Part shown: positions 1 to 55,457 of the stretch, one piece after another | Layout: each line of letters opens with the position of its first letter | Position numbering within the stretch: the first letter of the stretch is position 1 | Source: a virus | DNA: 55,457 nucleotides | Strand: one strand, 5' to 3' | IMG/VR virus record: IMGVR_UViG_3300045988_047237 | Location: 1 to 55,457 of that record | Translations under genes and position numbers: made by a program | Notes under the pieces: generated by a model | The model's database searches: none | Told to the model about the DNA's origin: nothing | What the model saw: the letters and a program-made list of their open reading frames with translations, nothing else

Positions 1-338
1 GTTCTTGTGGCGCATCGTCAGCCACCGGAGATTACGGCGCATCGTCAGCCACCGGTTCTTGTGGCGCATCGTCAGCCACCGGATATAAAGGCGCATCGTC
101 AGCTGATCACAAAGATGCCGTGGCTGTCGCGTGGGGCTATCGCGGTAGAGCCAAAGGTGTTTTGGGTTCTCACCTTGTATTGGCGGATTGGGAAGGCGAT
201 GACAGCCAGTATTGGAAACCGAGGTATTGGGAACTCAAAGGCGCGAAAATGGTGCAGGTTGACGGTAAGGACATCAAGCCTGATACATGGTACACAATGG
301 AGAATGGCGAAATTATGGAATGGGATGAAGAAGAATAG
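1..338 (+). CDS. 3' part of wrap-around gene (continues from 55034..55457); phage protein with six tandem GASSATG-type repeat units
   Basis: Frame 3 is open from the window edge to TAG 336-338. Bases 1-36 equal 55422-55457 and the frame is continuous across that overlap. Confidence 0.75.
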   Translation, partial: SCGASSATGDYGASSATGSCGASSATGYKGASSADHKDAVAVAWGYRGRAKGVLGSHLVLADWEGDDSQYWKPRYWELKGAKMVQVDGKDIKPDTWYTMENGEIMEWDEEE

Positions 339-351
339 AAAGGAGATAGCA

Positions 352-486
352 ATGATTATTACAGATTTTAATCAGATGTCAGTAGTAACCGACTTGCCCG
401 TTATCCACAATGTAATCGGATTAAGTTTCGTGATTGAGGACGGAAAGATTACCAAAGTGGTAAACGATAAGGCTTGCAACAATTAA
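352..486 (+). CDS. hypothetical protein (44 aa)
   Basis: ATG 352 follows aaaggaga; same strand and tight packing with neighbours. Confidence 0.5.
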   Translation: MIITDFNQMSVVTDLPVIHNVIGLSFVIEDGKITKVVNDKACNN

Positions 487-561
487 GTCACAAGCCTTAT
501 CAAATCAAATAAGAAAGGGTCAGTAAAACCCACTTCTTATGTTATCACACAGAAAGGAGAA

Positions 562-897
562 TTGCAAGTCAAAATGAGAAGTCGAATAGAAAACATACTT
601 AAGAAAATGGGAATACCGGAGGAAATGCCGGGATTTAGGATATTGGCAAGTGAAATAGAAGAAGTCGTGTACTACAAAGGCGCGATAGGCATAAATGAGG
701 TCGCTCAAAGAGTAGCAGGAATATCAGAGATAAAGACAGATACCCTTGCTAAGCGCGTTAGAGACGCACTTAAATGCGTTGATGACGAGGGCGCAGCATT
801 CAAACGGTATGTGGGATTTCATCCTATTACGAACGTGACATTCGTACAGAATGTGGCGATTACCATACTTAAGGAGGATAAGGAATGGGAAATGTAG
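562..897 (+). CDS. stand-alone Spo0A C-terminal (DNA-binding) domain-like protein
   Basis: Pattern ILKKMGIPEEMPGFRIL ... LAKRVRDALK ... ITNVTFVQNVA parallels the Spo0A_C helices (HEIGVPAHIKGY..., RVERAIRHAI, TNSEFIAMVA). No receiver domain. Start uncertain (TTG 562 or ATG 574). Confidence 0.6.
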   Translation: MQVKMRSRIENILKKMGIPEEMPGFRILASEIEEVVYYKGAIGINEVAQRVAGISEIKTDTLAKRVRDALKCVDDEGAAFKRYVGFHPITNVTFVQNVAITILKEDKEWEM

Positions 898-1454
898 CAA
901 AGATAAGCGGAACCGTAATTGCCGAGCCGGAATACTCACATACTACGGTAGGCGAAAAATTCTATAAGGTGCTTATCGAGGTTGCCCGAATGAGTGGGGC
1001 GTATGATGAAGTTCCTTGCATTGTTCCGGAGATATTCGCGCAGAAGATACGCAAAGGTCAGAGAGTGCATTTTGACGGAGAGGTCAGAACCTACTACAGC
1101 AAGGACAGACACCTTGAAGTTTATATATTCGCCCAAAAGGTCTATGAAGAGACTGATATGGGCGATTACAATCACGTCGAATTTGACGGATTGATTAAGT
1201 ACCCACAAGAGCCGAGACGTACACCGCTGACAAACAGAACCGTTATTGATTTTTCCATCGTGAACCGTGACGGTAACGATGCCGTGAATTACATTCCGGC
1301 AATCGCCTGGGGGCGAAACGCATACCGCATAGCGAATTGCGGAGCGGAACAGAAGATAAGGATAACCGGCAGATTTCAGAGCCGGGTATATGAAAAAGAC
1401 GGAACCGAACATACCGCATATGAAATATCGGTATCGGGAATATATATGTTATAG
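885..1454 (+). CDS. OB-fold / SSB-like protein
   Basis: 189-aa ORF overlapping the upstream stop. Two segments look like SSB OB folds (VxxxGxV ... G.RV...G..R). Confidence 0.45.
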   Translation: MGNVAKISGTVIAEPEYSHTTVGEKFYKVLIEVARMSGAYDEVPCIVPEIFAQKIRKGQRVHFDGEVRTYYSKDRHLEVYIFAQKVYEETDMGDYNHVEFDGLIKYPQEPRRTPLTNRTVIDFSIVNRDGNDAVNYIPAIAWGRNAYRIANCGAEQKIRITGRFQSRVYEKDGTEHTAYEISVSGIYML

Positions 1455-1467
1455 GAAGGAGACACAT

Positions 1468-1719
1468 ATGGCAAAATCAGACAAAACTGTCCTTGTATCG
1501 GACGAGAACCACGTTATTCTCGATAAATGGTACTACGAGGAACTCATAAACACCGCAGCGAGGGTTGACGTACTTATAACTCTTATAGATAGGGATAAGT
1601 TCATATCCATACCGAATTTATTGGCAATTCTTGATAGACCAAATGGAAACAGACTTTTATACGAAATGGATCAGAAATTATTAGAAGAGAAAGGAGAGAC
1701 GGTGGAATGCGTGAAATGA
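1468..1719 (+). CDS. hypothetical protein
   Basis: ATG 1468 after aggaagga RBS; in-operon position. Confidence 0.55.
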   Translation: MAKSDKTVLVSDENHVILDKWYYEELINTAARVDVLITLIDRDKFISIPNLLAILDRPNGNRLLYEMDQKLLEEKGETVECVK

Positions 1720-3635
1720 TTATAAAAAGCCTTACGGTAACTAACTTTATGGCTTATGCAGAGAAAACATTTACATTCGGTAAATTAACATCGCTGTCCG
1801 GAATGAATGGTGTCGGCAAGTCAACAGTTGTAACCGCTTATAATTGGCTGTTTTTTAACTGTGATTATGAACTGAAAGACAATCCACCGATAAGGCGCGA
1901 GGTTGACGGAGTAAGTATTGATGACATTGATACCTCCGTTTCCGCCGTAGTCGAGATTGACGGCAAGGAAGTAGCTGTACGCAAGGTTCAGAAGAGAAAA
2001 TACAGCAAGGACGGCACATCTTATAAAGATGATAATGTCTACTATATAAATGAGGTTGCCAAGACGCTTACCGCGTACAATGAATACTTTGACATTGATA
2101 TGAACATATTCAAGATGTGCAGTAATGTAAACGCATTTTTATCGAAAAAGCCGGCAGAAATGAGAGAATATCTCTTTACACTTGCTGAAATCAAGACAGA
2201 CTACGACATCGCATCGGCGCACGAAGAGTTGGCAGAGTTACTTCCGTTACTCAGCAAGTACACACGCGATGAAGTAATTGCCTTGAATAAGAAAGCTGTA
2301 GCGGACATCAAAGCAGAACTTCCGGTCCTTAAAGGTCAGATTTCGGAGAAAGAAAGAGACATTCAGATTAAGAATGCCACAGATAAGGGCGAACTGTTGA
2401 CAAAACAGAAAGAAATTGAGGGCAGATTAAAGACTATCGCAGATGCAAAAGCCGATAATGACAAGCTGTCATCCGAATATCAGGCATTATCAGACGGTAT
2501 TCTTGAACTGAAATTCAAGCAGAATGAGATAGAGGAAATCGCCAATATTGGACTTATTGCGAAACGTGATACGTTAAAGCAGGCAATTAGCGATACAAAG
2601 TCGGAATTATCTGACATTCAGAATGAGTGCGTTTCAATGCAGAGAACGATTGATAGCCTTACGGCAGACATTGACCGCAAGAAACGTATTCGCGATATGA
2701 GAGTAGAGGAATGGCAGCAGGCAAAAGATCGTAAATTTGACGAAAACAGCCTTGTTTGTCCTTATTGCAAGCGAGACTATGACGAGAGCAAAAAAGAGGA
2801 AATGCGAGCCGATTTCGACACGCACAAGGCAGAAGAATTAAAGAGGATAACTGATGCCGGAATGTCAATCAAATCTGACATCGAAAGCATAATTGCCGAG
2901 ATTGAAGAATACAATGGCAAGATTGAAGAAAAGGCAATAACCGCTAACAACCTTAGGGATGAAATTGTAAGTCTTACGGAAAGCCTTAATGCGATACCTG
3001 ACAAGGCAGATGTCAGCGATAACGACACATACAAGGCATTACAGACAGAAATCGAGAAGAAAGAAACACTTCTTAAGGCATCAAGTTCAATGGCTGATGT
3101 TAGGGCGAACCTTAAGGCAGAGGAAATCACACTAAACAGTCAGTTGATAGAAATTAAGAGTGAGATAGCCAAACTTGATACGGCTGCCGATACTGAAAGA
3201 CTTGCGGAACTGGAAAGACAGTACAAGGTCAAAGACCAGATGCAGACTGACGCTGAGAAGATACTTAAGCTTATTAAGGAACTCGACAAGTGTAAGAATG
3301 AAGAACTGTCGGACGAAATCAACAGTCATTTTGGCATTGTTAAGTGGAAACTTTGGGAACTTAGCAAGGGCGGAGAGTACAAGAATGTGTGTGTGCCTAT
3401 GGTAGACGGCAAGTCAATATTATCAACTATGAGTAACAAGGGCAATCGCATTCTCGGAAGAATTGATATATGCCGTTCACTACAGAGTATTAACGGTTTT
3501 AGCTGCCCGATATGGCTTGATGATGCAGAGAGCCTTGATGTAGGCAACCGCCATAAATTGGCTGAAACAGTAGGCAGACAGCTTATATTACTGATTGTAA
3601 ACGGCAGTGAGAAATTAGAGATTGTGGAGGAATAA
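1707..3635 (+). CDS. SMC/Rad50/RecF-like AAA ATPase (recombination module)
   Basis: N-terminal Walker A GMNGVGKST, long coiled-coil-like middle with a CPYC zinc-hook-like motif, C-terminal DD(A)ESLD Walker B-like segment. Lies next to recT. Confidence 0.75.
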   Translation: MREMIIKSLTVTNFMAYAEKTFTFGKLTSLSGMNGVGKSTVVTAYNWLFFNCDYELKDNPPIRREVDGVSIDDIDTSVSAVVEIDGKEVAVRKVQKRKYSKDGTSYKDDNVYYINEVAKTLTAYNEYFDIDMNIFKMCSNVNAFLSKKPAEMREYLFTLAEIKTDYDIASAHEELAELLPLLSKYTRDEVIALNKKAVADIKAELPVLKGQISEKERDIQIKNATDKGELLTKQKEIEGRLKTIADAKADNDKLSSEYQALSDGILELKFKQNEIEEIANIGLIAKRDTLKQAISDTKSELSDIQNECVSMQRTIDSLTADIDRKKRIRDMRVEEWQQAKDRKFDENSLVCPYCKRDYDESKKEEMRADFDTHKAEELKRITDAGMSIKSDIESIIAEIEEYNGKIEEKAITANNLRDEIVSLTESLNAIPDKADVSDNDTYKALQTEIEKKETLLKASSSMADVRANLKAEEITLNSQLIEIKSEIAKLDTAADTERLAELERQYKVKDQMQTDAEKILKLIKELDKCKNEELSDEINSHFGIVKWKLWELSKGGEYKNVCVPMVDGKSILSTMSNKGNRILGRIDICRSLQSINGFSCPIWLDDAESLDVGNRHKLAETVGRQLILLIVNGSEKLEIVEE

Positions 3636-3636
3636 T

Positions 3637-3972
3637 ATGCTTACGATATTGGAACATTCATTTAATTTTAACGGTTTTAATTGCTATGTGGTGCTCCGAC
3701 ACATGGGGGCAAACCGTGTTTACAGATGCGGATATGTGCAGCTTTCCAGGCATATTGATATTGCTATAGCAGACATAGACTGCCACGGTGGTATTACATA
3801 TGCTTCTCTCGAACCGCCAAGTCCCCTTGCAATCAATGATGCAGATAAATGGTACATTGGATTTGATTGTGCGCACCCTTTTGATACTACAGATGTTTGG
3901 ACTGTAGGCAGGGTTAGTGATGAATTGAGACACATTGTTGAGCAGATTTTAAGTAAAGAAAGTGAGGAATAA
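3637..3972 (+). CDS. hypothetical protein
   Basis: ATG 3637 six nt after ggagg; in the recombination operon. Confidence 0.55.
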   Translation: MLTILEHSFNFNGFNCYVVLRHMGANRVYRCGYVQLSRHIDIAIADIDCHGGITYASLEPPSPLAINDADKWYIGFDCAHPFDTTDVWTVGRVSDELRHIVEQILSKESEE

Positions 3973-3974
3973 TT

Positions 3975-5075
3975 ATGGCAGAGAACACAGCAGTTGCAGA
4001 AAAGAAAGCATTTACTACATCATTAAGCGAATGGAGTAATGCTATTACAGGCTTAATAATGGCCGATTACAAGGCTTGCGGAATGGATATGGATGATTAC
4101 GCCAAAGAGTGCGCAATGGAAGCTATGACAAGCATTTACAACCTTGTAAAGACAAACCCAAAAGTCAATATGGCCAATCTTGATACAAGCAATTTAAGGG
4201 GCATTGTTAAGCGATGCGCAAGCCTTAAGCTGAACGCGAGCGCATATCCAAGAGAATGTTATTTTCAGTTGCGTAATGTCAATGTCGGCAAAGACGCAGA
4301 CGGTAAAGACATATGGCAGCAGCAGGTAGAAATGGGAATAGAGGGTTCTGGATATGACTCTCTTCTTGTGAATTACGGTAAAGATGTCAAGCAGGTATAT
4401 CCATATTGGGTAATAAAGGACGGCGATTATTATGTGGCACCGAAGCATAAAGGCCTTGAAATTACACCGCCGGAATGGGAAGAAAAAGGTTTATCGGATA
4501 AGGCAGTCAGAGTTGTTTATCCGGTCAAGCTTAAAGACGGAATGATTACATATCTTTCCGCTGACAGAGACAGTGTTAAGATTAATCTTCTTAAACATGT
4601 TCAGCAGAATATGCTGAATGAAACATTTGGAGTAATTACCGGAACTAAAAAGCAGTATAACAAGGAAGTCGCAAGAACACGTTACGATGCCACACCGGAA
4701 GAGAAAGCCAAAATAAAGGAAAAGAAAGAGGAAGTTTTGGAAGCTTTAAGAGTTTGCAAGACTGTTGATGAAATGCTTGAATGCAAGCTTGCAAGACCAT
4801 TTATCAGCGGTGCATGGCTTGATACTCCGGAGAGTATGATTATCCGTAAGATGTGCAATAACGCCATAAAGAAGTATCCGAAAAATTATGATCCGATGGC
4901 GAGACAGGCACAAATGGAAATGGACGAAGTATATCAGGTTGCACAGAATGAAATTGCAGAAAACGCCAATTCCGTTGATTTTATCGAGAGCAAGGACATG
5001 GTTGACGGCACAGCAGCAGAAATAACAGAAGAACCGAGCGATGTAGCACCGTTTGCGGAAGAAAAGGAGAATTAA
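3975..5075 (+). CDS. recT: RecT-family single-strand annealing protein
   Basis: 366-aa ORF between the ATPase and SSB genes. Central region resembles the RecT core; acidic C-terminal tail. Confidence 0.65.
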   Translation: MAENTAVAEKKAFTTSLSEWSNAITGLIMADYKACGMDMDDYAKECAMEAMTSIYNLVKTNPKVNMANLDTSNLRGIVKRCASLKLNASAYPRECYFQLRNVNVGKDADGKDIWQQQVEMGIEGSGYDSLLVNYGKDVKQVYPYWVIKDGDYYVAPKHKGLEITPPEWEEKGLSDKAVRVVYPVKLKDGMITYLSADRDSVKINLLKHVQQNMLNETFGVITGTKKQYNKEVARTRYDATPEEKAKIKEKKEEVLEALRVCKTVDEMLECKLARPFISGAWLDTPESMIIRKMCNNAIKKYPKNYDPMARQAQMEMDEVYQVAQNEIAENANSVDFIESKDMVDGTAAEITEEPSDVAPFAEEKEN

Positions 5076-5083
5076 GTAAGCCT

Positions 5084-5473
5084 ATGAAATCAGCAAGTTT
5101 AGAACAGATGATGGCTGATATGAATAATGGCACTTATGACTTGACTTGCAACGGAGAATGTACGCAGTGCGGTAATTGTTGCAGTGACTTGCTTCCTATG
5201 ACGGAAGATGAAATTGCAACAATCCGCAAGTACATCAAAAAACATCATATCAGTGAACATAGGCATAATTATCCAACGGCTACACTAACAATGGATATGA
5301 CTTGTCCGTTCCTTGATGATGATAAGCCAAAGGAAAAGTGTGAGATTTATTCAGTTAGACCTAGAATCTGTAGAGAGTTTATCTGCTGTCCGAGTAAAAG
5401 ACCACAGATTGATGATTGGGATTACAAATTAAAGTGCAAGGTAGTTGATGTTAGAAAGGAGTTTTTTGAATGA
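5084..5473 (+). CDS. YkgJ-family cysteine-cluster (CxxCxxCC) protein
   Basis: Motif CTQCGNCC plus distal C..C pairs typical of the zinc/iron-chelating UPF0153 family. Confidence 0.65.
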   Translation: MKSASLEQMMADMNNGTYDLTCNGECTQCGNCCSDLLPMTEDEIATIRKYIKKHHISEHRHNYPTATLTMDMTCPFLDDDKPKEKCEIYSVRPRICREFICCPSKRPQIDDWDYKLKCKVVDVRKEFFE

Positions 5474-5763
5474 GAGTAGTTTCGCAGGACGGAAAGATAG
5501 ATATGCCGTATGAAATGGTAGGTATTTTCAGATTTAAGGCAGAAATCTATTTCTTAAATAGAAATCTGACAGGTGTTATACCGCTTGACGGCGATGTGAG
5601 GTTAGCCACTTATTCCACCGAAGAAAAGGCAATTAAGGCTATGAAAATGCTGAGAGAAGCATATTTACTTAAAGCAGAAATTGAGAGTGATAACTGTTAT
5701 GACTATAAGGTAGCATTAAACAAGGTATTTCAGTTTCCACAGGATGATGAAATCGAGGTGTAA
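5470..5763 (+). CDS. hypothetical protein
   Basis: 97-aa ORF with ATGA overlap to the upstream stop. Confidence 0.55.
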   Translation: MRVVSQDGKIDMPYEMVGIFRFKAEIYFLNRNLTGVIPLDGDVRLATYSTEEKAIKAMKMLREAYLLKAEIESDNCYDYKVALNKVFQFPQDDEIEV

Positions 5764-5765
5764 GT

Positions 5766-6493
5766 ATGAAACTTAAATGTATCGCAAGCGGTTCTTCTGG
5801 TAACTGTTATACCTTAACCGCTGATGACGGAGAAACACTTATCCTTGATTGTGGAATACCTCTTATGAAGATTAAAGAGGGATTGAATTGGAATATAGGA
5901 GGGATAGCGGGCGTGATTATAACTCACGCCCACCTCTAGACCATTCAAGAGCATTAAACGACCTTAAGGATATGCGAATACCGGTATTTGCACCGTACAT
6001 AAGCCTTAATCCTATGGCACTAGGCAGCGGTCAATTTAAGATAGCCGCTTTCGACCTGACAACGACAGACGGCAGGTGGACTCACACTAACGCAGACAGC
6101 ACCGAATGTCCTTGCTATGGGTTTATGATAATCCACCCGGAAATGGGGAAAATGCTTTACATAACCGATACGGAGTTGATTAAGTGGCGGTTCAAGGACG
6201 TAAACCATATTCTCTTAGGCGTGAATTACGACAAGGATTTAGTTGATGCCGACAATCCAAAGACAAGACACGTTTTCCGAGGGCATATGAGCATTGACAC
6301 AGCTTGCAATTTCGTTAAGGCTAACTATTCAGACAGCTTGCAGAACGTCATAATGTGCCATTTATCAAGCGAAAATGCTGACAAGGACTTATTTATCGAG
6401 AAAATGAAAAAAACCGCTTGTAGGGCAAATGTGGATGTAGCAGAACCGGGTAAACAATGGATTTTAAGGAAAGGAGATGAATGTCCGTTTTGA
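5766..6493 (+). pseudogene. MBL-fold metallo-hydrolase interrupted by a 2-nt frameshift inside the HxHxDH motif
   Basis: ATG 5766 gives MKLKCIASGSSGNCY...VIITHAHL then TAG 5937-5939. The other frame continues LDHSRAL... to 6493. Deleting one CT of cacCTCTagac restores THAHLDH. Confidence 0.8.
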
Positions 6494-6699
6494 TAATCGA
6501 AAAAGACAATATTACTGTTGAAGACACCAAAGATAATCTTATCGAAACCAAAGAAGGCATTACTTGTGGATGTGGAACCCCAAATTTACAAATGACTTGT
6601 CACGTTGACGGAGTTGATTTTTACAACTGCCAGTACAAGTGCAAGTGCGGTAACACTATTACAGTCGATATGAAAAGAGACAAGGAGGATAGGTGGTAA
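6481..6699 (+). CDS. hypothetical Cys-rich (zinc-ribbon-like) protein
   Basis: 72-aa ORF with CGC...C..C.C pairs. Confidence 0.5.
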   Translation: MSVLIIEKDNITVEDTKDNLIETKEGITCGCGTPNLQMTCHVDGVDFYNCQYKCKCGNTITVDMKRDKEDRW

Positions 6700-6848
6700 T
6701 GGATTACGACGAGGTTATATGTGCGAATTGCAAGCACAACACAAAGGACGATGAAAACTATTATTGCAACAACAAAGACAGCGACTGTTACGGATTACCG
6801 ACTATGTATGATGACAGTTGCGAAGATTTTGAAGAAAAGGAGATTTAA
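6699..6848 (+). CDS. hypothetical Cys-rich small protein (49 aa)
   Basis: ATG 6699 overlaps the upstream stop; CANC...C motifs. Not in the ORF track (under 60 aa). Confidence 0.4.
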   Translation: MDYDEVICANCKHNTKDDENYYCNNKDSDCYGLPTMYDDSCEDFEEKEI

Positions 6849-6850
6849 TT

Positions 6851-7114
6851 ATGATTAGCGCGGATAAAGGACATGTGCGTATTTCCGGCAAGGGAATTGA
6901 AATGCTTGCGGAGCTTGGCACCCTTGCGGCAGCTTTGTATGAAATGATGTGTGAGAAAGGAATATCGAAAGGCACAGCAGAAAAAGTAATTCATGGTGTG
7001 GTTGTTACCGGAATTTGCTCTAAGGAGACATTTGGCAAGAAAGAAAACTCGATAATGGAAATGGCAAACGAGATAGTCAAGAAGACACTCAAAGGAGAGA
7101 AAGACGATGAATAA
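6851..7114 (+). CDS. hypothetical protein
   Basis: 87-aa ORF after aaggag; overlaps the ssb start. Confidence 0.55.
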   Translation: MISADKGHVRISGKGIEMLAELGTLAAALYEMMCEKGISKGTAEKVIHGVVVTGICSKETFGKKENSIMEMANEIVKKTLKGEKDDE

Positions 7115-7547
7115 AGTTATTTTAATGGGTCGTTTAACGCGCGACCCGGACGTAAGGTATTCGCAGACAGCGAATGGAAGTATGGCGGTCGCAAGATACA
7201 CACTTGCGGTTGACCGTCGTTTTAAGAAAGACGGAGAAACAAACGCGGATTTCATATCGTGCGTTGCGTTTGGTAAGGTCGGCGAGTTTGCCGAGAAGTA
7301 TTTGCATCAGGGAACGAAAGTTGTTGTTGAGGGCAGAATACAGACCGGAAGTTACACCAACAAGGACGGTAATAAGGTTTACACGACTGACATTTACGTT
7401 GAGAATTGCGAATTTGCCGAAAGCAAGTCCGCGGCGGAACAGAACGGAGTAAACACGGCACCGGCACGACCAAAACCGAGTAATGTTGATGCAGACGGTT
7501 TTATGACAATTCCGGATAACGTAGATGATGACGGCTTACCGTTTTAA
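7107..7547 (+). CDS. ssb: single-stranded DNA-binding protein
   Basis: MNKVILMGRLTRDPDVRY..., OB-fold core, Gly/Pro-rich linker and acidic tip DDDGLPF typical of bacterial/phage SSB. Confidence 0.93.
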   Translation: MNKVILMGRLTRDPDVRYSQTANGSMAVARYTLAVDRRFKKDGETNADFISCVAFGKVGEFAEKYLHQGTKVVVEGRIQTGSYTNKDGNKVYTTDIYVENCEFAESKSAAEQNGVNTAPARPKPSNVDADGFMTIPDNVDDDGLPF

Positions 7548-7744
7548 GGAGAGATAATGAAGATTATTAGCGGAAAGGAATAACAAGTCCTCGGTAAACC
7601 GAGGTTGTGTAATGGGTGAAGTAAAATAGAATTGCGCACAAAACATAGTAAAATGAGTTCCGTGCAAGACCAGATTAAAGTATGCTAAAAAACGCTTGCT
7701 GACTATGTTATCCACGATTACAAAGCGATTTGTAACGTGGTGTT

Positions 7745-8479
7745 ATGAAGAAATTAAAAGTATGTTGGGTATCTGCCGGTATATCAAGCTTTATGGCAGG
7801 ATATTTAGCCGGAAATGTTGATGAATGGATTTACATTGACATTGCAGACCAACACCCGGACAGTATCAGATTTATTAAAGATTGCGAGAAAGCAATCGGG
7901 AAGAAGATACAAGTTTTAAAATCAAGTGAATATAGGAATGTTGAGGAATGTGTCAAGGTGTTTGGCGGTTTTAAACATGTAAAAGGCTTTACGCCTTGCA
8001 CAAATTGGCTTAAGAAACGTGTGAGAAAAGAATGGGAAGACCAACACAAGGATTGCGAAATCACTTATGTTTGGGGATTTGATGTAAACGAGAGGGCAAG
8101 AGCTGACAAAACGATTGAAGCCAACCCACAAGCATTACACGAATTTCCGCTGATTGACAAAGGACTTTCCAAAGAAGAGGTTCACGGTTTATTTACCCGG
8201 ATATTCGATTTCCCAAGACCTAAAATGTACGAAATGGGTTATTCAAATAATAACTGTATCGGCTGCATTCGTGGTGGTATGGGGTATTGGAACAAAATAA
8301 GGAAAGACTTTCCGGAAGTCTTTGACAGCCGGGCAAGGCTTGAAAGAGAAGTCAACCATTCCATTCTTAAGGATAGCAACGGTCCTATATTCTTAGATGA
8401 ATTAGATCCGAACCGTGGGAATATGAACACGGAGATAATGCCTGAATGTGGCGTTATGTGTTACTTGAACATTAATTGA
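7745..8479 (+). CDS. PAPS-reductase-like PP-loop (adenine nucleotide alpha-hydrolase) family protein
   Basis: N-terminal VSAGISS (variant of SGGxDS) and C-terminal NNCIGC...W segment, as in phage PAPS reductase/DUF3440-type proteins. Confidence 0.5.
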   Translation: MKKLKVCWVSAGISSFMAGYLAGNVDEWIYIDIADQHPDSIRFIKDCEKAIGKKIQVLKSSEYRNVEECVKVFGGFKHVKGFTPCTNWLKKRVRKEWEDQHKDCEITYVWGFDVNERARADKTIEANPQALHEFPLIDKGLSKEEVHGLFTRIFDFPRPKMYEMGYSNNNCIGCIRGGMGYWNKIRKDFPEVFDSRARLEREVNHSILKDSNGPIFLDELDPNRGNMNTEIMPECGVMCYLNIN

Positions 8480-8520
8480 TTTAACGCGCGTCAGCAATGG
8501 CGCGCAGGAAAGGAGATTAT

Positions 8521-8736
8521 ATGATTAAAGGCAGATTTGTTATTTTACCTTTCAAATATGTGTATTACATTTTTGATATAGACAATCCTAAGTATGCAAA
8601 GGTTGCAAAAAGATTTATAAAGGTGCTTTCAGTATATGAGATTGAGAACATTGACAAAGAAAACTGCAAATATTTTTCCACAAAAGAAAAAGCAGAAGCA
8701 AAACTGAGGGAATTGAGGTGTAACAATGGAAGATGA
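8521..8736 (+). CDS. hypothetical protein
   Basis: ATG 8521 after aaaggaga. Confidence 0.5.
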   Translation: MIKGRFVILPFKYVYYIFDIDNPKYAKVAKRFIKVLSVYEIENIDKENCKYFSTKEKAEAKLRELRCNNGR

Positions 8737-8890
8737 AAATTTCTTTGAAAAATGCAGGACTTGTCAACACTGTTATACAAAAAAAGATGACGATTATGTT
8801 TATTGCAGGAAAAGAAATGGAAAATGTGAATATAAACCATATAAGTCAAGAAAAGAATTGAGAGGTGAAGAAAATGAAGAAAGAAGTTGA
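8726..8890 (+). CDS. hypothetical Cys-rich small protein (54 aa)
   Basis: ATG 8726 after gaggtg; C..C..C...C pattern; short. Confidence 0.35.
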   Translation: MEDENFFEKCRTCQHCYTKKDDDYVYCRKRNGKCEYKPYKSRKELRGEENEERS

Positions 8891-9089
8891 CGGAGTAGTA
8901 GTAGAGGCAAAAAGCATTCTAACCGCACTGAAAATAATCAAGACAGTGTGCGAGGACAATGAATGTCAGACTTGCCCCTTTGGGAAGAATGATAATACAA
9001 CTGGGAAAATACTTTGCATGATTAAATGCACAACACCCGATGTATGGATTATTAATGACGAGACTGATGTATGGAGGGCATTACGATGA
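8874..9089 (+). CDS. hypothetical protein
   Basis: ATG 8874 eight nt after agagg. Confidence 0.5.
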   Translation: MKKEVDGVVVEAKSILTALKIIKTVCEDNECQTCPFGKNDNTTGKILCMIKCTTPDVWIINDETDVWRALR

Positions 9090-9223
9090 CAAACGCGGAT
9101 AAGATAAGGAATATGACGGATGAAGAGTTAGCAGAGTTTCTTATAACTTTTAAGAACACATTCGGCAAAGAATACGAAGGAGAAGTCAGTTGTATGCAAT
9201 GGCTTCAATCAGAAGCAGAATAG
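9086..9223 (+). CDS. hypothetical small protein (45 aa)
   Basis: ATGA overlap with the upstream stop; fills a gap in the operon. Confidence 0.4.
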   Translation: MTNADKIRNMTDEELAEFLITFKNTFGKEYEGEVSCMQWLQSEAE

Positions 9224-9231
9224 GAGAAAAT

Positions 9232-9480
9232 ATGAGGAAAGTTAAATCAACACCGGGAACTGTAGTGTTCAAGAGTAAGAAACATCATGTGTCATTCGCC
9301 TTTGGAATAGGCAAGTGCTGGGGAATATCCTTTGGCGCAGAGTACCATGAACGTTGGGATTGGCACCATTTTGTTATAGGCTTTACAATAATTAATTTTT
9401 TTGTTGCATTCAGAGTAAATTGGCGAATTTTCGGAGAAGGTTACGACAGAGACGAAATGTACTTTGAAATGTACGACTAA
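9232..9480 (+). CDS. hypothetical protein with hydrophobic segment
   Basis: ATG 9232 after taggag. Confidence 0.5.
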   Translation: MRKVKSTPGTVVFKSKKHHVSFAFGIGKCWGISFGAEYHERWDWHHFVIGFTIINFFVAFRVNWRIFGEGYDRDEMYFEMYD

Positions 9481-9491
9481 AAGGAGAGAAT

Positions 9492-9926
9492 ATGAAAGAT
9501 AGATATTTATTCAAAGCAAAGAGACTTGATTGGAGAGAATTTCCGGAAAAAGAACAGTAGTGGATAATAGGCTATTATGTATTAGGCTTTGATGTATACG
9601 AACAACCCGTACATTTAATATTTGAGCCTACATCAATGTTCTTTTCTCATGGAGAAACAGACGGTTGGACAGAAATTGACCCAAATACCCTCTGCCGATG
9701 CACCGGCTTGAAAGACAAGAATGGCAAGCTGATTTGGGAAAACGATATTGTAAAAATAAATAATAGCAAGGCAAATATGCTTATAACATTTAGAAATTTT
9801 GAAATTATATGTACAATTCCTGATGAAAAATATTACAAGCACAGGCTTGAATATGATACTGAATATGAAGTTGTCGGCAACATTTTTGACAATAAAGAGT
9901 TATTAGAAAGTGAGGAACGAATATGA
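9492..9926 (+). pseudogene. YopX-family protein with in-frame TAG at 9558-9560
   Basis: MKDRYLFKAKRLDWREFPEKEQ-TAG-WIIGYY...CTGLKDKNGKLIWENDIV...YEVVGNIFDNKELLE. Both sides are in the same frame and match the YopX pattern. Confidence 0.75.
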
Positions 9927-10204
9927 CAGAGAGTGACGCAAAAAAGATATTACAAAGAGATTTGCTAATACAAATTGAAAATAAAGCACTTCCAGATGGA
10001 ATAGAAGCCATTAAAATTGCCATCAAGGCTTTGGAAGAAGTGCAGCAGTACCGCCAGATTGGTACGGTAGATGAATGCCGCGAAGCTGTGGAGAAGCAGA
10101 CAGCGATTTCAAGAGAGATTATCGAGGGAAAATACTTCTGCCCAAAGTGTCATAACCTAATGCCTTATCCGGGATATTGTGGATGTGGGCAGAAAGTGTA
10201 TTGA
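9923..10204 (+). CDS. hypothetical protein with C-terminal zinc ribbon
   Basis: 93-aa ORF, CPKC...CGC motif. Confidence 0.5.
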   Translation: MTESDAKKILQRDLLIQIENKALPDGIEAIKIAIKALEEVQQYRQIGTVDECREAVEKQTAISREIIEGKYFCPKCHNLMPYPGYCGCGQKVY

Positions 10205-10218
10205 GAGGAGGGTGAACG

Positions 10219-10533
10219 ATGAGAAGACTGATTGATGTAGCAGATCTCGAAAAATTCATTCGCGAGCATAGATGTGTCATAGGTGATGACAATTTATTGT
10301 TGGTTGCAACGGATGACGGCAGGTGGCAGGAAGCATTACCGCTTATAAAGACAGCATATGATGTGGATGAAGTTGTGAAAGAAATTAACGAATGGACATT
10401 TAATGCAAACATAGATGTTGGCGACGGAACAATAATGAACCACAACCTCATTGTTAGGGATACGGCAATAAACATAGTAAAGGCAGGTGGAAACATTGAG
10501 TTACCAGAACATAGCAAGAGCCAAAGCGATTGA
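10219..10533 (+). CDS. hypothetical protein
   Basis: 104-aa ORF after gaggaggg. Confidence 0.55.
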   Translation: MRRLIDVADLEKFIREHRCVIGDDNLLLVATDDGRWQEALPLIKTAYDVDEVVKEINEWTFNANIDVGDGTIMNHNLIVRDTAINIVKAGGNIELPEHSKSQSD

Positions 10534-11086
10534 AGCTAAGAACCGTGAACGCCTTAAGAAAGTCAATTCCGGACTTGATGACGGCAGCGGTATTTACTTC
10601 TTAACGCGAACCGATGAAAACGGCATCCGATATTTCTATATCGGGCAGGCACTTCATATTATGCAGAGAATGTGCGGACACCTTGTTGGGTATCAGCATA
10701 TAGACCTCTCAATTAAGAAACGCGGATTTTACAGCGATGACAACCCTTACGGTTGGAAATTGAACTTTATGCACTACCCGAAAGCAGAATTAGACAAATG
10801 GGAGCAGTATTGGATATTGCAGTACACGAAGAAAGGTTATCAGTGCCGTTACAACAAGACTGCCGGAGGGCAGGGAGAGGGTAAAGAGAAGATAAACGAG
10901 TTCAAACCCTCTAAAGGCTACAGAGACGGCATAGAGCAGGGTAAAAAGAACCTTGCAAGGGAATTATCCTCTATCGCAGAAAAACACCTTATAATCCGCT
11001 TAAAGCCAGAAAAAGAGCATAATAAGGTGTCGCAAAAGCAGTATGAGAAGTTTATGGAATTATTGAAAGGAGGTGTATCAGAATGA
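10487..11086 (+). CDS. GIY-YIG domain nuclease
   Basis: SGIYFLTR...RYFYIGQALHIMQRM matches the GIY-(10-11)-YIG motif with a downstream R/E/N pattern. Start uncertain. Confidence 0.65.
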   Translation: METLSYQNIARAKAIEAKNRERLKKVNSGLDDGSGIYFLTRTDENGIRYFYIGQALHIMQRMCGHLVGYQHIDLSIKKRGFYSDDNPYGWKLNFMHYPKAELDKWEQYWILQYTKKGYQCRYNKTAGGQGEGKEKINEFKPSKGYRDGIEQGKKNLARELSSIAEKHLIIRLKPEKEHNKVSQKQYEKFMELLKGGVSE

Positions 11087-11256
11087 ATACAGCAGTTGTT
11101 ATAACCGCGATAATTTGCGGAACAATAATTTGCATATCTACAATATCGGCGATTTCCGGTAGTGTGCAGAGAAAGAGAAACGAGAAAAAGCTTAGAGAGG
11201 TTCAGAAAGCTTTTGACGATTTCTTACAGAACTTTAAAGAAGAAAGCGAGGAATAA
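11083..11256 (+). CDS. small membrane protein (57 aa)
   Basis: ATGA overlap; N-terminal hydrophobic helix VVITAIICGTIICISTISAI. Confidence 0.45.
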   Translation: MNTAVVITAIICGTIICISTISAISGSVQRKRNEKKLREVQKAFDDFLQNFKEESEE

Positions 11257-11258
11257 GT

Positions 11259-11489
11259 ATGTTTAAGGTTGTATTATCGCCGCTGACAAACCGCATCTAT
11301 TGCGGTAAATCAGGCAGGGGAACGCCAAATACACTGATAGGCAAGGAAGATGTCACATGTGATGCCTTACGCGCCGTTTTTGGGTGGCTTGTATCGTACT
11401 ATGAACACGCAGAATCGGGCGAGGAACTTATTGTCGAAGTTCCCGATACTGATTACGAGATTGTTGTAAGAAAGAAAAAGCAGAGGTAA
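11259..11489 (+). CDS. hypothetical protein
   Basis: 76-aa ORF after gaggaa. Confidence 0.5.
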   Translation: MFKVVLSPLTNRIYCGKSGRGTPNTLIGKEDVTCDALRAVFGWLVSYYEHAESGEELIVEVPDTDYEIVVRKKKQR

Positions 11490-11496
11490 ATGATAG

Positions 11497-12858
11497 ATGG
11501 GAATAATTATTGATTGTTTTGCCGGAGGTGGCGGAGCATCGGTTGGTATTGAAATGGCACTTGGCAGAAGCGTTGACATAGCGATTAATCACGATCCGGA
11601 AGCTATAAGAATGCACAAGGTAAACCACCCCAACACACTGCACCTTACAGAAGATATTTTCGAGGTCGACCTTGAACATTATGTCAACGGCAGAAAAGTT
11701 GACTTAATGTGGGCATCGCCAGATTGCACAAGCCACAGCAAAGCCAAAGGCGGACAGCCTAGGAACAGTGGTCTCCGTATTTTACCTTGGGCGGTATTCA
11801 AGCACGCAAAGAAAATAACGCCGGACGTTATAATTATGGAAAATGTTGAAGAGATACAAGAATGGGGTCCTTTAGATGAGAGCGGCCACCCTATTAAAAG
11901 CAGAGCCGGAGAAGATTACAAAAAGTTTATCGGTGCTATGATTTCACTAGGGTATGTCTTTGACTGTAGAGAATTGATTGCCGCCGATTATGGAGCACCA
12001 ACGACACGAAAACGGTGGTATGCAATCTTTCGGAAAGATGGAAAACCTATTTCTTGGCCGGTTCAGACACATAGCAAGGTCGGCGGACACCTCCCGAAAT
12101 GGAAAGAGTGTGGCGATTATATAGATTGGTCAGACCTTGGAAAGTCAATATTTGGCAGAAAGAAACCGCTTGCAGAAGCGACTATGAACCGAATCGGCAA
12201 TGGATTAAAAAAATATGTGTTTAATTCCGAAAAACCGTATTTTGTTGAAAGCAAGGATGCTTTTTCGTTTTTAATTCAATATCACGGAGAACAGAAAGCA
12301 GGTGATGCAAGAGGGCAGCTATTAACTGAACCGATTAAAACGATAGATACAAGTAATAGGTACGGATTGATAAGTGCTTTTGTAACGAAGTTTTATAAAA
12401 CCGGTGTAGGCCAAGGCCTTAACGAACCTCTTCATACTATTACGACATCTCCAGGGCACTTTGGCTTGGTATGTGCGTTTCTGATTAAGTACTATGGCGG
12501 AGGGACCGGTCAAACAATTGATAGGCCGCTTGACACAATTACAACAAAAGACAGATTTGGACTAGTATCTGTTTCCATTAACGGCGAACAGTACACTATT
12601 AGCGATATTTTTCTCCGAATGCTGAAACCGGAAGAACTGAAGCTGATGCAAGGATTTCCGGAGGATTATATCATTGACCGTGATATTGATTGGAAACCGT
12701 ACCCGTTGAAAGAACAGGTCGCCAGAATAGGTAATAGTGTCGTTCCGGTTATGGCACAAGCTTTAGTCAAGGCTAATTGCTCATATTTAGCCGTAGGAGA
12801 ACGCACTAAGAACATTGTTATAGATACGAGCGAAAAGCAGCTTAGAATTGCTATATAG
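11497..12858 (+). CDS. dcm: DNA (cytosine-5)-methyltransferase
   Basis: Motifs FAGGGG (I), SPDC (IV-like), MENV (VI), QGFP (VIII/IX region) and GNSV (X), in the canonical order. Confidence 0.88.
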   Translation: MGIIIDCFAGGGGASVGIEMALGRSVDIAINHDPEAIRMHKVNHPNTLHLTEDIFEVDLEHYVNGRKVDLMWASPDCTSHSKAKGGQPRNSGLRILPWAVFKHAKKITPDVIIMENVEEIQEWGPLDESGHPIKSRAGEDYKKFIGAMISLGYVFDCRELIAADYGAPTTRKRWYAIFRKDGKPISWPVQTHSKVGGHLPKWKECGDYIDWSDLGKSIFGRKKPLAEATMNRIGNGLKKYVFNSEKPYFVESKDAFSFLIQYHGEQKAGDARGQLLTEPIKTIDTSNRYGLISAFVTKFYKTGVGQGLNEPLHTITTSPGHFGLVCAFLIKYYGGGTGQTIDRPLDTITTKDRFGLVSVSINGEQYTISDIFLRMLKPEELKLMQGFPEDYIIDRDIDWKPYPLKEQVARIGNSVVPVMAQALVKANCSYLAVGERTKNIVIDTSEKQLRIAI

Positions 12859-12879
12859 GCAAAGAAAGGAATGTAGCTT

Positions 12880-13536
12880 GTGAGTGATGACACACAGACT
12901 ACAAAGGAAAGCAAGTCATACATAAGATTAAAGAATTATAGACATACAAACAGATTAAAAGGTAAATGCGCCGAGTGCGGTAAACCGTCAGAGAAATACA
13001 GATGTGCCGAATGCTCGGCTAAGAAGAACGAGAGAGAACGGTACGACAAAGAATACTACAAAAAATACGGTATCTGCCCGGTGTGCAAACAAGTTGACAT
13101 CGGGCCAGATGAGAGTATGTGCCCGGAATGTTTGGCAAAAGAATATACATACCAGATGAGTAGGCGCAATGCAAGCGAAGAAAGTCGCGCTAAGTACACC
13201 GGACAACACCGCATATGGGCGCAGATGAAATACGAAGAGGATAAGGCTAATGGAATTTGCACAAGATGCCGGAAACGCAAAGCAGACGGCGGTTATACGA
13301 CTTGTGGAGTATGCCGGGCGAAAAACAGAGGGCGTAAACTTGCCAAAGAGGTCAACAAGGTGTCAAAACGTGAGTATCGCGAAAAGAACGGCTTATGTTT
13401 CTTTTGCGATGAACCGCGCAAACCCGGTTACAAACTATGTGAACGGCATTATCAGATGAATGTTGACAAAGCAAATTCGCAGAGAGCCAAGGATGCTAGG
13501 AAGAATTTAATCAAGAATTGCATCCTATATAAATAG
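12880..13536 (+). CDS. Cys-rich multi-zinc-ribbon protein
   Basis: GTG start; six or more CxxC pairs in a Lys/Arg-rich 218-aa ORF. Confidence 0.5.
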   Translation: MSDDTQTTKESKSYIRLKNYRHTNRLKGKCAECGKPSEKYRCAECSAKKNERERYDKEYYKKYGICPVCKQVDIGPDESMCPECLAKEYTYQMSRRNASEESRAKYTGQHRIWAQMKYEEDKANGICTRCRKRKADGGYTTCGVCRAKNRGRKLAKEVNKVSKREYREKNGLCFFCDEPRKPGYKLCERHYQMNVDKANSQRAKDARKNLIKNCILYK

Positions 13537-13553
13537 CAGGAGGACTTGAATTA

Positions 13554-14408
13554 ATGGCTGACAAGAGAATGTTTTCAAAGAAACTAATCAGTTCTGATGC
13601 GTTTCGGGATATGCCTTTAAGCACGCAAGGGTTGTTCTTTCAGCTTTGTATGGAAGCTGATGATGACGGTATCGTAGATAACCCTAATACCGTAGCAAGA
13701 GCGTGTCAGGCATCCAAAGAAGATATGCAGATGTTAAAGGATAAGCGCTACATCCTTACATTCGATAACTCAAACGTAATCGTGATAAAGCACTGGAAGA
13801 TGCACAACACAATCCCAAAGGACCGGTATCATCCGAGTACATACTCTGAAGAGTTATCTACTCTTACGGTCAAGGAAAACGGCTCATACACTGAGAAAGA
13901 CCGCATTGTAACGGATTGTAAACAGATTGTAGACAAACCCGATACAGTTTGTAAACAAAATGATACAGAACCGCAACCGAGATTAGATAAGATTAGAGAA
14001 GATAAGATTAGTAATAATATCCCTACGGCTAAGAGTGAGGACGTACCCATTCCGTACACGGAGATTATAGCATATCTTAATGAGAGAGCCGGTACAAAGT
14101 TTTTACCCTCAACGGTATCGACCAAAAGGTTAATCAAGTCACGTTTTAATGAAAATCCGAGTTATACGGTCGATGACTTCAAGAAAGTTATTGATAACAA
14201 AGTAGCCGATTGGAAAGACACGGAGCGACAGAAGTATTTACGTCCGGAAACATTGTTCGGTGTTAAATTTGAAAGTTATTTGAACGAAAAGCCTACAAGT
14301 ACCAAGCCGAGGGCAAAACCATTTAATAACCGTTTTAACAGCTTTAAACAGCGAAACTATAACTTTGACGAACTTGAGAAACAATTACTTTTCAAGGAGG
14401 ACAGCTAA
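13554..14408 (+). CDS. phage replisome organizer / DnaD-like replication protein
   Basis: N-terminal MFSKKLISSDAF..L....QGLFFQL and C-terminal IAYLNERAGTKF......LI..R........DFKKVID.K...W......YLRPETLFG pattern of phage replication-initiation proteins. Confidence 0.75.
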   Translation: MADKRMFSKKLISSDAFRDMPLSTQGLFFQLCMEADDDGIVDNPNTVARACQASKEDMQMLKDKRYILTFDNSNVIVIKHWKMHNTIPKDRYHPSTYSEELSTLTVKENGSYTEKDRIVTDCKQIVDKPDTVCKQNDTEPQPRLDKIREDKISNNIPTAKSEDVPIPYTEIIAYLNERAGTKFLPSTVSTKRLIKSRFNENPSYTVDDFKKVIDNKVADWKDTERQKYLRPETLFGVKFESYLNEKPTSTKPRAKPFNNRFNSFKQRNYNFDELEKQLLFKEDS

Positions 14409-14653
14409 TGCCTAAGTTAAGACTGTATGATTTGTTTGACGGAGCGGATTATGTCGGCGCATTCACATCCAAAGAGATAACTGACCGGTTAGGAATAAGT
14501 ATGAACGCATTTTACAATTGCTCTAATTACGGAACCTTAATTCACGAAAGGTACGGAATAATGGCTGCCGAGAATGGCAAAACAGCACCCGACCCATTGT
14601 TTACAGAATGGGATAGAACACGAAGATGTATTTTAAAGGGCGTAAGACCCTAG
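14408..14653 (+). CDS. hypothetical protein
   Basis: ATG overlaps the upstream stop (TAATG). Confidence 0.5.
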   Translation: MPKLRLYDLFDGADYVGAFTSKEITDRLGISMNAFYNCSNYGTLIHERYGIMAAENGKTAPDPLFTEWDRTRRCILKGVRP

Positions 14654-14669
14654 AAAGGAAGTGAGATAA

Positions 14670-14918
14670 ATGAAGAAATGGATTGATACTTACACGAATG
14701 GCAAAGGTGTAGAATTCACGGTAGGCAAGAGATACATTCTCCGCCCAAAGGTACTTAACGGCGAAATGGTTATAGCCACACTTGAAAGCATTGAGGATTA
14801 CATCAATCAGTGGCAAAGAAGATATATTACCGGTGTATTCGTGCAGACCAAAGAAACAAGGTGGAGAATGCCGCTTGCAATAGAAAGCTGCACAATTGAA
14901 CCGTATGAAGGAGATTAG
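14670..14918 (+). CDS. hypothetical protein
   Basis: 82-aa ORF after aggaag. Confidence 0.5.
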   Translation: MKKWIDTYTNGKGVEFTVGKRYILRPKVLNGEMVIATLESIEDYINQWQRRYITGVFVQTKETRWRMPLAIESCTIEPYEGD

Positions 14919-14919
14919 A

Positions 14920-15045
14920 ATGAAAGACCGTGAATGTATATCGTGTACGCACTTTTTGATGTGCCAGGGCAAGGAAAACAGCGAGCCTTGCATCAATTAT
15001 GAAAAGCGCGAAAACACAGTGGAACTGCCAAAGCGCACAGAATAG
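14920..15045 (+). CDS. hypothetical Cys-rich small protein (41 aa)
   Basis: ATG 14920 directly after the upstream stop; short. Confidence 0.35.
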   Translation: MKDRECISCTHFLMCQGKENSEPCINYEKRENTVELPKRTE

Positions 15046-15053
15046 GAGATTGA

Positions 15054-15281
15054 ATGAAGTTCTCAAGGTTTATCAAGTCGGAACTTGACATTATTATTGA
15101 GAGCGCGAACCTTACGGAAGATGAAGAAGAAATTCTTAAGTTACTTGGGAAAGGCAAAAGCATTGAAGAAGTAGCAATGACGATGCACGTTTGCCGGCGT
15201 ACGATTGATAGAAAGATTTACAACATAAAATCTAAAATTAATAAAATTGAGGTGGAAAGAAATGGTAAAGATTACTATTGA
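15054..15281 (+). CDS. sigma-70 region-4 / LuxR-type HTH regulator
   Basis: LTEDEEEILKLLGKGKSIEEVAMTMHVCRRTIDRKIYNIKSKI resembles a region-4 HTH. Confidence 0.55.
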   Translation: MKFSRFIKSELDIIIESANLTEDEEEILKLLGKGKSIEEVAMTMHVCRRTIDRKIYNIKSKINKIEVERNGKDYY

Positions 15282-15356
15282 CGGTAAAGATGTTAAGCCG
15301 GCGGATGTTGTTCTTCCCGAACAGATTTTGAAAATCATCGCGGAAGCAGTCGGCGG

Positions 15357-15385
15357 TTGACAAAACCGTAACTTAAGTGTAGAAT
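15357..15385 (+). promoter_or_regulatory. sigma-A-type promoter upstream of the integrase gene
   Basis: TTGACA (15357-62), 17 nt, TAGAAT (15380-85). Confidence 0.5.
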
Positions 15386-15424
15386 GTGCCGTAAATGCGA
15401 TAAATGCGGCACATTCTTTATTTC
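15382..15424 (+). terminator. intrinsic terminator overlapping the integrase promoter
   Basis: 10-bp stem 15382-91/15407-16 followed by tttatttc. Confidence 0.55.
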
Positions 15425-15443
15425 AGAAAGGAGATTATAAACT

Positions 15444-16811
15444 ATGGAATGTGTTGCTTATATAAGAGTTTCGACAGAAAGACAAGCGGAGGAAGGTTAC
15501 GGACTTGAAAGCCAAAAACGTGACATTGACGAATACTGCCGTAAACATCAATTGATTATCAAGGAATATTATGTCGATGCCGGATTATCCGGAATGGAAA
15601 TGTCAAAACGTGTTGAACTTCAAAGACTTATATCTGATATGGCTAAAATTGATGTTATTGTTGTCTACAAGCTAGACAGACTTGCGCGTGATACCGTGGA
15701 TGCACTGTATATGATTGAAAAAATCTTTACGCCAAAGGGAATTTGTGTAGAAAGTGTTCACGATTTCGCTAGGTACGAAACACCGCAGGATAAATTCCAA
15801 ACTCAGGTTATGGCTGCCGTAGCAGAGTATGACAGAAATACTATGATGCTCCGTATGCGCGGTGGAATGTTGGAACGTGTTAAGAGAGGTTTTTGGATGG
15901 GCGGTGGCAATTTGCCATTCTGCTATTCGTATGACAAAGAATTGGGTATTTTAATACCAATTCCGGAGCGCGCCGAAACGGCAAGGAATGCACTTGAATT
16001 GTATATCAATGGGTATTCTGACGGCCGTATCGCTAGAATTTGCCATTACAGCGGTGAGCCGGTAGCGCGGAAAATCTTGACAAGTGTAGTAAACATCGGA
16101 ATGATACCGTACAAAGGCAAGGTGTATCAAGGCAAACACGAACCGATATTTGACATTGAACGCTACGAACTTGCGCAGGAGATCAGAAAGTCAAGGCACG
16201 ATGCCAAGAGTTGGATTGCACACCCTACCAACCTTTTAACCGGGTTGTGCTATTGCGGTGTATGCGGTTGTGCGATGCGCTATCAGAAATGGGGACAAAA
16301 AGAGGACTCTCCAAGGAAGATATATTGTTGTTCAAAGAACATAGACCTTGATTATCTTCCAAATTATAACCACGATTGCGACAGCAAACCGCAATGGGCG
16401 TCAGACATTGAAAAGCAGGTCGAGAAACAGATGCTTGAAATATCCGTCAATCTGTCAAAATACAAGCCAAAAGAAAAGGAAACGAAATTACAGATAATGC
16501 AGTCACAATTAAGCCGTGAAAAAAACAAATTAAAACGACTGTATATTCTTTATGCCGAGGGCAATGACACTGTAATTGAGTTGATTAAGCAGGCGGAAGA
16601 GGAAGTAAAACGTATTACCGCTGCAATTGAAGAGGAAAGCAAAGCGGCAAAGAACACGCAGAAAAAAGAATTTGTCTATGACAATATAAAAAAGCTTGCC
16701 GACGTTTGGGACAAAATCGACAAGCAAACCAAAAATAAGATACTTAAAACTATAATATCTAAAATTGTTATTGTCAATGACAACATTGAAATTCAGTTGA
16801 AGAATTTTTAG
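15444..16811 (+). CDS. int: large serine recombinase (integrase)
   Basis: N-terminal resolvase catalytic domain (AYIRVSTERQ...GLSG...YKLDRLARD), recombinase domain, Cys-rich zinc ribbon (CYCGVCGC...CC) and coiled-coil C-terminus. Confidence 0.92.
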   Translation: MECVAYIRVSTERQAEEGYGLESQKRDIDEYCRKHQLIIKEYYVDAGLSGMEMSKRVELQRLISDMAKIDVIVVYKLDRLARDTVDALYMIEKIFTPKGICVESVHDFARYETPQDKFQTQVMAAVAEYDRNTMMLRMRGGMLERVKRGFWMGGGNLPFCYSYDKELGILIPIPERAETARNALELYINGYSDGRIARICHYSGEPVARKILTSVVNIGMIPYKGKVYQGKHEPIFDIERYELAQEIRKSRHDAKSWIAHPTNLLTGLCYCGVCGCAMRYQKWGQKEDSPRKIYCCSKNIDLDYLPNYNHDCDSKPQWASDIEKQVEKQMLEISVNLSKYKPKEKETKLQIMQSQLSREKNKLKRLYILYAEGNDTVIELIKQAEEEVKRITAAIEEESKAAKNTQKKEFVYDNIKKLADVWDKIDKQTKNKILKTIISKIVIVNDNIEIQLKNF

Positions 16812-16850
16812 CAGTAACTATACGCCGTGCCAATAGCATATAGTTAGTGC
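16811..16850. other. candidate attP core (imperfect 12-bp inverted arms around a 16-bp spacer)
   Basis: gcagtaactata (16811-22) versus tatagttagtgc (16839-50), 11 of 12 complementary. Immediately downstream of the integrase stop, with no T-run. Confidence 0.3.
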
Positions 16851-16985
16851 AAATGCCGTATTTATCGCATTTTTTAACACTCGAAAATTGAATATCTGAA
16901 CTTGATGTCGCTTTTGTGTCGCTTATGTGTCGCGTTAAGCGGCTTTTTTTATGCCAAAATTTAAGCATAAGGAGGACGGCAATCT

Positions 16986-17138
16986 ATGTTTTCAGATGAA
17001 GTTTTAGAAAAGATTTTCGCACGGAAAGAATTGCAACGGTTGGACTTGCAAACACAGTCATCTGTAATTCACGCGATAGAAGAGGTTTTAAGTGAGGAGG
17101 CAGAAGATGATAAACAATCCTTATCAACAGCAGATTAA
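16986..17138 (+). CDS. hypothetical small protein (50 aa)
   Basis: ATG 16986 after aaggagg; overlaps the next gene by 32 nt. Confidence 0.4.
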   Translation: MFSDEVLEKIFARKELQRLDLQTQSSVIHAIEEVLSEEAEDDKQSLSTAD

Positions 17139-17628
17139 CAGCTATGTACCGCAGTATAATCCATATCAATACGCATCTATGTCGAATATGCAAAGGTATC
17201 AGGCACAGCCGGAACAGATAATGCCGGCACAGATGCCGGTAACACCGCAGACAATAGGTATTAACGGCAGAGTTGTACAGAGCCTTGACAACATTAATGC
17301 CAATGAGGTGCCTATGGACGGTTCAATGGCATTTTTCCCGAAGCAGGATTTATCGGAAATTTACGTCAAAGGGTGGAACGCAGACGGAACGATTAAGACA
17401 ATCGTGTATACGCCCCATATAGACACAAAAAGTATTGATACGGTAAATTCTACGGCGAACACGGAAAAGCTTAAATTTACCCTATCAGACGAAAGCACAG
17501 ACCTATTTCTGAATAAGTTTAATGAACTCTCGGAGAAAATCGGGCAATTAGAAGATAGGTTTGAAAAATCTTTAGCAACGCAAAGAAAAACTTCACGAAC
17601 TCAAAGCAAAGGCGGTGAGGAAGAATGA
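17107..17628 (+). CDS. Gln/Pro/Asn-rich hypothetical protein
   Basis: ATG 17107 after gaggagg; low-complexity Q/P/N/Y N-terminus. Confidence 0.55.
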   Translation: MINNPYQQQINSYVPQYNPYQYASMSNMQRYQAQPEQIMPAQMPVTPQTIGINGRVVQSLDNINANEVPMDGSMAFFPKQDLSEIYVKGWNADGTIKTIVYTPHIDTKSIDTVNSTANTEKLKFTLSDESTDLFLNKFNELSEKIGQLEDRFEKSLATQRKTSRTQSKGGEEE

Positions 17629-17858
17629 ACCCAATTAACATTTTTCAGATGATGAAAGCTGGCCCGAAACAGTTCATACAGCAGATGATGGGGAATAATC
17701 AGATGATGAGTAATCCTATCATGAAGAATACTTTAGAGATGGCACAACAAGGCAATATGCGGGGCGTAGAACAAATGGCACGGAACTTATGCAAAGAAAA
17801 AGGTCTGAACGCGGACGAGGTATTTAATCAGGTAAAGGGTAAATTTGGCAATCAGTGA
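17625..17858 (+). CDS. Met/Gln/Asn-rich hypothetical protein
   Basis: ATGA overlap with the upstream gene. Confidence 0.5.
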   Translation: MNPINIFQMMKAGPKQFIQQMMGNNQMMSNPIMKNTLEMAQQGNMRGVEQMARNLCKEKGLNADEVFNQVKGKFGNQ

Positions 17859-17919
17859 CATCATTTTGATACTAATTCTTGCAAGGTTAAGTATATAAAT
17901 TTTTTCGGAGGTAAAAATT

Positions 17920-18699
17920 ATGTTTAATTCAAATTGTGCATCCGTACCTTTGGTCGCCAACATTGACGGTAACAACGGCAACGGCGGATGGACTGACGGC
18001 GGATGGCTTTGGTTCATAGTCGTAATATTTGCTATTTTTGGCGGTTGGGGCAATGGCTTCGGCGGTTTCGGTGGCAATGGTGGCTATGCCGCAACAGCAG
18101 CCACACAAGCTGATATTCAGCGCGGTTTTGATAATTCCGCAGTTATCAGCAAACTTGACGGCATAACTAACGGCTTATGTGACGGCTTTTATGCTGCAAA
18201 CAACAGTATGCTGACCGGTTTTAACGGCATAAACACAAACATTATGCAGACCGGATACGGTATTCAGCAGGCTATTAACGCCGATACGGTCGCTAATATG
18301 CAGAATACCAATGCTTTACAGTCACAGCTTGCAAATTGCTGCTGTGAAACCCGTGAGGCCATTCAGAATGTCAACTACAATATGGCAACCAACACTTGCG
18401 CATTGCAGAACACAATGAACAGCAACACAAGGGACATTATCGACACGCAGAACGCAGGCACAAGGGCAATCCTTGACTACTTATGCCAGGACAAGATAGC
18501 CACATTGCAGGCAGAAAACAACAGCTTAAGGCTTGCCGCATCGCAGGATAGACAGAACGCACTTCTGACTACGGCTATGAATGCACAGGCAAGCCAGATT
18601 ATCAATGCAGTTAATCCTCAGGCTGTTCCGGCATATGTTGTTCCTAATCCTAACGCTTATGCTTACGGATGTGGTTGCAATACCGGATGTGGCTGCTAA
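17920..18699 (+). CDS. Gly-rich, Asn/Gln-rich membrane-anchored protein with Cys-rich C-terminus
   Basis: Hydrophobic WLWFIVVIFAIFGGW, GNGFGGFGGNGG stretch, N/Q-rich body, terminal YGCGCNTGCGC. Confidence 0.55.
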   Translation: MFNSNCASVPLVANIDGNNGNGGWTDGGWLWFIVVIFAIFGGWGNGFGGFGGNGGYAATAATQADIQRGFDNSAVISKLDGITNGLCDGFYAANNSMLTGFNGINTNIMQTGYGIQQAINADTVANMQNTNALQSQLANCCCETREAIQNVNYNMATNTCALQNTMNSNTRDIIDTQNAGTRAILDYLCQDKIATLQAENNSLRLAASQDRQNALLTTAMNAQASQIINAVNPQAVPAYVVPNPNAYAYGCGCNTGCGC

Positions 18700-18809
18700 A
18701 AGTAGCAGCTACGCAAAAATGAATAATTGAGTATCTTAATTGAGTTTAACTCGATTATGTCTGCTAAGCAGTATTACTTGATGTTACCGACACAAATGTC
18801 GGGAAGATA

Positions 18810-18837
18810 AAGGGCAGACTATAATGTTTGCCCTTTT
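18810..18837 (+). terminator. intrinsic terminator
   Basis: Stem aagggca/tgccctt (18810-16/18829-35) with a T-run. Confidence 0.6.
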
Positions 18838-18915
18838 GCACATTGAAAACAGAATATTAAGTTGATGGATTTTTAAATTCATGGTACAATTTCCGAAAAA
18901 GAAAGGAGTGCCAAA

Positions 18916-19230
18916 ATGGTTATTTTCAGACAACATAAAGGTGGATTAGCTGAATCCCTAAAAACAGCAAGGGAATTTGAAAACTTTGATGATATGAAAA
19001 AATACATATACCAAATTCACAAAGACTTTTGCCAAGAGATAGGAGCGGCAAATGCACCATTTGAAATATCAGACATTGTAATTGACCATACTTCAAAAAT
19101 AGAAGATGCGAGAACAAATTGGCACGATACAATGTATGTTTGCGTTAAACGATACGGAGATGAAGATTATATTAAGAAATACGGAACTCCGCAATGCATA
19201 GGAATGTGTGCGACAGACTACAAAAAGTAA
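18916..19230 (+). CDS. hypothetical protein
   Basis: 104-aa ORF after aaaggag. Confidence 0.55.
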   Translation: MVIFRQHKGGLAESLKTAREFENFDDMKKYIYQIHKDFCQEIGAANAPFEISDIVIDHTSKIEDARTNWHDTMYVCVKRYGDEDYIKKYGTPQCIGMCATDYKK

Positions 19231-19246
19231 ATAATGGATTTTTAAG

Positions 19247-19278
19247 CCATCAACTAATATTCAGTTGGTGGTTTTTTT
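19247..19278 (+). terminator. intrinsic terminator
   Basis: 9-bp stem 19247-55/19263-71 followed by ttttttt. Confidence 0.65.
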
Positions 19279-19303
19279 ATTTTATGAAAGAGAGGAAAGA
19301 AAA

Positions 19304-19729
19304 ATGGCAGAATTTTCAACAGTTGCCGCGCAGACTGTAGCGGCAAACAGCAATGTGTTATTCACAGATACAACATCTAGCTGCAACAAGGGTTGTATTA
19401 TGCATAGAGCCGGTAGCGGTCAGATACAGGTTAAAGGTGCGACTAACAGCTGTCGCGCAAAGTACAGAGTAGAGTTTTCCGGTAACATCGCGGTGCCTAC
19501 CGGCGGAACAGCCGGAGCAATCTCTCTTGCGATTGCAATAAACGGAGAACCGGACTTATCAACACTTGCGATTTCTACTCCGGCGGCAGTAGAAGAGTTT
19601 AACAATGTCGCTATGGCAACAGATGTATGGCTCCCTTGCGGATGTTGTGAACAAATATCGGTTAAAAACACTTCAACGCAGGCGATTAGTGTGGCAAATG
19701 CCAACATCACGGTTAATCGCGTAGGTTAG
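19304..19729 (+). CDS. hypothetical protein, possibly BclA-C-terminal/C1q-like fold
   Basis: ATG 19304 after agaggaaag. GAISLAIAINGEP...ISVKNTS...ANITVNR resembles exosporium BclA C-terminal domains (weak, from memory). Confidence 0.4.
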   Translation: MAEFSTVAAQTVAANSNVLFTDTTSSCNKGCIMHRAGSGQIQVKGATNSCRAKYRVEFSGNIAVPTGGTAGAISLAIAINGEPDLSTLAISTPAAVEEFNNVAMATDVWLPCGCCEQISVKNTSTQAISVANANITVNRVG

Positions 19730-19740
19730 GAGGTGGCAGT

Positions 19741-20331
19741 ATGGACGTATCAAGAATGCACGATATGATAGAAAAACTTTCAGAGTGTGCCAAAGCCGAA
19801 CTTGACAAGGGAACAGAGCACATTGACGCGGACGAAATGGGTAAAGTTACAGATATGCTCAAAGACCTTGCTGAAGCTATGTATTACCGTATTCTGACAG
19901 AAGAAATGGAAGAAGATGGTGGCAGACGTTTCTATGACGATTACCGCTATAAAACAACCGGAAGATTTGCACCAAAGGGCAAAGGAACATATGTCGGCAG
20001 GCACGGCTATGAAGAACCGCCTTATTGGCATATGACACCGGAGATGTACCGCGATATGGATAAATCCTATGGCAGAATGTACTTTACAGAGCCGGCAACA
20101 ATGGATAGCGGAAGAACCGAAAGCCGTTACGACACGGCAAAGAGACATTACACCGAAACGAGGGATATGCACCGCGAGAACACAAAGGAAGATAAAGAGC
20201 ACAAGATGAAAGCACTTGATGAGTACATCAAGGAACTTGCCGGAGACATTACGGATATGATTGACGGTATGACAGCAGAAGAGAAAGCCTTGGCAAAATC
20301 TAAACTGTCAACATTAGTCACAAAGATGTAA
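19741..20331 (+). CDS. hypothetical charged (Asp/Glu/Arg/Tyr-rich) protein
   Basis: 196-aa ORF after aggaggtgg. Confidence 0.55.
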   Translation: MDVSRMHDMIEKLSECAKAELDKGTEHIDADEMGKVTDMLKDLAEAMYYRILTEEMEEDGGRRFYDDYRYKTTGRFAPKGKGTYVGRHGYEEPPYWHMTPEMYRDMDKSYGRMYFTEPATMDSGRTESRYDTAKRHYTETRDMHRENTKEDKEHKMKALDEYIKELAGDITDMIDGMTAEEKALAKSKLSTLVTKM

Positions 20332-20398
20332 CTACAATGCCGTGGTAACGCGCATATTGACGTTATCACGGCGGTTTATATGATGTTGGAGGAAATAT

Positions 20399-20722
20399 AT
20401 GGTAATTGAGATAAACGGCTCATTATGGCGAATACAAGCCGTAGACGGGCATAATAAATTATTAATCCGCAGTGACGGTGTATACACTTTGGGCGTGACG
20501 GACAACAATGTTAAAACTATATACATTAAGCAAGGATTGTCTGACCGTATGTTTGATAAAGTTTTGTGCCACGAACTGACACACGCATATGCCTTTGAGT
20601 ACGGATATTTCCTCGACATCAAGACCGAGGAAATAGTCGCCGACTTTATGTCGCTGTATGGCAGGAAGATTGTATATATGGCCGAGGAAATTATAAGAAA
20701 TGTACTAAGGAGGGCATTATGA
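20399..20722 (+). CDS. small HExxH metallopeptidase-like protein
   Basis: CHELTHAYAFEYG contains HExxH in an ImmA/SprT-like context. Confidence 0.5.
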   Translation: MVIEINGSLWRIQAVDGHNKLLIRSDGVYTLGVTDNNVKTIYIKQGLSDRMFDKVLCHELTHAYAFEYGYFLDIKTEEIVADFMSLYGRKIVYMAEEIIRNVLRRAL

Positions 20723-20856
20723 TTGACCTTAAGGCACTTTATGAAAGAGTGCAGAAAACTAATCCAGAAATCACTGAAAACAAAATTCGTGAAGAAATCG
20801 GGAAATCTGAATACGGAGCAAAAGCGCTCATTATATCTACGGCGGATAAAAAATAG
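20719..20856 (+). CDS. hypothetical small protein (45 aa)
   Basis: ATGA overlap with the upstream stop. Confidence 0.4.
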   Translation: MIDLKALYERVQKTNPEITENKIREEIGKSEYGAKALIISTADKK

Positions 20857-20858
20857 TG

Positions 20859-20887
20859 TTGACAAATAGCAAACTGCACTGTATTAT
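20859..20887 (+). promoter_or_regulatory. sigma-A-type promoter of a short transcript
   Basis: TTGACA (20859-64), 17 nt, TATTAT (20882-87). Confidence 0.6.
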
Positions 20888-20893
20888 AATAGC

Positions 20894-20995
20894 AAATATT
20901 AATAGTATCCATTTTGGAATGTAAAGATTTACTCGAAATATATAATAAATAGACACATTATGGAAAAGTCATAGGCTATCTATGACTTTTATTAC
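20894..20995 (+). ncRNA. candidate small RNA: CRISPR-repeat-like 5' segment, ~38-nt unique segment, terminator hairpin
   Basis: No ORF. Predicted 5' end ...attaatagtatccattttggaatgtaaag (to 20925). 11-bp stem 20964-74/20980-90 plus T-rich tail. Confidence 0.45.
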
Positions 20996-21016
20996 TTTTC
21001 GGAGGTACGAATATAT

Positions 21017-21721
21017 ATGAAAGTGGTAAAATTAAAGACATTCCAACAAATGGCACATTTCAGAGACCATATGGCACCGTGCGGAGCAGATTGCTACCCC
21101 TTACCGCCATTCAGTACAGTATGTGGCCTGATACACAATTTATGTCAGTGGACATCCTATCATCCTTTAGACTTCTTTATTTCCGGCAAGGGAATTATGA
21201 ATACCGAGGTCAGACGTGAATGGCAAGGCGGTTATCATTTTAAAACGGTAAATGCGGACGCAAAAAAACGATGGGACGTAATCACGGACGATGAAAACGA
21301 CTCACATACCGGTTGGGTAGGAGCTATAAAAAACCATGCGATGCTTACTGACCTTAATCTGACAATTTACATCAAAGCTGATGATGAGGATCTGAATGCA
21401 ATATACAAAGCATTAATTAATCCTCCGATTTATCCGTCATTGGGCGAATATGGAGATTTATGCGACATACAAAGTGTTGAAATAATCGACTTAACGGAGT
21501 ATGGCGAACCGCAAACCGGAGAATTATCAGAACCGGCGTATATACCGGTAGACAAATTCGGCCGCAGCTGTCTCGGCACTGTTTATTTATTGAATAACCG
21601 ATACACTATTGTAAGAAAGCATAGACGTTTTGAAAAGGTACGATGTTTTTGGGCGGATAAAGGGCAGAAGATAGACAGCAAATTATTTGATGGCGATGCA
21701 CCGATAGTATTTATAGAGTAA
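21017..21721 (+). CDS. cas5: Cas5-like RAMP protein (type I-B Cas5 homolog), orphan
   Basis: N-terminus KLKTFQQMAHFRDH....CYPLPPFSTVCGLIHNLC matches the Cas5 hallmark (AhFR ... sYPlPPpSTv.Gl). Later YPSLGEYGDL..I..V.I and YIPVD...GTVYLLN fit the I-B Cas5 layout. 234 aa. No other cas genes in the window. Confidence 0.6.
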   Translation: MKVVKLKTFQQMAHFRDHMAPCGADCYPLPPFSTVCGLIHNLCQWTSYHPLDFFISGKGIMNTEVRREWQGGYHFKTVNADAKKRWDVITDDENDSHTGWVGAIKNHAMLTDLNLTIYIKADDEDLNAIYKALINPPIYPSLGEYGDLCDIQSVEIIDLTEYGEPQTGELSEPAYIPVDKFGRSCLGTVYLLNNRYTIVRKHRRFEKVRCFWADKGQKIDSKLFDGDAPIVFIE

Positions 21722-21754
21722 AAAATAAGGGATATGCCAAAAGTCATATCCCTT

Positions 21755-22021
21755 TTAACATATAGAATTTTCCATTTTCAGCAAAGCCAACAGCATAGAT
21801 GCTTTCATCAATTTGTGACTCTCATATTCTCTCAATTCAAATGGTGGTTTGCCCTCTTCAACAAAATTGTAATCAATGTAGAGCGTTACGCCTTTTGCCC
21901 TCATAGTAACGACATCTACCATCATATCGCCGCCAAATTCAGCAATATCATCCTCTAATTCCTTGATTAAATCTTCGCATTCGTAGGAAATTCTTTCCCC
22001 TTGATGATTTATTAATGGCAT
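21755..22021 (-). CDS. hypothetical protein
   Basis: 88-aa ORF after aggagg on the minus strand (rc of 22026-32). Confidence 0.55.
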   Translation of the reverse strand: MPLINHQGERISYECEDLIKELEDDIAEFGGDMMVDVVTMRAKGVTLYIDYNFVEEGKPPFELREYESHKLMKASMLLALLKMENSIC

Positions 22022-22071
22022 ATATATCCTCCGTAAAATTTAAAAATTTTTTTTGAGACTTTTTTCGCGTT

Positions 22072-22257
22072 TCACTGGTTTTCTGTGCAATTATTTATAC
22101 AATCAATAATAAATCCATTCAGCCCCTTAAAACCTTTCTTTTTCGCTAAAGCAAGCCACTCATCTTTTTTGCCCTTTGGTGCCATAACAGTTATTCGGTC
22201 ATAGTTTTTTTCATTCCATCTATTTTTAACTTCTGCTGATGTTTTCGACTTTGACAT
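22072..22257 (-). CDS. ribbon-helix-helix (Arc/CopG-like) DNA-binding protein
   Basis: Pattern K..W...NYDRI.V..PKGKK.....A...G.....FI typical of small RHH regulators. Confidence 0.5.
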   Translation of the reverse strand: MSKSKTSAEVKNRWNEKNYDRITVMAPKGKKDEWLALAKKKGFKGLNGFIIDCINNCTENQ

Positions 22258-22286
22258 GGCGTTCTCCTTTTTTTATGAATTATACT

Positions 22287-22330
22287 ACTTTTTAAAGTAT
22301 GTTGCAATACTTTATAAAGTATGTTATAAT
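22287..22330. promoter_or_regulatory. two palindromic operators overlapping a divergent promoter
   Basis: actttttaaagt (22287-98) and actttataaagt (22309-20). TTGCAA (22302-07), 17 nt, TGtTATAAT (22322-30). Confidence 0.55.
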
Positions 22331-22356
22331 AGATATTAGAAAGGCAGGTGCTTATA

Positions 22357-23115
22357 ATGGCAAGTTTAGATACCATTGGTGGTTTACATTATGAAATGAT
22401 GAGAAGATGTTATAATGAGAAATCCATAGCTTATAAGGATTACGGTGCCAAAGGAATTGAGGTCTGTGATGAATGGAAAGACAGAGAAAAATTTAGAAAA
22501 TGGTGTAAAGAAAACGGTTGGAATAAAAATCTACGATTGAATAGAAAAGATGGATCAAAAAATTATTGCCCTGATAATTGCTATTTTGGCAATAAATCGA
22601 CGAAAAAGAAAAATTCTATGTCTCAAATAACGAAGAAAAAAATTAAAGCAAATAAATTAAAAAAAGAGAAAGCTGGAATAATAGGGAAAATCAATGAAGA
22701 TCCGCTTTATTACACATTTCATGGAATGCATTCAAGATGTGAAAATAAAAGCCACTCAAGTTACAAAAATTATGGCGGAAGAGGAATTTCAGTATGCAAA
22801 GAATGGAGTGGAAAGAATGGATTTTTTAATTTCAAAAAATGGGCAGTCAACAATGGGTGGAGCAAGGAATTGTCAATAGACCGAAAAGACAATAATAAAG
22901 GATATTGTCCAAATAATTGTAAATTTTCAACTAGAATTGAACAAAATTTTCACAGAAGAAGCAATATATATTATGAATATTGTGGTGTGAATATTCCACT
23001 AGGAATGATTGCAAAATTAGAAAATATTAAGTATGGATTGTTGTATACTAGGGTAAGGAAAAAAGGAATGAGTGTTGACGAAGCATTAAGAGATATAAGA
23101 AATAAATTTAATTAA
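22357..23115 (+). CDS. tandem-duplicated DNA-binding / HNH_3-like protein
   Basis: Two copies of Y..M..RC.N.....YK.YG..GI.VC.EW.....F..W...NGW......DRKD..K.YCP.NC.F. Family assignment uncertain. Confidence 0.45.
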   Translation: MASLDTIGGLHYEMMRRCYNEKSIAYKDYGAKGIEVCDEWKDREKFRKWCKENGWNKNLRLNRKDGSKNYCPDNCYFGNKSTKKKNSMSQITKKKIKANKLKKEKAGIIGKINEDPLYYTFHGMHSRCENKSHSSYKNYGGRGISVCKEWSGKNGFFNFKKWAVNNGWSKELSIDRKDNNKGYCPNNCKFSTRIEQNFHRRSNIYYEYCGVNIPLGMIAKLENIKYGLLYTRVRKKGMSVDEALRDIRNKFN

Positions 23116-23161
23116 GATTTTATTGCTGTTGCTTTTATCCCCATAGGTTCCAAATTTTCAT

Positions 23162-23188
23162 CCGAAAATCTCGTTTTCGGAGGTTTTT
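23162..23188 (+). terminator. intrinsic terminator
   Basis: Stem ccgaaaa/ttttcgg (23162-68/23174-80), then T-run 23184-88. Confidence 0.55.
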
Positions 23189-23578
23189 GAAAGAAAAATT
23201 TTTCTACAATTTTGGTGCTAAAAATTTTCAATCCCCCCCTACCTTTGTATATGGCACCCGAAAAACCGTTTTCAACATTTTCTCATTTTCGCGTGAAATT
23301 TCCGAAAATTTTTTTCAACAGTTCTGAACGATTTCAGATTTCGGGTACACCGGTCCTACTACTCGGCAGAAGCAAGACACACACCGCCGGAATGCTGCCG
23401 GCGTTCATCTGATCCGGTGCGCAATGGCAGAATTTGCCGCGTAGAATTGTTCGCGAAAATGGCGCAATTAGCCGCTAGACTAACCGGCACAAAGGCGCGA
23501 AACGGTACAATTAAGTCAATTATAAGCCGGCTAGAGTCGTAAGTCAATATTTAATTACAGCCAGGGGAGACCGGCACG

Positions 23579-23602
23579 AAAAAAGAGGGCACGGATGCCC
23601 TC
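23579..23602 (-). terminator. intrinsic terminator of the minus-strand operon
   Basis: Stem 23585-90/23597-602 with an A-run on the plus strand (a T-run on the minus strand). Confidence 0.6.
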
Positions 23603-23860
23603 TTATAACAGTTGTTCGTCAACCTCGTTATCGCTTAATCCTTCTAAGCTGTCAACGTACACCGCGCATTCGTAATTGTCAGTAATTATCCACACGCAAT
23701 CCCGACCGTTTCGGCATCCGTTCAACGTAATGATGCTATCGTCTATCCATCGTTGAATGTCTTCATCATTGAGGGCATACGCATAATCTCCGAGTGCCTC
23801 CGTAATTGCTTTTCGTTCCTGCTCCGTGACCTCGCGGCCGTGATACCATTGCAACTCCAT
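23603..23860 (-). CDS. small acidic hypothetical protein
   Basis: 85-aa ORF after aggagg (rc); Asp/Glu-rich. Confidence 0.55.
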   Translation of the reverse strand: MELQWYHGREVTEQERKAITEALGDYAYALNDEDIQRWIDDSIITLNGCRNGRDCVWIITDNYECAVYVDSLEGLSDNEVDEQLL

Positions 23861-23912
23861 TTTTCGTTACCTCCTAAATTTAATTTATCCGCCCACCTTG
23901 GAGCGGTAACAC

Positions 23913-23937
23913 CGCGCCCCGGAATTGAACCGGTGCG
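23913..23937 (-). other. intergenic hairpin with tRNA T-loop-like loop (TTCAATT on the minus strand)
   Basis: 8 of 9 bp stem 23913-21/23929-37 with a 7-nt loop. Confidence 0.5.
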
Positions 23938-23952
23938 CATCCTCTGCGGCGG

Positions 23953-24237
23953 CTACTCTACATACTCCATACGTTCCCAACCGGCGCGGATAATCTCCTC
24001 GTCGTCAAGGTCGCCGGCGTTGTGTTTCAAAATATTAAAATATTCTACCCACGAAACGGTATCGATTGTTTCGCCGCCCTCATCGTAGAGTTTCCAATAA
24101 TTATCCCGGACGAAATCCGCTATGTCTGATGCGTCCGCCGTGGCTCCGTCACTTTCGGCATATCCGGCAGCGGTTAAGAGTTCCGCACCCTGCTCATAGT
24201 TCAATTCCTTTAATTCTTCAATGTCAACTTTTGTCAT
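23953..24237 (-). CDS. small acidic hypothetical protein (candidate DNA mimic / anti-restriction)
   Basis: ATG at 24237 (minus) after aggagg; 94 aa, strongly Asp/Glu-rich. Confidence 0.5.
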   Translation of the reverse strand: MTKVDIEELKELNYEQGAELLTAAGYAESDGATADASDIADFVRDNYWKLYDEGGETIDTVSWVEYFNILKHNAGDLDDEEIIRAGWERMEYVE

Positions 24238-24290
24238 ATCTGTTGACCTCCTTTTTGTTTTATAATACCCCATAACGGGGTTAAAAGCAA

Positions 24291-24311
24291 TCCGGGGAGT
24301 TGAACCCCGGA
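24291..24311 (-). other. intergenic hairpin with T-arm-like sequence (CCGGGGTTCAACTCCCCGG on the minus strand)
   Basis: 7-bp stem 24291-97/24305-11, 7-nt loop. Confidence 0.5.
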
Positions 24312-24335
24312 CAATGGCCGCCCGGCTTGCCTTAA

Positions 24336-24590
24336 TTATGCGAATTTTTCGACTTTTCGCCGTTTTCTTTCGTTCTCGGCGGCGCTGATACTTGAATCAT
24401 CGAATACAACATTATACCCATCATTCATTAAAGCCTTTGCCATCTCAAACGGATTAATATCAGGGAAGTGACAGACATATTCAACGACGTTAAACCTTAT
24501 CTGCCCATGCATCCCGCCCAATTTTTCCAAATCTTTTTTGTAAAAATTAAAAATTCTAGCTTCCTTTTCTTCTAAAGTTTCTATTATCAT
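24336..24590 (-). CDS. hypothetical protein
   Basis: 84-aa minus-strand ORF in the operon. Confidence 0.5.
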   Translation of the reverse strand: MIIETLEEKEARIFNFYKKDLEKLGGMHGQIRFNVVEYVCHFPDINPFEMAKALMNDGYNVVFDDSSISAAENERKRRKVEKFA

Positions 24591-24608
24591 AATATATACC
24601 TCGCTTTC

Positions 24609-24791
24609 TTAATCAAGGAACTTCTCAAGTTCTTTATCTGTCATATTGTCAACTTTTCGGCGTGCCGCTATCGGTTCCATTCCCATTTCTGCGATAAAAT
24701 AGGCGTATACGATAGCCTCGAACGTGTGCCGTTCGGGTTTGGCCTTATAGCCTTTGATACTTACAGATGCCGAACTAATTAAATCAACCAT
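24609..24791 (-). CDS. hypothetical protein
   Basis: 60-aa ORF; first gene downstream of the minus-strand promoter-leader copy. Confidence 0.5.
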   Translation of the reverse strand: MVDLISSASVSIKGYKAKPERHTFEAIVYAYFIAEMGMEPIAARRKVDNMTDKELEKFLD

Positions 24792-24843
24792 TTTATTTTA
24801 CCTTTGCAGCTTTGCGGCTGCCCTTTCTTTATTTGATATATTC

Positions 24844-24872
24844 ATTATAGCGCACAAAAGCTATAATGTCAA
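24844..24872 (-). promoter_or_regulatory. sigma-A promoter (minus strand), copy 1 of the duplicated promoter-leader
   Basis: Minus strand reads TTGACA, 17 nt, TATAAT. Confidence 0.65.
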
Positions 24873-24905
24873 TAGCTTTTGCAAATATTTTTTGAAAAAT
24901 TTATC

Positions 24906-24934
24906 TTGACATTTCGCGCTATAATCTATATAGT
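24906..24934 (+). promoter_or_regulatory. promoter of the HTH gene
   Basis: TTGACA (24906-11), 17 nt, TATAGT (24929-34). The spacer holds a third gcgctataat copy. Confidence 0.5.
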
Positions 24935-24991
24935 AGATTTAAAGATTTTCAACCGGAGCCGATCCGCTCCAGAATGGAGGTACATAATAAT

Positions 24992-25219
24992 ATGATGAAA
25001 TATAAGATAGATATATTCGCAGCACTCAAGGCGCGCGGATATTCTCAATCGCAATTATTGAAGAACAAAACATTGTCAAGCAGGACGGCGGCACTAATCA
25101 GATCCGGCGAAATGGTAACGCCTGAGATAATCAACCGGATTTGTCTATTATTAAGATGCCAGCCGGGCGACATCTTGGAAGTCATCCCGACGGATGCCGA
25201 AAAAATCAAATATTTTTAA
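24992..25219 (+). CDS. Cro/C1-type HTH transcriptional regulator (HTH_26-like)
   Basis: IDIFAALKARGYSQSQL.....LSSRTAALIRSG..V....INRICLLLRCQPGDILE is the typical short XRE-type pattern. Confidence 0.7.
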   Translation: MMKYKIDIFAALKARGYSQSQLLKNKTLSSRTAALIRSGEMVTPEIINRICLLLRCQPGDILEVIPTDAEKIKYF

Positions 25220-25235
25220 AAAATTAAAATAAGGT

Positions 25236-25264
25236 ATTGACAGCATAGCGCAAGCGCGCTATAA
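25236..25264 (+). promoter_or_regulatory. sigma-A promoter (plus strand), copy 2 of the duplicated promoter-leader
   Basis: TTGACA (25236-41), 17 nt, TATAAT (25259-64). The spacer contains palindrome atagcgc-aagc-gcgctat. Confidence 0.65.
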
Positions 25265-25317
25265 TGAATATATCAAATAAAGAAAGGGCGTTACAGTAAC
25301 GCAAATGGTAAATAATC

Positions 25318-25509
25318 ATGAATAAAGAGGACATGAAAAAATATAAACAGGTTACAGAAGTAACCCGCGAGGAATGTTACATGGGTACCAGAGAATGTAA
25401 TTCATGTATGCACGAGTTCCCCGGACATTATGCCGTTGATTGTATGAAAACGGACGTAACACCGGACACGCCGAGCGTGTGCCTTGTGTGTAAAAAAACG
25501 GATAAATAA
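25318..25509 (+). CDS. hypothetical Cys-rich protein
   Basis: 63-aa ORF downstream of leader copy 2. Confidence 0.5.
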   Translation: MNKEDMKKYKQVTEVTREECYMGTRECNSCMHEFPGHYAVDCMKTDVTPDTPSVCLVCKKTDK

Positions 25510-25517
25510 ATAAGATT

Positions 25518-25541
25518 GAGCGCCTCCGGGCGCTCTTTTTT
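25518..25541 (+). terminator. intrinsic terminator
   Basis: gagcgcc-tccg-ggcgctc followed by tttttt. Confidence 0.8.
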
Positions 25542-25581
25542 ATTGCTCAAAAATGCCGTAAAATAAGGGGTTGCGCGGTTC

Positions 25582-25653
25582 TGTTTACATTCTGTTTACA
25601 TTTTGTATACAAGTTGTATACAAAATGTTACAGAACTGTAACAAATTGTAACC
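25582..25653. repeat. seven TGT-N-ACA-type 7-8-mers phased at exactly 11 bp (candidate pac / terminase-binding array)
   Basis: tgtttaca x2, tgtataca x2, tgttaca, tgtaaca, tgtaac, starting at 25582, 25593, 25604, 25615, 25626, 25637 and 25648. Confidence 0.7.
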
Positions 25654-25820
25654 TGAGATAAGACTTAGATTTAGATTAGATATTAAAATATATATAATAC
25701 TCCTTTACAGTCGTATTATATATGAGAGAGCGGGCGCGCGTGCGCGTAAATAAACCCTTTTCTTTTTTTTTGTCAAGTGAAAATCAAAAAATATTCCCGA
25801 CATTAATTTTTTATATTTAC

Positions 25821-25849
25821 TTGATAAAATAAAATCTATGTGATATAGT
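25821..25849 (+). promoter_or_regulatory. extended -10 promoter upstream of terS
   Basis: TTGATA (25821-26), 17 nt, TGaTATAGT (25841-49). Confidence 0.5.
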
Positions 25850-26014
25850 TATAGTCGCTAACAAGAATAATATATATATCTTAACACATATGATCGCCGG
25901 AGCGATTCCGGCACACGACAAACAAACGATTGATGAATACACAGAGCGGAATAAGTCGCCTGATGTATTTTATTTTCGTTTGTTTTTTTTAATTTCCAGG
26001 AAGGAGGCCCAACA

Positions 26015-26704
26015 GTGCCGAAAAAAACAACTTACATTCCGAGCAGGAACACAGAGAAAGCCGAGAACGGGACAGAATATTACGCAAGTAATATGTGCCG
26101 CCTTGCGGATGAATACGTTGATAACCTTCCGGACCCGGCAGCTATAACAGACAATACCACATTGTTTAGTGGTATGATAAAATATATCAATGTTAAATGG
26201 TTTAAATATAATAAACCAAACTATGACGACATTGATTTATTAAATAATATATGGGATATGTATACCGGATTATGTTACAAGTATAATAAATACCCAACAG
26301 TTATAGAGTTTAGTTTATTAATAGGTTTAAATAAAGATACTATTGATAAATGGAAAAATGAAGTAAGAAGAAATTATATATATTATGATAGTAATAATAA
26401 TATAATAAAAGATATAGAAAGTTATAGATTAAATTATCCAGAGGCTGAGATAGAGCAGAAACTAAGTACTTCTCACGCAAACGCGGTTAAAAGGTGGCTT
26501 GGAGAATGTGAGAATAACTTGATTCGTGGAGCGCAGGAAGTAAACCGTATCGGTTGCATTTTTGCTTTGAAGGCGAACTACGGCTACACCGAGACCGCGC
26601 CGGCAATCAAGGAAGGACCACGACGCGACAGCCTGACCGCTGCACAGCTGCCACAGTTGACCGCCTCCGGACGCCTGGAATTGTCCGACAATGAGACACA
26701 ATAA
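26015..26704 (+). CDS. terS: terminase small subunit
   Basis: GTG start after aggaaggagg. N-terminal HTH-like region and C-terminal IGCIFALKANYGYTE, as in small terminase subunits. Confidence 0.65.
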   Translation: MPKKTTYIPSRNTEKAENGTEYYASNMCRLADEYVDNLPDPAAITDNTTLFSGMIKYINVKWFKYNKPNYDDIDLLNNIWDMYTGLCYKYNKYPTVIEFSLLIGLNKDTIDKWKNEVRRNYIYYDSNNNIIKDIESYRLNYPEAEIEQKLSTSHANAVKRWLGECENNLIRGAQEVNRIGCIFALKANYGYTETAPAIKEGPRRDSLTAAQLPQLTASGRLELSDNETQ

Positions 26705-27010
26705 GCAGTTGTAAACCATACACAATTTAGACACAATTCAGACCTTTAAAAAACCCTTTAAAATAAGGCTTTCCAAACACGATAAACCTTAATAACGACA
26801 CAAAATAAATATTTTGCGACATACTTAACCATAAAGACGTTGAATTGTATTAATTGTTTGAGAATGGCACACAATTCAGCCGCTAGGGGGTGGGGGTGTA
26901 ATAGAATACAATATATTACACGACTAAGTCCCTCATACTACCGCGAAAATAAAAAGGCTTTCAGGTAGTCCCATTCCAAAATATTCCAAAAAACAAAAAG
27001 GAGTAAATCA

Positions 27011-27268
27011 ATGATGTATAACAGTTTGGCAGAAATGCAGAAATCTTATAGAGACCGTGTTAAGAATATTCTTGATAAAGACACCACTTTGCCAGCAAGT
27101 AAACGTGAAGTATTGCAGATATTTGATTACCTGGCAGAACAACACGCGGATGATGTTAGAGCTTGTAACATTCTTGATGAGGTTGTTAAGGCTAATGTCA
27201 GCCGCAGGAAATATAAAAAGATTATGCTTGCGGCGGCTAAAGAACTTATGAATAGGGGCATCGTTTAA
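27011..27268 (+). CDS. hypothetical protein
   Basis: 85-aa ORF after aaaggag; its 3' end overlaps the tRNA-Gln start. Confidence 0.5.
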   Translation: MMYNSLAEMQKSYRDRVKNILDKDTTLPASKREVLQIFDYLAEQHADDVRACNILDEVVKANVSRRKYKKIMLAAAKELMNRGIV

Positions 27269-27324
27269 TGGCAAGACACGGCACTTTGACTGCCGGGATA
27301 TGGGTTCAATTCCCATTGCTCCCG
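27254..27324 (+). tRNA. tRNA-Gln (anticodon UUG)
   Basis: Manual cloverleaf: acceptor 6 of 7 bp, D stem gttt/agac with GG loop, anticodon stem cggca/tgccg with loop cTTTGac, T arm atggg-ttcaatt-cccat. No encoded CCA. Confidence 0.75.
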
Positions 27325-27327
27325 TTC

Positions 27328-27366
27328 GGGAAGAGGTTCAGAATGGACGGCTGAATGGCTCTTCCC
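27328..27366 (+). other. long interrupted hairpin directly after tRNA-Gln
   Basis: 8 bp 27328-35/27359-66 plus 5 bp 27337-41/27351-55; no T-run. Confidence 0.5.
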
Positions 27367-27640
27367 CCACATGATATATCTGTATTCCATATTTATCATG
27401 AACCCCCTTTCTCCGCTAGGACTATTCTGTTAAGAACCGTGAGAGACGGTTCGGCGGGGTTTGTTCGGACAGAACATTAAGATGTCTGTTTGTGTGCGTA
27501 TCCCACTGCACACAAACGGCATTGTGGAAATCAACCCGTGGTTTTATTTGTTTCCCACGTTCCGTGATAGGCGGATGACATATTATAACTCCTCTTAAAA
27601 GTATGTGGTGTGCAAACGTACGGTTGTTTGCATACCGGCG

Positions 27641-27720
27641 CAAAACGTAGCTTAATTGGCAAAGCAAAGGTTTTTTCATCCTTTCTGACCTTGATGTCGG
27701 TCCGACTCCGGCCGTTTTGC
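27641..27720 (+). tRNA. tRNA-like element with aberrant anticodon arm (pseudo-tRNA or noncanonical tRNA)
   Basis: Perfect 7-bp acceptor caaaacg/cgttttg, U8, D arm gctt-aattggca-aagc, T arm gtcgg-tccgact-ccggc (C at position 55). The anticodon region folds only as 5 bp with a 9-nt loop ttttttcat, or 5 bp with a 16-nt loop. Confidence 0.4.
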
Positions 27721-27727
27721 TTAAAAC

Positions 27728-28330
27728 ATGATTATCTCGGTGCAGATAGGTTTTTCAGCCTTGCCGAGACACGCGAGAAAACGAGATAGGCATAATCGGG
27801 ATACCGGATATGCTAATATCTTTTGCTGTACTGTGAGGTACGGCAGGGAGACGGAAACCGTCAACAATGCTTGCGTGGTGTATCATCATAGAGAAGCCAA
27901 GGGCAGAGGACTTGTGGCTGTGAATAATAGACGCCTACGGTGTAGGAATAATCCGTTGAAGTTCGTGGAATGAGAGACCACGGACAAATCACGGAAAATC
28001 TCAAATTAAGCAGTGTGCCTTGAAACCGGAGAAATCCGGATATAACACAAGTAACTCGTTAAAGTAGCGGTATGGCACGATTTCATTCTAACAATTATCG
28101 AATGGCGAACACGATAATATTCCGAAAGAACCGTGAAATTTGTGGGTATCAATCCCACGTGTGCTTTGAAAGCGGCAAGAAGCCTTAGGGCCGCTCCCAA
28201 AGGCTCGGACTTGTTGCCACAGTGGCAGAATATGGCTGTATGTATGGTGAATAAAGAGAAATCTTAATTATGTTTTAGTTTTTGGAATGGCAAGATAGGT
28301 ATTGTAGTAGTAGGGACTTGCCGTTCCAAA
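27728..28330 (+). ncRNA. candidate large structured ncRNA (~600 nt; GOLLD/ROOL-like context)
   Basis: No RBS-supported ORF. Ten or more helices, including a GAAA-capped stem 28026-30/28035-39, long-range 28015-19/28074-78, and an H-type pseudoknot 28171-76/28190-95 with 28181-86/28200-05. Flanked by tRNAs. Confidence 0.5.
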
Positions 28331-28334
28331 ATAT

Positions 28335-28417
28335 GCAGATGTGGTGTAATGGTATCACAGTAGCTTGCTAAGCTATCCGGCAGAAATGCCGTCAAGGTTC
28401 GAGTCCTTGCATCTGCG
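28335..28417 (+). tRNA. tRNA-Ser (anticodon GCU), type II
   Basis: Acceptor gcagatg/catctgc, anticodon stem gtagc/gctat with loop ttGCTaa, long variable arm ccggcagaaatgccgtc, T arm caagg-ttcgagt-ccttg, discriminator G. Confidence 0.85.
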
Positions 28418-28490
28418 CTTTCACATATAAACGAAATGGAAATATAGTTGTTGGTTATCTGTATTATCCCAAAACCATCTATGTGTGAAT

Positions 28491-28691
28491 TGATGTGTGG
28501 CGGAATGGGTAAACGCTAATTGATGGTTAAGAGAACGGTGTGCGACAAGGATTGCTAGAACAAGTCTGGTAAATAGCTGTAAGCAATTACACCAATAAAT
28601 CCGTTAGAAAATAAAAATCCATTTATCCCTATTCGTAGGTGCAGACTAACTGACGGAATCTCATGTGTGGTTCAAATCCACACCACATCAA
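28491..28691 (+). ncRNA. tRNA-Leu-like acceptor/D/T framework whose anticodon and variable arms are replaced by ~147 nt of structured RNA
   Basis: tgatgtg-t-g-gcggaatgggtaaacgc (Leu-type D arm) at 28491-516. tgtgg-ttcaaat-ccaca then cacatca-a at 28666-91. Insert has helices taattg/caatta (28517-22/28584-89) and cacc/ggtg, plus the motif aggtgcagactaactgacgg. Confidence 0.35.
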
Positions 28692-28818
28692 GCGGTCGGG
28701 TAGCTCCCGAATAAGCAGGCGTTACAGTAGTCCCTGCTGAAATAATTAAAATGCTTGTGTGGCTAGTTTTAACTCGAATATAAAAAGGGTTGGAGTTGGT
28801 CACACAAGAAACTGTACA

Positions 28819-28856
28819 ATGGATAGTAGTTCAGTCGGGAGAACACCCACTGCGGT
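28819..28856 (+). other. tRNA 5'-half-like fragment (acceptor strand and D arm only)
   Basis: tggatag-ta-gttc-agtcggga-gaac-a-cccac... has a canonical D arm but no matching anticodon, T or acceptor 3' strands before the next RBS. Confidence 0.4.
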
Positions 28857-28871
28857 AAAGGAGACAGTTAT

Positions 28872-29108
28872 ATGCTCAAAAGATTGGCGAATTGGTATAT
28901 TCGCAGGAAAACAAAGAATTTAACCCGAATACCGCTTTTTACAATGACGTTTAACTACCGAAAATACAAAGCAGAGGGCAAAAAGGACAGCTGCACATTT
29001 TATTGTCATCCTGATATTGTGAATGACGAGTATGTGAAAGAAAAGCTGTCTGATGTTGTTGATTATATCCGAGATAACTATGATTTGGATATATTTACAA
29101 GGATTTGA
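28872..29108 (+). CDS. hypothetical protein
   Basis: 78-aa ORF after aaaggaga. Confidence 0.5.
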   Translation: MLKRLANWYIRRKTKNLTRIPLFTMTFNYRKYKAEGKKDSCTFYCHPDIVNDEYVKEKLSDVVDYIRDNYDLDIFTRI

Positions 29109-29117
29109 GGTGACGAT

Positions 29118-29507
29118 ATGAAAGATTGCTCGATTTGCAAATATTGTGATGAAGATTTTATTTTTGACAAAGAAATAGGAGAAGAATATCCGGTTTACAG
29201 TTGTCAAAAAGGAAACGACACATCGTTTGATTGTGAATGCAAGGATTTTAAGAAATACAAGCCGCGAAAATATAAAGAGAGAGACACTGAATGCGATATA
29301 TGCGAATACAGAGAAAAATGTGCAAAATATAGTTCTGGGATAGACTGCACAATTAGCGGAGATACAAAAACACATATTATTTATCCGCGAGATAAATGTG
29401 TTAAAAGGGCTTATGACTCTACGGGTCTTAATAATAAATTAGAGCATATGCAAATTGATATAGACCAATGGTTTCGGCTTGCTAATATGCCTACAGATGT
29501 GAAATAG
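29118..29507 (+). CDS. hypothetical Cys-rich protein
   Basis: 129-aa ORF after gaggtg; many CxxC/CxC pairs. Confidence 0.5.
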   Translation: MKDCSICKYCDEDFIFDKEIGEEYPVYSCQKGNDTSFDCECKDFKKYKPRKYKERDTECDICEYREKCAKYSSGIDCTISGDTKTHIIYPRDKCVKRAYDSTGLNNKLEHMQIDIDQWFRLANMPTDVK

Positions 29508-29594
29508 AAAATGTAAAAAAAGCAAAAGAACTAGGCGTTGAGATACCGAAAAATATAATAGACTATTTCAAAGAATATGGGATTGAGGTGTGAT

Positions 29595-29792
29595 ATGTGT
29601 AAATTTTGCAAAAACATAGTAGACATTCAAATAGAGAGCGAATTTGATACTGCTGTAGCCAAAGGAGAGGATTTTATATTTAAAGACGCGATGTGGTATC
29701 ATTTATACATCAATACCGGAGATAGCGGATGCCCTGGTGTTATGGACATAAATTATTGCCCTATCTGCGGTAGAAAGTTGATGGAAGAATGA
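29595..29792 (+). CDS. hypothetical zinc-ribbon protein
   Basis: ATG 29595 after gaggtg; CKFC...CPIC. Confidence 0.5.
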   Translation: MCKFCKNIVDIQIESEFDTAVAKGEDFIFKDAMWYHLYINTGDSGCPGVMDINYCPICGRKLMEE

Positions 29793-30139
29793 CGGAAACA
29801 ACTATTTTGTATATTTCCAAGGAACAGAAAAACATAAGAGATTTTCTTGATTACATAGCAGGAAGAGTAAAAGGCAAATGTAGTGTTTACACTTATCATC
29901 GCGATAAAAACATCTTAGAAATAGACAATATAAGAATTGTTGGCAAAAATATTTATGGAAATTATCTTGGAGCCGGCTACGGATATTGCCTGTATTATTG
30001 CTTTTCAAGCAAATTTGGTAAAGACGCCTACGACACCAAAAGAGAGAATGAAGCTTTAAGGCAAATTCTTATGCACGCAAGAGAGGGCGCAAGAGAAATA
30101 TCAGAGGATGAAGTGATGAATATACTAGGCTTGACTTGA
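29789..30139 (+). CDS. hypothetical protein
   Basis: ATGA overlap; 116 aa. Confidence 0.5.
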   Translation: MTETTILYISKEQKNIRDFLDYIAGRVKGKCSVYTYHRDKNILEIDNIRIVGKNIYGNYLGAGYGYCLYYCFSSKFGKDAYDTKRENEALRQILMHAREGAREISEDEVMNILGLT

Positions 30140-30153
30140 AAGTTGGTGGAAAA

Positions 30154-30408
30154 ATGAACGATTTCTTAAAATTCTTTGATGATAAAGCAAAAGACTTTCC
30201 GATGCATCTTGAAATTACTTATAGCAAAATATGCGATTGGAATATTTTAATTTACAAAAAAGGCTGTGCCGATGATTACCCTGAAGCTAGACATGACGGC
30301 GAAGATGTAATAATTGTCAATGAAAGTGATTGTGACATGGAACTTTGCTTTGCTAGGGCACATGTAGGGTTAAAAGAATGGCTTTCGGAATTTGAAGGCG
30401 GATATTAA
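30154..30408 (+). CDS. hypothetical protein
   Basis: ATG 30154 after ggtgga. Confidence 0.5.
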   Translation: MNDFLKFFDDKAKDFPMHLEITYSKICDWNILIYKKGCADDYPEARHDGEDVIIVNESDCDMELCFARAHVGLKEWLSEFEGGY

Positions 30409-30420
30409 GGCAGTGGGAGA

Positions 30421-30552
30421 ATGAAATTTTATTTAAAACTGATATTAAAAGTGCTGATCGTGATAGTATGCATCGCAATATCAATTTGGCTTTTTGCAAT
30501 TATTTATAATTCAGATATGCCTACATGGTTAAAATGGCTATTATTGAGGTAA
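30421..30552 (+). CDS. small membrane protein (43 aa)
   Basis: ATG after gggaga; hydrophobic LILKVLIVIVCIAISIWLFAII. Confidence 0.4.
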   Translation: MKFYLKLILKVLIVIVCIAISIWLFAIIYNSDMPTWLKWLLLR

Positions 30553-30558
30553 TAAAGA

Positions 30559-30723
30559 ATGAAACATCAAAAAGAATGGCACACTTGCGACAGGTGTGGT
30601 AAAGAGATAAAAGCAGGATTGCTGTGTAGGAACTCAATCACAACGAACGGCACTTTAAATATAACCTACGATTTATGCTATGAGTGCATGGAAGAATTTG
30701 AGAGGTTTATGAGGAATGAATAA
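30559..30723 (+). CDS. hypothetical zinc-ribbon small protein (54 aa)
   Basis: CDRC...CYEC; fills an operon gap. Confidence 0.4.
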   Translation: MKHQKEWHTCDRCGKEIKAGLLCRNSITTNGTLNITYDLCYECMEEFERFMRNE

Positions 30724-30931
30724 CATTGACAATCCTTTATCCGATTATCAACCGCCATCTGAAGAAGCAATGGTAAATTACGGCATATATGTTTCTGATT
30801 GCTCTTGTGACAAACTGTATACAGTTGAAATTGATGATAGCGCGATAACTACACATTTAAAAGCTTGCACTAGAGACTCTAAAATAATTGAGAAAACAAG
30901 GAGGATTATGAGGAATGAGTGGAATATTTAA
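30716..30931 (+). CDS. hypothetical protein
   Basis: 71-aa ORF overlapping the upstream stop. Confidence 0.5.
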   Translation: MNNIDNPLSDYQPPSEEAMVNYGIYVSDCSCDKLYTVEIDDSAITTHLKACTRDSKIIEKTRRIMRNEWNI

Positions 30932-31133
30932 AATGCCTGAAAATGTGATAATTCCAAAAGCTAGAGTTAAAAAAACGGGCGAAGAAGTAATGACAGTTGC
31001 GTTTGATTTAGGGCTGGAAACAGGAGACCGACCAATAGCAATGGTGGTTGAGAACTATAACGGAAAAACCTATATCAGAAAACTTATCAAAGATGATGAA
31101 GCGTTGGAACTGTATAAGTTGTTGACGGAATAG
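30915..31133 (+). CDS. hypothetical protein
   Basis: 72-aa ORF after aaggagg. Confidence 0.5.
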   Translation: MSGIFKMPENVIIPKARVKKTGEEVMTVAFDLGLETGDRPIAMVVENYNGKTYIRKLIKDDEALELYKLLTE

Positions 31134-31144
31134 GAGCTTTGAAA

Positions 31145-31381
31145 ATGAAAATAATAGCAATAGCAATGTTTGCGATGGCAGGAATCGTATTTTTGTTCTT
31201 GGGGGTATATTTTCTAATTGACTATATCATAACAAGACAAAGGCTCAAAATAAATCAAAAGGCTTGGGACGAATACAGTGCAAATATGGATTTTGATAGA
31301 AAGCATGATGTGTATTTGTCTTGGTGTACAGAACAAAAGGCGAAAAACGGATGGCCTAATTATTATTTTCCGAGATTTTAA
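31145..31381 (+). CDS. small membrane protein
   Basis: ATG 31145 after aggag; N-terminal TM helix IIAIAMFAMAGIVFLFLGVYFLI. Confidence 0.5.
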   Translation: MKIIAIAMFAMAGIVFLFLGVYFLIDYIITRQRLKINQKAWDEYSANMDFDRKHDVYLSWCTEQKAKNGWPNYYFPRF

Positions 31382-31391
31382 GGAGCGAGCA

Positions 31392-31871
31392 ATGATGAGT
31401 AAACCTTGGTTATGTACTACTTGCGTTAAAAGAAGAAGATGTCTTAAACACTTTATTGTGTGGCTTTTGGGTATTGCGAGATATGTTCATAGCACAAATT
31501 GTTATGAGCCAGAATGGAAACCAACATACAGAAATAGCAGTGCGACTATGGAACATCAAAACACAATGTTATGTCGCGGATATAGTGGCGAATTAAAACC
31601 TTGCAAAGATATAAAGGGTTGCGATTTATGTGTCGGGCCTGACATTGACGTAAATGGGAATGAAATATATGTATGTGGTCTCGGCACGAATACTTTTAAA
31701 TGCAAAAGGGATAACCCAAATTGGGAACCCTTGACAAAGCAGCAGTTTATTGAATTGCATAATAAAATGCTGATTTGCGGAAGAGGGAGAAGTATCGAAG
31801 AACTCCTTGAGAAAGCAATAATTGACGGAATTGTGGAGGATAGTGAAGATGAAAATATCAGAGATGAATAA
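31392..31871 (+). CDS. hypothetical Cys-rich protein
   Basis: ATG 31392 after aaggag; 159 aa with many Cys. Confidence 0.5.
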   Translation: MMSKPWLCTTCVKRRRCLKHFIVWLLGIARYVHSTNCYEPEWKPTYRNSSATMEHQNTMLCRGYSGELKPCKDIKGCDLCVGPDIDVNGNEIYVCGLGTNTFKCKRDNPNWEPLTKQQFIELHNKMLICGRGRSIEELLEKAIIDGIVEDSEDENIRDE

Positions 31872-32037
31872 ATGTATTGCAGCAATGCGCGATTGTTATA
31901 ATTTCAAAGATGATGAAACGGAAATTAGACTTGTAAATTTGGTAAACTATGATGAAAGATGTGTTTATATTAGTACAAAAGATGAAAACGGAACACAGAT
32001 TGAAATGACAAGGCGCGCGGATGAATTAAAACAATGA
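31849..32037 (+). CDS. hypothetical protein
   Basis: ATG 31849 after ggagga. Confidence 0.45.
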   Translation: MKISEMNKCIAAMRDCYNFKDDETEIRLVNLVNYDERCVYISTKDENGTQIEMTRRADELKQ

Positions 32038-32067
32038 TGGCTGATTATCAGCGGAAAGGAAGAAATC

Positions 32068-32451
32068 ATGAAAAAGAAACTTTTAGCATTAGGAATGACA
32101 ATCTGCATTGCGCTTGGAATGGTTGGCTGTAGAACCGCAGATGTCGTGAATCACAATCTGTCAAAAGATGGAGATGAGTTCAATCTCTATCGAAAAATTA
32201 CAGTTACAAATGCAAGGACAGATACAATTATGTTGCAGGCAGAGGGATATATGAGCCTTAGCAACAACAGTAGTAATGAGCTTGTAGTTACTATCAAAAC
32301 AGGCGAGAACACATATTGCAAAGATTATATATATCTTAACGATTGGACGTGTTATGTTATGGAGCAAACAGAACCGGTTGGGACAGATAAGTACCATTAT
32401 GAATTGGTGTTTTACCCTGAAAGATTAATACCAGATATTGATATTAAATAA
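32068..32451 (+). CDS. lipoprotein (candidate superinfection-exclusion or surface moron)
   Basis: Signal peptide with lipobox MKKKLLALGMTICIALGMVGC. Confidence 0.7.
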   Translation: MKKKLLALGMTICIALGMVGCRTADVVNHNLSKDGDEFNLYRKITVTNARTDTIMLQAEGYMSLSNNSSNELVVTIKTGENTYCKDYIYLNDWTCYVMEQTEPVGTDKYHYELVFYPERLIPDIDIK

Positions 32452-32554
32452 ATAATATATTACCGCCGCATAAGAGGTTTGCGGTGCTAACCTAGAAAAA
32501 TTATAGGCAGAGAGGTCTATAAGCATCTCTGCAAAAGCGGAGGTGCTTTTCTTT

Positions 32555-34315
32555 ATGGCTAGTCAGAGCCTTGTTTCCACAGTAAACGGATACGAAAACT
32601 ACATAGAGCGAAATGGAATAGATGAACAAGTCATTGACGCGTACATAGAAGCCGCAAAAGTGGCCGTAAATGGCGAAAACGATATAATGTATGGCTTGCG
32701 GTTGGCAGACCGCTCTAAGGGCATAATAGAGCGTTTCTGCAAGGAAAGGACCGGCGGTAGAATACTTGACCTTGAAAAATACAGCCAACAACATGAAGAA
32801 AAATACAGCCTTGTTGATGACTATTACAAAATTCTTCTGATTGAAGCACCTTATCGTTTTGAAAGCTTCATGCTATACATGGAAAAGAACAGACCGGTAG
32901 AAGAGAGATTTTATCAGCCTAGAATAAATCCATTACGGCAGGTAGCACAGCTTATTCAAGATCTGTACGATGATGTGCTTGATGAAGGAATGGTGTTTTG
33001 CCCCGGACGAATCGGTAAGACACAAATAGTCAAAATGGGTAATCTGTGGTTCGGCTCTAACAGACCGGAACGGTCTAATCTGTATTCGGCATATTCGGAC
33101 AAAATTACGGGTGGTTACTATGACGGCATCATAGAAATGATTACAGACCCAACATACACATATGCTGAAATATATCCAAACATAGTTGAGAAAAAGTTAG
33201 TCACTGATGGAAAAGATTTGACAGTAGACCTTATCCGTAAAAAGACATACCCTACATTTACCATGCGAAGCATTTACGGAACACTGAATGGTGCTTGTGA
33301 CTGTGACGGGCTTGGAGTTTATGATGATTTATTCAGCGGTATTGATGAAGCATTGAGTGAAGACAGGCAAAATACTGTATGGGGAAAATTCGACAACAAC
33401 TTTATGCCGAGAATTAAGCCTGGAAAGGCTAAATTGTTGGGGATAGGAACACGTTGGGCGAAAAAGGACGTTCAAGGTAGACGTTTAGACCTATTACAAA
33501 ATGATCCTGAATACAAAGGCATACGGCACAGAGAGGTTATTATTCCTGCACTAAATGAAAACGGAGATAGCAATTTTGATTATCCGTATCATTTGGGATA
33601 TACAACTCTTGATTACAAAAGACGTATGGCATCTTTTGAGAACAATGACGATATGGCATCATGGTTTGCGCAGTATCAACAGGAGCCTATTGAAAGAAAA
33701 GGTCAGATGTTCAATGTCGATACGATGAATTTCTTTAATCCGGCAGAACTTGAAGGAATAAGACCTGATAGGATATTTGCAGCTAATGACCCTGCTTATG
33801 GTGGCGGTGATTTTGTATCAATGCCTATCTGCTATGAGATTGACGGAGAACATTATATCACTGATGTTGTCTACAATGACGGTGATAAGGAAATTACCAT
33901 ACCGGAAGTTACTTCACGAATGGAAAGGCATTTAGATAAATTTAATAATAAGACAGCAGAAGTCCATTTTGAGGAAACAAAGACAACATCGGCATACCGT
34001 ACAGATTGTGAAAAGATATGGGAAAAAGACGGATACCCTATTAACACAAGTCATGATCCGGCAGACAATCAGACTGCAAAAATGGATAGAATCAAAAATC
34101 ATGCTCCAGACATACGAAAACTTCATTTTGTGGACATGAAATATCAAACAAAAGAGTACAGAAAGTATTTTCAAAATATTTTGTCTGCTACTTTTGAAGG
34201 GAAAATGAAGCATGATGACGGGATAGACTCTACGGCACAATTATGTGACATGATTTACGGAAATAAAAGAATGGCAAAAGCTGAAGCTATGTTAAACCCA
34301 TTTAGGAGGTATTGA
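32555..34315 (+). CDS. terL: terminase large subunit
   Basis: Walker-A-like CPGRIGKTQ, ATPase then nuclease-domain order, C-terminal DDGIDS acidic motif. Size and position ahead of the portal gene. Confidence 0.8.
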   Translation: MASQSLVSTVNGYENYIERNGIDEQVIDAYIEAAKVAVNGENDIMYGLRLADRSKGIIERFCKERTGGRILDLEKYSQQHEEKYSLVDDYYKILLIEAPYRFESFMLYMEKNRPVEERFYQPRINPLRQVAQLIQDLYDDVLDEGMVFCPGRIGKTQIVKMGNLWFGSNRPERSNLYSAYSDKITGGYYDGIIEMITDPTYTYAEIYPNIVEKKLVTDGKDLTVDLIRKKTYPTFTMRSIYGTLNGACDCDGLGVYDDLFSGIDEALSEDRQNTVWGKFDNNFMPRIKPGKAKLLGIGTRWAKKDVQGRRLDLLQNDPEYKGIRHREVIIPALNENGDSNFDYPYHLGYTTLDYKRRMASFENNDDMASWFAQYQQEPIERKGQMFNVDTMNFFNPAELEGIRPDRIFAANDPAYGGGDFVSMPICYEIDGEHYITDVVYNDGDKEITIPEVTSRMERHLDKFNNKTAEVHFEETKTTSAYRTDCEKIWEKDGYPINTSHDPADNQTAKMDRIKNHAPDIRKLHFVDMKYQTKEYRKYFQNILSATFEGKMKHDDGIDSTAQLCDMIYGNKRMAKAEAMLNPFRRY

Positions 34316-34741
34316 ATGACGACCAAAGACTATCTCAATCAAGTAGGCAGGCTTAATCGAATGATTAACAACAAACTTATAGAAATCGCGCAGCTTAAGG
34401 AATTGGCTTGTAGTATATCAGCAATACAAACCGGAGAACGAGTTCAGACGACACCGAACTATGACAAAATAGGCACAGCATACGCCAAAATCGACGAAAT
34501 GGAACGCGAAACGGACTTATTGATAGATAAGTATATTGACACAAAAAACAACATAATTGCACAAATAAAGAATATACCTTGTGATAGACACCGAAAAGTA
34601 ATCTATTGGAGATATATTGAGCAATATAGTATACACCGGATTTCTCAATTCCTAGGCATTACGGACAGAGGATGTAAAAAGCTACACAAAAGAGCAATAG
34701 AAGAATTTGAAAAAGCAAACAAAACACAAAATATAGTATAA
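34316..34741 (+). CDS. ArpU/RinA-like or sigma region-4-like late transcription regulator (DUF1492-like)
   Basis: C-terminal R.VIYWRYIEQYSIHRISQFLGITDRGCKKLHKRAIEEF resembles a region-4 HTH. Confidence 0.55.
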   Translation: MTTKDYLNQVGRLNRMINNKLIEIAQLKELACSISAIQTGERVQTTPNYDKIGTAYAKIDEMERETDLLIDKYIDTKNNIIAQIKNIPCDRHRKVIYWRYIEQYSIHRISQFLGITDRGCKKLHKRAIEEFEKANKTQNIV

Positions 34742-34744
34742 TGC

Positions 34745-34774
34745 TTGACAGTTCACTACAATATGTTGTATAAT
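34745..34774 (+). promoter_or_regulatory. promoter preceding the structural operon
   Basis: TTGACA (34745-50), 18 nt, TATAAT (34769-74). Confidence 0.55.
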
Positions 34775-34825
34775 CGTATCGTGAAAAACTGTAAAATAAA
34801 TTATTCTTTTGGCAGCAACATAGAA

Positions 34826-34858
34826 AGCACATCACTTTTATAAGCGGTGTGCTTTTTT
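34826..34858 (+). terminator. intrinsic terminator or attenuator about 50 nt downstream of the promoter
   Basis: Stem 34826-33/34846-53 followed by tttttt. Confidence 0.6.
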
Positions 34859-34871
34859 CGTGGAGAAAATT

Positions 34872-35063
34872 ATGGAAAGTAAAACAATATATTGCCCTCG
34901 GTGTGGGCGCAAAGTCACCACATATGATGGTAAAGCTACTATAAATCTATTCGCTAAGTGCAAAAAATGTAAGAAACTTGTTATATATGACATAGAACAC
35001 GATAAGACATTATTAAAACCGCTCCCGGAACGCAGAACAAGTTCGGGAGTTACTTTTTGTTAG
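34872..35063 (+). CDS. zinc-ribbon protein (Com-like?)
   Basis: CPRCGRK...CKKCKK; ATG after ggag. Confidence 0.5.
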   Translation: MESKTIYCPRCGRKVTTYDGKATINLFAKCKKCKKLVIYDIEHDKTLLKPLPERRTSSGVTFC

Positions 35064-35072
35064 AGGTCAAAT

Positions 35073-36509
35073 ATGAACACAATGTATTTACAAGACCTTG
35101 TTAAAGGCTGCTATGGTAGAAAAATTGCATATACGAACATAGACAAGATAACACCGGATAATGTCGTTAAAGTAATCGGAAGCACTATTGGAATTTTTAA
35201 TTGGAATAGAACGATTATAAAATATCTGTGGGATTACTATAAAGGTGATCAGCCGGTGCTGTACAGGCAAAAGCTGACAAATGCGGATATAACAAATAAA
35301 ATTGTAGAAAATCACGCATATGAGATTGTCCAATTTAAGGTAGGCCAAACCTACGGCGAGCCGGTTCAGTTCATAAGCCGCAAAAATGATGAAAATATCA
35401 ATAAAGCAGTTGATATTCTCAATGATTTTATGACAGATGCTAACAAACAAGAAAAAGACATAAAAGCCGGAGAATGGCAATCCGCCACAGGAACATCGTT
35501 TAAAGCTGCTCAACCTAAAGCAGGGAAAATACCGATTAGAATTGTAGCACCTACGCCTATGAACACCTATGTTATCTATAACGAAAACACCGAAGAACCA
35601 ATACTTGCGGTGCAGGAACTCAAAGATGCAGACGGGAAACGGTATAAAATGGCTTTTTCAGACACAATGTCCTTTACTGTTGCCGATAGCAAGGTTATTA
35701 GCACTAAACTACACACATACGGCGAGGTTCCCATTGTTGAGTTTCCGAACAATCACGAAAGAATATCCGATATTGAGCTTGTTTCGGGAATGCTTGACGC
35801 AATTAATAATATGCAATCAAACAGAATGGACGGCGTGGAACAGTTTGTACAATATTGGGTTAAGTTCGTTAATTGCGAAATTGACGAAGAAAACTTTAAG
35901 AAGATGAAAGAAAGCCACGCATTGGTTGTTAAATCAATTAATAAAGATAACAGGTCCGATGTCGACATAATGACACAAGAACTTAATCAAAGTCAATGCC
36001 AAGTTGCTAAAGACGATTTATGGAATAACACATTGTCTATATTGGCAATACCAAACAAGCAAGGAAACACAGGTGGAGATACACAAGGAGCAGTAGAATT
36101 AAGAAATGGATGGGACTTTTCAAAGACAAGAGCAAAACTGAAAGACCCACTTGTTAAAACATCCGAGAAAAGACTTGCTACCGTCGCTCTTAATATTTTG
36201 CGACTTGCAGGAATTGATTTAAAACTATCGGTTACAGATTTTGATGTTCAAATAAATCACAGTCCGCAAGACAATATGTACACTAAAGCGCAAACATTGG
36301 TTGTGCTATTACAAGCCGGAATACATCCGCTTGTGGCAATTAAAACAGTTGGCCTTTGGGGCGATGCGGAAAAAACATATGTATTATCTAAACCTTATCT
36401 CGACAACCTTTACAAAACTATTAAAGACGCAGAAGAACAAGAGAAAAAGGCACAAGAGATAGTTACACAATTAAACAAACAGCAGAATAAAACAGCTACC
36501 GAGGAATAA
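35073..36509 (+). CDS. portal protein (SPP1 gp6-like)
   Basis: 478-aa ORF directly downstream of terL with the usual portal size and order. Confidence 0.8.
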   Translation: MNTMYLQDLVKGCYGRKIAYTNIDKITPDNVVKVIGSTIGIFNWNRTIIKYLWDYYKGDQPVLYRQKLTNADITNKIVENHAYEIVQFKVGQTYGEPVQFISRKNDENINKAVDILNDFMTDANKQEKDIKAGEWQSATGTSFKAAQPKAGKIPIRIVAPTPMNTYVIYNENTEEPILAVQELKDADGKRYKMAFSDTMSFTVADSKVISTKLHTYGEVPIVEFPNNHERISDIELVSGMLDAINNMQSNRMDGVEQFVQYWVKFVNCEIDEENFKKMKESHALVVKSINKDNRSDVDIMTQELNQSQCQVAKDDLWNNTLSILAIPNKQGNTGGDTQGAVELRNGWDFSKTRAKLKDPLVKTSEKRLATVALNILRLAGIDLKLSVTDFDVQINHSPQDNMYTKAQTLVVLLQAGIHPLVAIKTVGLWGDAEKTYVLSKPYLDNLYKTIKDAEEQEKKAQEIVTQLNKQQNKTATEE

Positions 36510-36614
36510 TCGGTAACTGTTTTTATTTTATAAATTTTGCAGTTGTGCGTAAAACAACAGAAATCACATGTGGAGCAACCCACGTTAATAAGCGTAGTGA
36601 CACGGAGGTAATTT

Positions 36615-37184
36615 ATGACAAGAGAACAGGCAAAACAGAACCTTATTACTATTGGAGTAGCAGAGCCGACAGACGAGCAGATAAGTAATTATCTTAATCA
36701 GGTCAACGGCGAAACCCAAAAGGAGAAAGATAAGGCAAACCAGTACAAAGCTAAAGCTGACACGGCAGACAACCTGCAGAAACAGCTTGATGAAATACAA
36801 GCCGGTAATATGACCGAACTTGATAAAGCAAATAAAGCTTTAGAGACAGCCAATAAGCAAATAGCAGACTTACAGAAGTCTAATGCTATTAGAGACTTGC
36901 GCGAAAAGGCTATGGCTGATTTTAAAGTCACAGCAGAGCAGGCAAAGTTAATTGTGAAAGAAGATGGCAGCTTTGATACAGCCGAACTTGGCAAGATTAT
37001 GTCCGAAAAAGAAACGGCCGCAGCGCAAGCGAAAGAGCAAGAAATCGCAAAACATCAGGATATTCCGGGCGGCGGCAGTAATAAAGGCGGTACGGATAAC
37101 AAGACCGAAGCTGAAAAAATAGCTGAAAGCATTATCTCTAGTGTACCTAAAGACAATGACGTTTTATCACATTATATCCAATAA
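36615..37184 (+). CDS. scaffolding protein
   Basis: Lys/Glu/Ala/Gln-rich predicted coiled coil, located between the portal and capsid genes. Confidence 0.7.
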   Translation: MTREQAKQNLITIGVAEPTDEQISNYLNQVNGETQKEKDKANQYKAKADTADNLQKQLDEIQAGNMTELDKANKALETANKQIADLQKSNAIRDLREKAMADFKVTAEQAKLIVKEDGSFDTAELGKIMSEKETAAAQAKEQEIAKHQDIPGGGSNKGGTDNKTEAEKIAESIISSVPKDNDVLSHYIQ

Positions 37185-37198
37185 CAGGAGGCAAAAAA

Positions 37199-37552
37199 AT
37201 GGCGAAAGAAATGAATATGCAGTATGAGACAACTACATATGCGGGCGATGTTCAGATTTTAAAGCGCGAACCTAACGAAGCAATCCCGCTGACACTCGAT
37301 TTCGAGGACGTAACAGAAAAAAACGCAGATGGTAAAAAGATCGTTAAAGCCGGAACACCAATCGGAAAAACCGGAAAAGCAGACAACACGGCAACCGTAG
37401 TTGGCATCTTGAGATTTGACGTGACAGAAGATAGACCACAGGGCGTACTTCTTAAGAAAGCATATCTTAACACGAAAGTGGCAGAAACACATTCCGGCGT
37501 TACATATGACGCAACAGTTAAGACAGCTCTTCCAATGATTGTATTTGAATAA
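37199..37552 (+). CDS. head-associated protein (decoration/auxiliary?)
   Basis: 117-aa ORF between the scaffold and major capsid genes. Confidence 0.45.
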   Translation: MAKEMNMQYETTTYAGDVQILKREPNEAIPLTLDFEDVTEKNADGKKIVKAGTPIGKTGKADNTATVVGILRFDVTEDRPQGVLLKKAYLNTKVAETHSGVTYDATVKTALPMIVFE

Positions 37553-37567
37553 CAGGAGGTCGAACAA

Positions 37568-38641
37568 ATGTTAATAAATGATGTATTAGATAGTAAATCT
37601 ATTGCTTTATCGGCAACAGAAGATGCTAGTAACCAGATACCATACCTTGGATTACAATGGTTTCCAGAGAGAAAGAAACAGGGACTTGACTTAAGTTGGA
37701 TTAAGACACATAAGGGCCTTCCGGTGTCACTTGCTCCATCTAATTTTGACTCTATCCCGACACTTAGAGCAAGAGAAGGATTAAGCAAAGAGAAAACACA
37801 GATGGCATTTTTCCGCGAGGGAATGACCATAGGCGAAGAGGAAATGCTTGAAATTGAGCGTATTCAGTCCGCTGATGACCCTTATCTTGCAAGCGCCTTA
37901 TCAAGTGTATATGACGATACAAACACACTTGTAAGTGGCGCAGAAGTAGTTCCGGAGCGCATGAGAATGTCACTTCTTGCGACTAATGCAGGTCATCCGG
38001 TAATTGCTATCGAGAGCGACGGCGTTCAGTATGCTTATGATTACGACAAAGACGGAACGTATGCAGCTAATCACTATGCAAAGCTTTCCGGCACAAGCAT
38101 GTGGAGTGATACAGCAAATTCAAAGCCGCTCACAGACCTTAATAACGCAAGGAAAAAACTGCAAAAGCAGGGCAAGATTGCTAGATATGTGCTTATGAAC
38201 AGCAACACATTTCAGTATCTCCTTGATAATGCGCAGATTAGGAATTCTATTCTTGCGCAGAACCTTACAGCAACAATTGAAGTTGATGATGACACAGTGA
38301 TCTCGGTAGTTCAGAAAAGAACAAAACTTACAATCGTATTATACGACAAGATGTACACTGGTGATGATGGCAAGGATCAGTACTTCTACCCAGACAACAA
38401 GGTTACGCTTCTTCCGGAAGGCAAACTCGGCAGCACTTGGTTTGGAACTACACCAGAAGAGAGAACAGCAAGGCAGGTAGCCAATGTTGACGTGACTACA
38501 TATGGCACTGGTATTACAGTTGCTACAAAGGTAGAATACGGTCCGCCTATGAAGATGTCTACGTTTGCATCGGAAGTCGTACTTCCGTCATATGAAAATA
38601 TGGACAGCACATTTGTTTATGAGGTTCATAGCGAATTGTAG
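37568..38641 (+). CDS. major capsid protein (capsid protein E-like family)
   Basis: 357 aa; position after the scaffold gene; length and sequence style of the lambda-E-like family. Confidence 0.8.
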   Translation: MLINDVLDSKSIALSATEDASNQIPYLGLQWFPERKKQGLDLSWIKTHKGLPVSLAPSNFDSIPTLRAREGLSKEKTQMAFFREGMTIGEEEMLEIERIQSADDPYLASALSSVYDDTNTLVSGAEVVPERMRMSLLATNAGHPVIAIESDGVQYAYDYDKDGTYAANHYAKLSGTSMWSDTANSKPLTDLNNARKKLQKQGKIARYVLMNSNTFQYLLDNAQIRNSILAQNLTATIEVDDDTVISVVQKRTKLTIVLYDKMYTGDDGKDQYFYPDNKVTLLPEGKLGSTWFGTTPEERTARQVANVDVTTYGTGITVATKVEYGPPMKMSTFASEVVLPSYENMDSTFVYEVHSEL

Positions 38642-38652
38642 GAGGACAGTTT

Positions 38653-38874
38653 ATGAAATACCCACATATAGTTGTTCTTAATGGCAAATGGTATAACGCA
38701 GGAGAAGAGGTTCCAGATAGCACTGGAGCCTCTTTTGAGTATAGCAAAACAGCTATAAATCGTATGTCTACAGCGGATTTACAATCTTTTGCCGTAGAAC
38801 AAGGCGTAGAAAACGCGGAAGAACTTACGGGAGCCGAACTTAAGAAACTGTTAATCGAGAAGTTAGGATTGTAG
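38653..38874 (+). CDS. hypothetical head protein
   Basis: 73-aa ORF after aggagg. Confidence 0.5.
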   Translation: MKYPHIVVLNGKWYNAGEEVPDSTGASFEYSKTAINRMSTADLQSFAVEQGVENAEELTGAELKKLLIEKLGL

Positions 38875-38883
38875 GAGCAAACA

Positions 38884-39249
38884 ATGGACGAATACACCAT
38901 ATTAGAGCAAGTCAAGATACGACTTAAACAATTTTATATTGAAGATGAAACCGGAGAAGATGTGGTTGTGTTCGACAGCAAAGAAGACAATCTGTACATC
39001 CAACAGCTGATTAAGCAGGTTGAGAATGAAATAAAGAAAAGGCGTAATTACCCTAGCAGCTACACAGAAGAGCAGATTGCGGCAGATATGGCGAATTACG
39101 AGGACGTTATTGTCAACCTTGTTGTATACGACCATTCGCAAGCCGGAGAAGCATATATGGAAACATATTCCGAGAATGGCGTAAGCCGTAAATGGACTGA
39201 ACGTAACAAGCTGATGTCAGACGTAATTCCCCTTGTTAAAGGATTATAA
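38884..39249 (+). CDS. head-tail connector (gp6-like)
   Basis: 121 aa; position and size typical of a connector. Confidence 0.6.
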   Translation: MDEYTILEQVKIRLKQFYIEDETGEDVVVFDSKEDNLYIQQLIKQVENEIKKRRNYPSSYTEEQIAADMANYEDVIVNLVVYDHSQAGEAYMETYSENGVSRKWTERNKLMSDVIPLVKGL

Positions 39250-39370
39250 GCTGTTTAACAACGCCTTTAGGGCATTAAAAGAAGATTGTGCGTGACCGTA
39301 AAGGTTGCAGGCGGCACACTTTAAGGGTGGTGGGCGGTGTGCCAACAAATAAACAGTTAGGAGATATGAA

Positions 39371-39676
39371 GTGAAAGAATTTTTATTACAGACGTATACA
39401 GTTATTCTGCCTATTTTATTAGGCTACATCGTCTGGCTCCTAAAACAGCAAAAGAAAGATAGGGATGCAAACAGCAAGGGAACAATGCTTCTTTTGCGTG
39501 TGCAACTTATCGAGTATCACGATAAGTACATGAAGTTGGGAGAAATTCCAAGCTATGCGTATGAAAACTTTGTCGAGATGTACAATGCTTATCATGCGCT
39601 TGGTGGGAATGGAATGGCAACTAAAATGTATGAAGAAATAAAAGAAATAAGATTGAAGGACGGAGGTAAGGAATGA
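39371..39676 (+). CDS. membrane protein (holin-associated?)
   Basis: GTG after aggag; N-terminal TM helix TVILPILLGYIVWLL followed by a charged region. Confidence 0.5.
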   Translation: MKEFLLQTYTVILPILLGYIVWLLKQQKKDRDANSKGTMLLLRVQLIEYHDKYMKLGEIPSYAYENFVEMYNAYHALGGNGMATKMYEEIKEIRLKDGGKE

Positions 39677-39951
39677 TGGATTTTTCACAAGTAGGAACTG
39701 TGCTTGCAATAGTAGTAATTGCATATCTTGTAGGACTTGCGGCAAAAGCCATTAAGGTAATTCCTGATAAGGCAATTCCGATAATTGTAGGAATTGTAGG
39801 CGGTATATTGGGCGTAATCGGAATGTATGTAATACCGGATTTTCCGGCAAATGATGTGCTGAATGCGATTGCGGTCGGAATTGTTTCCGGTTTGGCAAGT
39901 ACCGGCGTAAATCAGGTTTACAAGCAGGCCACAAAGAAAGACGATGCTTGA
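39673..39951 (+). CDS. holin-like protein
   Basis: 92 aa with 2-3 TM helices (VLAIVVIAYLVGL, IPIIVGIVGGILGVIGMYVI, AIAVGIVSGLASTGV) and a charged C-terminus QATKKDDA. Confidence 0.65.
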   Translation: MMDFSQVGTVLAIVVIAYLVGLAAKAIKVIPDKAIPIIVGIVGGILGVIGMYVIPDFPANDVLNAIAVGIVSGLASTGVNQVYKQATKKDDA

Positions 39952-40375
39952 AATCAATAAACAAACGATGAAATACTCCCGGCAAGGCGAGAGAGTAGAG
40001 ATATACGAAAGAGACAGCGATGGAAACATCGTGTACACGAAATACACAACCGCAGACGGTAAGCCAATACCGGTCATAAAAGATACTGTAATCGGGTATT
40101 CTGAACCGGTCACATTCCGTGCAAGCATCAATAACAAGTTATCAGAAGTCTTGATAAAGGAATTTGGTATTGATGACAGCACAAGCTATCTTCAGATAGT
40201 AACGGATAAAGGCGCGTTACCGATTAAGACCGGCGATTACATATGGAAGTCATCGGCTGTTGGCAGGGATAAAAACAACCTTGTTGACGTTACCACGGCT
40301 GATTACATTGTCAAAGGCGTAGCGGATGAGGGATTGACGGTGGACTTATTCTTGCTACAGAAGAATGTGAGGTAG
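39944..40375 (+). CDS. head closure / head-tail adaptor protein
   Basis: 143 aa; position. Confidence 0.5.
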   Translation: MLEINKQTMKYSRQGERVEIYERDSDGNIVYTKYTTADGKPIPVIKDTVIGYSEPVTFRASINNKLSEVLIKEFGIDDSTSYLQIVTDKGALPIKTGDYIWKSSAVGRDKNNLVDVTTADYIVKGVADEGLTVDLFLLQKNVR

Positions 40376-40379
40376 CAAT

Positions 40380-40910
40380 ATGCCGACAATCACAGTCAAT
40401 ATGTTTTCGCAACAATCCATTCTGAACGCCGTAAACGCCCTAAAAAGCTATTCTAATTCTCTGACGTATAAATGTCAGCTATTAGCCGAAAAACTAGCTG
40501 AAAAGGGCGTAGAAATCGCTAGAGTGCAATTAGCAGACCTTGACGCAATCTTCAAACGCGAATTGATAGAGAGTATTCATTCAGAATACGAAACATCGGT
40601 TCGCGGTGGCGGTATATGGGCGGTAGTAGCCGGAACAGACCACGCGATGTTTGTTGAGTTCGGAACCGGCACAGTCGGGCAGAGCAGTCCATACAAAGGC
40701 AAATTGCCGGACGGTGTGACTTGGCAATACGCAAGCGGTAAGACAATCAGACAGCTTACGGACGGCAGATACGGATGGTTCTATCCGGGCGATAACGGTA
40801 ATTGGTATTTTACCGAGGGTATGCCGTCAAGACCGTTTATGTACAATACGGCAAACGAACTTAAAGAGATTATTGTAAGCACAGCAAGAGAGGTGTTCGG
40901 CGATGACTAG
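40380..40910 (+). CDS. HK97 gp10-like tail/neck component
   Basis: 176 aa; sequence style and position. Confidence 0.55.
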   Translation: MPTITVNMFSQQSILNAVNALKSYSNSLTYKCQLLAEKLAEKGVEIARVQLADLDAIFKRELIESIHSEYETSVRGGGIWAVVAGTDHAMFVEFGTGTVGQSSPYKGKLPDGVTWQYASGKTIRQLTDGRYGWFYPGDNGNWYFTEGMPSRPFMYNTANELKEIIVSTAREVFGDD

Positions 40911-41319
40911 TGATAATCAGTGGGCGTATGACCTTGACAAGATAATATATTCGATTGTATCAGCAAGAGCGAAAGAACAGCTTGTTGCGAAATATCCGAC
41001 ACTGTTTGTCACGGACGAGGAAGAAACATCGTCAAACCCGCAGTTCCCGACAGTGTATATACACTCTCTGCCATCCGTGGAAGAGGGAGCAGACCTTGGC
41101 GGACAGACAATTAATGCTGTCAGAGCGACAGTGCAAGTCAAGGTAAGTACGAATAAGGATAGCAGCGATGCAAGAGAAGTAATGAGTGCTATCGCTGATA
41201 TTTTTAAAACGATGCGATTCAAAGCAATCGCGATGCCGGAAATTAAGACGTCCGGCGGAATATACAGAAGTGATGCGCGGTTCAGACGAATAATCGGCGC
41301 AAACGACACACTAACCTAA
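40903..41319 (+). CDS. tail completion protein
   Basis: 138 aa, upstream of the major tail protein gene. Confidence 0.5.
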   Translation: MTSDNQWAYDLDKIIYSIVSARAKEQLVAKYPTLFVTDEEETSSNPQFPTVYIHSLPSVEEGADLGGQTINAVRATVQVKVSTNKDSSDAREVMSAIADIFKTMRFKAIAMPEIKTSGGIYRSDARFRRIIGANDTLT

Positions 41320-41369
41320 AAGACCTTTAAGGTCTTATTTTTTTACACAAAATTAGGAGGTAAAACACA

Positions 41370-41846
41370 ATGGCATTAGCAGGAGTATCAACCCTTGGCG
41401 TGACATTTTCATACGGCGTTGAAACAACAGCCGGCACAAAACCCACAGCATTCAAGCTTTTAACCCGCATTAATTCAATTGATGAAATTACGGTTACACC
41501 GGAAGCGATAGACGCATCCGCACTTGAAGATGCACAGACGCGTAACATTGCCGGAAGAGATACCGTAACAGATACGGTGGCAGTAGGCGTAAACAAGACA
41601 GATGACACACTTAAAGAGTGGGAAGATTTGATTGCCGCTTATAAGAAGCTTGACGGCGGCAAGAGAATGTGGTTCCAGGAGATAACACCGGGCATCGCAA
41701 AAGCGGAGTTTTTCGTGGCAACACCACCTTCAAAACTTCCGATTACAAGCAAGGCACAGAATGAACTTAACATTATGACAATCAATCTTATCTTGGATGA
41801 GATGATTGGTACAGATGAAGCCGTTACCCCGACAGCGGGGGAATAG
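41370..41846 (+). CDS. major tail protein
   Basis: 158 aa after aggagg; followed by hairpins/terminator and the chaperone genes. Confidence 0.7.
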   Translation: MALAGVSTLGVTFSYGVETTAGTKPTAFKLLTRINSIDEITVTPEAIDASALEDAQTRNIAGRDTVTDTVAVGVNKTDDTLKEWEDLIAAYKKLDGGKRMWFQEITPGIAKAEFFVATPPSKLPITSKAQNELNIMTINLILDEMIGTDEAVTPTAGE

Positions 41847-42023
41847 TTAGCCATTCGACTGACAATGTGGTTAAAAAGGCTGTATCGAATGGCACAGACA
41901 CAGAAACAGCCGACTATACGCAGTACCTTAACGGTACGGAGTAACAACTGACAGAAAGGGCGGTCTACGGACTGCCCCTTTCCTATGTGTAGGACATAGG
42001 AGGAAAGGTAAAAGGTATAAACA

Positions 42024-42497
42024 ATGAAAATTATTACTGTAAAAGGCAATGAATATAAATTAGAGTTCGGCTTTGACGCGGCTGAACATAAAAACACCGT
42101 GCAGAAGATGTTCAAGGTTAAGAGCGGTGCATATATGGTTGAAGAGGGTATATCCGTTGACGGAACACCGACAGCAAGCGGAATTATTAACGGAACGGCA
42201 TCTATGGTAGGCGATATACCGGGCATCGTTAAATCAGCTTTCTATGCCGGATTGCTTGAACATCACGATATGCCGGAAGAGGATGCACACGCACTTCTTA
42301 AGGACTATATGAGGGAGAATAAGCTGTCATTCCGTGATGTGTTTATGGAACTGACAGAGTGCATGGAAACTGACGGTTTTTTCGTCCTCTCGGGCATAAC
42401 GGCGATGCTCAAGGAAGCGGAACCGGAGGAAGAGAAGAAAACAATCAAAGCCGTCAAGACACCACAAGACCACAAGAAACCGACTTCCACAAAATAA
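42024..42497 (+). CDS. tail assembly chaperone (G-like)
   Basis: Position between the major tail protein and the tape measure; contains the slippery site. Confidence 0.75.
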   Translation: MKIITVKGNEYKLEFGFDAAEHKNTVQKMFKVKSGAYMVEEGISVDGTPTASGIINGTASMVGDIPGIVKSAFYAGLLEHHDMPEEDAHALLKDYMRENKLSFRDVFMELTECMETDGFFVLSGITAMLKEAEPEEEKKTIKAVKTPQDHKKPTSTK

Positions 42498-42892
42498 TAT
42501 GGGAAGAATACTTCCCTATGGCTTTTTCGCTTGGAATATCCTTAACAGAGTTTAAGCACCTTAACCCAACTAAACTTGCATTGTGTATTGAGGGCGAAAA
42601 GATGAAACAACGGCGCATTGATACTCTTGTATGGAGTATGTCGCGTGAGTACGGAATACCGATGATTGCTCTAGGCTCGAATAACGGTATTCTTGGCAAA
42701 AAGAAAGTCGATTTTCCGGAACGCCCAAACAGCGACGAATCAGATTCACCTGAGGTTGACGAGAATGGGGATGAGATATTATCTCCGGAAGAACTTGACC
42801 GACAGCGCAAGGCGTTTGTACTTAAGATGCGCACGATGAAGATAAATTGGGATTTAAACCATCCAAAGAAAGACGAGGGCGGTACAGCTTAA
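42024..42892 (+). CDS. tail assembly chaperone -1 frameshift product (GT-like)
   Basis: The -1 frame opens at 42374, just upstream of T_TTT_TTC (42377-83), and runs to 42892. Confidence 0.7.
42377..42383 (+). promoter_or_regulatory. -1 programmed ribosomal frameshift heptamer T TTT TTC
   Basis: Zero-frame codons ggt ttt ttc. X_XXY_YYZ pattern at the canonical location. Confidence 0.7.
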
Positions 42893-42946
42893 CGGCGTAC
42901 TGCCCTTTATTTTTTTATAAATTAAACAGAGAAAGTAGGTGCAAAA

Positions 42947-45900
42947 ATGGCAGATAACGACATTGACCGCTTGAAGATACAAGTCGAAGCCGAAGCGACT
43001 AAGGCAAGCAATGCAATAGACCGCTTGGCTAATAGTATGCTTAAGATGTCGCAAAGCCTTGGCGTAGATACGCACAAGCTGATGAACATTGCGACAAGTA
43101 TCAGACAAGTATCGGATGCGGCAACCGGCTTTAAAGGTGGCAAATCAGCCGAAATAACCTCTTTAGCACGAAGCCTTACCAAATTCTCATCTGTCGATAC
43201 AAACTCGATATATGGGATTTCTTCGGCGTTACAAAACCTTGCAAATGGTATGGCGGCGGCACAGAGTATAGACGCGAGCGGAATAGCCGGTCTTGTAAAT
43301 GCAATATCAAAACTTGGCGGCGTGAAGTCCACAGCCGGAACAGATAACTTGCTCCGTATGAAAGATGACCTTGTGCAATTCATACAAGGGATGAACTCTG
43401 TCGGAAGCCTTAATTTTGATGTTACCGGACTGTCAAACCTGATATACACGGTATCAAGGCTTGGTACGAATATATCAAGTAATGCCACGGCAAATTTACC
43501 GGGAATATCAACGCAGTTACAGAATTTTGTCCGTCAGATGAATGATATAGGCTCTATTAGTTTTGATGTAAATAGACTGTACAGTCTCACAAGTTCAATA
43601 TCAAGGCTTGGCGGTGTTGCATCGGGCAGGGCAATAACAAACATTCCGCAGTTGGCACAAGCGCTTAAGAACCTTATGGCAACCTTGGCGACGGCACCGC
43701 AGGTAAGCAATAATCTTATACAGATGACAAACGCGATTGCCAACCTTGCAGCACAAGGCAGTAAAGCAGGAACAGCATCAAAACGAATACAAAAAGGACT
43801 TGATAACGTATCAAGGAGTGCCACAACAGCGAAAGCCAAAACAGTGAGCCTTGCGCAGGTGTTTGGTAAGCTGTACGCGAATTTCTTTTGGGTTATTCGT
43901 GGCGTTAAAAAATTAAACAGTGCAATCCGAAGCACAACGGATTACATTGAAGCATTTAACTACTATACCGTAGCTTTTAACAAAATCGGTTCAGAATGGG
44001 GCGATGAATTTGCTAAATACGGTTATGACAATGCCACAGAATACGCGAACAGTTTTGCAAAGCGCGTAAACGATAAATTAGGCAAGTTATCCGGTCTTAA
44101 GGTTGATATAGATGCAGGACTTCTTGTTGAGAGCGGTGCGAAAAACCTTGGACTGAACATACAAGAGGTTACGCAATATGCGTCACAGCTTGCATCGGTA
44201 ACTAACTCATTAGGGCAGAGCGGAGAAACAACGACCGCAATAGCAAAGTCAATGACAATGCTTGCAGGCGATATAAGCTCTCTTTTTAATGTTGATTACT
44301 CAACAGTAGCAACGAATTTACAAAGCGGCTTAATCGGTCAATCAAGGGCAGAGTTGTTAGTTGCGTAAACAATGCGAAGTAACTAACAGTACCCACCATA
44401 GCGAAATTGCCAAGTAGGCTATGGATAAAAAGTGTGAAATTAAGCGGGGAAATGGTTTGCAACCACAATCCGAACCGAAGTATATCGGCAAAATGATATA
44501 CAGGGGCAACGCATAGAAGATGAACCTATAATTGAGATATTATAGAATATAATTCTTCCAAGAGGTCACACTATCGGGCAATACAGCACGCAGAGTGCTG
44601 TGGTAAAAAGCTATGCTGGACTATACTGTAATGGTATAGAAGTAAGGATAAAAAGCCTTACGATAACAACCGACTCTACAAGTACGGCATTGATATAACG
44701 AATGCTACATTACAGACATATGCCTATAACTTAGGCATTGAAAAATCCATAAGCGAAATGTCGCAAATGGAAAAACAGCAATTAAGAGTTCTTGCAATCC
44801 TCGACCAAAGCAAAGTATCGTGGGGCGATTTAGCTAATAGACGAAAGAAAGTTTACAGATTAACTTATCTTTCAAGTGTTGCATAAGAATAGAAATATCT
44901 TATGGCAATCGGGCAAAATCGGTGAAGGCTAAGGCTTTAAGCTATGCTAATACCGAGATAACTCAATAGATAGCGAAAGGTTATTGAGTATCGTAACGAG
45001 TAGGAAGTGAATAAATATAATCTTCCCAAGAGTGTCCGACACTACTGTATAAAGGACAGTATGAGGTGGAAGTGGCTACCACCAAACCAAACGTAAAACG
45101 TGGGTGATAATGTACTCTGAACTTGTAGGAAACTATAAGAAGCATAGGATAAAGAGCCTATGCGATAACATGATTGACAATAAATTCGCCAAACAATATG
45201 ATACGTCAGCTTAGTACGAACTTTAAGGAAACCGGAATGGTCTTAGGGCAGTTGTTTATACCTATGCTGCAAAAGGTTTTACCGGTTATCAACGGTGCTA
45301 CGATTGCGGTTAAGCGACTGTTAGTAAACATTGCGTCCCTTATGGGAATTAAGATTGACTTTGAAAGTTTCGGTCAAAGCGGTTACAAAGAGGAAAGCGG
45401 TGCCGTAGATGATGTTGCGGACAGCTACGATAATGCAGCCGCAGCCGCTAAAAAATGGCAAAATCAGCTTATGGGATTTGATGAAATCAATAAGCTTACG
45501 GAACAGAGCGATACAAGTAGCGGCAAAACGGCAGGTGCCAAAGATACACTTGACCTTACAGATGAAATTCTTAAGGCTACGGAAAATTACGAAAAGGTTT
45601 GGAACAAAGCCTTTGCAAATATGGAGAATGAAGCACAGAAATGGGCGGATAAAATTTACAACACGATTGTAAACCATAGGTGGTATGAAGCCGGAAAATT
45701 CATAGGTAGTCTATTGTCTGACGGTGTATCTTCTGTCGATTGGGAGGGTGTCGGAAAATGGATAAGCGATACCATATGCGGTGCCATTGATTTTGTCAGA
45801 GGTTTTATTGACGGTGTAGATTGGAATGAATTAGGCAAAGCCATTGTAGAAATGGTAAACAACATTGATGTTGGCGAAATAATTGTTTCAATCGCCAAAC

Positions 45901-47177
45901 TTGTGTTTTCACTAGCCGGTGCATTACTTGAATTTAATTGGGGAAGTTATCAAGGTGCCTGGGAAGAAGGTGGCGTAGGAGGAGTAATTGCAAGGATACT
46001 TGCCGGAAGTGCTCCTGGCTTGCCGATAATCATCAAGCTTACAACGGAAATTATCGCAAAGATAAAAGACACCGAATTTTTCAAGGCTATTAATGATTGG
46101 TGGGATGATAATGTCCTTCCAAAGCTTGAAAAGGCGTGGGAAATAAATACAAAGATTATCGCCGAAATAACGAATGTATTCAAGAACACCGCAAAGCAAT
46201 TATGGGATAACTTCAAAAAGGCGTGGAAGACTGTCGCAAAAGCCGGAATTGAAATTGTCAACGACTTTAAAAACACCGCGAAAGAAATGTGGGAAGATTT
46301 TAAAGACTCTTGGCTTGGAAGTTGGGTAATCTCAATCGGAAATGAGTTTGTCAATACCGCAAAACAGCTATGGGATAAGCTTAAGAACGAGTGGGATAGA
46401 ATACGCCATAATTGGATTGAAATAACTAACTTACTTAAGTTTACCGCAAGCGAATTGTGGGAAAGGTTCAAAGGAAGCGGTTTTGGAAAATGGGCAATCT
46501 CCATTGTCAATACACTTAAAAATACCGCATCGCAGTTATGGAACAATTTCAAGACGAATTGGGGCAATCGCGCGGTATCTATCATAAATACGCTTAGAAA
46601 CACGGCATCGGAATTGTGGGCGAAATTTAAAGCCGGTTGGAGAAACTTTGGAGTGAGCATAAAGAATGTTTTATTGCATCCTGCAAGTACATTGTATAAA
46701 AACTTTAAAATAGCTTGGTCGATAGCCGCTGCAGCCGGTGTTAAGATTTTTAACCGGTTAGCTGAAACTGCAAGGGAGTTATGGAACAAGTTCAAGGAAA
46801 ATTGGTATAAACTCAATCCGGTACTTAACATCGGACTAAGCCTGATTGACAAGATAAAAGGTCTCAGAGGCGGCGGTGGCGGAAGTGCTTTTGCAACCGG
46901 TGGATTTCCGGAAGACGGAGTATTCTATGCCAACCATAATGAACTTGTCGGACGTTTTTCCAACGGAAAGACAGCCGTCGCTAATAACGATCAGATAACT
47001 ACCGGTATTAGGGAAGCTGTAGTGAGTGGTATGTTACAAGTGTTTGGTGGTATGAATATGAGCAGTCAGCCTAGCCACATTGTAGTTCAGATTGACGGCA
47101 AAGAAGTATTCAGTGCTGTACAAAAGCAGGCAGATGACTTTACGACAAGAACCGGGCAACCGGCATTTTTAACCTAG
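42947..47177 (+). CDS. tail tape measure protein, three exons (42947..44349, 44673..44838, 45177..47177; ~1189 aa)
   Basis: ORF-1 ends ...LIGQSRA, the middle exon reads LYKYGIDITNATLQTYAYNLGIEKSISEMSQMEKQQLRVLAILDQSKVSWGDLAN, and ORF-3 resumes TINSPNNMIRQL. This is one continuous conserved TMP motif. Frames add up (1403+166+2001 nt). Confidence 0.75.
44350..44672 (+). mobile_element. ORF-less intron 1 in the tape measure gene (group I-like, ~323 nt; 5' boundary +/- 6 nt)
   Basis: Stops in all frames; many hairpins (e.g. acagcac/gtgctgt, ctatac/gtatag, gtaagg/ccttac). The 3' end ...ggataaaaagccttacgataacaaccg parallels intron 2. Ends in G. Confidence 0.6.
44839..45176 (+). mobile_element. ORF-less intron 2 in the tape measure gene (group I-like, 338 nt)
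   Basis: The 5' exon ends in T and the intron ends in G. Hairpins cataaga/tcttatg, gataactcaat/attgagtatc, ggtgg/ccacc, catagg/cctatg. Junction restores ...GDLAN|TINSPNN.... Confidence 0.65.
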
Positions 47178-47248
47178 TATAAAGAGAACACTTACAGAAA
47201 TGTAGGTGTTCTTTTTTTACCCAAAAATCAAGCGAAAGGCGGATTAGA

Positions 47249-47614
47249 ATGAGCGAATGGCTTAAGATTGGCAACCTCAAAATGCCGAAAATATCCGGAT
47301 TAACACCGAGTTGGAATAAAGTGTGGAGCACAAATACCGGACGTAACGCAGAAGCGACAATGGTAGGCACGATAAAAGCGATAAAGAAAAAACTTGAAGT
47401 AGCTTTTGTTCCGTTATCACAGTCCGAACTGAACACGATACGGACAGCCGTAAATAACATCAAAACACCTTATGTAACAGTATCGTATCAGCTTAATTCG
47501 GGCGAAACAGGCAGCTTTACGGCATATACCGGAGATTTAGCCGGACAGCTTTATCTTGATGCGCCCGGCAAGACAATCTATAAAGATGTCAAAATCAGTA
47601 TTATCGAGAAATAG
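47249..47614 (+). CDS. tail protein (small, function unknown)
   Basis: 121 aa downstream of the tape measure gene. Confidence 0.5.
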   Translation: MSEWLKIGNLKMPKISGLTPSWNKVWSTNTGRNAEATMVGTIKAIKKKLEVAFVPLSQSELNTIRTAVNNIKTPYVTVSYQLNSGETGSFTAYTGDLAGQLYLDAPGKTIYKDVKISIIEK

Positions 47615-47625
47615 GAGAACGAGCA

Positions 47626-48009
47626 ATGAAATTATTTGAAGTAGTATCGGTATCAAACGGACTTAGAATACTTGACGGAAAGCGACTTCCGGCAAAAATT
47701 AATTACGCGCTTATGAAGAATAAAAAAGCACTTCTTGGAGAATTGCAGGGCATCCAGGAACAGCGTATTGAGATTATGAAGTCGCACGCAAAGAAAGATG
47801 ACAACGGCGAACCGGTATCGGAAAACGGACAGTTCATCTTTGAGAGCGATGCAGACAGAGAGGAAGCCACAAATGAATATGCGGAATTACTCAATGTAGA
47901 TGCCAACATTGACATTATGACGGTTACTTTTGATGATATTGTCAAGTGTGACGATATGGAACCGCTCACGACATCAGAGATTGAAGCATTGGAGTTTATG
48001 ATTGATTAA
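47626..48009 (+). CDS. hypothetical tail-region protein
   Basis: 127 aa after aggag. Confidence 0.5.
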   Translation: MKLFEVVSVSNGLRILDGKRLPAKINYALMKNKKALLGELQGIQEQRIEIMKSHAKKDDNGEPVSENGQFIFESDADREEATNEYAELLNVDANIDIMTVTFDDIVKCDDMEPLTTSEIEALEFMID

Positions 48010-48027
48010 TAATCGGGAGGTAGTTCA

Positions 48028-51000
48028 ATGAGAACTGCAAGCACGGGTTTCATAGCGGCGGCAACAACCGACTATGCACGATACTACGGCAAATTTACCG
48101 TAGGCGAAACAGAATATACAGTACCGCTTACCGACTTAAAGGTAACGGCATCAGAAAATGGAAGTAGTGACTTAACGATAGGTAACGCACAATCGTCAAG
48201 CATTACTTTTTCTATTTATGAAGATACAGTTGACATCGAGAATAGAGAAATGATCTTATTCGAGGGATTAGAGGTATCAGAGGGCAACATAGAATATATC
48301 CAAATTGGAATATTTAAGATAACATCTGCCACGGCGGAAGAGGGAAAAACATCTTACACCGGATATGACCGTATGTACAGCAGTATGGAAATGACGTATG
48401 TGTCAAAACTGAAATATCCGAACAAAGATATTAACATCGTCAAGGAGATATGCACACAAGCCGGTATCACGTTTGTTGAAAGCACAATGGACGATAAGAC
48501 AATATCCATTGCAACCGCCCCAAAAGGATATACAAGGCGCGAAATGTTAGGCTATCTGTCGGCAAGGCAGGGTAAAAATGCTGTCATCAACTCACAAGGT
48601 CAGCTTGAATTTCGGTGGTACAAAGACGCTGATTACACCATACGTCCGACCAAATACTATGAGAATGGCTTAAAGTTCACGACAAGCAAGGCTTTTAAGG
48701 TTGAAAAGATAGTATGTGAGGTTGCTACGGATAACGACAGCAAAACCCTTACAAGCGGTAATGGTACTATGGCAATCAACATATCTAATCCGTTTATGAC
48801 GCAGGCGGTTCTTGATGCCGTATACAAGAAGATAGGCGGTTTTACTTATAGACCGCTTACGGTTGAATGTCTCGGCGATTGGCGACTTGAAGTTGGGGAT
48901 ATTGTCAAAGTAACATTTGACGGCGTAGAGTATTCCGCCCCGATTACAAGTATTGTTTACGATTGTGACGGCGGTCTTAAATGCTCGATTGAGAGTTGTG
49001 GACAGTCTGACACAAATAATTCAATCAATCCCACGGGTCCGATAACATCTCAAATGCAAAGGCTGACAGCGGAACTCATAACAGCTAATCAGGTTATCGC
49101 GACCAAAATATCCGCGGAGCAGGCAGACATCAAGTACGCAACGATTGCTAATCTTAACGCGCTATCGGGCAAATTTGACACGTTAAGCGCAAAGGCAATA
49201 ACTACGGATAACCTAGCCGCCGCGACCGCTAAATTAGGCTATATGACAGCAGAACAAGCGGATATTAAGTACGCGAATATCGAATTGACAAATATCAACA
49301 CCGCAAACGTGGCTACATTGTTTGCAAATGTCGGCTTGATTGACCGTGCAACCGTAGTTGAGGGGCATATAACCGGTTTTCTCGACAGTGTAGAGGTAAA
49401 CGCAAATAAGATAACCGCCGGAACACTTGTTGCGGATAGAATACTTCTCAAAGGTTCGGAAAGCGGATTGCTTTATGCACTTAATAATCTTGGCGAACTG
49501 ACAAGCACTACGGTTGACAGCTTAGACGGATATGTACTCACTGACCGTACAATCAATGCGGATAAGATAGTCGCAAACAGCATAACCGCAAATGAACTTG
49601 ATGTCGAGAACATATTCGCTGATAATGCGGTAATCTCAACGATTACTTCACAATCGGCATTTATCAACGCTATCAGCACAAATAGTGTGGTTGTAGGCAT
49701 AAAGAATACCGTAGACAATTTATCCGTGGGTGACCGGAATTTACTCCTTGCGACTAAGAATTTCGGGAATATATCTACATCAAATGGCGATTGGCTAATG
49801 TCCACAGATGATGATGGATTTACAGTCGCAAGTCGAAATGGTAATGGTAATTGGAATGCTATACGAACAATTACTGACGTTGACGCTACGAATAATGCAC
49901 AATCCGATAAGCAAGTGGTTATCACCATTGACGCGAAAGCGGATGACCTTGCGACCTATCCGAAAAACTATCTCGTAGCTTGTGAAGTTTATGGCTCAAA
50001 TGACGGATTTAAAACGTGGTATCGCGCAGTATATACAAATTCTTATTTTGACGGTTCGGGGAATAATTTAAAGTATTTAGCCGGCACAAGAGAAAACAAT
50101 AAATGGTGTACATTAAGTTTTACTATGACATTGGATAAACTGACATCCGGTTCGTGGGGAACGTATAACGAATACCGTTATGGAGTAGCCGTATACACAA
50201 CAAATAATAACACTAGCCATACAATCAGTGTTCGTAAATTCAAAATGTCATTCGGTAATGTTCCGTCAGATTGGTCGCCTGCACCCGAAGATATATCGGT
50301 TGAGAATATCTATTCCGCAAACACCACAACGATTGACGGTGGGAAAATTACAACCGGCAGTATTACGGCAGACAAGATAAGTGTTGATGATTTAAGTGCA
50401 ATCACGGCTAAAATCGGTTCGTGGAGCATAACAACGAACAAAATTTATGCCGGAGATGCCGAAACCGGAACAGCAGTTATGCAAAGACCGACTGTAAACA
50501 CAAAATGGGTATTTGCGGCCGGTGGTAAAGACCATACTAATTACGGAGATTGTCCGTTTAGAGTCGATAAAGAGGGCAACCTTTACTCAACAAGTGGAAC
50601 AATCGGCGGATTTACAATCGGTGCTGATTATTTAAGAACAAAAGCAGACAGCCGTGGCTATAAATTTGGAATGAGTTCTAACGCACAGCCGACCGGAATA
50701 TGTTCGTATATCGGCAAAGAGGGTACGGACTATGACTATGTATATAGGCTTGGTTGGGACGGCAGTGTGGAAACATCTAAGCTGACAGCCGGTGGAGCAG
50801 TATTCGGAAGTGGGCGTGTTTATTTTGAAGCAACCGAAAAAGCATATCTGACAAAGGGCGATAGCATACCTATCGTATTTTCTACCGGCGGATATATAAC
50901 CGGTGGCGGTCAGACAGTAGCTTTTTTTCTCCCGACAAGGCTTATTATCGGCGCGAGCAAAGCAACACTCTCATTTACATCAAGTGAGGGTGTTAGGGTC

Positions 51001-51183
51001 AGACAAGGTGGAAAATATTGTTATGGCTCTACGGCTGAAACGAATGTCAGACCAAGGTCTCAATCAATATCGTTAAGCGGAGAACCAGGCGTGAATGTGC
51101 AATTAGTAATGCCGAACTCAACGAATGCAATCAACAATGATGCTTGTGGCGTGTCATTAACCGGCACACTTAAATTATCTTAG
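48028..51183 (+). CDS. tail tip / minor structural protein (prophage tail endopeptidase-like N-terminus, fibre-like C-terminus)
   Basis: 1051 aa; position after the tape measure; repeat-rich middle (ITADKI.., ITANEL..). Confidence 0.65.
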   Translation: MRTASTGFIAAATTDYARYYGKFTVGETEYTVPLTDLKVTASENGSSDLTIGNAQSSSITFSIYEDTVDIENREMILFEGLEVSEGNIEYIQIGIFKITSATAEEGKTSYTGYDRMYSSMEMTYVSKLKYPNKDINIVKEICTQAGITFVESTMDDKTISIATAPKGYTRREMLGYLSARQGKNAVINSQGQLEFRWYKDADYTIRPTKYYENGLKFTTSKAFKVEKIVCEVATDNDSKTLTSGNGTMAINISNPFMTQAVLDAVYKKIGGFTYRPLTVECLGDWRLEVGDIVKVTFDGVEYSAPITSIVYDCDGGLKCSIESCGQSDTNNSINPTGPITSQMQRLTAELITANQVIATKISAEQADIKYATIANLNALSGKFDTLSAKAITTDNLAAATAKLGYMTAEQADIKYANIELTNINTANVATLFANVGLIDRATVVEGHITGFLDSVEVNANKITAGTLVADRILLKGSESGLLYALNNLGELTSTTVDSLDGYVLTDRTINADKIVANSITANELDVENIFADNAVISTITSQSAFINAISTNSVVVGIKNTVDNLSVGDRNLLLATKNFGNISTSNGDWLMSTDDDGFTVASRNGNGNWNAIRTITDVDATNNAQSDKQVVITIDAKADDLATYPKNYLVACEVYGSNDGFKTWYRAVYTNSYFDGSGNNLKYLAGTRENNKWCTLSFTMTLDKLTSGSWGTYNEYRYGVAVYTTNNNTSHTISVRKFKMSFGNVPSDWSPAPEDISVENIYSANTTTIDGGKITTGSITADKISVDDLSAITAKIGSWSITTNKIYAGDAETGTAVMQRPTVNTKWVFAAGGKDHTNYGDCPFRVDKEGNLYSTSGTIGGFTIGADYLRTKADSRGYKFGMSSNAQPTGICSYIGKEGTDYDYVYRLGWDGSVETSKLTAGGAVFGSGRVYFEATEKAYLTKGDSIPIVFSTGGYITGGGQTVAFFLPTRLIIGASKATLSFTSSEGVRVRQGGKYCYGSTAETNVRPRSQSISLSGEPGVNVQLVMPNSTNAINNDACGVSLTGTLKLS

Positions 51184-51196
51184 GAGGTAAAAAATT

Positions 51197-52180
51197 ATGA
51201 GTAGTAGAGTATTAGAAGATGCAGTAAATCAGATTACCTGCACATACAAGACACATTGCGATAACAAAAAGAATGGCAATGCGTGGGCGCGAGGCATAGA
51301 CCTTGTGAAATACAAATCACAGCTTGATTTTGTTACCGCACATTCAGACGGTACGGTTATCAAGGTTATAGCTTATCTCTCCGGCACAAACGGTGTGCCT
51401 GACAAAGAGGGAATGGGATATGGCAATTATGTAATGATTAAGCATAACGACAAGATATGCACCTTGTACGCACACCTCGAAAAGGTATATGTAAATGAGG
51501 GCGAATTTGTCAAGAAAGGACAGCGCATCGGCTTTATGGGAAATACCGGTGGAAGTTACGGAGCGCATCTTCACTTTGAGGTCAGAGAGTACCCTAACGG
51601 CATCCCTACAAGCGGTTTACACGACGAGAGCAAGTATAAATGGCTTGACCCTACACCGTACATTGATGCCGACATTACCGGCATTAATACGGCAGAATAC
51701 AAGCTTAACGGACTTGATTATTCGCCGGTATTCAATCCGAAATATTACCTCAATAAATATGCTGACCTTAAAACGGCTTTCGGCAGTGATTATGACAAGG
51801 CTTGGGCGCACTTTAAGCAGTATGGTATGAAAGAAGCAAGGCAGGCAAGCGCGGAATTTAACGTGATTGCCTACAAAGAGAATTATGCCGACTTAAGAGA
51901 TGCGTTTGGCGATAATCTTCCGCTGTACTATGAGCATTATTGCAATTACGGACGTAAAGAGGGTAGGAATGCAAGGACGGTTGAAAAGAAAACACTGACA
52001 CTGACAAGCTACCCGAATTATACAAGCGGCAATGGATTTTACCGCGTAAGGAAGTCTTACAGAGACGAGAAGAACGCAATCGGTTCTTACTGTACTTGGA
52101 GTAGTGCGTACAAGACTTGGAAGAGATACAAGTCAAGCGGTTACCATATCTACGATAAAAACGGCAAACAGCTTGATTAA
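51197..52180 (+). CDS. endolysin, M23 peptidase domain plus C-terminal repeats
   Basis: GYGNYVMIKH...LYAHL...GNTGGSYGAHLHFEV is the M23 signature. Duplicated Y..KY.DL..AFG motif follows. Confidence 0.8.
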   Translation: MSSRVLEDAVNQITCTYKTHCDNKKNGNAWARGIDLVKYKSQLDFVTAHSDGTVIKVIAYLSGTNGVPDKEGMGYGNYVMIKHNDKICTLYAHLEKVYVNEGEFVKKGQRIGFMGNTGGSYGAHLHFEVREYPNGIPTSGLHDESKYKWLDPTPYIDADITGINTAEYKLNGLDYSPVFNPKYYLNKYADLKTAFGSDYDKAWAHFKQYGMKEARQASAEFNVIAYKENYADLRDAFGDNLPLYYEHYCNYGRKEGRNARTVEKKTLTLTSYPNYTSGNGFYRVRKSYRDEKNAIGSYCTWSSAYKTWKRYKSSGYHIYDKNGKQLD

Positions 52181-52226
52181 GGACATTAAAAAGGCGTGTG
52201 GTACTTATGTACTGCACGCCTTATTT

Positions 52227-52931
52227 TTATTTCGATAAAATATCTACATAGAACATATCAAGGTTTATCTCTTGACCGCTTGAACCGTCAATGAAATTTG
52301 TGGTATCTACAAGTCCATTAAAAGTTCCGTATATTCTTATTATATCTTCTTCTAACAGCTTTTCATAGTCTTTAGCAGATTTATCTCTCTTATCCGTTAC
52401 AAAGAACATATCGCCATCGTAAATATCGTATTCCGGGTCTTTGGTAAATACCTTGTATGTGGTAGTGCCGAAAGAGGTTGATACGTCAAATATTTGTACA
52501 TCAATGTAAAAATTCTGTCCTTTATACTTATCGGGATTGCGCTTAACATCTTTATAGTTGAGTTCCGAGCAGGTAGCGGCAAAATCATCCTTAGACAAGT
52601 CGGTTTTTGAAGATGAAGTATTGCTACCTGATACAGCAATTATTATTGTGATTACCATTAATGCGGTTGCAATAGAGCCAAGGACAAGACCGGCTGTGGC
52701 GGTTCCACCCTTATAACCGTATCTTTTGTTCGCACTTGAACCGGTTGCGCCTAGCACAATCGCTATAATGCCTAGAATACCGCCGACAAATATAAATGAT
52801 GTTAGTATACCTATGATACCTAAGACAAGTGCCGCTGTGCCTTTTGGCTTGTATGGTTGCGGTTGTGGTTGCGGTGGGAACGGTTGTTGCCATTGTGGTG
52901 GTTGCTGATAAAATTGATTATTATTATCCAT
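52227..52931 (-). CDS. membrane protein with Pro/Gln-rich N-terminus (lysogenic-conversion / exclusion candidate)
   Basis: ATG at 52931 (minus) after ggagag. Two TM helices, then a soluble beta-rich domain. Opposite strand, between the lysin and the repressor. Confidence 0.65.
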   Translation of the reverse strand: MDNNNQFYQQPPQWQQPFPPQPQPQPYKPKGTAALVLGIIGILTSFIFVGGILGIIAIVLGATGSSANKRYGYKGGTATAGLVLGSIATALMVITIIIAVSGSNTSSSKTDLSKDDFAATCSELNYKDVKRNPDKYKGQNFYIDVQIFDVSTSFGTTTYKVFTKDPEYDIYDGDMFFVTDKRDKSAKDYEKLLEEDIIRIYGTFNGLVDTTNFIDGSSGQEINLDMFYVDILSK

Positions 52932-53301
52932 ATGTCTCTCCTTGTAAAATCGTGTCGAGAATTGCGATAGAATACCGCGTATGCCCGACAAAATGTGTGA
53001 TATGATTGTAAATGTCCTCGGAAAGAGGATATTCAAGTTCCGATGTGGCGGTGTTTGGTAGCGCGGCACCGTCACTAGAACTTAATGATACTTTATGTGG
53101 GATATTTTGTCAATGTGGGTTGACAAGCAAGAACAAATGTTCTAATATAGGCATATCGCTACTGTAATCGTGTGGTATTCGGGAGGGTTGTTGTATGGAA
53201 TGTAAACAAAAAATAATAGATGAGGTCAATGAGTGCCAAAATGGCAGATTTCTCGAATTTTTATATCGAATGATATTATCATTCAAAAAAAAGTGGGGCA
53301 T

Positions 53302-53658
53302 CTAGTGCCCCTCTTTCTCGTACCAATAGGTTATATTGTCGAAAATAGTTCTCCGGTGTTCCGCGTTAAGGACTTTTAATCGCTTAACATTTTCTAGTAG
53401 TTCTGCATCGGACAGCAAATCAGGAATTAGATCTGCGGTATCATCCGTAAAATTATCATCCCAACCCATTAAATAAGATGGCGAAATATCAAGAACCTTT
53501 GCAATGCTTTCAAGCTTATCACTCGGAATGTTCGTTATGATATTGTTCTCATACTTATATAATGTCTGTTTTGATACTTGAATTTTACCGGCAAGCTCAA
53601 CTTGTGGCATATTCAAGAGTTCACGGCGTTTTTTAATTCTGTCTCCAATTGACATCAT
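53302..53658 (-). CDS. CI-like XRE-family repressor
   Basis: IGDRIKKRRELLNMPQVELAGKIQVSKQTLYKYENN... HTH. Divergent from the cro-like gene. ATG 53658 after aaggagg. Confidence 0.85.
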   Translation of the reverse strand: MMSIGDRIKKRRELLNMPQVELAGKIQVSKQTLYKYENNIITNIPSDKLESIAKVLDISPSYLMGWDDNFTDDTADLIPDLLSDAELLENVKRLKVLNAEHRRTIFDNITYWYEKEGH

Positions 53659-53797
53659 ATGTTCCTCCTTTCCTATTGGTAACTTCATTATATCACTAAA
53701 AAGTTACAAGTCAAGTAAAAAATAACTTGACAAGTTACAAAAAAAGGATATAATGAAAGTAACTTGATAAGTTACAATGACGAAAGGAGATGAAAAT
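53659..53797. promoter_or_regulatory. lysis-lysogeny switch: divergent promoters with palindromic operators
   Basis: aacttgAcaagtt (53724-36), gtaacttGATaagttac (53759-75) and half-sites at 53701-16. Rightward TTGACA-16-TATAAT (53727-54). Leftward TTGACT-16-TATAAT on the minus strand. Confidence 0.75.
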
Positions 53798-54007
53798 ATG
53801 ATAGACACAAACAAGCTTCGCGGAGTTATCGCCGAACGCGGCAAGACACAAGCGGATGTCGCTAAAATGATAGGAATAACTACCAAAACATTCTATTCGC
53901 ATATGCAGAAAGGTGTGTTTGGCAGCGATGAAATCCAGGCAATGATTGACGGCTTGGAAATTCACAATCCTATGGATATTTTTTTTGCAAAGCAGGTAAC
54001 TTTATAA
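53798..54007 (+). CDS. Cro-like HTH regulator
   Basis: LRGVIAERGKTQADVAKMIGITTKTFYSHMQKG; ATG after aaaggaga. Confidence 0.75.
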   Translation: MIDTNKLRGVIAERGKTQADVAKMIGITTKTFYSHMQKGVFGSDEIQAMIDGLEIHNPMDIFFAKQVTL

Positions 54008-54032
54008 GTTACTAAGGGAAGGAGAAGCGTAT

Positions 54033-54806
54033 ATGAATTTACAGATATTCAAAAATGAAGAGTTCGGGAAAATCCGAACAGTTGAGAAAAATGATGTTGT
54101 TTATTTCGCCGGAAGTGATGTTGCAAAGGCTTTAGGTTATGCAATCCCACACAAGGCAGTACAGACACACTGCAAGGGGGTTCTAAAATGGAACATCCCT
54201 ACAGATAGCGGAAATCAGGACGTTTTGTTTATAACCGAGGGCGATGTTTACCGCCTTATTATGAGGTCGAAATTGCCGAGTGCTGAAAGATTTGAAAGTT
54301 GGGTAATGGATGAGGTTCTTCCGTCAATCAGAAAGAACGGCGGTTACATAGCCGGACAGGAAACGATGACGGATGATGAGTTACTTGCCAAGGCTCTTAT
54401 GGTGGCAAACAACAAGATTGCGGAAAGAGACCGCATAATCGAACATCAGAAAGCCAAAATCGAATATGACAGACCGAAAACCATTTTCGCCGATGCCGTA
54501 GCGACAAGTAACACATCAATCCTTGTCGGAGATTTGGCAAAGATAATATGTCAGAACGGCGTACAGATAGGACAGAAGCGGTTATTCGCGTGGCTTAGAG
54601 ATAACGGCTATCTTATGAAAAACGATTCTTCCTACAATATGCCAATTCAGAGATATGTGCAGCAGGGTTTATTTGAGGTTAAGGAAAGAAGCATACAGAA
54701 CCCGGATGGAAGTGTGAGAATAACAATCACTCCTAAGGTAACGGGGAAAGGACAGTTGTATTTCGTGAACAAGTTTTTAGGTGGTAGCAATGGTAAAGAG
54801 GAATAA
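54033..54806 (+). CDS. antirepressor (Bro-N plus KilAC-type domains)
   Basis: N-terminus LQIFKNEEFGKIRTVEKNDVVYFAGSDVAKALGY..., C-terminus ...LFAWLRDNGYLM... typical of phage antirepressors. Confidence 0.8.
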   Translation: MNLQIFKNEEFGKIRTVEKNDVVYFAGSDVAKALGYAIPHKAVQTHCKGVLKWNIPTDSGNQDVLFITEGDVYRLIMRSKLPSAERFESWVMDEVLPSIRKNGGYIAGQETMTDDELLAKALMVANNKIAERDRIIEHQKAKIEYDRPKTIFADAVATSNTSILVGDLAKIICQNGVQIGQKRLFAWLRDNGYLMKNDSSYNMPIQRYVQQGLFEVKERSIQNPDGSVRITITPKVTGKGQLYFVNKFLGGSNGKEE

Positions 54807-55044
54807 GTTTAAACGGTTCATCCATTCCATACCGTGGGCGGCATACACCGGCGCAGTAGTGTTTATAGCATTGATGTTGATGTTAATAATTGTCGCTATG
54901 GTAAACCATAACCGGAATATCGTAGACACGGAAGAGTCTGAACCGGAAACAGAAACAATAATCGAAACGGTCAGCATTGTACGGCAGACGGACAGTGAGG
55001 ATTTATATTTTTCAACAGAGAAAGGAGAAGACAATGGCAATTAA
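54790..55044 (+). CDS. small membrane protein
   Basis: TM helix AAYTGAVVFIALMLMLIIVAMV; overlaps neighbouring genes. Confidence 0.5.
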   Translation: MVKRNKFKRFIHSIPWAAYTGAVVFIALMLMLIIVAMVNHNRNIVDTEESEPETETIIETVSIVRQTDSEDLYFSTEKGEDNGN

Positions 55045-55457
55045 GAGTTACAAGGGATTTAACAAAGATATGACTTGCAAAGGATTTCAATATGAAGAGG
55101 GCAAGGAATACGAGACAGAAAGGGCAGAGTGTTGTGAAACCGGATTTCATGCGTGCGAATATCCGTTGGATTGTTTTTCACATTACGCGCCAAATGACAG
55201 CGTATATCATGAAGTAGAGCAGGACGGAGACATTGACCGCAAAGATGGCGGTACAAAGATTGCATCAACCAAAATCAAGATTGGCGCAAGAATAAGCATA
55301 GCCGGAATTGTTAAAGCAGCTATTGAGTACACAATGAGCAGAACTAAAAAGGAAGCAAGCAAAGATGATGATTACGGCGCATCGTCAGCCACCGGTTCTT
55401 ACGGCGCATCGTCAGCCACCGGTTCTTGTGGCGCATCGTCAGCCACCGGAGATTACG
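55034..55457 (+). CDS. 5' part of the wrap-around repeat protein (continues at 1..338)
   Basis: ATG 55034 after aaaggaga; open to the window edge. N-terminus YKGFNKDMTCKGFQYEEGKEYE...CETGFHACEYPLDCF is a recurring phage/prophage domain. Confidence 0.75.
   Translation, partial: MAIKSYKGFNKDMTCKGFQYEEGKEYETERAECCETGFHACEYPLDCFSHYAPNDSVYHEVEQDGDIDRKDGGTKIASTKIKIGARISIAGIVKAAIEYTMSRTKKEASKDDDYGASSATGSYGASSATGSCGASSATGDY

Follow-up and report, generated by a model that had tools for sequence, protein, structure and literature searches.

A probable type I-B crRNA-like RNA in the leader of a viral cas5 homologue from phages of gut Lachnospiraceae

Features of the locus

The window analysed here (55,457 nt, the whole of IMG/VR record IMGVR_UViG_3300045988_047237) comes from a circularly closed phage contig of ∼55 kb, and its plus strand carries a compact series of features in the order promoter, degenerate repeat (psiR1), pseudo-spacer (psiS), second degenerate repeat (psiR2), hairpin, ribosome-binding site and cas5. 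The gene that closes the series (21001–21721, counting the GGAGG ribosome-binding site at 21001–21005; ATG at 21017, stop at 21721) encodes an orphan viral Cas5b homologue of 234 residues, hereafter vCas5. A sequence-only reading of this DNA had called the gene cas5-like, and NCBIfam profiles confirm that 21017–21721 encodes a real Cas5b homologue. The protein matches TIGR02593 above its cutoff (22.8 against 17.8 bits) and TIGR01895 with an E value of 8.8e-23 and 81 bits, which is below the curated cutoff of 96.7, as is the genuine Cas5 of Lachnospira eligens (93.9 bits); a Pfam search of the same protein returned no match. It is 34 per cent identical to L. eligens Cas5 (E 5e-32), and the top Foldseek matches of its model, which has a pLDDT of only 62.8, are Cas5 chains of type I-A and type I-B Cascade. 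By sequence and fold homology vCas5 is a type I-B Cas5, carried as an orphan on a mobile element outside any cas operon. Its neighbours are a small M78-like open reading frame, a 45-residue open reading frame and an HNH endonuclease, and no other cas genes were found near the element in the window.

Upstream lies a sigma-70-type promoter (20859–20887) with TTGACA at 20859–20864, a 17-nt spacer and TATTAT at 20882–20887, exactly the boxes proposed earlier, which match the consensus at 11 of 12 positions and would start transcription near 20894, 2–3 nt 5′ of psiR1. Both hexamers are unchanged in all nine of nine close relatives and are also retained in other lineages, where Cas5 identity falls to 52–58 per cent. 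Promoter-like matches in general show no enrichment here (33 against an expected 28).

At the other end of the RNA stand a hairpin and a U-rich tract (20964–20999), which probably act as a leaky intrinsic terminator, as a stabiliser of the 3′ end of a small RNA, or as both. The hairpin itself (20964–20990) had been recognised from the letters as an 11-bp stem with a T-rich tail; it has 12 pairs, a predicted energy of −12.4 kcal/mol and a z score of −4.6, and none of 200 shuffles was as stable. Stable hairpins occupy this place in six lineages (z −3.9 to −5.4), with stem sequences that are unrelated to one another. Because the hairpin directly precedes the cas5 ribosome-binding site, and no promoter-like site was found between it and the cas5 ATG, RNA and cas5 are predicted to form one transcription unit. 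The RNA is then not the self-contained promoter-to-terminator gene first envisaged; it is the leader of a unit shared with cas5, and the putative functional association with the adjacent cas5 homologue, which the same reading had suggested, was rightly drawn. An Rfam search of 20800–21050 found no family, its sole matches having E values of 4 or more.

Repeat copies and pseudo-spacer

The first repeat copy, psiR1 (ATATTAATAGTATCCATTTTGGAATGTAAAG, 20896–20926), is by repeat matrix and repeat alignment a degenerate full-length type I-B repeat, one base longer than the 30-nt host repeats. With a 30-nt matrix built from 86 distinct type I-B array repeats it scores 19.8 bits at 20897, where the runner-up site in the whole window scores 4.7, and TGGAATGTAAA is the repeat 3′ end in at least 120 type I-B arrays. 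For the 19 nt outside the search pattern the score is 13.2, which exceeds the 99.99th percentile over every position in the window (10.8) but not the genome-wide shuffle maxima. Given that its closest array repeat in gapped alignment agrees at only 24 of 30 positions (p ∼0.02 against shuffled 5′ parts), the copy is degenerate rather than exact. The likeness to a clostridial type I-B repeat that had been noted from sequence alone is borne out by these scores, and the repeat-like 5′ stretch is present; it runs from 20894 to 20926 (33 nt), however, and does not end at 20925. Nor is an array repeat its closest match. The 3′ 17–18 nt of psiR1 (CCATTTTGGAATGTAAAG) are closer to the psiR1 of host cas-regulating crRNA-like RNAs of the CreR kind (ACATTTTGGAATGTAAAG), a class that the earlier reading did not consider, than to array repeats.

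Cas6 cleavage in type I systems follows a 22|8 rule, and Cas5 is the subunit that binds the crRNA 5′ handle in type I complexes. By this rule the predicted product of Cas6 cleavage of psiR1 is the 8-nt 5′ handle ATGTAAAG (20919–20926). A mini-hairpin, GTAAAgaTTTAC, considered at the junction of handle and psiS, was dropped as too weak to form.

The sequence-only reading held that the window has no second repeat copy and that the unit is a solitary repeat. Both statements fail, since a degenerate copy of repeat positions 1–22, psiR2 (TAATAAATAGACACATTATGGA), lies at 20943–20964. It is weak in this window (13.4 bits, rank 4 on the plus strand in a 22-nt scan) and far better preserved at the same place in relatives, where it can be unmistakable (e.g. 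TTAATAGAACCATAGTGGA). Its 3′ end falls on the Cas6 cleavage position, and it therefore corresponds to the 3′-handle part of a mature crRNA. With no further repeat copy found in the window, psiR1, psiS and the truncated psiR2 make up a one-unit degenerate mini-array; the accompanying statement that this is not an array stands for the canonical kind, as the copies are degenerate, psiR2 is cut short at position 22 and the spacer has 16–19 nt.

The pseudo-spacer psiS (ATTTACTCGAAATATA, 20927–20942) is 16 nt long, or at most 19 nt counting the degenerate first bases of psiR2. What had been described as ∼38 nt of unique sequence (20926–20963) resolves into psiS and psiR2, so that the spacer-like part has half the length given, as against 34–38 nt for host array spacers. 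It is AT-rich and varies more than any other part of the intergenic region, holding 4 of the 14 variable columns of a 172-nt alignment (p 0.03), yet its first 7 nt are invariant among window-type relatives and it is nearly fixed inside each viral lineage. The great shortness of psiS, the imperfect match of psiR1 and the weakness of psiR2 in this window count against reading the element as a crRNA-like RNA.

Neither a target nor a host CreR with the psiS seed of the window (ATTTACT...) was found among the matches listed for a genome collection, metagenomes, host loci, the window itself, phages and plasmids. In the genome collection a scan with ATGTAAANATTTACT...AATAGNNNCAT listed three matches, all chance, and one with TTGGRATGTAAANATTTACT listed 24, none of them CreR-like; metagenome scans for a paired target and CreR pattern and for arrays carrying CCATTTTGGAATGTAAA each gave zero matches, and no self-target was found inside the window. 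No protospacer emerged either, as 50,697 phage and 72,556 plasmid records gave low-complexity matches only (E of 0.02 or more). A 20/23 match in Longibaculum sits between convergent genes and was rejected as chance, and the sole listed match that joins a PAM to 12 nt of psiS (CCA, in Pelosinus) lies inside a coding region at chance level.

These searches bear on two readings. Virus-borne mini-arrays that take part in conflicts between viruses are known (PMC11656645), and psiS might likewise direct host Cascade against competing phages or plasmids, so as to destroy or silence them. Such a role is highly improbable here, given that psiS falls far short of the interference-competent spacers of these arrays, that the phage and plasmid records yielded no protospacer and that psiS is nearly fixed in each lineage. 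The second reading takes the RNA as a pure decoy without a DNA target, which would soak up Cas6, Cas7 and Cas5 into aberrant sub-complexes as solitary-repeat RNA anti-CRISPRs (Racrs) do (PMC10651486), psiS being filler. The absence of a target for the window psiS among the matches listed in several searches fits this account, as do the AT-richness, shortness and variability of psiS, and a Fusobacterium phage in which just a partial repeat and a hairpin precede a Cas5-like gene. However, two repeats around a short spacer are the layout of host cas-regulating RNAs, the psiS of a sister lineage copies host guides and matches a cas6 promoter beside a PAM, and the seven leading positions of psiS are invariant among window-type relatives; the host collections searched are, moreover, incomplete, and the absence of a target holds for the matches listed. 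We regard the decoy as unlikely, though plausible.

Conservation among phages and counterparts in host cas loci

The RNA unit is present at 80 of 80 vCas5 loci selected by protein, with 53–60 nt between the TGG of psiR2 and the cas5 ATG. As these 80 loci all fall within one phage clade, their linkage reflects common descent as well as selection. Relatives share the synteny beside an integrase or recombinase, with ArdA nearby in one. A megablast of 19500–23500 against GenBank phages found no close relatives, and a search of the genome collection with the vCas5 alignment found no prophage copies. Across lineages whose Cas5 proteins are 52–58 per cent identical, the handle, psiR2 and a hairpin are kept, with stem sequences that differ; between the handle and psiR2, and beyond them, the sequence varies. 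The sister lineages place the handle (ATGTAAAC/T/G/A) 7 nt downstream of the −10 box, roughly where transcription would begin.

This pattern argues against a reading in which the RNA has no function of its own, the promoter, 5′ untranslated region and terminator or attenuator merely serving cas5 and the repeat likeness being a relic of cas5 capture. It could be said for this reading that, apart from its hairpin, the entire 107-nt RNA folds no better than shuffles (z −1.66) and that promoter-like matches are common in this AT-rich region. Against it, the handle and psiR2 are conserved amid changing sequence, and this architecture recurs in 59 viral loci that lack cas5 and in host cas loci. In host loci, too, cas5 follows cas7 and not a repeat, so that co-capture would not put a repeat beside cas5. 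We consider a mere relic very improbable.

The 59 units without vCas5 come from 121 viral units, and it follows that the RNA can work alone; conversely, every vCas5 examined has the RNA. More distant viral Cas5 proteins have similar neighbours. A Cas5 from an Eisenbergiella prophage (35 per cent identical) has an RNA array derived from a type I-B repeat downstream of its gene, and in Fusobacterium phage FNU4 a partial repeat and a hairpin precede a Cas5-like gene, a single short match. On sequence grounds the pairing of RNA and Cas5 appears to occur beside three separate viral Cas5 lineages.

It is possible on this evidence that the RNA is mainly the cognate partner of the phage Cas5, which would bind the phage handle and either nucleate a phage-programmed mini-complex with host Cas7 and Cas8b or protect the RNA, the pair and not the RNA alone being the functional unit. 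The strict linkage at fixed spacing, the two distant lineages, the handle-binding role of Cas5 and the occurrence of RNA units without vCas5, but of no examined vCas5 without an RNA, all speak for it. Adjacency would, however, also be expected in any anti-defence cluster, AcrIB3 of Listeria is reported without such an RNA, and FNU4 contributes one short match. As the principal role of the RNA this seems rather improbable.

Host genomes supply a counterpart. In at least 19 host loci of Lachnospiraceae and other Clostridia, an RNA of the same architecture is divergent from cas6-cas8b-cas7-cas5, and in at least 16 of these its psiS matches a site on the opposite strand, no more than 200 nt upstream, beside CCA or CCT. 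Mismatches in the first 16 positions of host psiS fall almost only at positions 6 and 12, and others at 17 and 18; this 6-nt periodicity is what would be expected for Cascade. In one locus (L155) the matched site and the −35 box of the cas6 promoter overlap.

The psiS of one sister viral lineage (L020/L145) equals that of the L. eligens CreR over 17 nt, and at the L. eligens cas6-promoter site it finds CCA together with matches at positions 1–11 and 13–16. Further viral units match promoter sites of Butyribacter (L172) and of a second host locus (L190).

Relation to known systems and proposed action

Several described systems resemble the element in part. Cracrs are regulatory anti-CRISPR RNAs of viruses with a CRISPR-like build; they act in synergy with co-encoded Acr proteins, and type I-B candidates are listed among them (Liu et al., 10.1101/2024.10.29.618823). 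Like them, the element is viral and combines degenerate repeats, a short pseudo-spacer and a rho-independent terminator outside a cas locus; its sister lineage copies host CreR/CreA guides and is predicted to redirect Cas proteins to cas promoters; and Cracrs often stand beside a protein Acr, as the RNA here stands beside vCas5. At least nine PAM-proximal matches to a CreA/R pseudo-spacer, the rule applied to Cracrs, are found in the sister lineage and, among the matches listed, not for the psiS of the window. Unlike the Cracrs, the element has a Cas5 homologue as its partner (the term Cas5 does not occur in 10.1101/2024.10.29.618823), and its sister lineages begin transcription at the handle.

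Phages of Clostridium perfringens and a Fusobacterium virus have also been described as carrying copies of type I-B regulatory mini-arrays (Shmakov et al. 2023, 10.1101/2023.03.03.530964 / PMC10120712). There the host mini-array sits 5′ of cas6, its target beside a type I-B PAM is in the stretch between the two, and the phage copy shares the seed with a shorter spacer, which is exactly the relation between L. eligens and the sister lineage. The host clade differs, being Lachnospiraceae here, as does the neighbour, which is AcrIF23-like there and Cas5 here, and among the matches listed no host counterpart of the window variant was found. The host RNAs themselves are known as CreR and CreA, cas-regulating crRNA-like RNAs (Liu et al., 10.1101/2023.03.10.532045). 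They share the architecture and, at the 16 or more loci above, the partial match with a PAM at a cas promoter; they work for the host, however, from chromosomal positions within or next to the cas locus, whereas the element is phage-borne and adjoins an orphan cas5.

Racrs are solitary repeat units, one of which forms the bicistron racrIC1-acrIC5 (Camara-Wilpert et al. 2023, PMC10651486). The element has in common with them a repeat-like sequence in a virus (19.8 bits, 24/30), and a Coprococcus type I-B array spacer matches window 12001–12035 at 30 of 35 positions, which ties the phage to a host of this type. By analogy a promoter-driven phage repeat mimic, bicistronic with a candidate acr, may compete for Cas proteins. 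Racrs are nevertheless single repeats without guide function, whereas two copies and a psiS are found here, and the term I-B does not occur in PMC10651486, which describes no type I-B Racr.

In Listeria, the Cas5 homologue AcrIB3 serves as an anti-CRISPR against type I-B systems; it has been described together with orphan viral cas genes (Katz et al., 10.1101/2023.06.24.545427). Like it, vCas5 is a full-length Cas5b homologue that stands as an orphan in an accessory or anti-defence region of a mobile element, with ∼34–38 per cent identity to host Cas5. The protein family is, however, probably a different one, no repeat-like RNA is reported for AcrIB3, and inhibition by vCas5 is putative. The sole Listeria tblastn match, labelled as a phage Cas5, was rejected as an AcrIB3-type orphan; it comes from an unverified record and lies in a genuine cas operon, downstream of a Cas7-like coding region.

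Taken together, the element is probably a phage crRNA-like RNA for type I-B systems, a one-unit degenerate mini-array with a strong promoter that forms the leader of a bicistronic unit with vCas5. Co-transcribed, by prediction, with an AcrIB3-like vCas5, it probably belongs with the Cracr kind of mini-array because of the linkage at all 80 loci, the host RNAs at cas6 promoters and the sister lineage that copies the L. eligens psiS. The initial placement of a phage-borne, promoter-driven element among anti-CRISPR RNAs and mini-arrays was sound. Most likely, RNA and vCas5 as a pair turn the host CRISPR machinery against itself.

As the layout suggests, transcription would start near 20894, and hairpin and U-tract would stop most transcripts, so that the small RNA would be in excess and vCas5 would be expressed from read-through. 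Host Cas6 would cut psiR1 and leave the handle, a step that sister lineages would bypass by beginning transcription at the handle. Host Cas5 and Cas7, or vCas5, might then assemble on the handle and the 16–19 nt of psiS into a small Cascade-like complex, which, by analogy with Racr and Cracr, would compete with real crRNAs for Cas proteins. The complex would bind a PAM-flanked short match and repress transcription without Cas3 cleavage, most likely at the promoter of the host cas6 operon, a site suggested by the host CreR-like RNAs and the sister phage lineage rather than by the window. As a faulty or altered Cascade subunit of the AcrIB3 kind, to judge by homology, vCas5 may reinforce the block. 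Since AcrIB3 is reported to block Cascade DNA binding, a vCas5 that acted alike would oppose the guide function of its co-encoded RNA.

A more speculative thought is that an orphan Cas5 and a crRNA mimic recur side by side in phages because they act as one device. Tentatively, vCas5 could capture the handle and seed from host Cas7 and Cas8b a cleavage-incompetent, phage-programmed mini-Cascade. If so, the phage would supply both the guide and the handle reader, outcompete host crRNAs and silence host defence promoters while ordinary Cascade is poisoned.

Two counter-defence strategies, RNA anti-CRISPRs and viral homologues of cas genes, have recently been described, each on its own. What is new is the fixed pairing of a crRNA mimic with a viral Cas5, which is unreported in the literature searched and joins both strategies in one conserved, putative transcription unit within a large family of gut Lachnospiraceae phages. 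The comparison further brings to light a host circuit that is widespread among Lachnospiraceae and other Clostridia, where a crRNA-like RNA, encoded divergently from cas6, has its match in the cas6 promoter. Should the pairing not be functional, the element would be one more member of the class of Cracrs and viral mini-arrays. If it is functional, it would allow a direct test of cooperation between a Cas5 mimic and a guide mimic, and type I-B CRISPR interference in gut Firmicutes would gain scaffolds that are compact and natural.

A two-repeat unit upstream of a viral cas5

The element is a two-repeat crRNA-like mini-array on the plus strand, predicted to be transcribed from about 20894 and placed directly 5' of an orphan cas5 homologue (the vCas5 gene, 21017–21721). 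Its promoter, a −35 TTGACA (20859–20864) and a −10 TATTAT (20882–20887) separated by 17 nt, matches 11 of 12 consensus positions at the coordinates proposed by the sequence-only reading; since this AT-rich region shows no excess of promoter-like matches (33 observed against 28 expected), the call relies on quality and conservation and not on statistics. A repeat-like string, AAATATTAATAGTATCCATTTTGGAATGTAAAG, follows at 20894–20926, ending one base beyond the 20925 first read, and the template supplied by distant lineages resolves the window into a full-length degenerate repeat, psiR1 (20896–20926), a pseudo-spacer, psiS (20927–20942; 16 nt, up to 19), and a second degenerate repeat, psiR2 (TAATAAATAGACACATTATGGA, 20943–20964; rank 4 on the plus strand in a 22-nt scan). 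The earlier description of a solitary repeat, with unique sequence from 20926 to 20963 and no second copy, is therefore replaced by psiS and psiR2. The 3' end of psiR2 is the Cas6 cleavage position and shares a base with the start of a hairpin (20964–20990) that precedes a U-rich tract; this has 12 pairs where 11 had been counted, and at −12.4 kcal/mol no shuffled sequence was as stable (0/200, z −4.6). The 107-nt RNA holds no notable fold outside the hairpin (z −1.66), and an Rfam search of the element matched no family. An RBS-like GGAGG (21001–21005) leads to the cas5 ATG at 21017, and given that no promoter-like site was found between hairpin and ATG, cas5 expression must come by read-through.

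Likeness to type I-B repeats was judged against at least 120 loci, from a scan of one genome per species, in which TGGAATGTAAA recurs at array spacing. Nearly all lie in Clostridia, Lachnospiraceae, Peptostreptococcaceae, Fusobacteria and Enterococcus, and among the matches listed their 30-nt repeats form a single family with the consensus GTTTTAATATAACCATAGTGGAATGTAAAT. Built on 86 distinct repeats, a matrix gives 19.8 bits at 20897, against 4.7 for the window's second-best site. As that matrix includes the search motif itself, the 19 upstream bases were scored separately with one indel allowed, and gave 13.2 bits, which exceeds the 99.99th percentile for positions in the window but stays within the whole-window shuffle maxima. 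The alignment to CRISPR repeats that had been proposed as a check gave a top gapped identity of 24/30 between psiR1 and any single array repeat (p ~0.02). Together these scores point to a degenerate repeat, in line with the mimicry suspected in the sequence-only reading; it copies none of the known host repeats. Just one host link was found for this phage: a spacer in a type I-B array from Coprococcus sp. (water deer rectum MAG) matches window 12001–12035 at 30/35 positions, which ties the phage group to Lachnospiraceae carrying the GTTTTAATATAACCATAGTGGAATGTAAAT family.

Eight IMG/VR phages with 94–97 per cent identical Cas5 say little, their intergenic region being 97 per cent identical. Further phage homologues at 81 and 52–58 per cent identity keep the gene order (recombinase or integrase, several small genes, a 107-aa M78-like ORF, a 49-aa ORF, a gap of ~130–190 nt, then cas5), with ArdA near cas5 in one contig. 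In the distant lineages the gap reads −10 box, 7 nt, ATGTAAA(C/T/G/A), 19–27 AT-rich nt, (C/T)TTTAATAGnnCCATnnTGG(A/G)A, hairpin with U-tract, RBS and ATG; this layout would place an 8-nt 5' handle at about the transcription start, before a short pseudo-spacer and repeat positions 1–22, the 3'-handle part. Such a unit would in effect be a mature crRNA encoded directly in the genome. A stable hairpin stands at the corresponding site in six of six lineages (z −3.9 to −5.4), with stems unrelated in sequence.

Host counterparts and copied guides

Host units of the same plan were sought with the pattern ATGTAAA-N16-33-TTAATAGNNNCATNNTGG (handle, short gap, repeat start), which an ordinary array cannot match. 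The scan returned 55 loci, with ~25 clean units in Lachnospiraceae and relatives, several of them sharing contigs with type I-B arrays. At least 19 host units, in Lachnospiraceae and other Clostridia, lie divergently upstream of cas6-cas8b-cas7-cas5, and in 16 distinct cases the first 10 pseudo-spacer nt recur ≤200 nt upstream on the opposite strand, right after CCA (12) or CCT (4). When type I Cascade pairs with its target, each sixth base is flipped out. Mismatches at positions 1–18 number 0, 0, 0, 0, 0, 5, 0, 0, 0, 0, 2, 11, 0, 0, 2, 0, 6 and 10; up to position 16 they are nearly confined to 6 and 12, with more at 17 and 18, and Cascade pairing predicts those at 6, 12 and 18. In Lachnospira eligens, whose crRNA-like RNA gene lies at 5161–5216 of its locus (L155), the site CCA-AATTGATAATTtATATTGACA extends into the −35 box of the promoter that precedes cas6 (TTGACA-17-TAATAT). 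The host units are crRNA-like RNAs that regulate cas genes, of the CreR kind (10.1101/2023.03.10.532045).

Host-guide copying is plain in a sister phage lineage. The commonest viral pseudo-spacer, AATTGATAATTAATATATC..., present at 49 of 80 vCas5 loci, is identical over 17 nt to the pseudo-spacer of the L. eligens CreR and agrees with that species' promoter site at positions 1–11 and 13–16. Viral units without cas5 match promoter sites of Butyribacter intestini (L172) and of locus L190; one pseudo-spacer (L322) is identical to that of the L190 cas-regulating RNA, and two (L316 and L326) are close to that of L172. Phage copying of host mini-array guides is known from C. perfringens phages and a Fusobacterium virus (10.1101/2023.03.03.530964), and Cracr, a viral crRNA-like RNA, is the later experimental development of that relationship in types V-A, I-E and I-F (10.1101/2024.10.29.618823).

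The window's own psiS, ATTTACTCGAAATATA, belongs to a minority allele group (7/80 loci). Neither the fetched host loci nor the genome-collection and metagenome scans held a host CreR with its seed or a PAM-flanked target, and no PAM-flanked target was found in the window itself or in the phage and plasmid collections, where a protospacer search had been proposed. A Pelosinus match (CCA plus 12 nt) falls within a gene and is no better than chance. In the nine close relatives psiS is fixed over its first 7 nt and varies at positions 8, 9, 12 and 13, so that 4 of 14 variable columns fall in its 16 of 172 nt (p 0.03); this variability fits either target-allele tracking or relaxed constraint. This variant may therefore be purely a decoy, in the manner of the repeat-mimic RNA anti-CRISPR Racr.

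The viral Cas5 and its pairing with the RNA

A Pfam search of the vCas5 protein returned nothing. NCBIfam TIGR01895 (type I-B Cas5b) matches at E 8.8e-23 with 81 bits, below the curated cutoff of 96.7, as is the genuine L. eligens Cas5 at 93.9 bits; TIGR02593 (Cas5 N-terminal) is above its cutoff, identity to L. eligens Cas5 is 34 per cent (E 5e-32), and the leading Foldseek matches of a modest AlphaFold model (pLDDT 62.8) are Cas5 chains from Cascade of types I-A and I-B. These similarities identify as a real Cas5 what the sequence-only reading had called a cas5-like gene. The gene is an orphan; near it lie a short ORF of the M78-like kind, one of 45 aa and an HNH endonuclease (22348–23115, plus strand; phrog_3377, E 1.5e-63). 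The endonuclease gene, ~600 nt downstream, is probably a mobile homing-type insertion, given its absence from the corresponding position in several relatives.

The window ends overlap, which indicates a closed phage genome of ~55 kb. Both ends carry overlapping 27-nt tandem coding repeats (GGCGCATCGTCAGCCACCGG..., 9–140 and 55349–55453), so the contig is circularly closed and the repeats lie within one junction-spanning gene. Elsewhere, a full-length ROOL RNA (RF03087, 363 bits; 27712–28285, plus strand) sits inside a phage tRNA-Gln/tRNA-Lys/tRNA-Ser cluster (27253–27325, 27640–27721, 28335–28418), and a 667-aa ORF (45174–47177) with six diverged copies of a 42-nt unit (46185–46805, spaced at multiples of ~81–87 nt) looks like a repeat-domain structural protein.

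When vCas5 loci were picked by protein only, 80 of 80 had the RNA unit, with the psiR2 TGG 53–60 nt before the cas5 ATG; because the loci form one phage clade, this is conserved synteny and not 80 independent events. The RNA motif gave at least 121 viral units, and among the matches listed 62 precede a vCas5-family gene and 59 stand alone or as two-unit arrays. Type I-B crRNA-like units without cas5, some in two-unit arrays, occur in IMG/VR gut phages L237, L248, L272, L308, L319, L324, L326 and L330. Eisenbergiella prophages (L183 and L188; MAG contigs DWYY01000026 and DXHY01000010) carry an orphan Cas5-like gene, its product 35 per cent identical to vCas5 and 31–34 per cent to host Cas5, immediately followed by an array with its own promoter, 2–4 units and 18–20 nt spacers, which terminates in a truncated repeat and terminator adjoining an endolysin and a tRNA-like end. 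Gene order is reversed relative to the window. In the isolated Fusobacterium phage vB_FnuS_FNU4 (OQ808964; L352 1400–1500), ATTTCCATATTGGAAG, a hairpin, a U-tract and an RBS precede FNU4_61, an annotated Cas5-like gene of 355 aa, and ATTTCCATATTGGAAG reads as a partial type I-B repeat positioned as psiR2 is in the window. Co-capture of a repeat with cas5 fails to explain the adjacency, given that in host operons cas5 follows cas7.

Proposed mode of action

With moderate confidence, we propose a type I-B crRNA mimic that serves a competing Cascade-like complex and represses a host promoter, probably the cas6 one, with vCas5 adding a block. Through its leaky terminator the unit would yield more of the mimic than of the cas5 message, and host Cas6 would trim the mimic at psiR1. 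The trimmed RNA would then load into a small Cascade-like complex; this would compete with genuine crRNAs and, by way of a short PAM-flanked match, repress a promoter of the host, probably the one driving the cas6 operon. vCas5 would contribute a block like that of AcrIB3, a Cas5-homologue anti-CRISPR reported to stop DNA binding by Cascade (10.1101/2023.06.24.545427). The anatomy and its conservation, the host counterpart with its targets, the host guide copied in a sister lineage and the nature of the protein are shown by the present analysis; where transcription starts, how the RNA is processed and loaded, repression, the target for this window and the action of vCas5 are inferred. Such a block would disable the co-encoded guide, in tension with the proposed mechanism, and the AcrIF24/Cracr precedent, in which complexes on short guides are spared by the Acr, suggests a possible way out.

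The papers searched describe the single components (Racr, Cracr, viral mini-arrays, AcrIB3 and orphan viral cas genes) as well as Cracr–Acr synergy, and none of them mentions a crRNA mimic that has a Cas5 homologue as its partner. CrRNA-like mini-arrays of this kind have been known since 2023–2024; what is new here is a viral Cas5 as their fixed and recurring partner.

Follow-up and report, generated by a model that had tools for sequence, protein, structure and literature searches.

The anti-CRISPR protein AcrIB3 is homologous to Cas5; it becomes part of Cascade, with which it co-purifies, and keeps the complex from binding DNA, and it works alone (Katz et al., 10.1101/2023.06.24.545427). Its activity depends on the loss of a hook and the gain of a loop; the hook, about 18 residues long, is used by Listeria Cas5 for Cas8b (reviewed in PMC13131331). 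All AcrIB3 homologs found outside cas loci are limited to Listeria, and Table S3 of the same study lists IMGVR_UViG_3300029054_000005 as an orphan viral cas5 with Lachnospira as predicted host (10.1101/2023.06.24.545427). A second group of phage factors consists of crRNA-like RNAs, which lie beside acr genes and can even be part of one transcript with them (PMC10651486; 10.1101/2023.03.03.530964; 10.1101/2024.10.29.618823). Cracr RNAs are defined by at least nine PAM-proximal matches to the CreR/CreA target of the cognate host (10.1101/2023.03.03.530964). Racr RNAs are promoter-proximal repeat mimics on phages (Camara-Wilpert et al., 2023, PMC10651486) that can share a transcript with an Acr protein (RacrIC1-AcrIC5); RacrIF1 has a single repeat, and its product lacks a 5′ handle and excludes Cas5 and Cas8 (PMC10651486).

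Here we describe a phage locus in which a cas5 gene and a crRNA-like RNA stand side by side. The preliminary description of this DNA was not aware of such an arrangement having been reported. A lone phage Cas5, however, has already been published as an anti-CRISPR class (Katz et al.); it is the fixed pairing of an orphan cas5 with a crRNA-like RNA that appears to be unreported.

The Window Carries an Orphan cas5 Gene

The window, by which we mean the whole analysed stretch of 55,457 nt (IMG/VR record IMGVR_UViG_3300045988_047237), looks like a complete phage genome: portal, major capsid protein and serine recombinase are encoded (Pfam), and the two contig ends overlap. The virus is a temperate siphophage of gut bacteria, and its DNA gave no similarity match to deposited phages.

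The cas5 gene (21017-21721, + strand; 234 aa, ATG start) is the sole cas gene of the window. Besides it, Pfam at a threshold of 1e-5 assigned only phage and housekeeping families, and no cas family, to the 103 ORFs of the window, and PADLOC placed no Cas family among the best 25 of 68 families. When Cas8b, Cas7, Cas3, Cas4 and Cas1 of two genuine type I-B operons were compared to the window by tblastn, there was no match except cas5. Neither TRF nor a repeat finder detected a CRISPR array in the window, and a degenerate repeat pattern had a single match within it, at 20901-20919. These searches agree with the initial view of an orphan, phage-borne cas5 with no other cas gene and no array. The opposite possibility named at that time, the edge of a host cas operon captured by misassembly, is excluded, as cas5 recurs in this orphan setting at more than 80 related loci.

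Among the ten ORFs neighbouring cas5, Pfam gave just a weak M78/ImmA-like match. In relatives, ArdA and Lar_restr_allev are found near cas5, and the neighbourhood is an accessory/anti-defence region.

The cas5 Product Is a Divergent Type I-B Cas5

The identification as a type I-B-like Cas5 was originally based on sequence blocks (CYPLPPFSTVCGLIHNLC, INPPIYPSLGEYGDLCDIQSVEIIDL, AYIPVD..GTVYLLNNRY, RFEKV), all of which are present in the translation of the ORF. The NCBIfam model TIGR01895 (cas_Cas5t) matched residues 1-215 with E=8.8e-23 and 81 bits, which is under the curated equivalog cutoff of 96.7 bits. The model for the Cas5 N-terminal domain, TIGR02593, passed its cutoff (22.8 bits; cutoff 17.8). 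The PADLOC model Cas5b PDLC02094 matched with E=4.2e-26, the best value of 15 matching PADLOC Cas5 models, and Pfam Cas_Cas5d was not significant (0.058).

An AlphaFold2 model calculated from an 83-sequence alignment reached a pLDDT of 94.9 (a 10-sequence alignment resulted in a pLDDT of 56 and an unusable model). The best PDB fold matches are Cas5 subunits of type I Cascade complexes, 8fcj_A (I-B CAST, E=4e-8), 5u0a_N, 4tvx_H and 8ip0_A, and the top 23 Foldseek matches in the PDB consist entirely of Cas5-type subunits and of Cas5-like Cas proteins that stand alone; E values reach down to that of 8fcj_A, and TM scores are 0.5-0.62. A sequence search of the PDB with the family profile returned nothing, and the fold search alone succeeded. 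Both the profile and the fold checks bear out the earlier identification: the homology goes well beyond what chance would produce, and the window protein is a real but divergent type I-B Cas5.

With genuine type I-B Cas5 proteins (Cas5t/Cas5b, TIGR01895) it has the fold and the domain order in common, as well as the N-terminal YPLPP(F/Y)ST..G..H motif and the SLG motif. Identity to genuine Cas5b amounts to 29-33% in a 12-sequence alignment. Cas5 proteins encoded beside arrays of the same repeat family as that of the adjoining RNA are 28-34% identical to the window protein (tblastn), and two insertions present in most of them are missing from it. While genuine type I-B cas5 genes lie inside cas6-cas8b-cas7-cas5-cas3 operons, the window cas5 has no neighbouring cas genes.

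Comparison with AcrIB3

Like AcrIB3, whose sequence was taken from Table S2 of Katz et al., the window protein is a full-length Cas5b homolog encoded alone on a mobile element. AcrIB3 has 237 aa, and the two proteins are 31% identical over their full length (pairwise E=6e-36). In the 12-sequence alignment the hook segment of Listeria Cas5 (about 18 aa) is missing from AcrIB3, from the window protein and from all orphan relatives, and all of these have an insertion at the same beta-hairpin. The hook-less and long-loop traits hold in comparison to the Cas5 proteins of Listeria, Tissierella and Anaeromonas. However, a genuine Cas5 from a full operon of Sedimentibacter (L237) is hook-less and has the long loop too, and this state is therefore not diagnostic of an inhibitor.

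The identity of AcrIB3 is 45% to Listeria Cas5 but 31% to the window protein, which points to an independent origin of the latter; on the basis of these identities, the window protein looks like a co-option independent of AcrIB3. The orphan clade also has a conserved insertion of its own, RW.GG, which is missing in AcrIB3 and in genuine Cas5b. Finally, no crRNA-like RNA was reported with AcrIB3. The tblastn matches labelled "Listeria phage LM 4-14-1 / 4-11-1" were rejected as AcrIB3 precedent; these UNVERIFIED_ORG records contain a full type I-B operon.

cas5 Is Maintained in Related Phages

The gene occupies the same syntenic slot in at least 119 contigs of IMG/VR and in 9 loci from assemblies. 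One relative (locus L174) is the contig IMGVR_UViG_3300029054_000005 mentioned above, with Lachnospira as predicted host. The family had no relatives in the GTDB representative genomes, and P0012 and P0017 had none in IMG/VR. Comparison of the window cas5 to its relatives resulted in dN/dS values of 0.05-0.16, and the values of 0.05-0.2 for the family as a whole indicate strong purifying selection; cas5 is a maintained gene and not debris. We also considered a decayed remnant of a phage-borne CRISPR system and rejected it because of these dN/dS values and the conservation in more than 119 genomes.

A CRISPR Repeat-like RNA Precedes cas5

The repeat-like RNA that had been noticed next to cas5 is real. 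It spans positions 20896-20990, and it is a derivative of genuine type I-B repeats belonging to a Clostridial 30-nt CRISPR repeat family. It is driven by a sigma-70-type promoter (TTGACA, 17 nt, TATTAT/TATAAT; 20859-20887, + strand) that matches 11 of 12 positions, is the best promoter-like site in 20300-22400, and has been kept in every relative of type A or type B.

The first element of the RNA is R1, a full-length CRISPR-repeat-like unit (ATATTAATAGTATCCATTTTGGA followed by ATGTAAAG; 20896-20926, + strand). Cleavage of R1 by Cas6, as predicted from type I-B biology, would generate the 8-nt 5′ handle AUGUAAAG (20919-20926). R1 belongs to the 30-nt repeat family ..TAGAACCATA(G/T)TGGAATGTAAAT, which is used by dozens of genuine arrays in Clostridia. 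A first, loose repeat pattern gave mostly chance matches in genomes and was replaced by a tighter one; the repeat form akin to that of the window and expected of a host type I-B system is ATATTAATAG..CCAT..TGGAATGTAAAG. R1 agrees with the array repeat of the genuine type I-B locus L426 at 25 of 31 positions and with the repeat of the host crlRNA of that locus at 26 of 32. Among eight type A phages only two of the 31 sites of R1 are variable.

R1 is followed by a short spacer-like segment of 16 nt (ATTTACTCGAAATATA; 20927-20942, + strand), of which positions 1-7 are invariant among the type A phages and four of the nine distal sites are variable. The degenerate repeat R2 (20943-20968, + strand) ends at the Cas6 site (TAATAAATAGACACATTATGGA, then AAAG) and would supply the 3′ handle. 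It has one variable site out of 26 in the type A phages, and R2 units that can be aligned to it are present in type B, in the P0012 and P0013 clades and in the Eisenbergiella modules. All these R2 units end at TGGA(A), and a hairpin follows at once. In the window this is a 12-bp hairpin followed by a T-run (20964-20990, + strand), which separates the RNA from cas5 as an intrinsic terminator or an attenuator. The terminator scan was positive for it, it is present in the minimum-free-energy and in the centroid fold, and the sole stem substitution retains the pair as G-U. An Rfam search with the RNA found nothing.

The ribosome binding site GGAGG and the ATG of cas5 follow within about 27 nt after the hairpin, which leaves no space for a separate cas5 promoter, and there is no other + strand promoter-like site between the promoter at 20859-20887 and the start codon. 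Presumably, read-through from the RNA promoter drives cas5 as well. The cassette ends with a hairpin after the cas5 stop codon (21727-21754), a putative bidirectional terminator: the terminator scan reports it for the − strand, and TTTTAAC follows the same stem on the + strand.

The RNA Is Linked to cas5 in Five Clades

Five clades of orphan Cas5 proteins, 34-58% identical to the window protein, have a crRNA-like RNA beside cas5. An RNA composed of a short spacer, a shortened last repeat and a terminator accompanies the gene in type A, to which the window belongs, and in type B, P0012 (42% identity to the window protein), P0013 and Eisenbergiella, in either gene order. The handle differs by clade (AUGUAAAG, AUGUAAAC, AUCUAAAG). 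In the type B phages and in L424 the 5′ handle begins right past the -10 box. The arrays of the P0013 and Eisenbergiella clades lie downstream of cas5, with a promoter and a terminator of their own. Relatives in Eisenbergiella have multi-spacer units resembling a "Cracr-array", and their spacers resemble the host spacer of L426. Short-spacer mini-arrays of the same family also stand alone, without cas5 (L210, L222, L250).

An RNA of identical architecture is found in the genuine type I-B locus L426, upstream of cas6. The 17-nt spacer of this crlRNA matches the promoter region of its own cas6 at 14 of 17 positions, with mismatches at 6, 12 and 17 and the PAM CCA. As far as can be read from the sequence, this pattern is the hallmark of a CreR-type autoregulator.

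The window RNA resembles Cracr RNAs or mini-arrays and CreR/CreA in that a short spacer stands between two degenerate repeats under their own promoter, here on a phage and beside a putative anti-CRISPR gene; the host crlRNA upstream of cas6, with its mismatches at 6 and 12, shows the same architecture. The partners of Cracr RNAs are conventional Acr proteins, whereas the partner in the window is a homolog of a Cas subunit, and the Cracr preprint mentions Cas5 0 times. The window RNA is a promoter-proximal repeat mimic on a phage, as are Racr RNAs. Unlike RacrIF1, however, it has two repeat-derived units and keeps the 8-nt handle upstream of the spacer. With handle, spacer and 3′ repeat it would therefore be built to engage Cas5, the very subunit that the phage supplies.

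Matches of the Spacers

The window spacer allele has no match elsewhere in the window and no good target in the sequences examined. The sister type A allele ATTTACTTAAATCATA matches codons 2-6 of cas3 in the type I-B locus L292/L426 in antisense orientation at 16 of 16 positions and pairs with the non-template strand; at this site the window allele has four mismatches. In 1.6 Mb of control DNA there was no match of ATTTACTTAAATCATA with 0-1 mismatch. The flank of the cas3 match is TGT, as opposed to the CCA PAM of the crlRNA of L426, and this MAG locus is not established as the host. The type A alleles, which can be read as YISSK, YVLSK and YILSK, had no correspondence to other Cas3 N-termini among the 120 Cas3 relatives listed.

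The type B spacer reads AAT(T/A)GATAA.., and a 19-mer scan of genomes with it gave chance-level matches only. A 14-nt internal match of this spacer to the cas6 promoter of L426, seen by eye, lacks a PAM-proximal seed and was not counted. The prefix of the P0013-clade spacer matched a conserved cas7 motif (FHNNLY) in six loci, but with a comparable rate in control DNA this was not significant. A Racr-like decoy mode would explain a spacer that matches nothing.

None of the 1807 spacers of the arrays examined and of the 12 spacers of L426 match these phages. No Lachnospira array was among the matches of the repeat scan, and a host type I-B locus was not recovered there.

A Probable Two-Component Module and Its Alternatives

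Taking these comparisons together, we consider it probable that the cassette (20859-21754) is a two-component counter-defence module against type I-B systems, consisting of a hook-less Cas5 mimic and an RNA of the Cracr/Racr type. By analogy with AcrIB3, the mimic would most likely take the place of Cas5 at the crRNA 5′ handle while Cascade is being assembled. Since the mimic lacks the hook of about 18 residues for Cas8b, the resulting Cascade could not carry out its usual function; the enlarged loop of the mimic is located at the site of the Cas7-contacting loop of AcrIB3. The same promoter would make the crRNA-like RNA just upstream of cas5, which host Cas6 and Cas7 could process and load. 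The loaded RNA may then either soak up Cas6 and Cas7, or steer a small, non-cleaving Cascade to silence a host target; candidates are a cas promoter and the first codons of cas3. Anti-CRISPR activity, entry into Cascade, processing by Cas6 and the spacer target are what we infer from the similarities described above, and in the same way we infer how the two parts relate to each other, as independent factors or as a dedicated pair.

Of the functions suggested in the preliminary description, poisoning of Cascade by subunit mimicry and loading of a phage guide onto Cascade have become the two leading mechanisms. The purpose it gave for such loading, inter-phage competition, is unsupported: the spacer measures just some 16 nt and hardly varies inside a clade.

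If the viral Cas5 keeps Cascade from binding DNA, a guide whose action depends on such binding seems at odds with it, unless the RNA serves purely as a decoy or the protein is a dedicated partner of this RNA.

Such a dedicated pair, in which the protein would assist the RNA and not act as a poison of host complexes, is possible but in our view rather unlikely. The viral Cas5 would specifically cap the handle of the viral RNA and nucleate Cas7 of the host there, perhaps along with Cas6 and Cas8b, and the resulting small, binding-competent chimeric Cascade would silence a chosen host gene by CRISPRi at the DNA or as an antisense RNP at the mRNA. Linkage of RNA and cas5 across clades whose proteins are just 34-42% identical to that of the window, whichever of the two comes first, exceeds what is usual for two independent Acrs; in the window the two share one promoter, the handle sequence differs by clade, and the RW.GG insertion is peculiar to the orphan clade. 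The strong spacer match to cas3 is consistent with silencing by pairing to the non-template strand. By analogy, AcrIF24 reportedly spares Cracr complexes with short spacers. However, specific recognition between the viral Cas5 and the viral handle is unsupported, and the mini-arrays standing alone argue that the RNA can do without a Cas5 of its own. Only one match to cas3 is at hand and its flank is not CCA, and the other alleles lack a matching cas3 N-terminus among the 120 Cas3 relatives listed. We regard as unlikely, too, the stricter version of an obligate pair, in which the own Cas5 would let the short guide outcompete host crRNAs for Cas7 and Cas6, and a mini chimeric Cascade that does not recruit Cas3 would still bind and shut off cas3, at the level of DNA or as an antisense RNP at the first codons of the mRNA.

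It is improbable that the protein alone is functional, as an inhibitor of the AcrIB3 type, and that the repeat-like sequence is a leader, an attenuator or a relic of a cas-array junction with no function in trans. AcrIB3 itself works alone, a terminator-like hairpin between promoter and cas5 is what an attenuator would look like, and the fold of the whole RNA has an unremarkable z-score of -1.4. But in canonical type I-B operons cas5 is followed by cas3 and not by an array, which makes a capture relic unlikely. R1 and R2 are also far more conserved (3 of 57 sites variable) than the synonymous sites of cas5 (dS 0.2-0.35), and a host crlRNA with a spacer that matches the stretch immediately before its cas6 promoter is built in the same way. 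Nor can the array be a leader in P0013 and Eisenbergiella, where it lies behind cas5 and is transcribed and terminated by signals of its own.

A role in RNA processing, with the Cas5 homolog cleaving its own RNA or host pre-crRNA like Cas5d in type I-C, or an exapted RNA-binding job apart from CRISPR, is very unlikely: Cas5 proteins are RAMPs, some of which cleave repeats (I-C; PMC10651486), and the handle position immediately behind the -10 box, seen in L424 and the type B phages, looks as if 5′ cleavage by Cas6 were dispensable, but the best profiles are those of the non-catalytic I-B Cas5t, with Cas_Cas5d not significant, and nothing points to a non-CRISPR job.

Implications

Anti-CRISPRs derived from Cas proteins and RNA anti-CRISPRs are two recent discoveries that have hitherto been studied apart, and the cassette joins both. 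Its protein is a homolog of the subunit that reads the 5′ handle of a crRNA, and its RNA carries such a handle. At least five divergent lineages of phages and prophages of gut Clostridia have conserved the module. The RNA partner is missed by surveys that discard loci with predicted arrays or ignore 16-nt spacers, and searches for anti-I-B loci in the little-studied gut Lachnospiraceae could be keyed on an orphan cas5 together with a truncated repeat. Short-spacer type I-B guides might be of use in non-cutting gene repression.

If two independent inhibitors merely lie side by side, the cassette would be an ordinary addition to known families. If the obligate pair is true, it would represent a "reprogramming kit" of a phage, a Cas subunit plus a guide, apart from Acrs that poison by subunit mimicry and from naked RNA decoys. 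With a size of about 0.9 kb the cassette is easily cloned, and it could show if phages supply a private Cas subunit that favours their own guide, which would be a new hijack logic for multi-subunit effectors.

A Lone, Conserved Cas5 Homolog Is Encoded by a Temperate Siphophage

The open reading frame at 21017-21721 (+) is present in the window, and its 234-aa product is identical to the sequence quoted in the preliminary description, which had taken it for a type I-B-like Cas5. Profile searches bear out this identity: TIGR01895 (I-B Cas5t) matched residues 1-215 (E=8.8e-23, 81 bits), the PADLOC Cas5b model PDLC02094 matched with 4e-26, and the model cutoff was exceeded for TIGR02593 (Cas5 N-terminal domain). 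Pfam Cas_Cas5d by itself gave no significant match to the protein. The protein does not reach the curated TIGR01895 cutoff of 96.7 bits and is therefore a divergent relative and no ordinary Cas5b. An AlphaFold2 model from ten close relatives only was poor (pLDDT 56), while a deeper alignment resulted in a pLDDT of 94.9; its 83 sequences came from searching 1.8 billion representatives with a profile (456 matches, E<1e-3). The best PDB matches of this model were exclusively Cas5 subunits of type I Cascades, with the I-B CAST Cas5 8fcj_A (E=4e-8, TM 0.57-0.62) as top match. Among predicted viral structures, the sole close match was one uncharacterised phage protein.

The window is a temperate siphophage, with Pfam matches to an SPP1-type portal, an E-type major capsid protein, a large serine recombinase, an SSB and an antirepressor. 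Its ends overlap (positions 9-86 match 55376-55453), and the genome therefore looks complete. This end overlap (1-113, 55349-55457) runs through a 27-nt in-frame tandem repeat (GGCGCATCGTCAGCCACCGG...), and the window is probably a complete genome, circular or terminally redundant, with a repeat-containing gene across the junction. The claim that neither a further cas gene nor a CRISPR array is present was confirmed. Pfam (1e-5) revealed no further Cas family in the 103 ORFs of the window, and PADLOC showed none among the best 25 of 68 families for the same ORFs. Tblastn with Cas8b, Cas7, Cas3, Cas4 and Cas1 from two genuine I-B operons detected nothing beyond cas5 in the window and its relatives, and repeat searches found no array anywhere in the window.

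Other repeats and RNAs were observed in the genome. Within a 667-aa ORF (45174-47177), a 39-nt coding repeat (ACCGCA..TTATGGGA..TGG) occurs five times at 46188-46805; judged by where it lies and how long it is, the ORF may be a tape-measure-type tail gene. A full-length ROOL RNA (RF03087, 363 bits) at 27712-28285 lies between tRNA-Lys (27640-27721) and tRNA-Ser (28335-28418), and tRNA-Gln is found at 27253-27325. Between a 61-aa gene (22072-22257, -) and a gene on the opposite strand (22348-23115, +), divergent promoter-like sites are overlapped by 2.4 tandem copies of a 22-nt unit (TTATAATACTTTATAAAGTATG, 22280-22331), an arrangement that resembles an operator region. A weak relative of the 61-aa gene stands immediately upstream of cas5 in an Eisenbergiella locus (L255).

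The possibility that cas5 is the edge of a captured cas operon, brought in by misassembly, is ruled out: all 11 near relatives (51-96% identity) come from related phages or prophages and occupy one and the same syntenic slot there. At least 119 IMG/VR contigs, mostly of 50-60 kb, carry the cas5 gene. The clade of the window (type A) comprises proteins of 94-97% identity and a branch of 81%; a second clade (type B) shows 55-58% identity to the window protein. The dN/dS of cas5 is 0.05-0.2. We conclude that the lone phage Cas5 is real, conserved and almost certainly functional. The 81%-identity relatives L007 and L009 have genes for ArdA and Lar_restr_allev no more than a few kb away from cas5.

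One type B copy belongs to a prophage; the contig that contains it (407 kb) shares 99% identity with [Lactobacillus] (Lachnospira) rogosae. This prophage interrupts sigF, a gene for a sporulation sigma factor (L001, 5175-5432), as comparison to the uninterrupted genome showed 99% collinearity that stops after ...STYAVP. The window itself encodes a large serine recombinase at 15444-16811 (Resolvase and Zn_ribbon_recom), which together with the type B insertion fits a sporulation-gene intervening element. The IMG/VR host call for the phage family of the window is also Lachnospira (Katz et al., Table S3, 10.1101/2023.06.24.545427).

A crRNA-like RNA Accompanies cas5

Between the preceding 45-aa ORF and cas5, the region's best promoter-like site (20859-20887, 11/12 positions) is followed on the same (+) strand by a CRISPR-repeat-like unit, R1 (ATATTAATAGTATCCATTTTGGA/ATGTAAAG, 20896-20926; the slash marks the predicted Cas6 cleavage site), the 16-nt spacer ATTTACTCGAAATATA, a second unit, R2 (TAATAAATAGACACATTATGGA/AAAG), and a 12-bp hairpin with a T-run (20964-20990). 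A ribosome binding site and the cas5 ATG follow, the latter about 27 nt past the hairpin. Further upstream, a 107-aa ORF (20399-20722) contains a HELTH motif and has weak M78/ImmA-like matches. A scan of one genome per species revealed that R1 and R2 derive from a genuine 30-nt repeat family, ..TAGAACCATA(G/T)TGGAATGTAAAT, with arrays in Romboutsia, Peptacetobacter, Tissierella, Konateibacter, Lachnotalea, Blautia and others. Across eight type A phages, 2 of 31 sites vary in R1 and 1 of 26 in R2; spacer positions 1-7 are invariant (0/7), while four of the nine positions 8-16 vary.

The survey of related phages proposed in the preliminary description found the RNA beside cas5 in all type A and type B relatives, and in three further orphan-Cas5 clades. 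In type B, R1 has an internal deletion (TTTAATAG/ATGTAAAC) that places the 8-nt 5′ handle immediately 3′ of the -10 box; the spacer is about 24 nt long, and R2 ends at TGGA/A with the terminator right behind. In the P0012 clade (human-gut contigs, Cas5 42% identity) the order is promoter, R1 with handle ATCTAAAG, 17-nt spacer, truncated R2 and cas5. The P0013 clade (58-kb viral contigs, 41% identity) shares neighbouring genes with the window and carries the cassette inverted. In this clade the RNA lies behind cas5, with a promoter of its own and one or two short spacers; its last repeat is truncated, and a terminator follows. Two Eisenbergiella MAG loci (35-36% identity) have cas5 first as well, then a promoter and between two and four units whose spacers measure 15-18 nt.

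Mini-arrays of the same design were also seen without cas5, in Mediterraneibacter, Extibacter and Peptacetobacter genomes (L210, L222, L250): promoter, repeat, 17-18-nt spacer and truncated repeat, with a terminator hairpin next in L222 and L250, and no cas gene within 8 kb of any of the three. In Candidatus Galacturonibacter soehngenii (L293, 3400-7025), a mini-array (partial first repeat, 23- and 33-nt spacers, truncated last repeat) stands directly behind cas8b-cas7-cas5; cas3, cas4 and cas1 are absent from the next 3.4 kb. A genuine I-B locus (L426, the same locus as L292) contains a host crRNA-like mini-array upstream of cas6 (about 5600-5775). Some 20 nt upstream of the -35 box of cas6 lies a stretch that agrees with the 17-nt spacer of this mini-array at 14/17 positions; positions 6, 12 and 17 differ, and the PAM is CCA. 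According to the literature, such a pattern marks autoregulatory crRNA-like RNAs of the CreR type, and this mini-array looks like a putative autoregulator of this type.

Relation to the Anti-CRISPR AcrIB3

AcrIB3, a Cas5 homolog from Listeria with 38% identity to Listeria Cas5, co-purifies with Cascade and inhibits I-B interference at a step before DNA binding, while over-expression of genuine Cas5 has no effect (10.1101/2023.06.24.545427). According to a 2026 review (PMC13131331), the activity of AcrIB3 depends on two changes: it is without an 18-residue hook that Cas5 needs for Cas8b, and it carries 6 additional residues as a loop that points to Cas7. The window protein is 31% identical to AcrIB3 (sequence from Katz et al., Table S2) over its full length. 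In a joint alignment, the segment TENNSVHFKSHESSVGRD of Listeria Cas5 is absent from AcrIB3 and all orphan proteins, a loss that is judged against Listeria Cas5, which may differ from the cognate Cas5 of the host. At the hairpin that bears SPQKDKM in AcrIB3, all orphan proteins have an insertion too. Both AcrIB3-like traits are found in a genuine Cas5 from a full operon (Sedimentibacter, L237). The orphan clade also shares an RW.GG insertion that is in neither AcrIB3 nor genuine Cas5b. Since AcrIB3 is closer to Listeria Cas5 (45% identity) than to the window protein, the orphan clade looks like a separate co-option event. Two records named 'Listeria phage LM 4-14-1 / 4-11-1' (UNVERIFIED_ORG; L422 = OR848150.1, and OR846720.1) with a complete I-B cas8b-cas7-cas5-cas3-cas1 operon are probably bacterial contigs and no phage genomes.

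Spacer Targets and Putative Role of the Cassette

The spacer has no second copy in the window, none of 1807 spacers from fetched arrays matched these phages, and scanning with 19 nt of the type B spacer yielded matches at chance level only. A type A allele, ATTTACTTAAATCATA, which occurs in five relatives, matches codons 2-6 of cas3 (MYDLSKY) on the antisense strand at 16/16 positions in L292/L426, where the array repeat begins like type A R1 (TATTAATAG); in 1.6 Mb of control DNA the allele had no match with 0-1 mismatches. Silencing of cas3 by the type A RNA is a lead and not a result. The flank at this site is TGT and not CCA, the locus is from a MAG that may not be a host, and the allele of the window itself has four mismatches there. 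Moreover, the N-termini predicted by other alleles (MYISSK, MYVLSK, MYILSK) occur in 0 of the 120 Cas3 relatives listed.

The preliminary description knew of no comparable arrangement, but lone phage Cas5 proteins are of a published kind: the 358 orphan viral cas genes listed by Katz et al. (10.1101/2023.06.24.545427) include one member of the phage family of the window. Type A contigs are not in this list, and the survey dropped loci with predicted arrays and gave no RNA partners. Regulatory mini-arrays of phages and Racrs, phage crRNA-like RNAs adjoining Acr genes, have also been published (PMC10651486; 10.1101/2023.03.03.530964; 10.1101/2024.10.29.618823). As far as the literature could be searched, no connection of such an RNA with a Cas5 homolog was found, and the cassette therefore varies known kinds. 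It is a compact putative anti-type-I-B module in which a hook-less Cas5 mimic is joined with a crRNA-like RNA that has a short spacer. The two parts may act as independent inhibitors or as a dedicated protein-guide pair.

Follow-up and report, generated by a model that had tools for sequence, protein, structure and literature searches.

The window analyzed here, a 55,457-nt stretch of viral DNA, contains a long spacer between tRNA genes that is rich in potential helices, raising the question of whether this spacer specifies a large structured RNA and, if so, to which family it belongs. An initial annotation had proposed an ornate non-coding RNA in a GOLLD- or ROOL-like context. ARAGORN and the Rfam tRNA model bore out the setting that it had described, a tRNA-Lys(UUU)-like gene at 27640-27721 and tRNA-Ser(GCU) at 28335-28418 with 613 nt between them. 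Scanning the whole window against Rfam 15 with cmscan yielded a single match besides three tRNAs: ROOL (RF03087) at 27712-28285 (+), with 363.1 bits (gathering score, 99.1) and E = 2e-83. The match spans the untruncated model (positions 1-574 of 574), and the architecture is that of a complete RNA, not a fragment. The features of the locus are as follows.

27253-27325 (+), tRNA-Gln(UUG), first gene of the ncRNA island (ARAGORN; Rfam tRNA, 54.6 bits)
27640-27721 (+), tRNA-Lys(UUU)-like gene, immediately 5′ of ROOL (ARAGORN; Rfam tRNA, 44.1 bits)
27722-28277 (+), ROOL RNA body, 556 nt, delimited by the two strands of the closing helix P1 (cmscan RF03087; helices in 33 sequences)
27722-27733 (+), 5′ strand of P1, 12 bp with 28266-28277 (direct reading)
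28079-28128 (+), variable linker, loop of stem 28067-72/28129-34 (low conservation in the cmscan alignment)
28172-28217 (+), 3′-domain arm: outer stem 28172-79/28210-17, inner stem 28182-88/28198-204, loop GGGCCGCUCCC
28280-28331 (+), 15-bp hairpin, 28280-94/28317-31, with a 22-nt loop, outside the Rfam model (direct reading, MFE fold, alignment)
28335-28418 (+), tRNA-Ser(GCU), downstream flank of ROOL (ARAGORN; Rfam tRNA, 59.9 bits)

Given a ROOL match of 363.1 bits, the candidate belongs to one of the two families named at the outset, and we identify 27722-28277 (+) with near certainty as a ROOL RNA gene, a member of the known family of large structured phage and prophage ncRNAs described by Weinberg et al. 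2017 (PMC5737381). The locus is an ordinary full-length member of this already described family, not a new class. The Infernal comparison suggested by the initial annotation was run as a permissive Rfam scan of 27200-29000 at E ≤ 1, in which the GOLLD, OLE, HEARO, raiA, RNase P, tmRNA, and group I/II intron models gave no match; the only additional match was RcsR1, at chance level (E = 0.75; 18.9 bits, gathering score 60). GOLLD (RF01998), which matched neither at its gathering score nor at E ≤ 1, was thus excluded, and no tmRNA was found by ARAGORN. The family traits named in the initial annotation (Firmicutes prophages, rumen, RNA cages, no known function) agree with the ROOL papers. Taken whole, the explanation developed below, from ROOL identity through biogenesis in a tRNA array to cage and role, is one that we hold with high confidence.

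The phage location had also been called correctly, as had the tRNA adjacency: structural and integrase genes are present in the window, all of whose long ORFs lie on the + strand, and tRNAs stand on either side of the RNA. Location in a phage near tRNA genes is itself a ROOL family trait. PHROG matches identified an SbcC-like nuclease and the following genes.

15444-16811 (+), large serine integrase
32543-34315 (+), large terminase
35073-36509 (+), portal
37568-38641 (+), major head protein
48028-51183 (+), tail protein

The head protein is 90% identical to that of a Lachnospira intestinalis prophage and 73% identical to those of Acetatifactor and Roseburia MAGs. The structural and integrase genes and the relatives of the head protein mark the window as a temperate siphophage with gut Lachnospiraceae as hosts. 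Its RNA island separates the early/replication genes from the packaging module.

To describe the fold, the consensus structure from the cmscan alignment was transferred to window coordinates, with 159 consensus pairs mapped. The automatic alignment was one base off in P1 and in two other stems, where the apparent mismatches vanish on direct reading; in this mapping all ROOL consensus helices are intact. The 613-nt spacer folds with an MFE of -206.6 kcal/mol, compared with -161 ± 9.6 for shuffled sequences (z = -4.7; 0 of 20 shuffles as good), far more stably than expected by chance.

To collect related loci, we searched with AATAGACGCNNNCGGTGNNNGAATAATCC, a conserved motif of the window ROOL, and retrieved 32 IMG/VR phage contigs together with three genomes, namely Clostridium sp. 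AF27-2AA and the MAGs of a Dorea and of a member of the Lachnospiraceae. Identity to the window ROOL was 93-98% in 12 loci and 58-72% in the remainder, and all 18 of the 18 related loci tested were ROOL, with 230-392 bits. The homologue in Clostridium sp. AF27-2AA is ~72% identical and lies between tRNA-Asn and tRNA-Ser. The Lachnospiraceae MAG also carries, a few kb from its ROOL locus, a type II hammerhead ribozyme (L037 7290-7358; 49 bits against a gathering score of 37).

Pairing was evaluated in an alignment of 33 distinct sequences (the window and 32 related loci), with the partner strand slid by 1-2 columns as a control. The consensus helices were 72-100% paired, compared with roughly 15-70% in the slid controls. 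P1 (27722-33/28266-77) was 97% paired, with two-sided changes at 5 of 11 positions; such changes were also found at 5 of 6 positions in 27770-75/27872-77, at 4 of 5 in 27850-54/27858-62, and at 4 of 8 in the outer stem of the 3′ domain (28172-79/28210-17, 8 bp, 98% paired). The covariation that the initial annotation had proposed to look for is thus present, many positions of the ROOL helices changing on both sides in related loci.

Most of the individual helices proposed from the sequence coincide with the ROOL consensus and are kept or covary among the 33 sequences: 27850-54/27858-62, 27934-38/27942-46, 27964-68/27978-82, 28142-46/28154-58, and 28026-30/28035-39 with its GAAA loop. The helix 27735-40/27764-69 is likewise a ROOL consensus helix, whereas its supposed alternative partner, 27782-88, was only 38% paired. 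Only one half of a proposed H-type pseudoknot survived: 28181-86/28200-05 is a consensus helix, but 28171-76/28190-95 is outcompeted by the outer stem, since its first strand belongs to the covarying stem 28172-79/28210-17 and its supposed partner is an invariant loop. The hairpin 28094-100/28112-18 found no support, as it falls within the variable linker 28079-28128 and is specific to the window lineage. For the proposed long-range pair 28015-19/28074-78, complementarity is conserved (94% paired); UGCC (28016-19) and GGCA (28074-77) are invariant, and the pair consequently gives no covariation signal. It is plausibly one of ROOL's reported tertiary or quaternary pairings. A candidate loop-loop contact, 27801-05/27938-42, was dropped, its bases being invariant and its register wrong. 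In the 3′-domain arm, the loop GGGUCGCUCCC carries a C at 28191 in the window only; U is invariant there among the well-aligned relatives, the divergent L018 not being comparable at this loop. C28191 might alter a loop-loop contact, and if the loop is an inter-subunit contact, the substitution could affect assembly.

This substitution is also what could be cited for a decaying, non-functional relic, since it is a U-to-C change unique to the window in an otherwise invariant loop. We consider a relic highly improbable: the copy is full-length, its 363 bits fall among the scores of the other loci (230-392 bits), its consensus helices are all intact, and the twelve phage relatives at 93-98% identity keep the pairing despite their differences. 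To a coding function for a small protein, or to another large RNA (GOLLD, intron, RNase P RNA, or tmRNA), we assign a negligible probability. ORFs of 44-81 aa are indeed present on both strands:

27728-27973 (+), internal ORF, 81 aa, Arg/Cys-rich
28006-28200 (-), internal ORF, 64 aa
28133-28267 (+), internal ORF, 44 aa

However, a Pfam search of these internal ORFs gave no match, and direct reading of the sequence before the ATG of the 81-aa ORF (gttttgcttaaaacATG) revealed no Shine-Dalgarno sequence, in agreement with the earlier remark that no ORF here is supported by a ribosome-binding site. Substitutions in the homologues preserve base pairs, and only ROOL and tRNA score at E ≤ 1, apart from the chance-level RcsR1.

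We then considered how the ends of the RNA would arise. In the tRNA-Lys-like gene, T27721 is the discriminator and CCA is not encoded, and P1 starts at 27722. Bacillota RNase Z cuts tRNA precursors that have no encoded CCA immediately after the discriminator. Because P1 directly follows the discriminator of such a CCA-less tRNA, an RNase Z cut at the 3′ end of the upstream tRNA would make the ROOL 5′ end. Among the 36 sequences compared, 33 have a tRNA ending 2-4 nt ahead of the conserved AAACAUG of P1, and two of the three exceptions are loci truncated at that point. Seven tRNA identities (Lys, Trp, Met, Gly, Asn, Arg, and Asp) abut P1 across these 36 sequences. The loci had been collected by a motif from the window ROOL, and the abutment rule therefore applies to the branch of the family that they sample (58-98% identity).

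On the 3′ side, direct reading shows P1 to be followed by 2 nt, a 15-bp hairpin, 3 nt, and tRNA-Ser. The hairpin, first proposed as 28284-94/28317-27, is real and longer than claimed (28280-94/28317-31). It is kept in the alignment of the 12 closest relatives, and in L025 three substitutions preserve its pairing only as G-U on the + strand, which argues for an RNA structure of that strand. In the window lineage (13 sequences, the window and 12 loci) the gap from P1 to the tRNA is 59 nt and is filled by the hairpin; in 10 loci the downstream tRNA starts 2-10 nt after P1. By Rfam coordinates, it lies 0-10 nt from the ROOL end in several loci, starting directly after ROOL in L008 (896 to 897) and L020 (1748 to 1749). 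About a quarter of the loci have no close downstream tRNA. Scans of the locus for promoters and terminators, which we rated uninformative, found no terminator-like site between ROOL and tRNA-Ser.

Given this arrangement, ROOL is probably co-transcribed with its neighbors as part of the tRNA array and set free by RNase Z together with RNase P, the latter cutting at the 5′ end of tRNA-Ser to give the ROOL 3′ end. The 15-bp terminal hairpin would be left on that end and should shield the RNA against 3′ exonucleases. Weinberg et al. 2017 had only suggested possible co-transcription with tRNAs (PMC5737381).

The tRNA-Lys-like gene itself is atypical: its acceptor stem has 8 bp, its anticodon loop 8-12 nt, and its variable region ~13 unpaired nt. 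Its anticodon loop differs in length and sequence even among phages that are 93-98% identical (window, L003, L025, L030, L029, and L006), and ARAGORN calls the anticodon as ttt, tttt, tct, or ctt. The gene may encode a decoder modified to evade anticodon nucleases, or it may serve chiefly as a processing handle.

Cryo-EM structures are available for ROOL from env-120, E. faecalis, L. salivarius, and Firmicutes CAG:227; those from env-120 and E. faecalis are D4 octamers ~28 nm across, that from L. salivarius is a hexamer, and the complexes persist at ~10 nM RNA (PMC12286853, PMC12990946, PMC12515178). By homology to these solved members, the window ROOL quite likely forms an RNA-only cage of eight or six copies, in which flat multi-junction monomers would assemble protein-free into a closed shell. 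The variable linker, which is a disordered segment inside the solved cages (PMC12286853), would face the cage interior (about 28079-28128 in the window). Proposals for cargo (tRNAs, ribosomal subunits, and others) are presented as hypotheses only (PMC12286853, PMC12990946, PMC12515178), and the only genetics cited in PMC12286853 is that L. salivarius ROOL is abundant but non-essential. While the phage grows in its Lachnospiraceae host, the cage might sequester some component of the translation or tRNA machinery or serve as its scaffold; such a role, linked to translation or the supply of tRNAs, is possible, and we put it forward tentatively.

The main rival places the function in cis: ROOL would act mainly as a structured spacer that holds the pre-tRNAs on either side to a multimeric scaffold and thereby times their maturation and release, a form of "inhibited storage". 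Such staging of tRNA maturation would account for the tRNAs that abut both ROOL ends in many loci; a review proposes this kind of storage for tRNAs embedded in GOLLD (PMC12990946), and cages remain undisturbed when RNAs, a suppressor pre-tRNA among them, are fused to the 3′ end of ROOL, from which they are displayed radially (PMC12515178). Yet L. salivarius ROOL is a discrete RNA as abundant as 16S rRNA (PMC12286853), about a quarter of the loci have no close downstream tRNA, and the stabilizing hairpin before the next tRNA in the window lineage fits a released, long-lived RNA. We therefore regard a primarily cis-acting function as unlikely and prefer a released RNA that would assemble into cages.

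The RNA island holds a further structured element, downstream of tRNA-Ser:

28491-28692 (+), pseudoknotted RNA of ~200 nt with tRNA-Leu-like ends

Its ends consist of a 7-bp acceptor (28491-97/28685-91), a tRNA-Leu-type D-arm (GCGGAAUGGGUAAACGC), a T-arm (28667-85), and an A discriminator (A73), and a core of ~140 nt takes the place of the anticodon and variable arms. The helices are H2 (GAGA/UCUC), H3 (GGUGU/ACACC), H4 (AUUGCU/AGCAAU), a hairpin H7 (CCUA/UAGG), the pseudoknot H5 (AGUCUG/CAGACU, 28567-72/28646-51), and H6 (CCGUUAG/CUGACGG, 28593-99/28654-60). The six core helices, which covary in roughly 90 phage loci as well as in genomes of Enterococcus Schiekvirus, are kept with differing sequences across lineages, and H5, as AGUCNG/CNGACU, shows all four Watson-Crick combinations at one position. 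None of 500 shuffles reached the observed covariation, and 87% of cells were paired compared with 28-47% in slid controls.

A profile search of the fetched loci located the core in about 90 phage loci, with ~56 tRNA-Leu-like copies and ~33 of a second form, in which a plain helix closes the core and a tRNA lies immediately 5′ of it. In two loci (L110 and L128) a second-form copy lies directly 3′ of ROOL. Unannotated DNA in each of 20 Enterococcus Schiekvirus genomes matches the element with ~72% identity and directly follows an unannotated tmRNA gene within a tRNA cluster; among species-representative genomes the element occurs in only two, both Clostridia. In the Enterococcus phages EA1 and EFDG1 (L001/L002 2646-2996), the unannotated tmRNA gene scores 140-145 bits with Rfam, and the tRNA clusters also contain several sub-threshold matches to YrlA (Y RNA-like).

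Comparison of 28491-28692 with the Rfam 15 families gave no match at E ≤ 10, ARAGORN made no call there, and the RNA was not found in the literature searched. Several assignments were tried and rejected. As a tmRNA-like RNA, its candidate "tag" falls in covarying helices and is not conserved. As a tRNA-Leu with an intron, removal of the insert leaves no anticodon or variable arm, and class-2 copies are not inside tRNAs. The motif AGGUGCAGA..GACGG resembles a group I (IC3) core, but the topology differs and no Rfam family matches at E ≤ 10. A resemblance to a mini RNase P (AAGUCNGG) is without Rfam support. On this evidence we lean toward regarding 28491-28692 as a real class missing from the literature.

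Other parts of the island were also inspected. The best sigma-70-like match, at 28420-28448 (+), is TTCACA-17-TATAGT (10 of 12 positions, a consensus match only), located just after tRNA-Ser and upstream of the 28491-28692 RNA. Non-coding DNA at 28693-28871 (+) is ~75% conserved in many other phage loci and contains the hairpins CGGG/CCCG, GCAGG/CCUGC, and CUUGUGUG/CACACAAG; within it, the segment 28818-28850 (GGATAGTAGTTCAGTCGGGAGAACACCC) looks like a 5′ tRNA half and immediately precedes the ribosome-binding site for the CDS at 28872. The 314-nt spacer from tRNA-Gln to the tRNA-Lys-like gene, 27326-27639 (+), is conserved only in close relatives and has no Rfam match at E ≤ 1, and a sub-segment of ~55 nt near 27403-27461 is ~80% identical in several unrelated phage loci.

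The ROOL gene may belong, as one module, to a phage "RNA island" (27253-28870), a single array from which tRNA-processing enzymes would free several structured RNAs. A functional link between ROOL cages and the tRNA-Leu-like RNAs, for example as cargo or as decoys against tRNA-targeting host defenses, is conceivable and in our judgment rather doubtful.

The ROOL gene itself adds little, since the literature already covers the family, its occurrence in phages beside tRNAs, and its cage structure. The added value lies in the exact boundaries, which are usable as transcript ends for in vitro work, and in the tRNA-abutment rule for one branch of the family: abutment in 33 of 36 sequences, by any tRNA, turns "often near tRNAs" into a testable model of maturation by RNase Z and RNase P. 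Related copies in cultured gut Clostridia such as Clostridium sp. AF27-2AA offer a genetic system for ROOL function, and the neighboring pseudoknotted RNA may be the more novel object in the window.

Compared with the ROOL family at large, the window RNA is alike in helices, conserved junction sequences, variable internal linker, phage location, and tRNA neighbors, and its 556 nt compare with a family mean of 581; no family-defining difference separates this lineage. Its peculiarities are the Lachnospiraceae phage host, the 15-bp 3′ hairpin, the unusual upstream tRNA-Lys-like gene and, in the window itself, one conserved-loop substitution (C28191). GOLLD is similarly a large ornate phage or prophage RNA that lies in tRNA arrays and forms an RNA-only cage, but it is unrelated to ROOL in sequence and fold, measures 700-830 nt in solved members, and assembles as 10-14-mers. 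Stable non-tRNA RNAs freed from tRNA precursors are also known from phage T4 (the species 1 and 2 RNAs) and from vertebrates (MALAT1/mascRNA). Although these are unrelated to ROOL in sequence and structure, they abut a tRNA or tRNA-like structure and have their ends set by tRNA-processing enzymes, and thus offer an analogy to the processing proposed here for ROOL.

Follow-up and report, generated by a model that had tools for sequence, protein, structure and literature searches.

The DNA analysed here (the window) is IMG/VR virus record IMGVR_UViG_3300045988_047237 over its full 55,457 nucleotides, and it carries a tape measure protein (TMP) gene whose coding sequence is interrupted twice (Table 1). 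The first TMP ORF, which starts at 42,947, runs through ...GLIGQSRA into AELLVA and reaches a TAA at 44,366–68, the stop that an initial annotation of this sequence had described. The TMP reading picks up again at 44,674 with LYKYGIDITNATLQTYAYNLGIEKS, the insertion point lying in codon phase 2. Stop codons are found in all frames of the intervening 323 nt (5, 7, and 10 across the three), again as first described. Judged from the sequence and the ORF list, TMP exon 2 has neither a start codon nor a ribosome-binding site. Folding of the intron 1 region beats that of 100 out of 100 shuffled versions (z = −4.6), and the stems that had been picked out by eye are all present: GTTAGTT (44,356–62) with AACTAAC (44,381–87), ACAGCAC/GTGCTGT, CTATAC/GTATAG, and GTAAGG/CCTTAC.

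Table 1. Parts of the interrupted TMP gene and predicted structural elements of intron 1 (window coordinates)
Feature	Position	Strand	Remarks
TMP exon 1	42947..44349	+	Ends with GC of an Ala codon; from ORF list, homolog alignment, and gap-free spliced protein
P1 exon strand GGGC	44346..44349	+	C44349 precedes the 5' splice site; pairs with ACCC 44391-94
Intron 1	44350..44672	+	323 nt, ORF-less, group I-like; starts AGAG, ends ...GATAACAACCG, terminal G 44672
P1 extension hairpin	44353..44390	+	12 bp, conserved loop GTNNNNAATGCGNAG; 10/12 pairs change on both sides
Internal guide ACCC	44391..44394	+	A44391 faces C44349 (C·A)
P2 hairpin	44396..44424	+	7 bp (5/7 covary), 15-nt loop; ATTGCC 44406-44411 in pseudoknot
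P3 5' strand AGTGTGA	44431..44437	+	Partner 44566-44572; 5/7 pairs covary
P4 (44445-48/44469-72), P5 (44453-65), P6a (44480-44501)	44445..44501	+	P-/Q-like elements AATTAAGCGGGGAAA, CAATCCG
P7 5' strand CGCATA (R element GCAACGCATAG)	44510..44515	+	Partner 44612-44618; 2/6 pairs covary
P7.1/P7.2 extension	44516..44558	+	Between P7 and P3'; 9/12 pairs covary
P3 3' strand TCACACT	44566..44572	+	From fold alignment
P2-loop pseudoknot 3' strand GGCAAT	44577..44582	+	Directly abuts P8; 6/6 pairs change on both sides, 100% paired
P8 hairpin	44583..44601	+	6/7 pairs covary
P7 3' strand TATGC-T-G (S element)	44612..44618	+	Bulged T44617
P9.0 (44619-20/44670-71), P9 (44621-39), P9.1 (44642-61), tail GATAACAACC	44619..44671	+	
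TMP exon 2	44673..44838	+	A completes the Ala codon, then LYKYG...WGDLAN
Intron 2	44839..45176	+	338 nt, group I intron; T precedes, G ends
TMP exon 3	45177..47177	+	TINSPNN... to the stop codon

Nineteen homologous proteins run uninterrupted through GQSRALYKYGIDIT at the insertion site, and at the DNA level a close intron-less allele reads CAATCAAGGGCATTGTACAAG. Conceptual splicing, with both introns removed (44,350–44,672 and 44,839–45,176), gives a TMP of 1189 amino acids, the approximate length that had been anticipated. It aligns without gaps to uninterrupted TMPs of the same length, with 1173 identical residues in one (L004) and 1176 in another (L007). Phages that are 96–100% identical in the flanking protein carry neither intron, intron 1 only, intron 2 only, or both, and the exon frames and flanking protein sequence are preserved in every carrier of intron 1. 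One relative (P0092) has a different insertion nearby, whose read-through looks like the beginning of a group II intron.

The ends of the insertion were also placed correctly at the outset: 44,350 and 44,672 are the sole pair of boundaries that gives both the conserved protein, with Ala restored as GC|A, and a G as the last base of the intron. That G is shared by all members at the TMP site and, when the exons are joined in frame, by seven members in other genes. The alternative 5' site after T44355 that the initial annotation had offered can be dropped; it would add Glu-Leu, which is found in no homolog. A 5' site at U44354 combined with an upstream 3' site after G44662 was set aside too, as it adds residues absent from all homologs.

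The 17 related sequences that were aligned support a full group I fold, comprising P1–P9.1 with the P3/P7 pseudoknot, a P7.1/P7.2 extension, P9.0, and the terminal G. The fold has 92 pairs, and 96.3% of cells are paired, versus 32–45% in slid-column controls, a generous comparison because the structure was derived from the same 17 sequences. Changes on both sides occur in 64 of the 92 pairs, a count reached by none of 500 shuffles, but one that overstates independent events because 10 of the 17 sequences share one insertion site and are closely related. P3, P7, P9.0 (GC in 14 sequences, AU in 3), and the P2-loop pseudoknot all covary, while P4, P5, P6a, P8, and P9 are 97–100% paired, with double changes.

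The P- and Q-like core elements were compared by eye with the Twort sequence, and ACG...CTG recurs in the R and S elements as it does in the Twort introns. Intron 1 has the extra P7.1/P7.2 helices by which subgroup IA (IA1/IA2) is recognized. Within P7, G44511-C44616 is the presumed guanosine-binding pair; it adjoins the bulged T44617 and is closed by C44510-G44618, an arrangement that matches the Twort introns at the level of sequence. Several other pairings were considered. Equating the P2-loop pseudoknot with P11 of subgroup IA was rejected, since P11 is described as a contact between the P7 extension and P6, which is a different one. ATTGCC of the P2 loop was tried as the internal guide, with a C-G splice-site pair as the consequence, and rejected, since throughout the family this loop covaries with the strand preceding P8. 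Complementarity between AGAG at the intron start and CTCT in the 3' exon fails in relatives in other genes. A convincing conserved P10 was not found; members at the TMP site do not consistently keep complementarity between the 3' exon and the bases 5' of the guide.

We now turn to the 5' splice site. Group I introns have a near-universal U·G wobble at this position, and a site that follows C is abnormal, a point that the initial annotation did not raise. Intron 1 departs from the rule: the P1 helix is present, but its splice-site pair appears to be C·A. An automatic search for the most complementary guide put it in spurious places, and the guide was read instead from the alignment, immediately 5' of P2. 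Relatives inserted after U have G at the guide position facing it (L162, for example, reads GGGT|AGAG with GCCC), and U·G occurs within this same family at about a dozen other insertion sites. C·A is seen at the TMP site and in one other member (L141); C-G or U-A was never observed. It appears that intron 1 handles the C before its splice site by means of a C·A pair in P1. All nine distinct intron-carrying alleles read AAGGGC at the exon end, and 30 of 42 intron-less alleles read AAGAGC.

Doudna, Cormack, and Szostak reportedly mutagenized the splice-site pair as early as 1989. In the Tetrahymena ribozyme, an engineered c-A pair supported accurate two-step splicing (PMC11417360), and there, as in intron 1, an exon C faces a guide A at the first-step site. 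The difference is that the Tetrahymena c-A ribozymes are laboratory mutants, whereas the pair described here belongs to natural introns at two independent insertion sites. When we searched the literature for C·A splice sites in nature, only engineered cases came up.

It had been proposed that intron 1 be checked in Infernal with the Rfam group I model, but RF00028 gave no match to it, either in the window or with the intron alone, even at E ≤ 10. Nor did the model reach its gathering threshold on any of 22 related loci, while it scores the Twort introns at 64–101 bits. A model built from the 3' half of intron 1 (R1) matches intron 2 with 71 bits (E = 1.7e-15) and Twort orf142-I3 with 24.5 bits (E = 4e-4), these E-values being rough after a brief calibration; in the Twort match, the 5' strand was taken from a chance GUAACGACUA lying upstream. 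It is R1 that aligns the 3' domain (44,619..44,671) to Twort orf142-I3 and to intron 2. Only this structure-aware model found the Twort 3' domain, as an nhmmer profile of the family had no match in Twort bases 1–50000.

In IMG/VR, R1 matches at least 120 elements in viral contigs. Members of the family also sit in cultured Bacillus, Yersinia, and Staphylococcus phages, where they are unannotated and the genes are called as split fragments. When the TMP region was compared with GenBank phages by megablast, the sole match was a 94-nt piece of intron 2, in Staphylococcus phages.

Intron 2 provides a useful comparison from the same gene. It shares with intron 1 the architecture of P7, P7.1, P9, P9.1, and tail that R1 detects, and it too is patchy among near-identical phages, being missing from L004, L007, and L013. 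Unlike intron 1, it is recognized by RF00028 (48.1 bits, E = 6e-11, near the threshold of 50), and it follows a canonical U. Its 5' half is different, its P8 is long, and it has relatives with an endonuclease gene, such as a GIY-YIG-containing variant in L014.

Staphylococcus phage Twort offers one of the closest known systems. Its orf142 introns I1–I3 belong to subgroup IA2 and self-splice, and a crystal structure of I2 is available. Intron 1 shares with them ACG...CTG around P7, the P7.1/P7.2 extension, and the order of the 3' domain (P9, AGAAG, a P9.1 hairpin, and a G(A/T)TAACA...G tail); orf142, like this TMP gene, is a tail gene holding several small introns without ORFs. There are differences, however. 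Twort P2 closes with a GUAA tetraloop, whereas in intron 1 the P2 loop is 15 nt long and engages in a 6-bp pseudoknot beside P8; P7 reads GCAUA in intron 1 and GACUA in Twort; the splice-site pair is C·A rather than U·G; and RF00028, which scores the Twort introns well, gives intron 1 no score.

Finding a group I intron in the tape measure gene of a phage is in itself ordinary. Such introns have been known since 2008 from Bacillus prophages, with TMP-IVS1/2/3 described in tape measure genes of Bacillus cereus-group prophages (Tourasse and Kolstø 2008, PMC2504315), and several of the introns in these prophage TMP genes are ORF-less and serve as precedent (PMC2504315). The resemblance extends to the type of host gene, several introns per gene, a patchy presence among related phages, different introns at one site, subgroup IA architecture, and relatives in tail tube genes (PMC2504315). 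TMP-IVS1/2/3, which we compared by description only, come from another host clade, intron 1 being in gut Clostridia-type phages, and they are described as obeying the U rule, whereas intron 1 follows C (PMC2504315).

Taken together, the precise in-frame insertion, its presence and absence among relatives, the covarying fold, and the links that R1 draws to intron 2 and Twort make it highly probable that 44,350–44,672 is an ORF-less group I intron of subgroup IA type, with P7.1/P7.2 and a Twort-like 3' domain, lying in the Ala codon of GQSRA|LYKYG in the TMP gene of a gut Clostridia-type phage. The initial annotation had arrived at the same class. A skeptical reader might instead see an element derived from a group I intron that no longer splices, or does so only with a host or phage protein, leaving the TMP truncated or in pieces or the genome defective. 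The missing Rfam match and the non-canonical C fit such a view, and metagenomic contigs may derive from defective phages. We nevertheless consider it improbable: compensatory changes keep the fold across TMP backgrounds down to ~63% protein identity, which implies that the RNA is under selection; moreover, exon 2 lacks a start codon and ribosome-binding site, and the exon frames and flanking protein are intact in every carrier.

The remaining alternatives concern where the sites lie and what kind of element this is. Moving both sites one base further 3', so that the exon ends at A44350 and the intron at A44673, leaves the spliced nucleotide sequence of the window, and so the protein, unchanged. 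That placement is very unlikely even so, as it would turn the last intron base of relatives into A or T in place of the conserved G and make a plain A-U pair of the base before the splice site, and the aligned L162 has U·G exactly in the C44349/A44391 columns. As for an interruption of another kind (a group II intron, an intein, a translational bypass element, or a small transposon), nothing specific speaks for it beyond the group II-like read-through of the nearby P0092 insertion, and we regard it as scarcely credible. Group II introns contain a domain V, take at least ~600 nt, against 323 nt here, and start with GUGYG rather than AGAG, and the group II models (RF00029, D1–D4) found no match in the window; an intein is excluded because there are stops in all frames. 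Both classes had been discounted from the start. The 323 nt far exceed known bypass gaps, and comparison of alleles shows a clean insertion with neither the terminal inverted repeats nor the target duplication of a transposon.

If 44,350–44,672 is indeed a group I intron, its removal can be pictured as follows. The transcript of the tail operon would fold into the P1–P9.1 core, and the guide ACCC (44,391–94) would hold the exon end GGGC (44,346–49), with a putative C44349·A44391 wobble replacing U·G. Free guanosine bound at G44511-C44616 of P7 would attack after C44349. The terminal G44672, placed by P9.0, would next occupy the same guanosine site, and the exons would join as GC|A; with intron 2 also out, the 1189-aa frame would be restored.

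Having no endonuclease gene, intron 1 probably spreads through recombination between co-infecting phages or with an endonuclease acting in trans, and we infer that it takes a short tract of flanking exon along. A free-standing endonuclease cutting GGGCATTGTA or GGGCACTGTA, if one exists, would explain both the mobility and the linked CTC codon.

On balance, we lean toward a joint reading in which a natural lineage swapped U·G for the isosteric C·A, thereby gaining access to a site that follows the invariant second base of an Ala codon; in which the 6-bp pseudoknot beside P8 replaces the usual docking of the P2 loop; and in which the lineage belongs to a large phage family that RF00028 misses (at least 120 IMG/VR copies, together with those in cultured Bacillus, Yersinia, and Staphylococcus phages). 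As that model misses the family, standard annotation pipelines will keep splitting tail, gyrase, and helicase genes. The covarying pseudoknot offers a clean candidate case of a peripheral tertiary contact in which base pairing takes the place of loop-receptor docking. The C·A pair, if true, would be a natural test of the long-standing view that wobble geometry, rather than base identity, marks the 5' splice site, and it would mean more sites for group I introns to colonize and for engineered ribozymes to target.

The tape measure protein (TMP) gene of the window is interrupted twice, and the first interruption, intron 1, is a precise insertion. As the initial annotation described, the opening ORF runs through ...SGLIGQSRA into AELLVA and a TAA stop, and the conserved continuation, LYKYGIDITNATLQTYAYNLGIEKS, resumes downstream in a different frame; after one more gap comes the remaining part, TINSPNN.... 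Read in each of the three frames, the intervening 323 nt contain 5, 7, and 10 stops, and every one of the stems originally named is present; the region folds better than 100 of 100 dinucleotide shuffles (z = -4.6). With the joined protein as query, 167 relatives were retrieved; 19 of them were aligned, and all 19 read straight through LQSGLIGQSRALYKYGIDITNATL with no added residues. At the DNA level, L001, a close intron-less allele, reads CAATCAAGGGCATTGTACAAG, and the window has CAATCAAGGGC, the 323 nt, and then ACTCTACAAG. Joining the three exons yields 3570 nt, or 1189 codons and a stop, and the product aligns with zero gaps to uninterrupted 1189-aa TMPs (1173 residues identical in locus L004 and 1176 in L007).

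Two junction placements are compatible with the protein, C44349|A44350 ... G44672|A44673 and a 1-base shift of the same, and only the former leaves the intron a terminal G; among relatives at the TMP site this G is constant and the next base is A or T. The boundaries originally proposed, 44350/44672, are the sole placement that keeps both the conserved protein and an intron ending in G, and the alternative 5' site suggested after T44355 is excluded because it would insert Glu-Leu. Skipping of exon 2 would shift the frame, so that translation would end after ...GQSRAQ; exon skipping of this kind has been reported for the introns of phage Twort.

Coordinates of the features discussed (window positions unless a locus is named)
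Feature	Positions	Detail
TMP exons 1, 2, and 3	42947-44349, 44673-44838, 45177-47177	Range considered for exon 2 skipping, 42947-47177
Intron 1	44350-44672	323 nt
Intron 2	44839-45176	338 nt
Stop after AELLVA	44366-68	TAA
Resumption of TMP reading	44674	
P1 extension hairpin loop	44365-44378	GTNNNNAATGCGNAG
Splice-site guide	44391-94	ACCC, four bases just 5' of P2
Pseudoknot, P2-loop strand	44406-11	ATTGCC
Pseudoknot, 3' strand	44577-82	GGCAAT, immediately adjoining P8
Leu codon 3' of the site	44674-44676	
R1 match in intron 2	44993-45175	
ROOL RNA (RF03087)	27712-28285	363 bits; region with tRNA genes, 27254-28417
tRNA genes	27254-27324, 27641-27720, 28335-28417	
Intron 2 of L014	3088-4360	1272 nt; ORF at 3203-4153
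Second intron type, L165	2629-2940	311 nt
Intron 1-type 3' domains, L359	5911-13086	IMGVR_UViG_3300007940_000010
Cultured-phage matches	phiR1-37, L400 1560-1731; vB-SscS-F1, L401 1540-1663; vB_BauM_KLEB27-3, L402 1432-1579	

Database searches with a P2-loop pattern returned additional TMP-site copies, and a P5-P4' pattern located this type of intron in phage genes other than TMP, mainly the one for the major tail protein (positions LG|V, MG|L, and TFG|YG). A structure was drawn by hand from compensatory changes and then scored on A2, a 17-sequence MAFFT alignment. Its 15 helices and 92 pairs show standard pairs in 96.3% of cells (32-45% after partners were shifted 1-3 columns) and two-sided changes at 64 of the 92 pairs, a covariation reached by 0 of 500 shuffles; here 10 of the 17 sequences come from a single insertion site, scoring used the same sequences as fitting, and what was counted is cells rather than independent events. 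The helices, namely P1 with a long extension, P2, P3, P4, P5, P6a, P7, P7.1/P7.2, P8, P9.0, P9, and P9.1, are the set of a group I intron; P3 (5 of 7 pairs covarying) is crossed by P7 (2 of 6). Elements resembling the classical P (AATTAAGCGGGGAAA), Q (CAATCCG), R (GCAACGCATAG), and S (AAAAAGCTATGCTGGAC) can be recognized, and the G44511-C44616 pair adjoins a bulged T44617, the same ACG...CTG arrangement around P7 as in the Twort introns. The loop of the P1 extension is nearly invariant among introns of different genes, which suggests a tertiary contact.

Six bases within the 15-nt P2 loop are complementary to a strand beside P8, and this putative pseudoknot has two-sided changes at 6 of 6 pairs with 100% of A2 cells paired. 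Its variants include ACCATC/GATGGT, CCTACC/GGTAGG, GCCGTT/AACGGC, ATCGTC/GACGAT, GTTGCC/GGCAAC, and CCTATC/GATAGG, with ATCATC/GATGAT in locus L177. In Twort, by contrast, P2 is capped by a GUAA tetraloop, and our interpretation is that base pairing stands in for loop docking near P8. Equating this pairing with the P11 of subgroup IA was rejected; P11 links a P7 extension with P6.

Infernal with a group I model had been proposed as a check, and intron 1 went unmatched: RF00028, the Rfam group I intron model, gave zero matches at E <= 10 on intron 1 alone, and zero at gathering level on 22 related loci. This is not a general blindness to phage introns, because RF00028 scored the three Twort orf142 introns at 100.9, 97.4, and 63.6 bits and intron 2 at 48.1 bits (E 6e-11), just below the gathering score of 50. 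Default Rfam annotation would thus miss intron 2 as well; its match ends at 45139, and the intron extends through a P9.1-like hairpin to G45176.

R1, a covariance model covering the family's 3' half (P7 to the end), matched intron 1 at 199.7 bits (E 6.5e-47), intron 2 at 71.0 bits (E 1.7e-15), and the 3' domain of Twort orf142-I3 at 24.5 bits (E 4e-4), with the E-values rough and the Twort match taking an upstream look-alike for the 5' strand. All three alignments include P7', P9, an AGAAG spacer, the P9.1 hairpin, and a G(A/T)TAACA...G tail, and the likeness to the Twort 3' domain is plain from the sequences themselves. The insertion, the covarying fold, and these links support the original reading as an ORF-less group I intron, and we consider it very likely that a functional one lies between 44350 and 44672.

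The base before a group I intron is almost always a U, paired with a guide G (PMC2504315). Intron 1 comes after position 2 of an Ala codon, and the base there must therefore be C. The guide pairs with the exon end GGGC, so that A44391 lies opposite C44349 in P1. In the same alignment columns of relatives in other genes, U·G occurs at about a dozen sites, C·A at 2 independent sites counting this one, and C-G or U-A at none.

Splice-site pairs at the TMP site and in relatives in other genes
Loci	Exon end	Guide	Pair
L162	GGGT	GCCC	U·G
L139, L152, L157	(T/C)GGT	GCCG	U·G
L163, L154	AGGT	GCCG	U·G
L177, L326, L302	CGAT	GTCG	U·G
L357, L293, L315, L286, L301	various	various	U·G
L141	AGGC	ACCG	C·A
TMP site (window and relatives)	GGGC	ACCC	C·A

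Several TMP-site members (L091, L113, L117, and L128) have no nearby G able to pair with the splice-site C. The Arg codon is AGG, completing GGGC, in all nine distinct alleles that carry the intron, and AGA in 30 of 42 intron-less ones. In the Tetrahymena ribozyme, a c-A pair engineered into this position gave accurate two-step splicing with at least 54% circularisation (PMC11417360). On the strength of the relatives' columns, the AGG alleles, and this precedent, we infer that C44349·A44391 would be a natural wobble substitute.

IMG/VR phages with 96-100% identity in the flanking protein differ in intron content: five loci have neither intron (L004, L007, L011, L012, L015), four have intron 2 alone (L006, L008-L010), L013 has intron 1 alone, and L005 has both, as in the window. 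The L014 version of intron 2 carries a 316-aa ORF, the N-terminus of which looks like a GIY-YIG homing endonuclease. Intron 1, which has no ORF, occupies the same site in TMP genes down to ~63% protein identity (P0089, P0095, P0111, P0112, P0117). Across 51 related alleles, the Leu codon directly 3' of the site is CTC in all 9 distinct intron carriers and in 0 of 42 intron-less alleles (CTG 20, TTG 20, CTT 1, TTA 1). The simplest reading is that the intron, spreading from one ancestor by recombination or homing, brought a short exon tract with it. The linkage may instead reflect a splicing requirement; a search for a conserved P10 able to account for CTC found none.

Another intron, which has a Twort-like core and looks unrelated to intron 1, lies 2 bases downstream of the intron 1 site in L165 and in the relatives P0104, P0106, P0107, P0113-P0115, P0118, and P0120. 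It is inserted after base 1 of the Leu codon, is preceded by the canonical U, ends in G, and differs from intron 1 in having a GUAA tetraloop on P2, as in Twort. Because this different group I intron occupies the same motif, GQSRA|LYKYG is an insertion hot spot shared by two intron families or more. A few codons upstream, the exon 1 relative P0092 stops matching the conserved protein past ...LQSGL and continues as VAPLVGAWIEIAYL, which resembles a group II intron start read through. Elsewhere the window holds a full-length ROOL RNA with three tRNA genes around it.

The R/P7.1 pattern GCAACGCRTAG...AGAATATAAT occurs at 120 or more loci in viral contigs, and that scan listed 114 new loci, the first 100 of which contain 120 R1 matches. 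Because only about a quarter of these matches share the P1-extension loop motif, one 3' half is joined with several different 5' halves. L359 has five copies of the 3' domain within ~7 kb, the most on one contig among the R1 matches listed, together with a group II intron. Unannotated members are present in three cultured phages: upstream of the helicase gene in Bacillus phage vB_BauM_KLEB27-3 (119.5 bits), between gyrase A fragments, a split gene, in Yersinia phage phiR1-37 (91.5 bits), and between two major tail protein fragments in Staphylococcus phage vB-SscS-F1 (44.6 bits).

Bacillus cereus group phages and prophages carry group I introns in tape measure and tail tube genes, including ORF-less ones, several per gene, and different introns at one site (PMC2504315); intron 1 is therefore a known kind of element at a known type of location. 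Phage introns are under-represented in the Rfam and GISSD models (PMC11878797). What is new here is a splice-site pair that appears to be C·A, the size of an intron family missed by RF00028, and, as a candidate novelty, the P2-loop pseudoknot with its covarying pairs.
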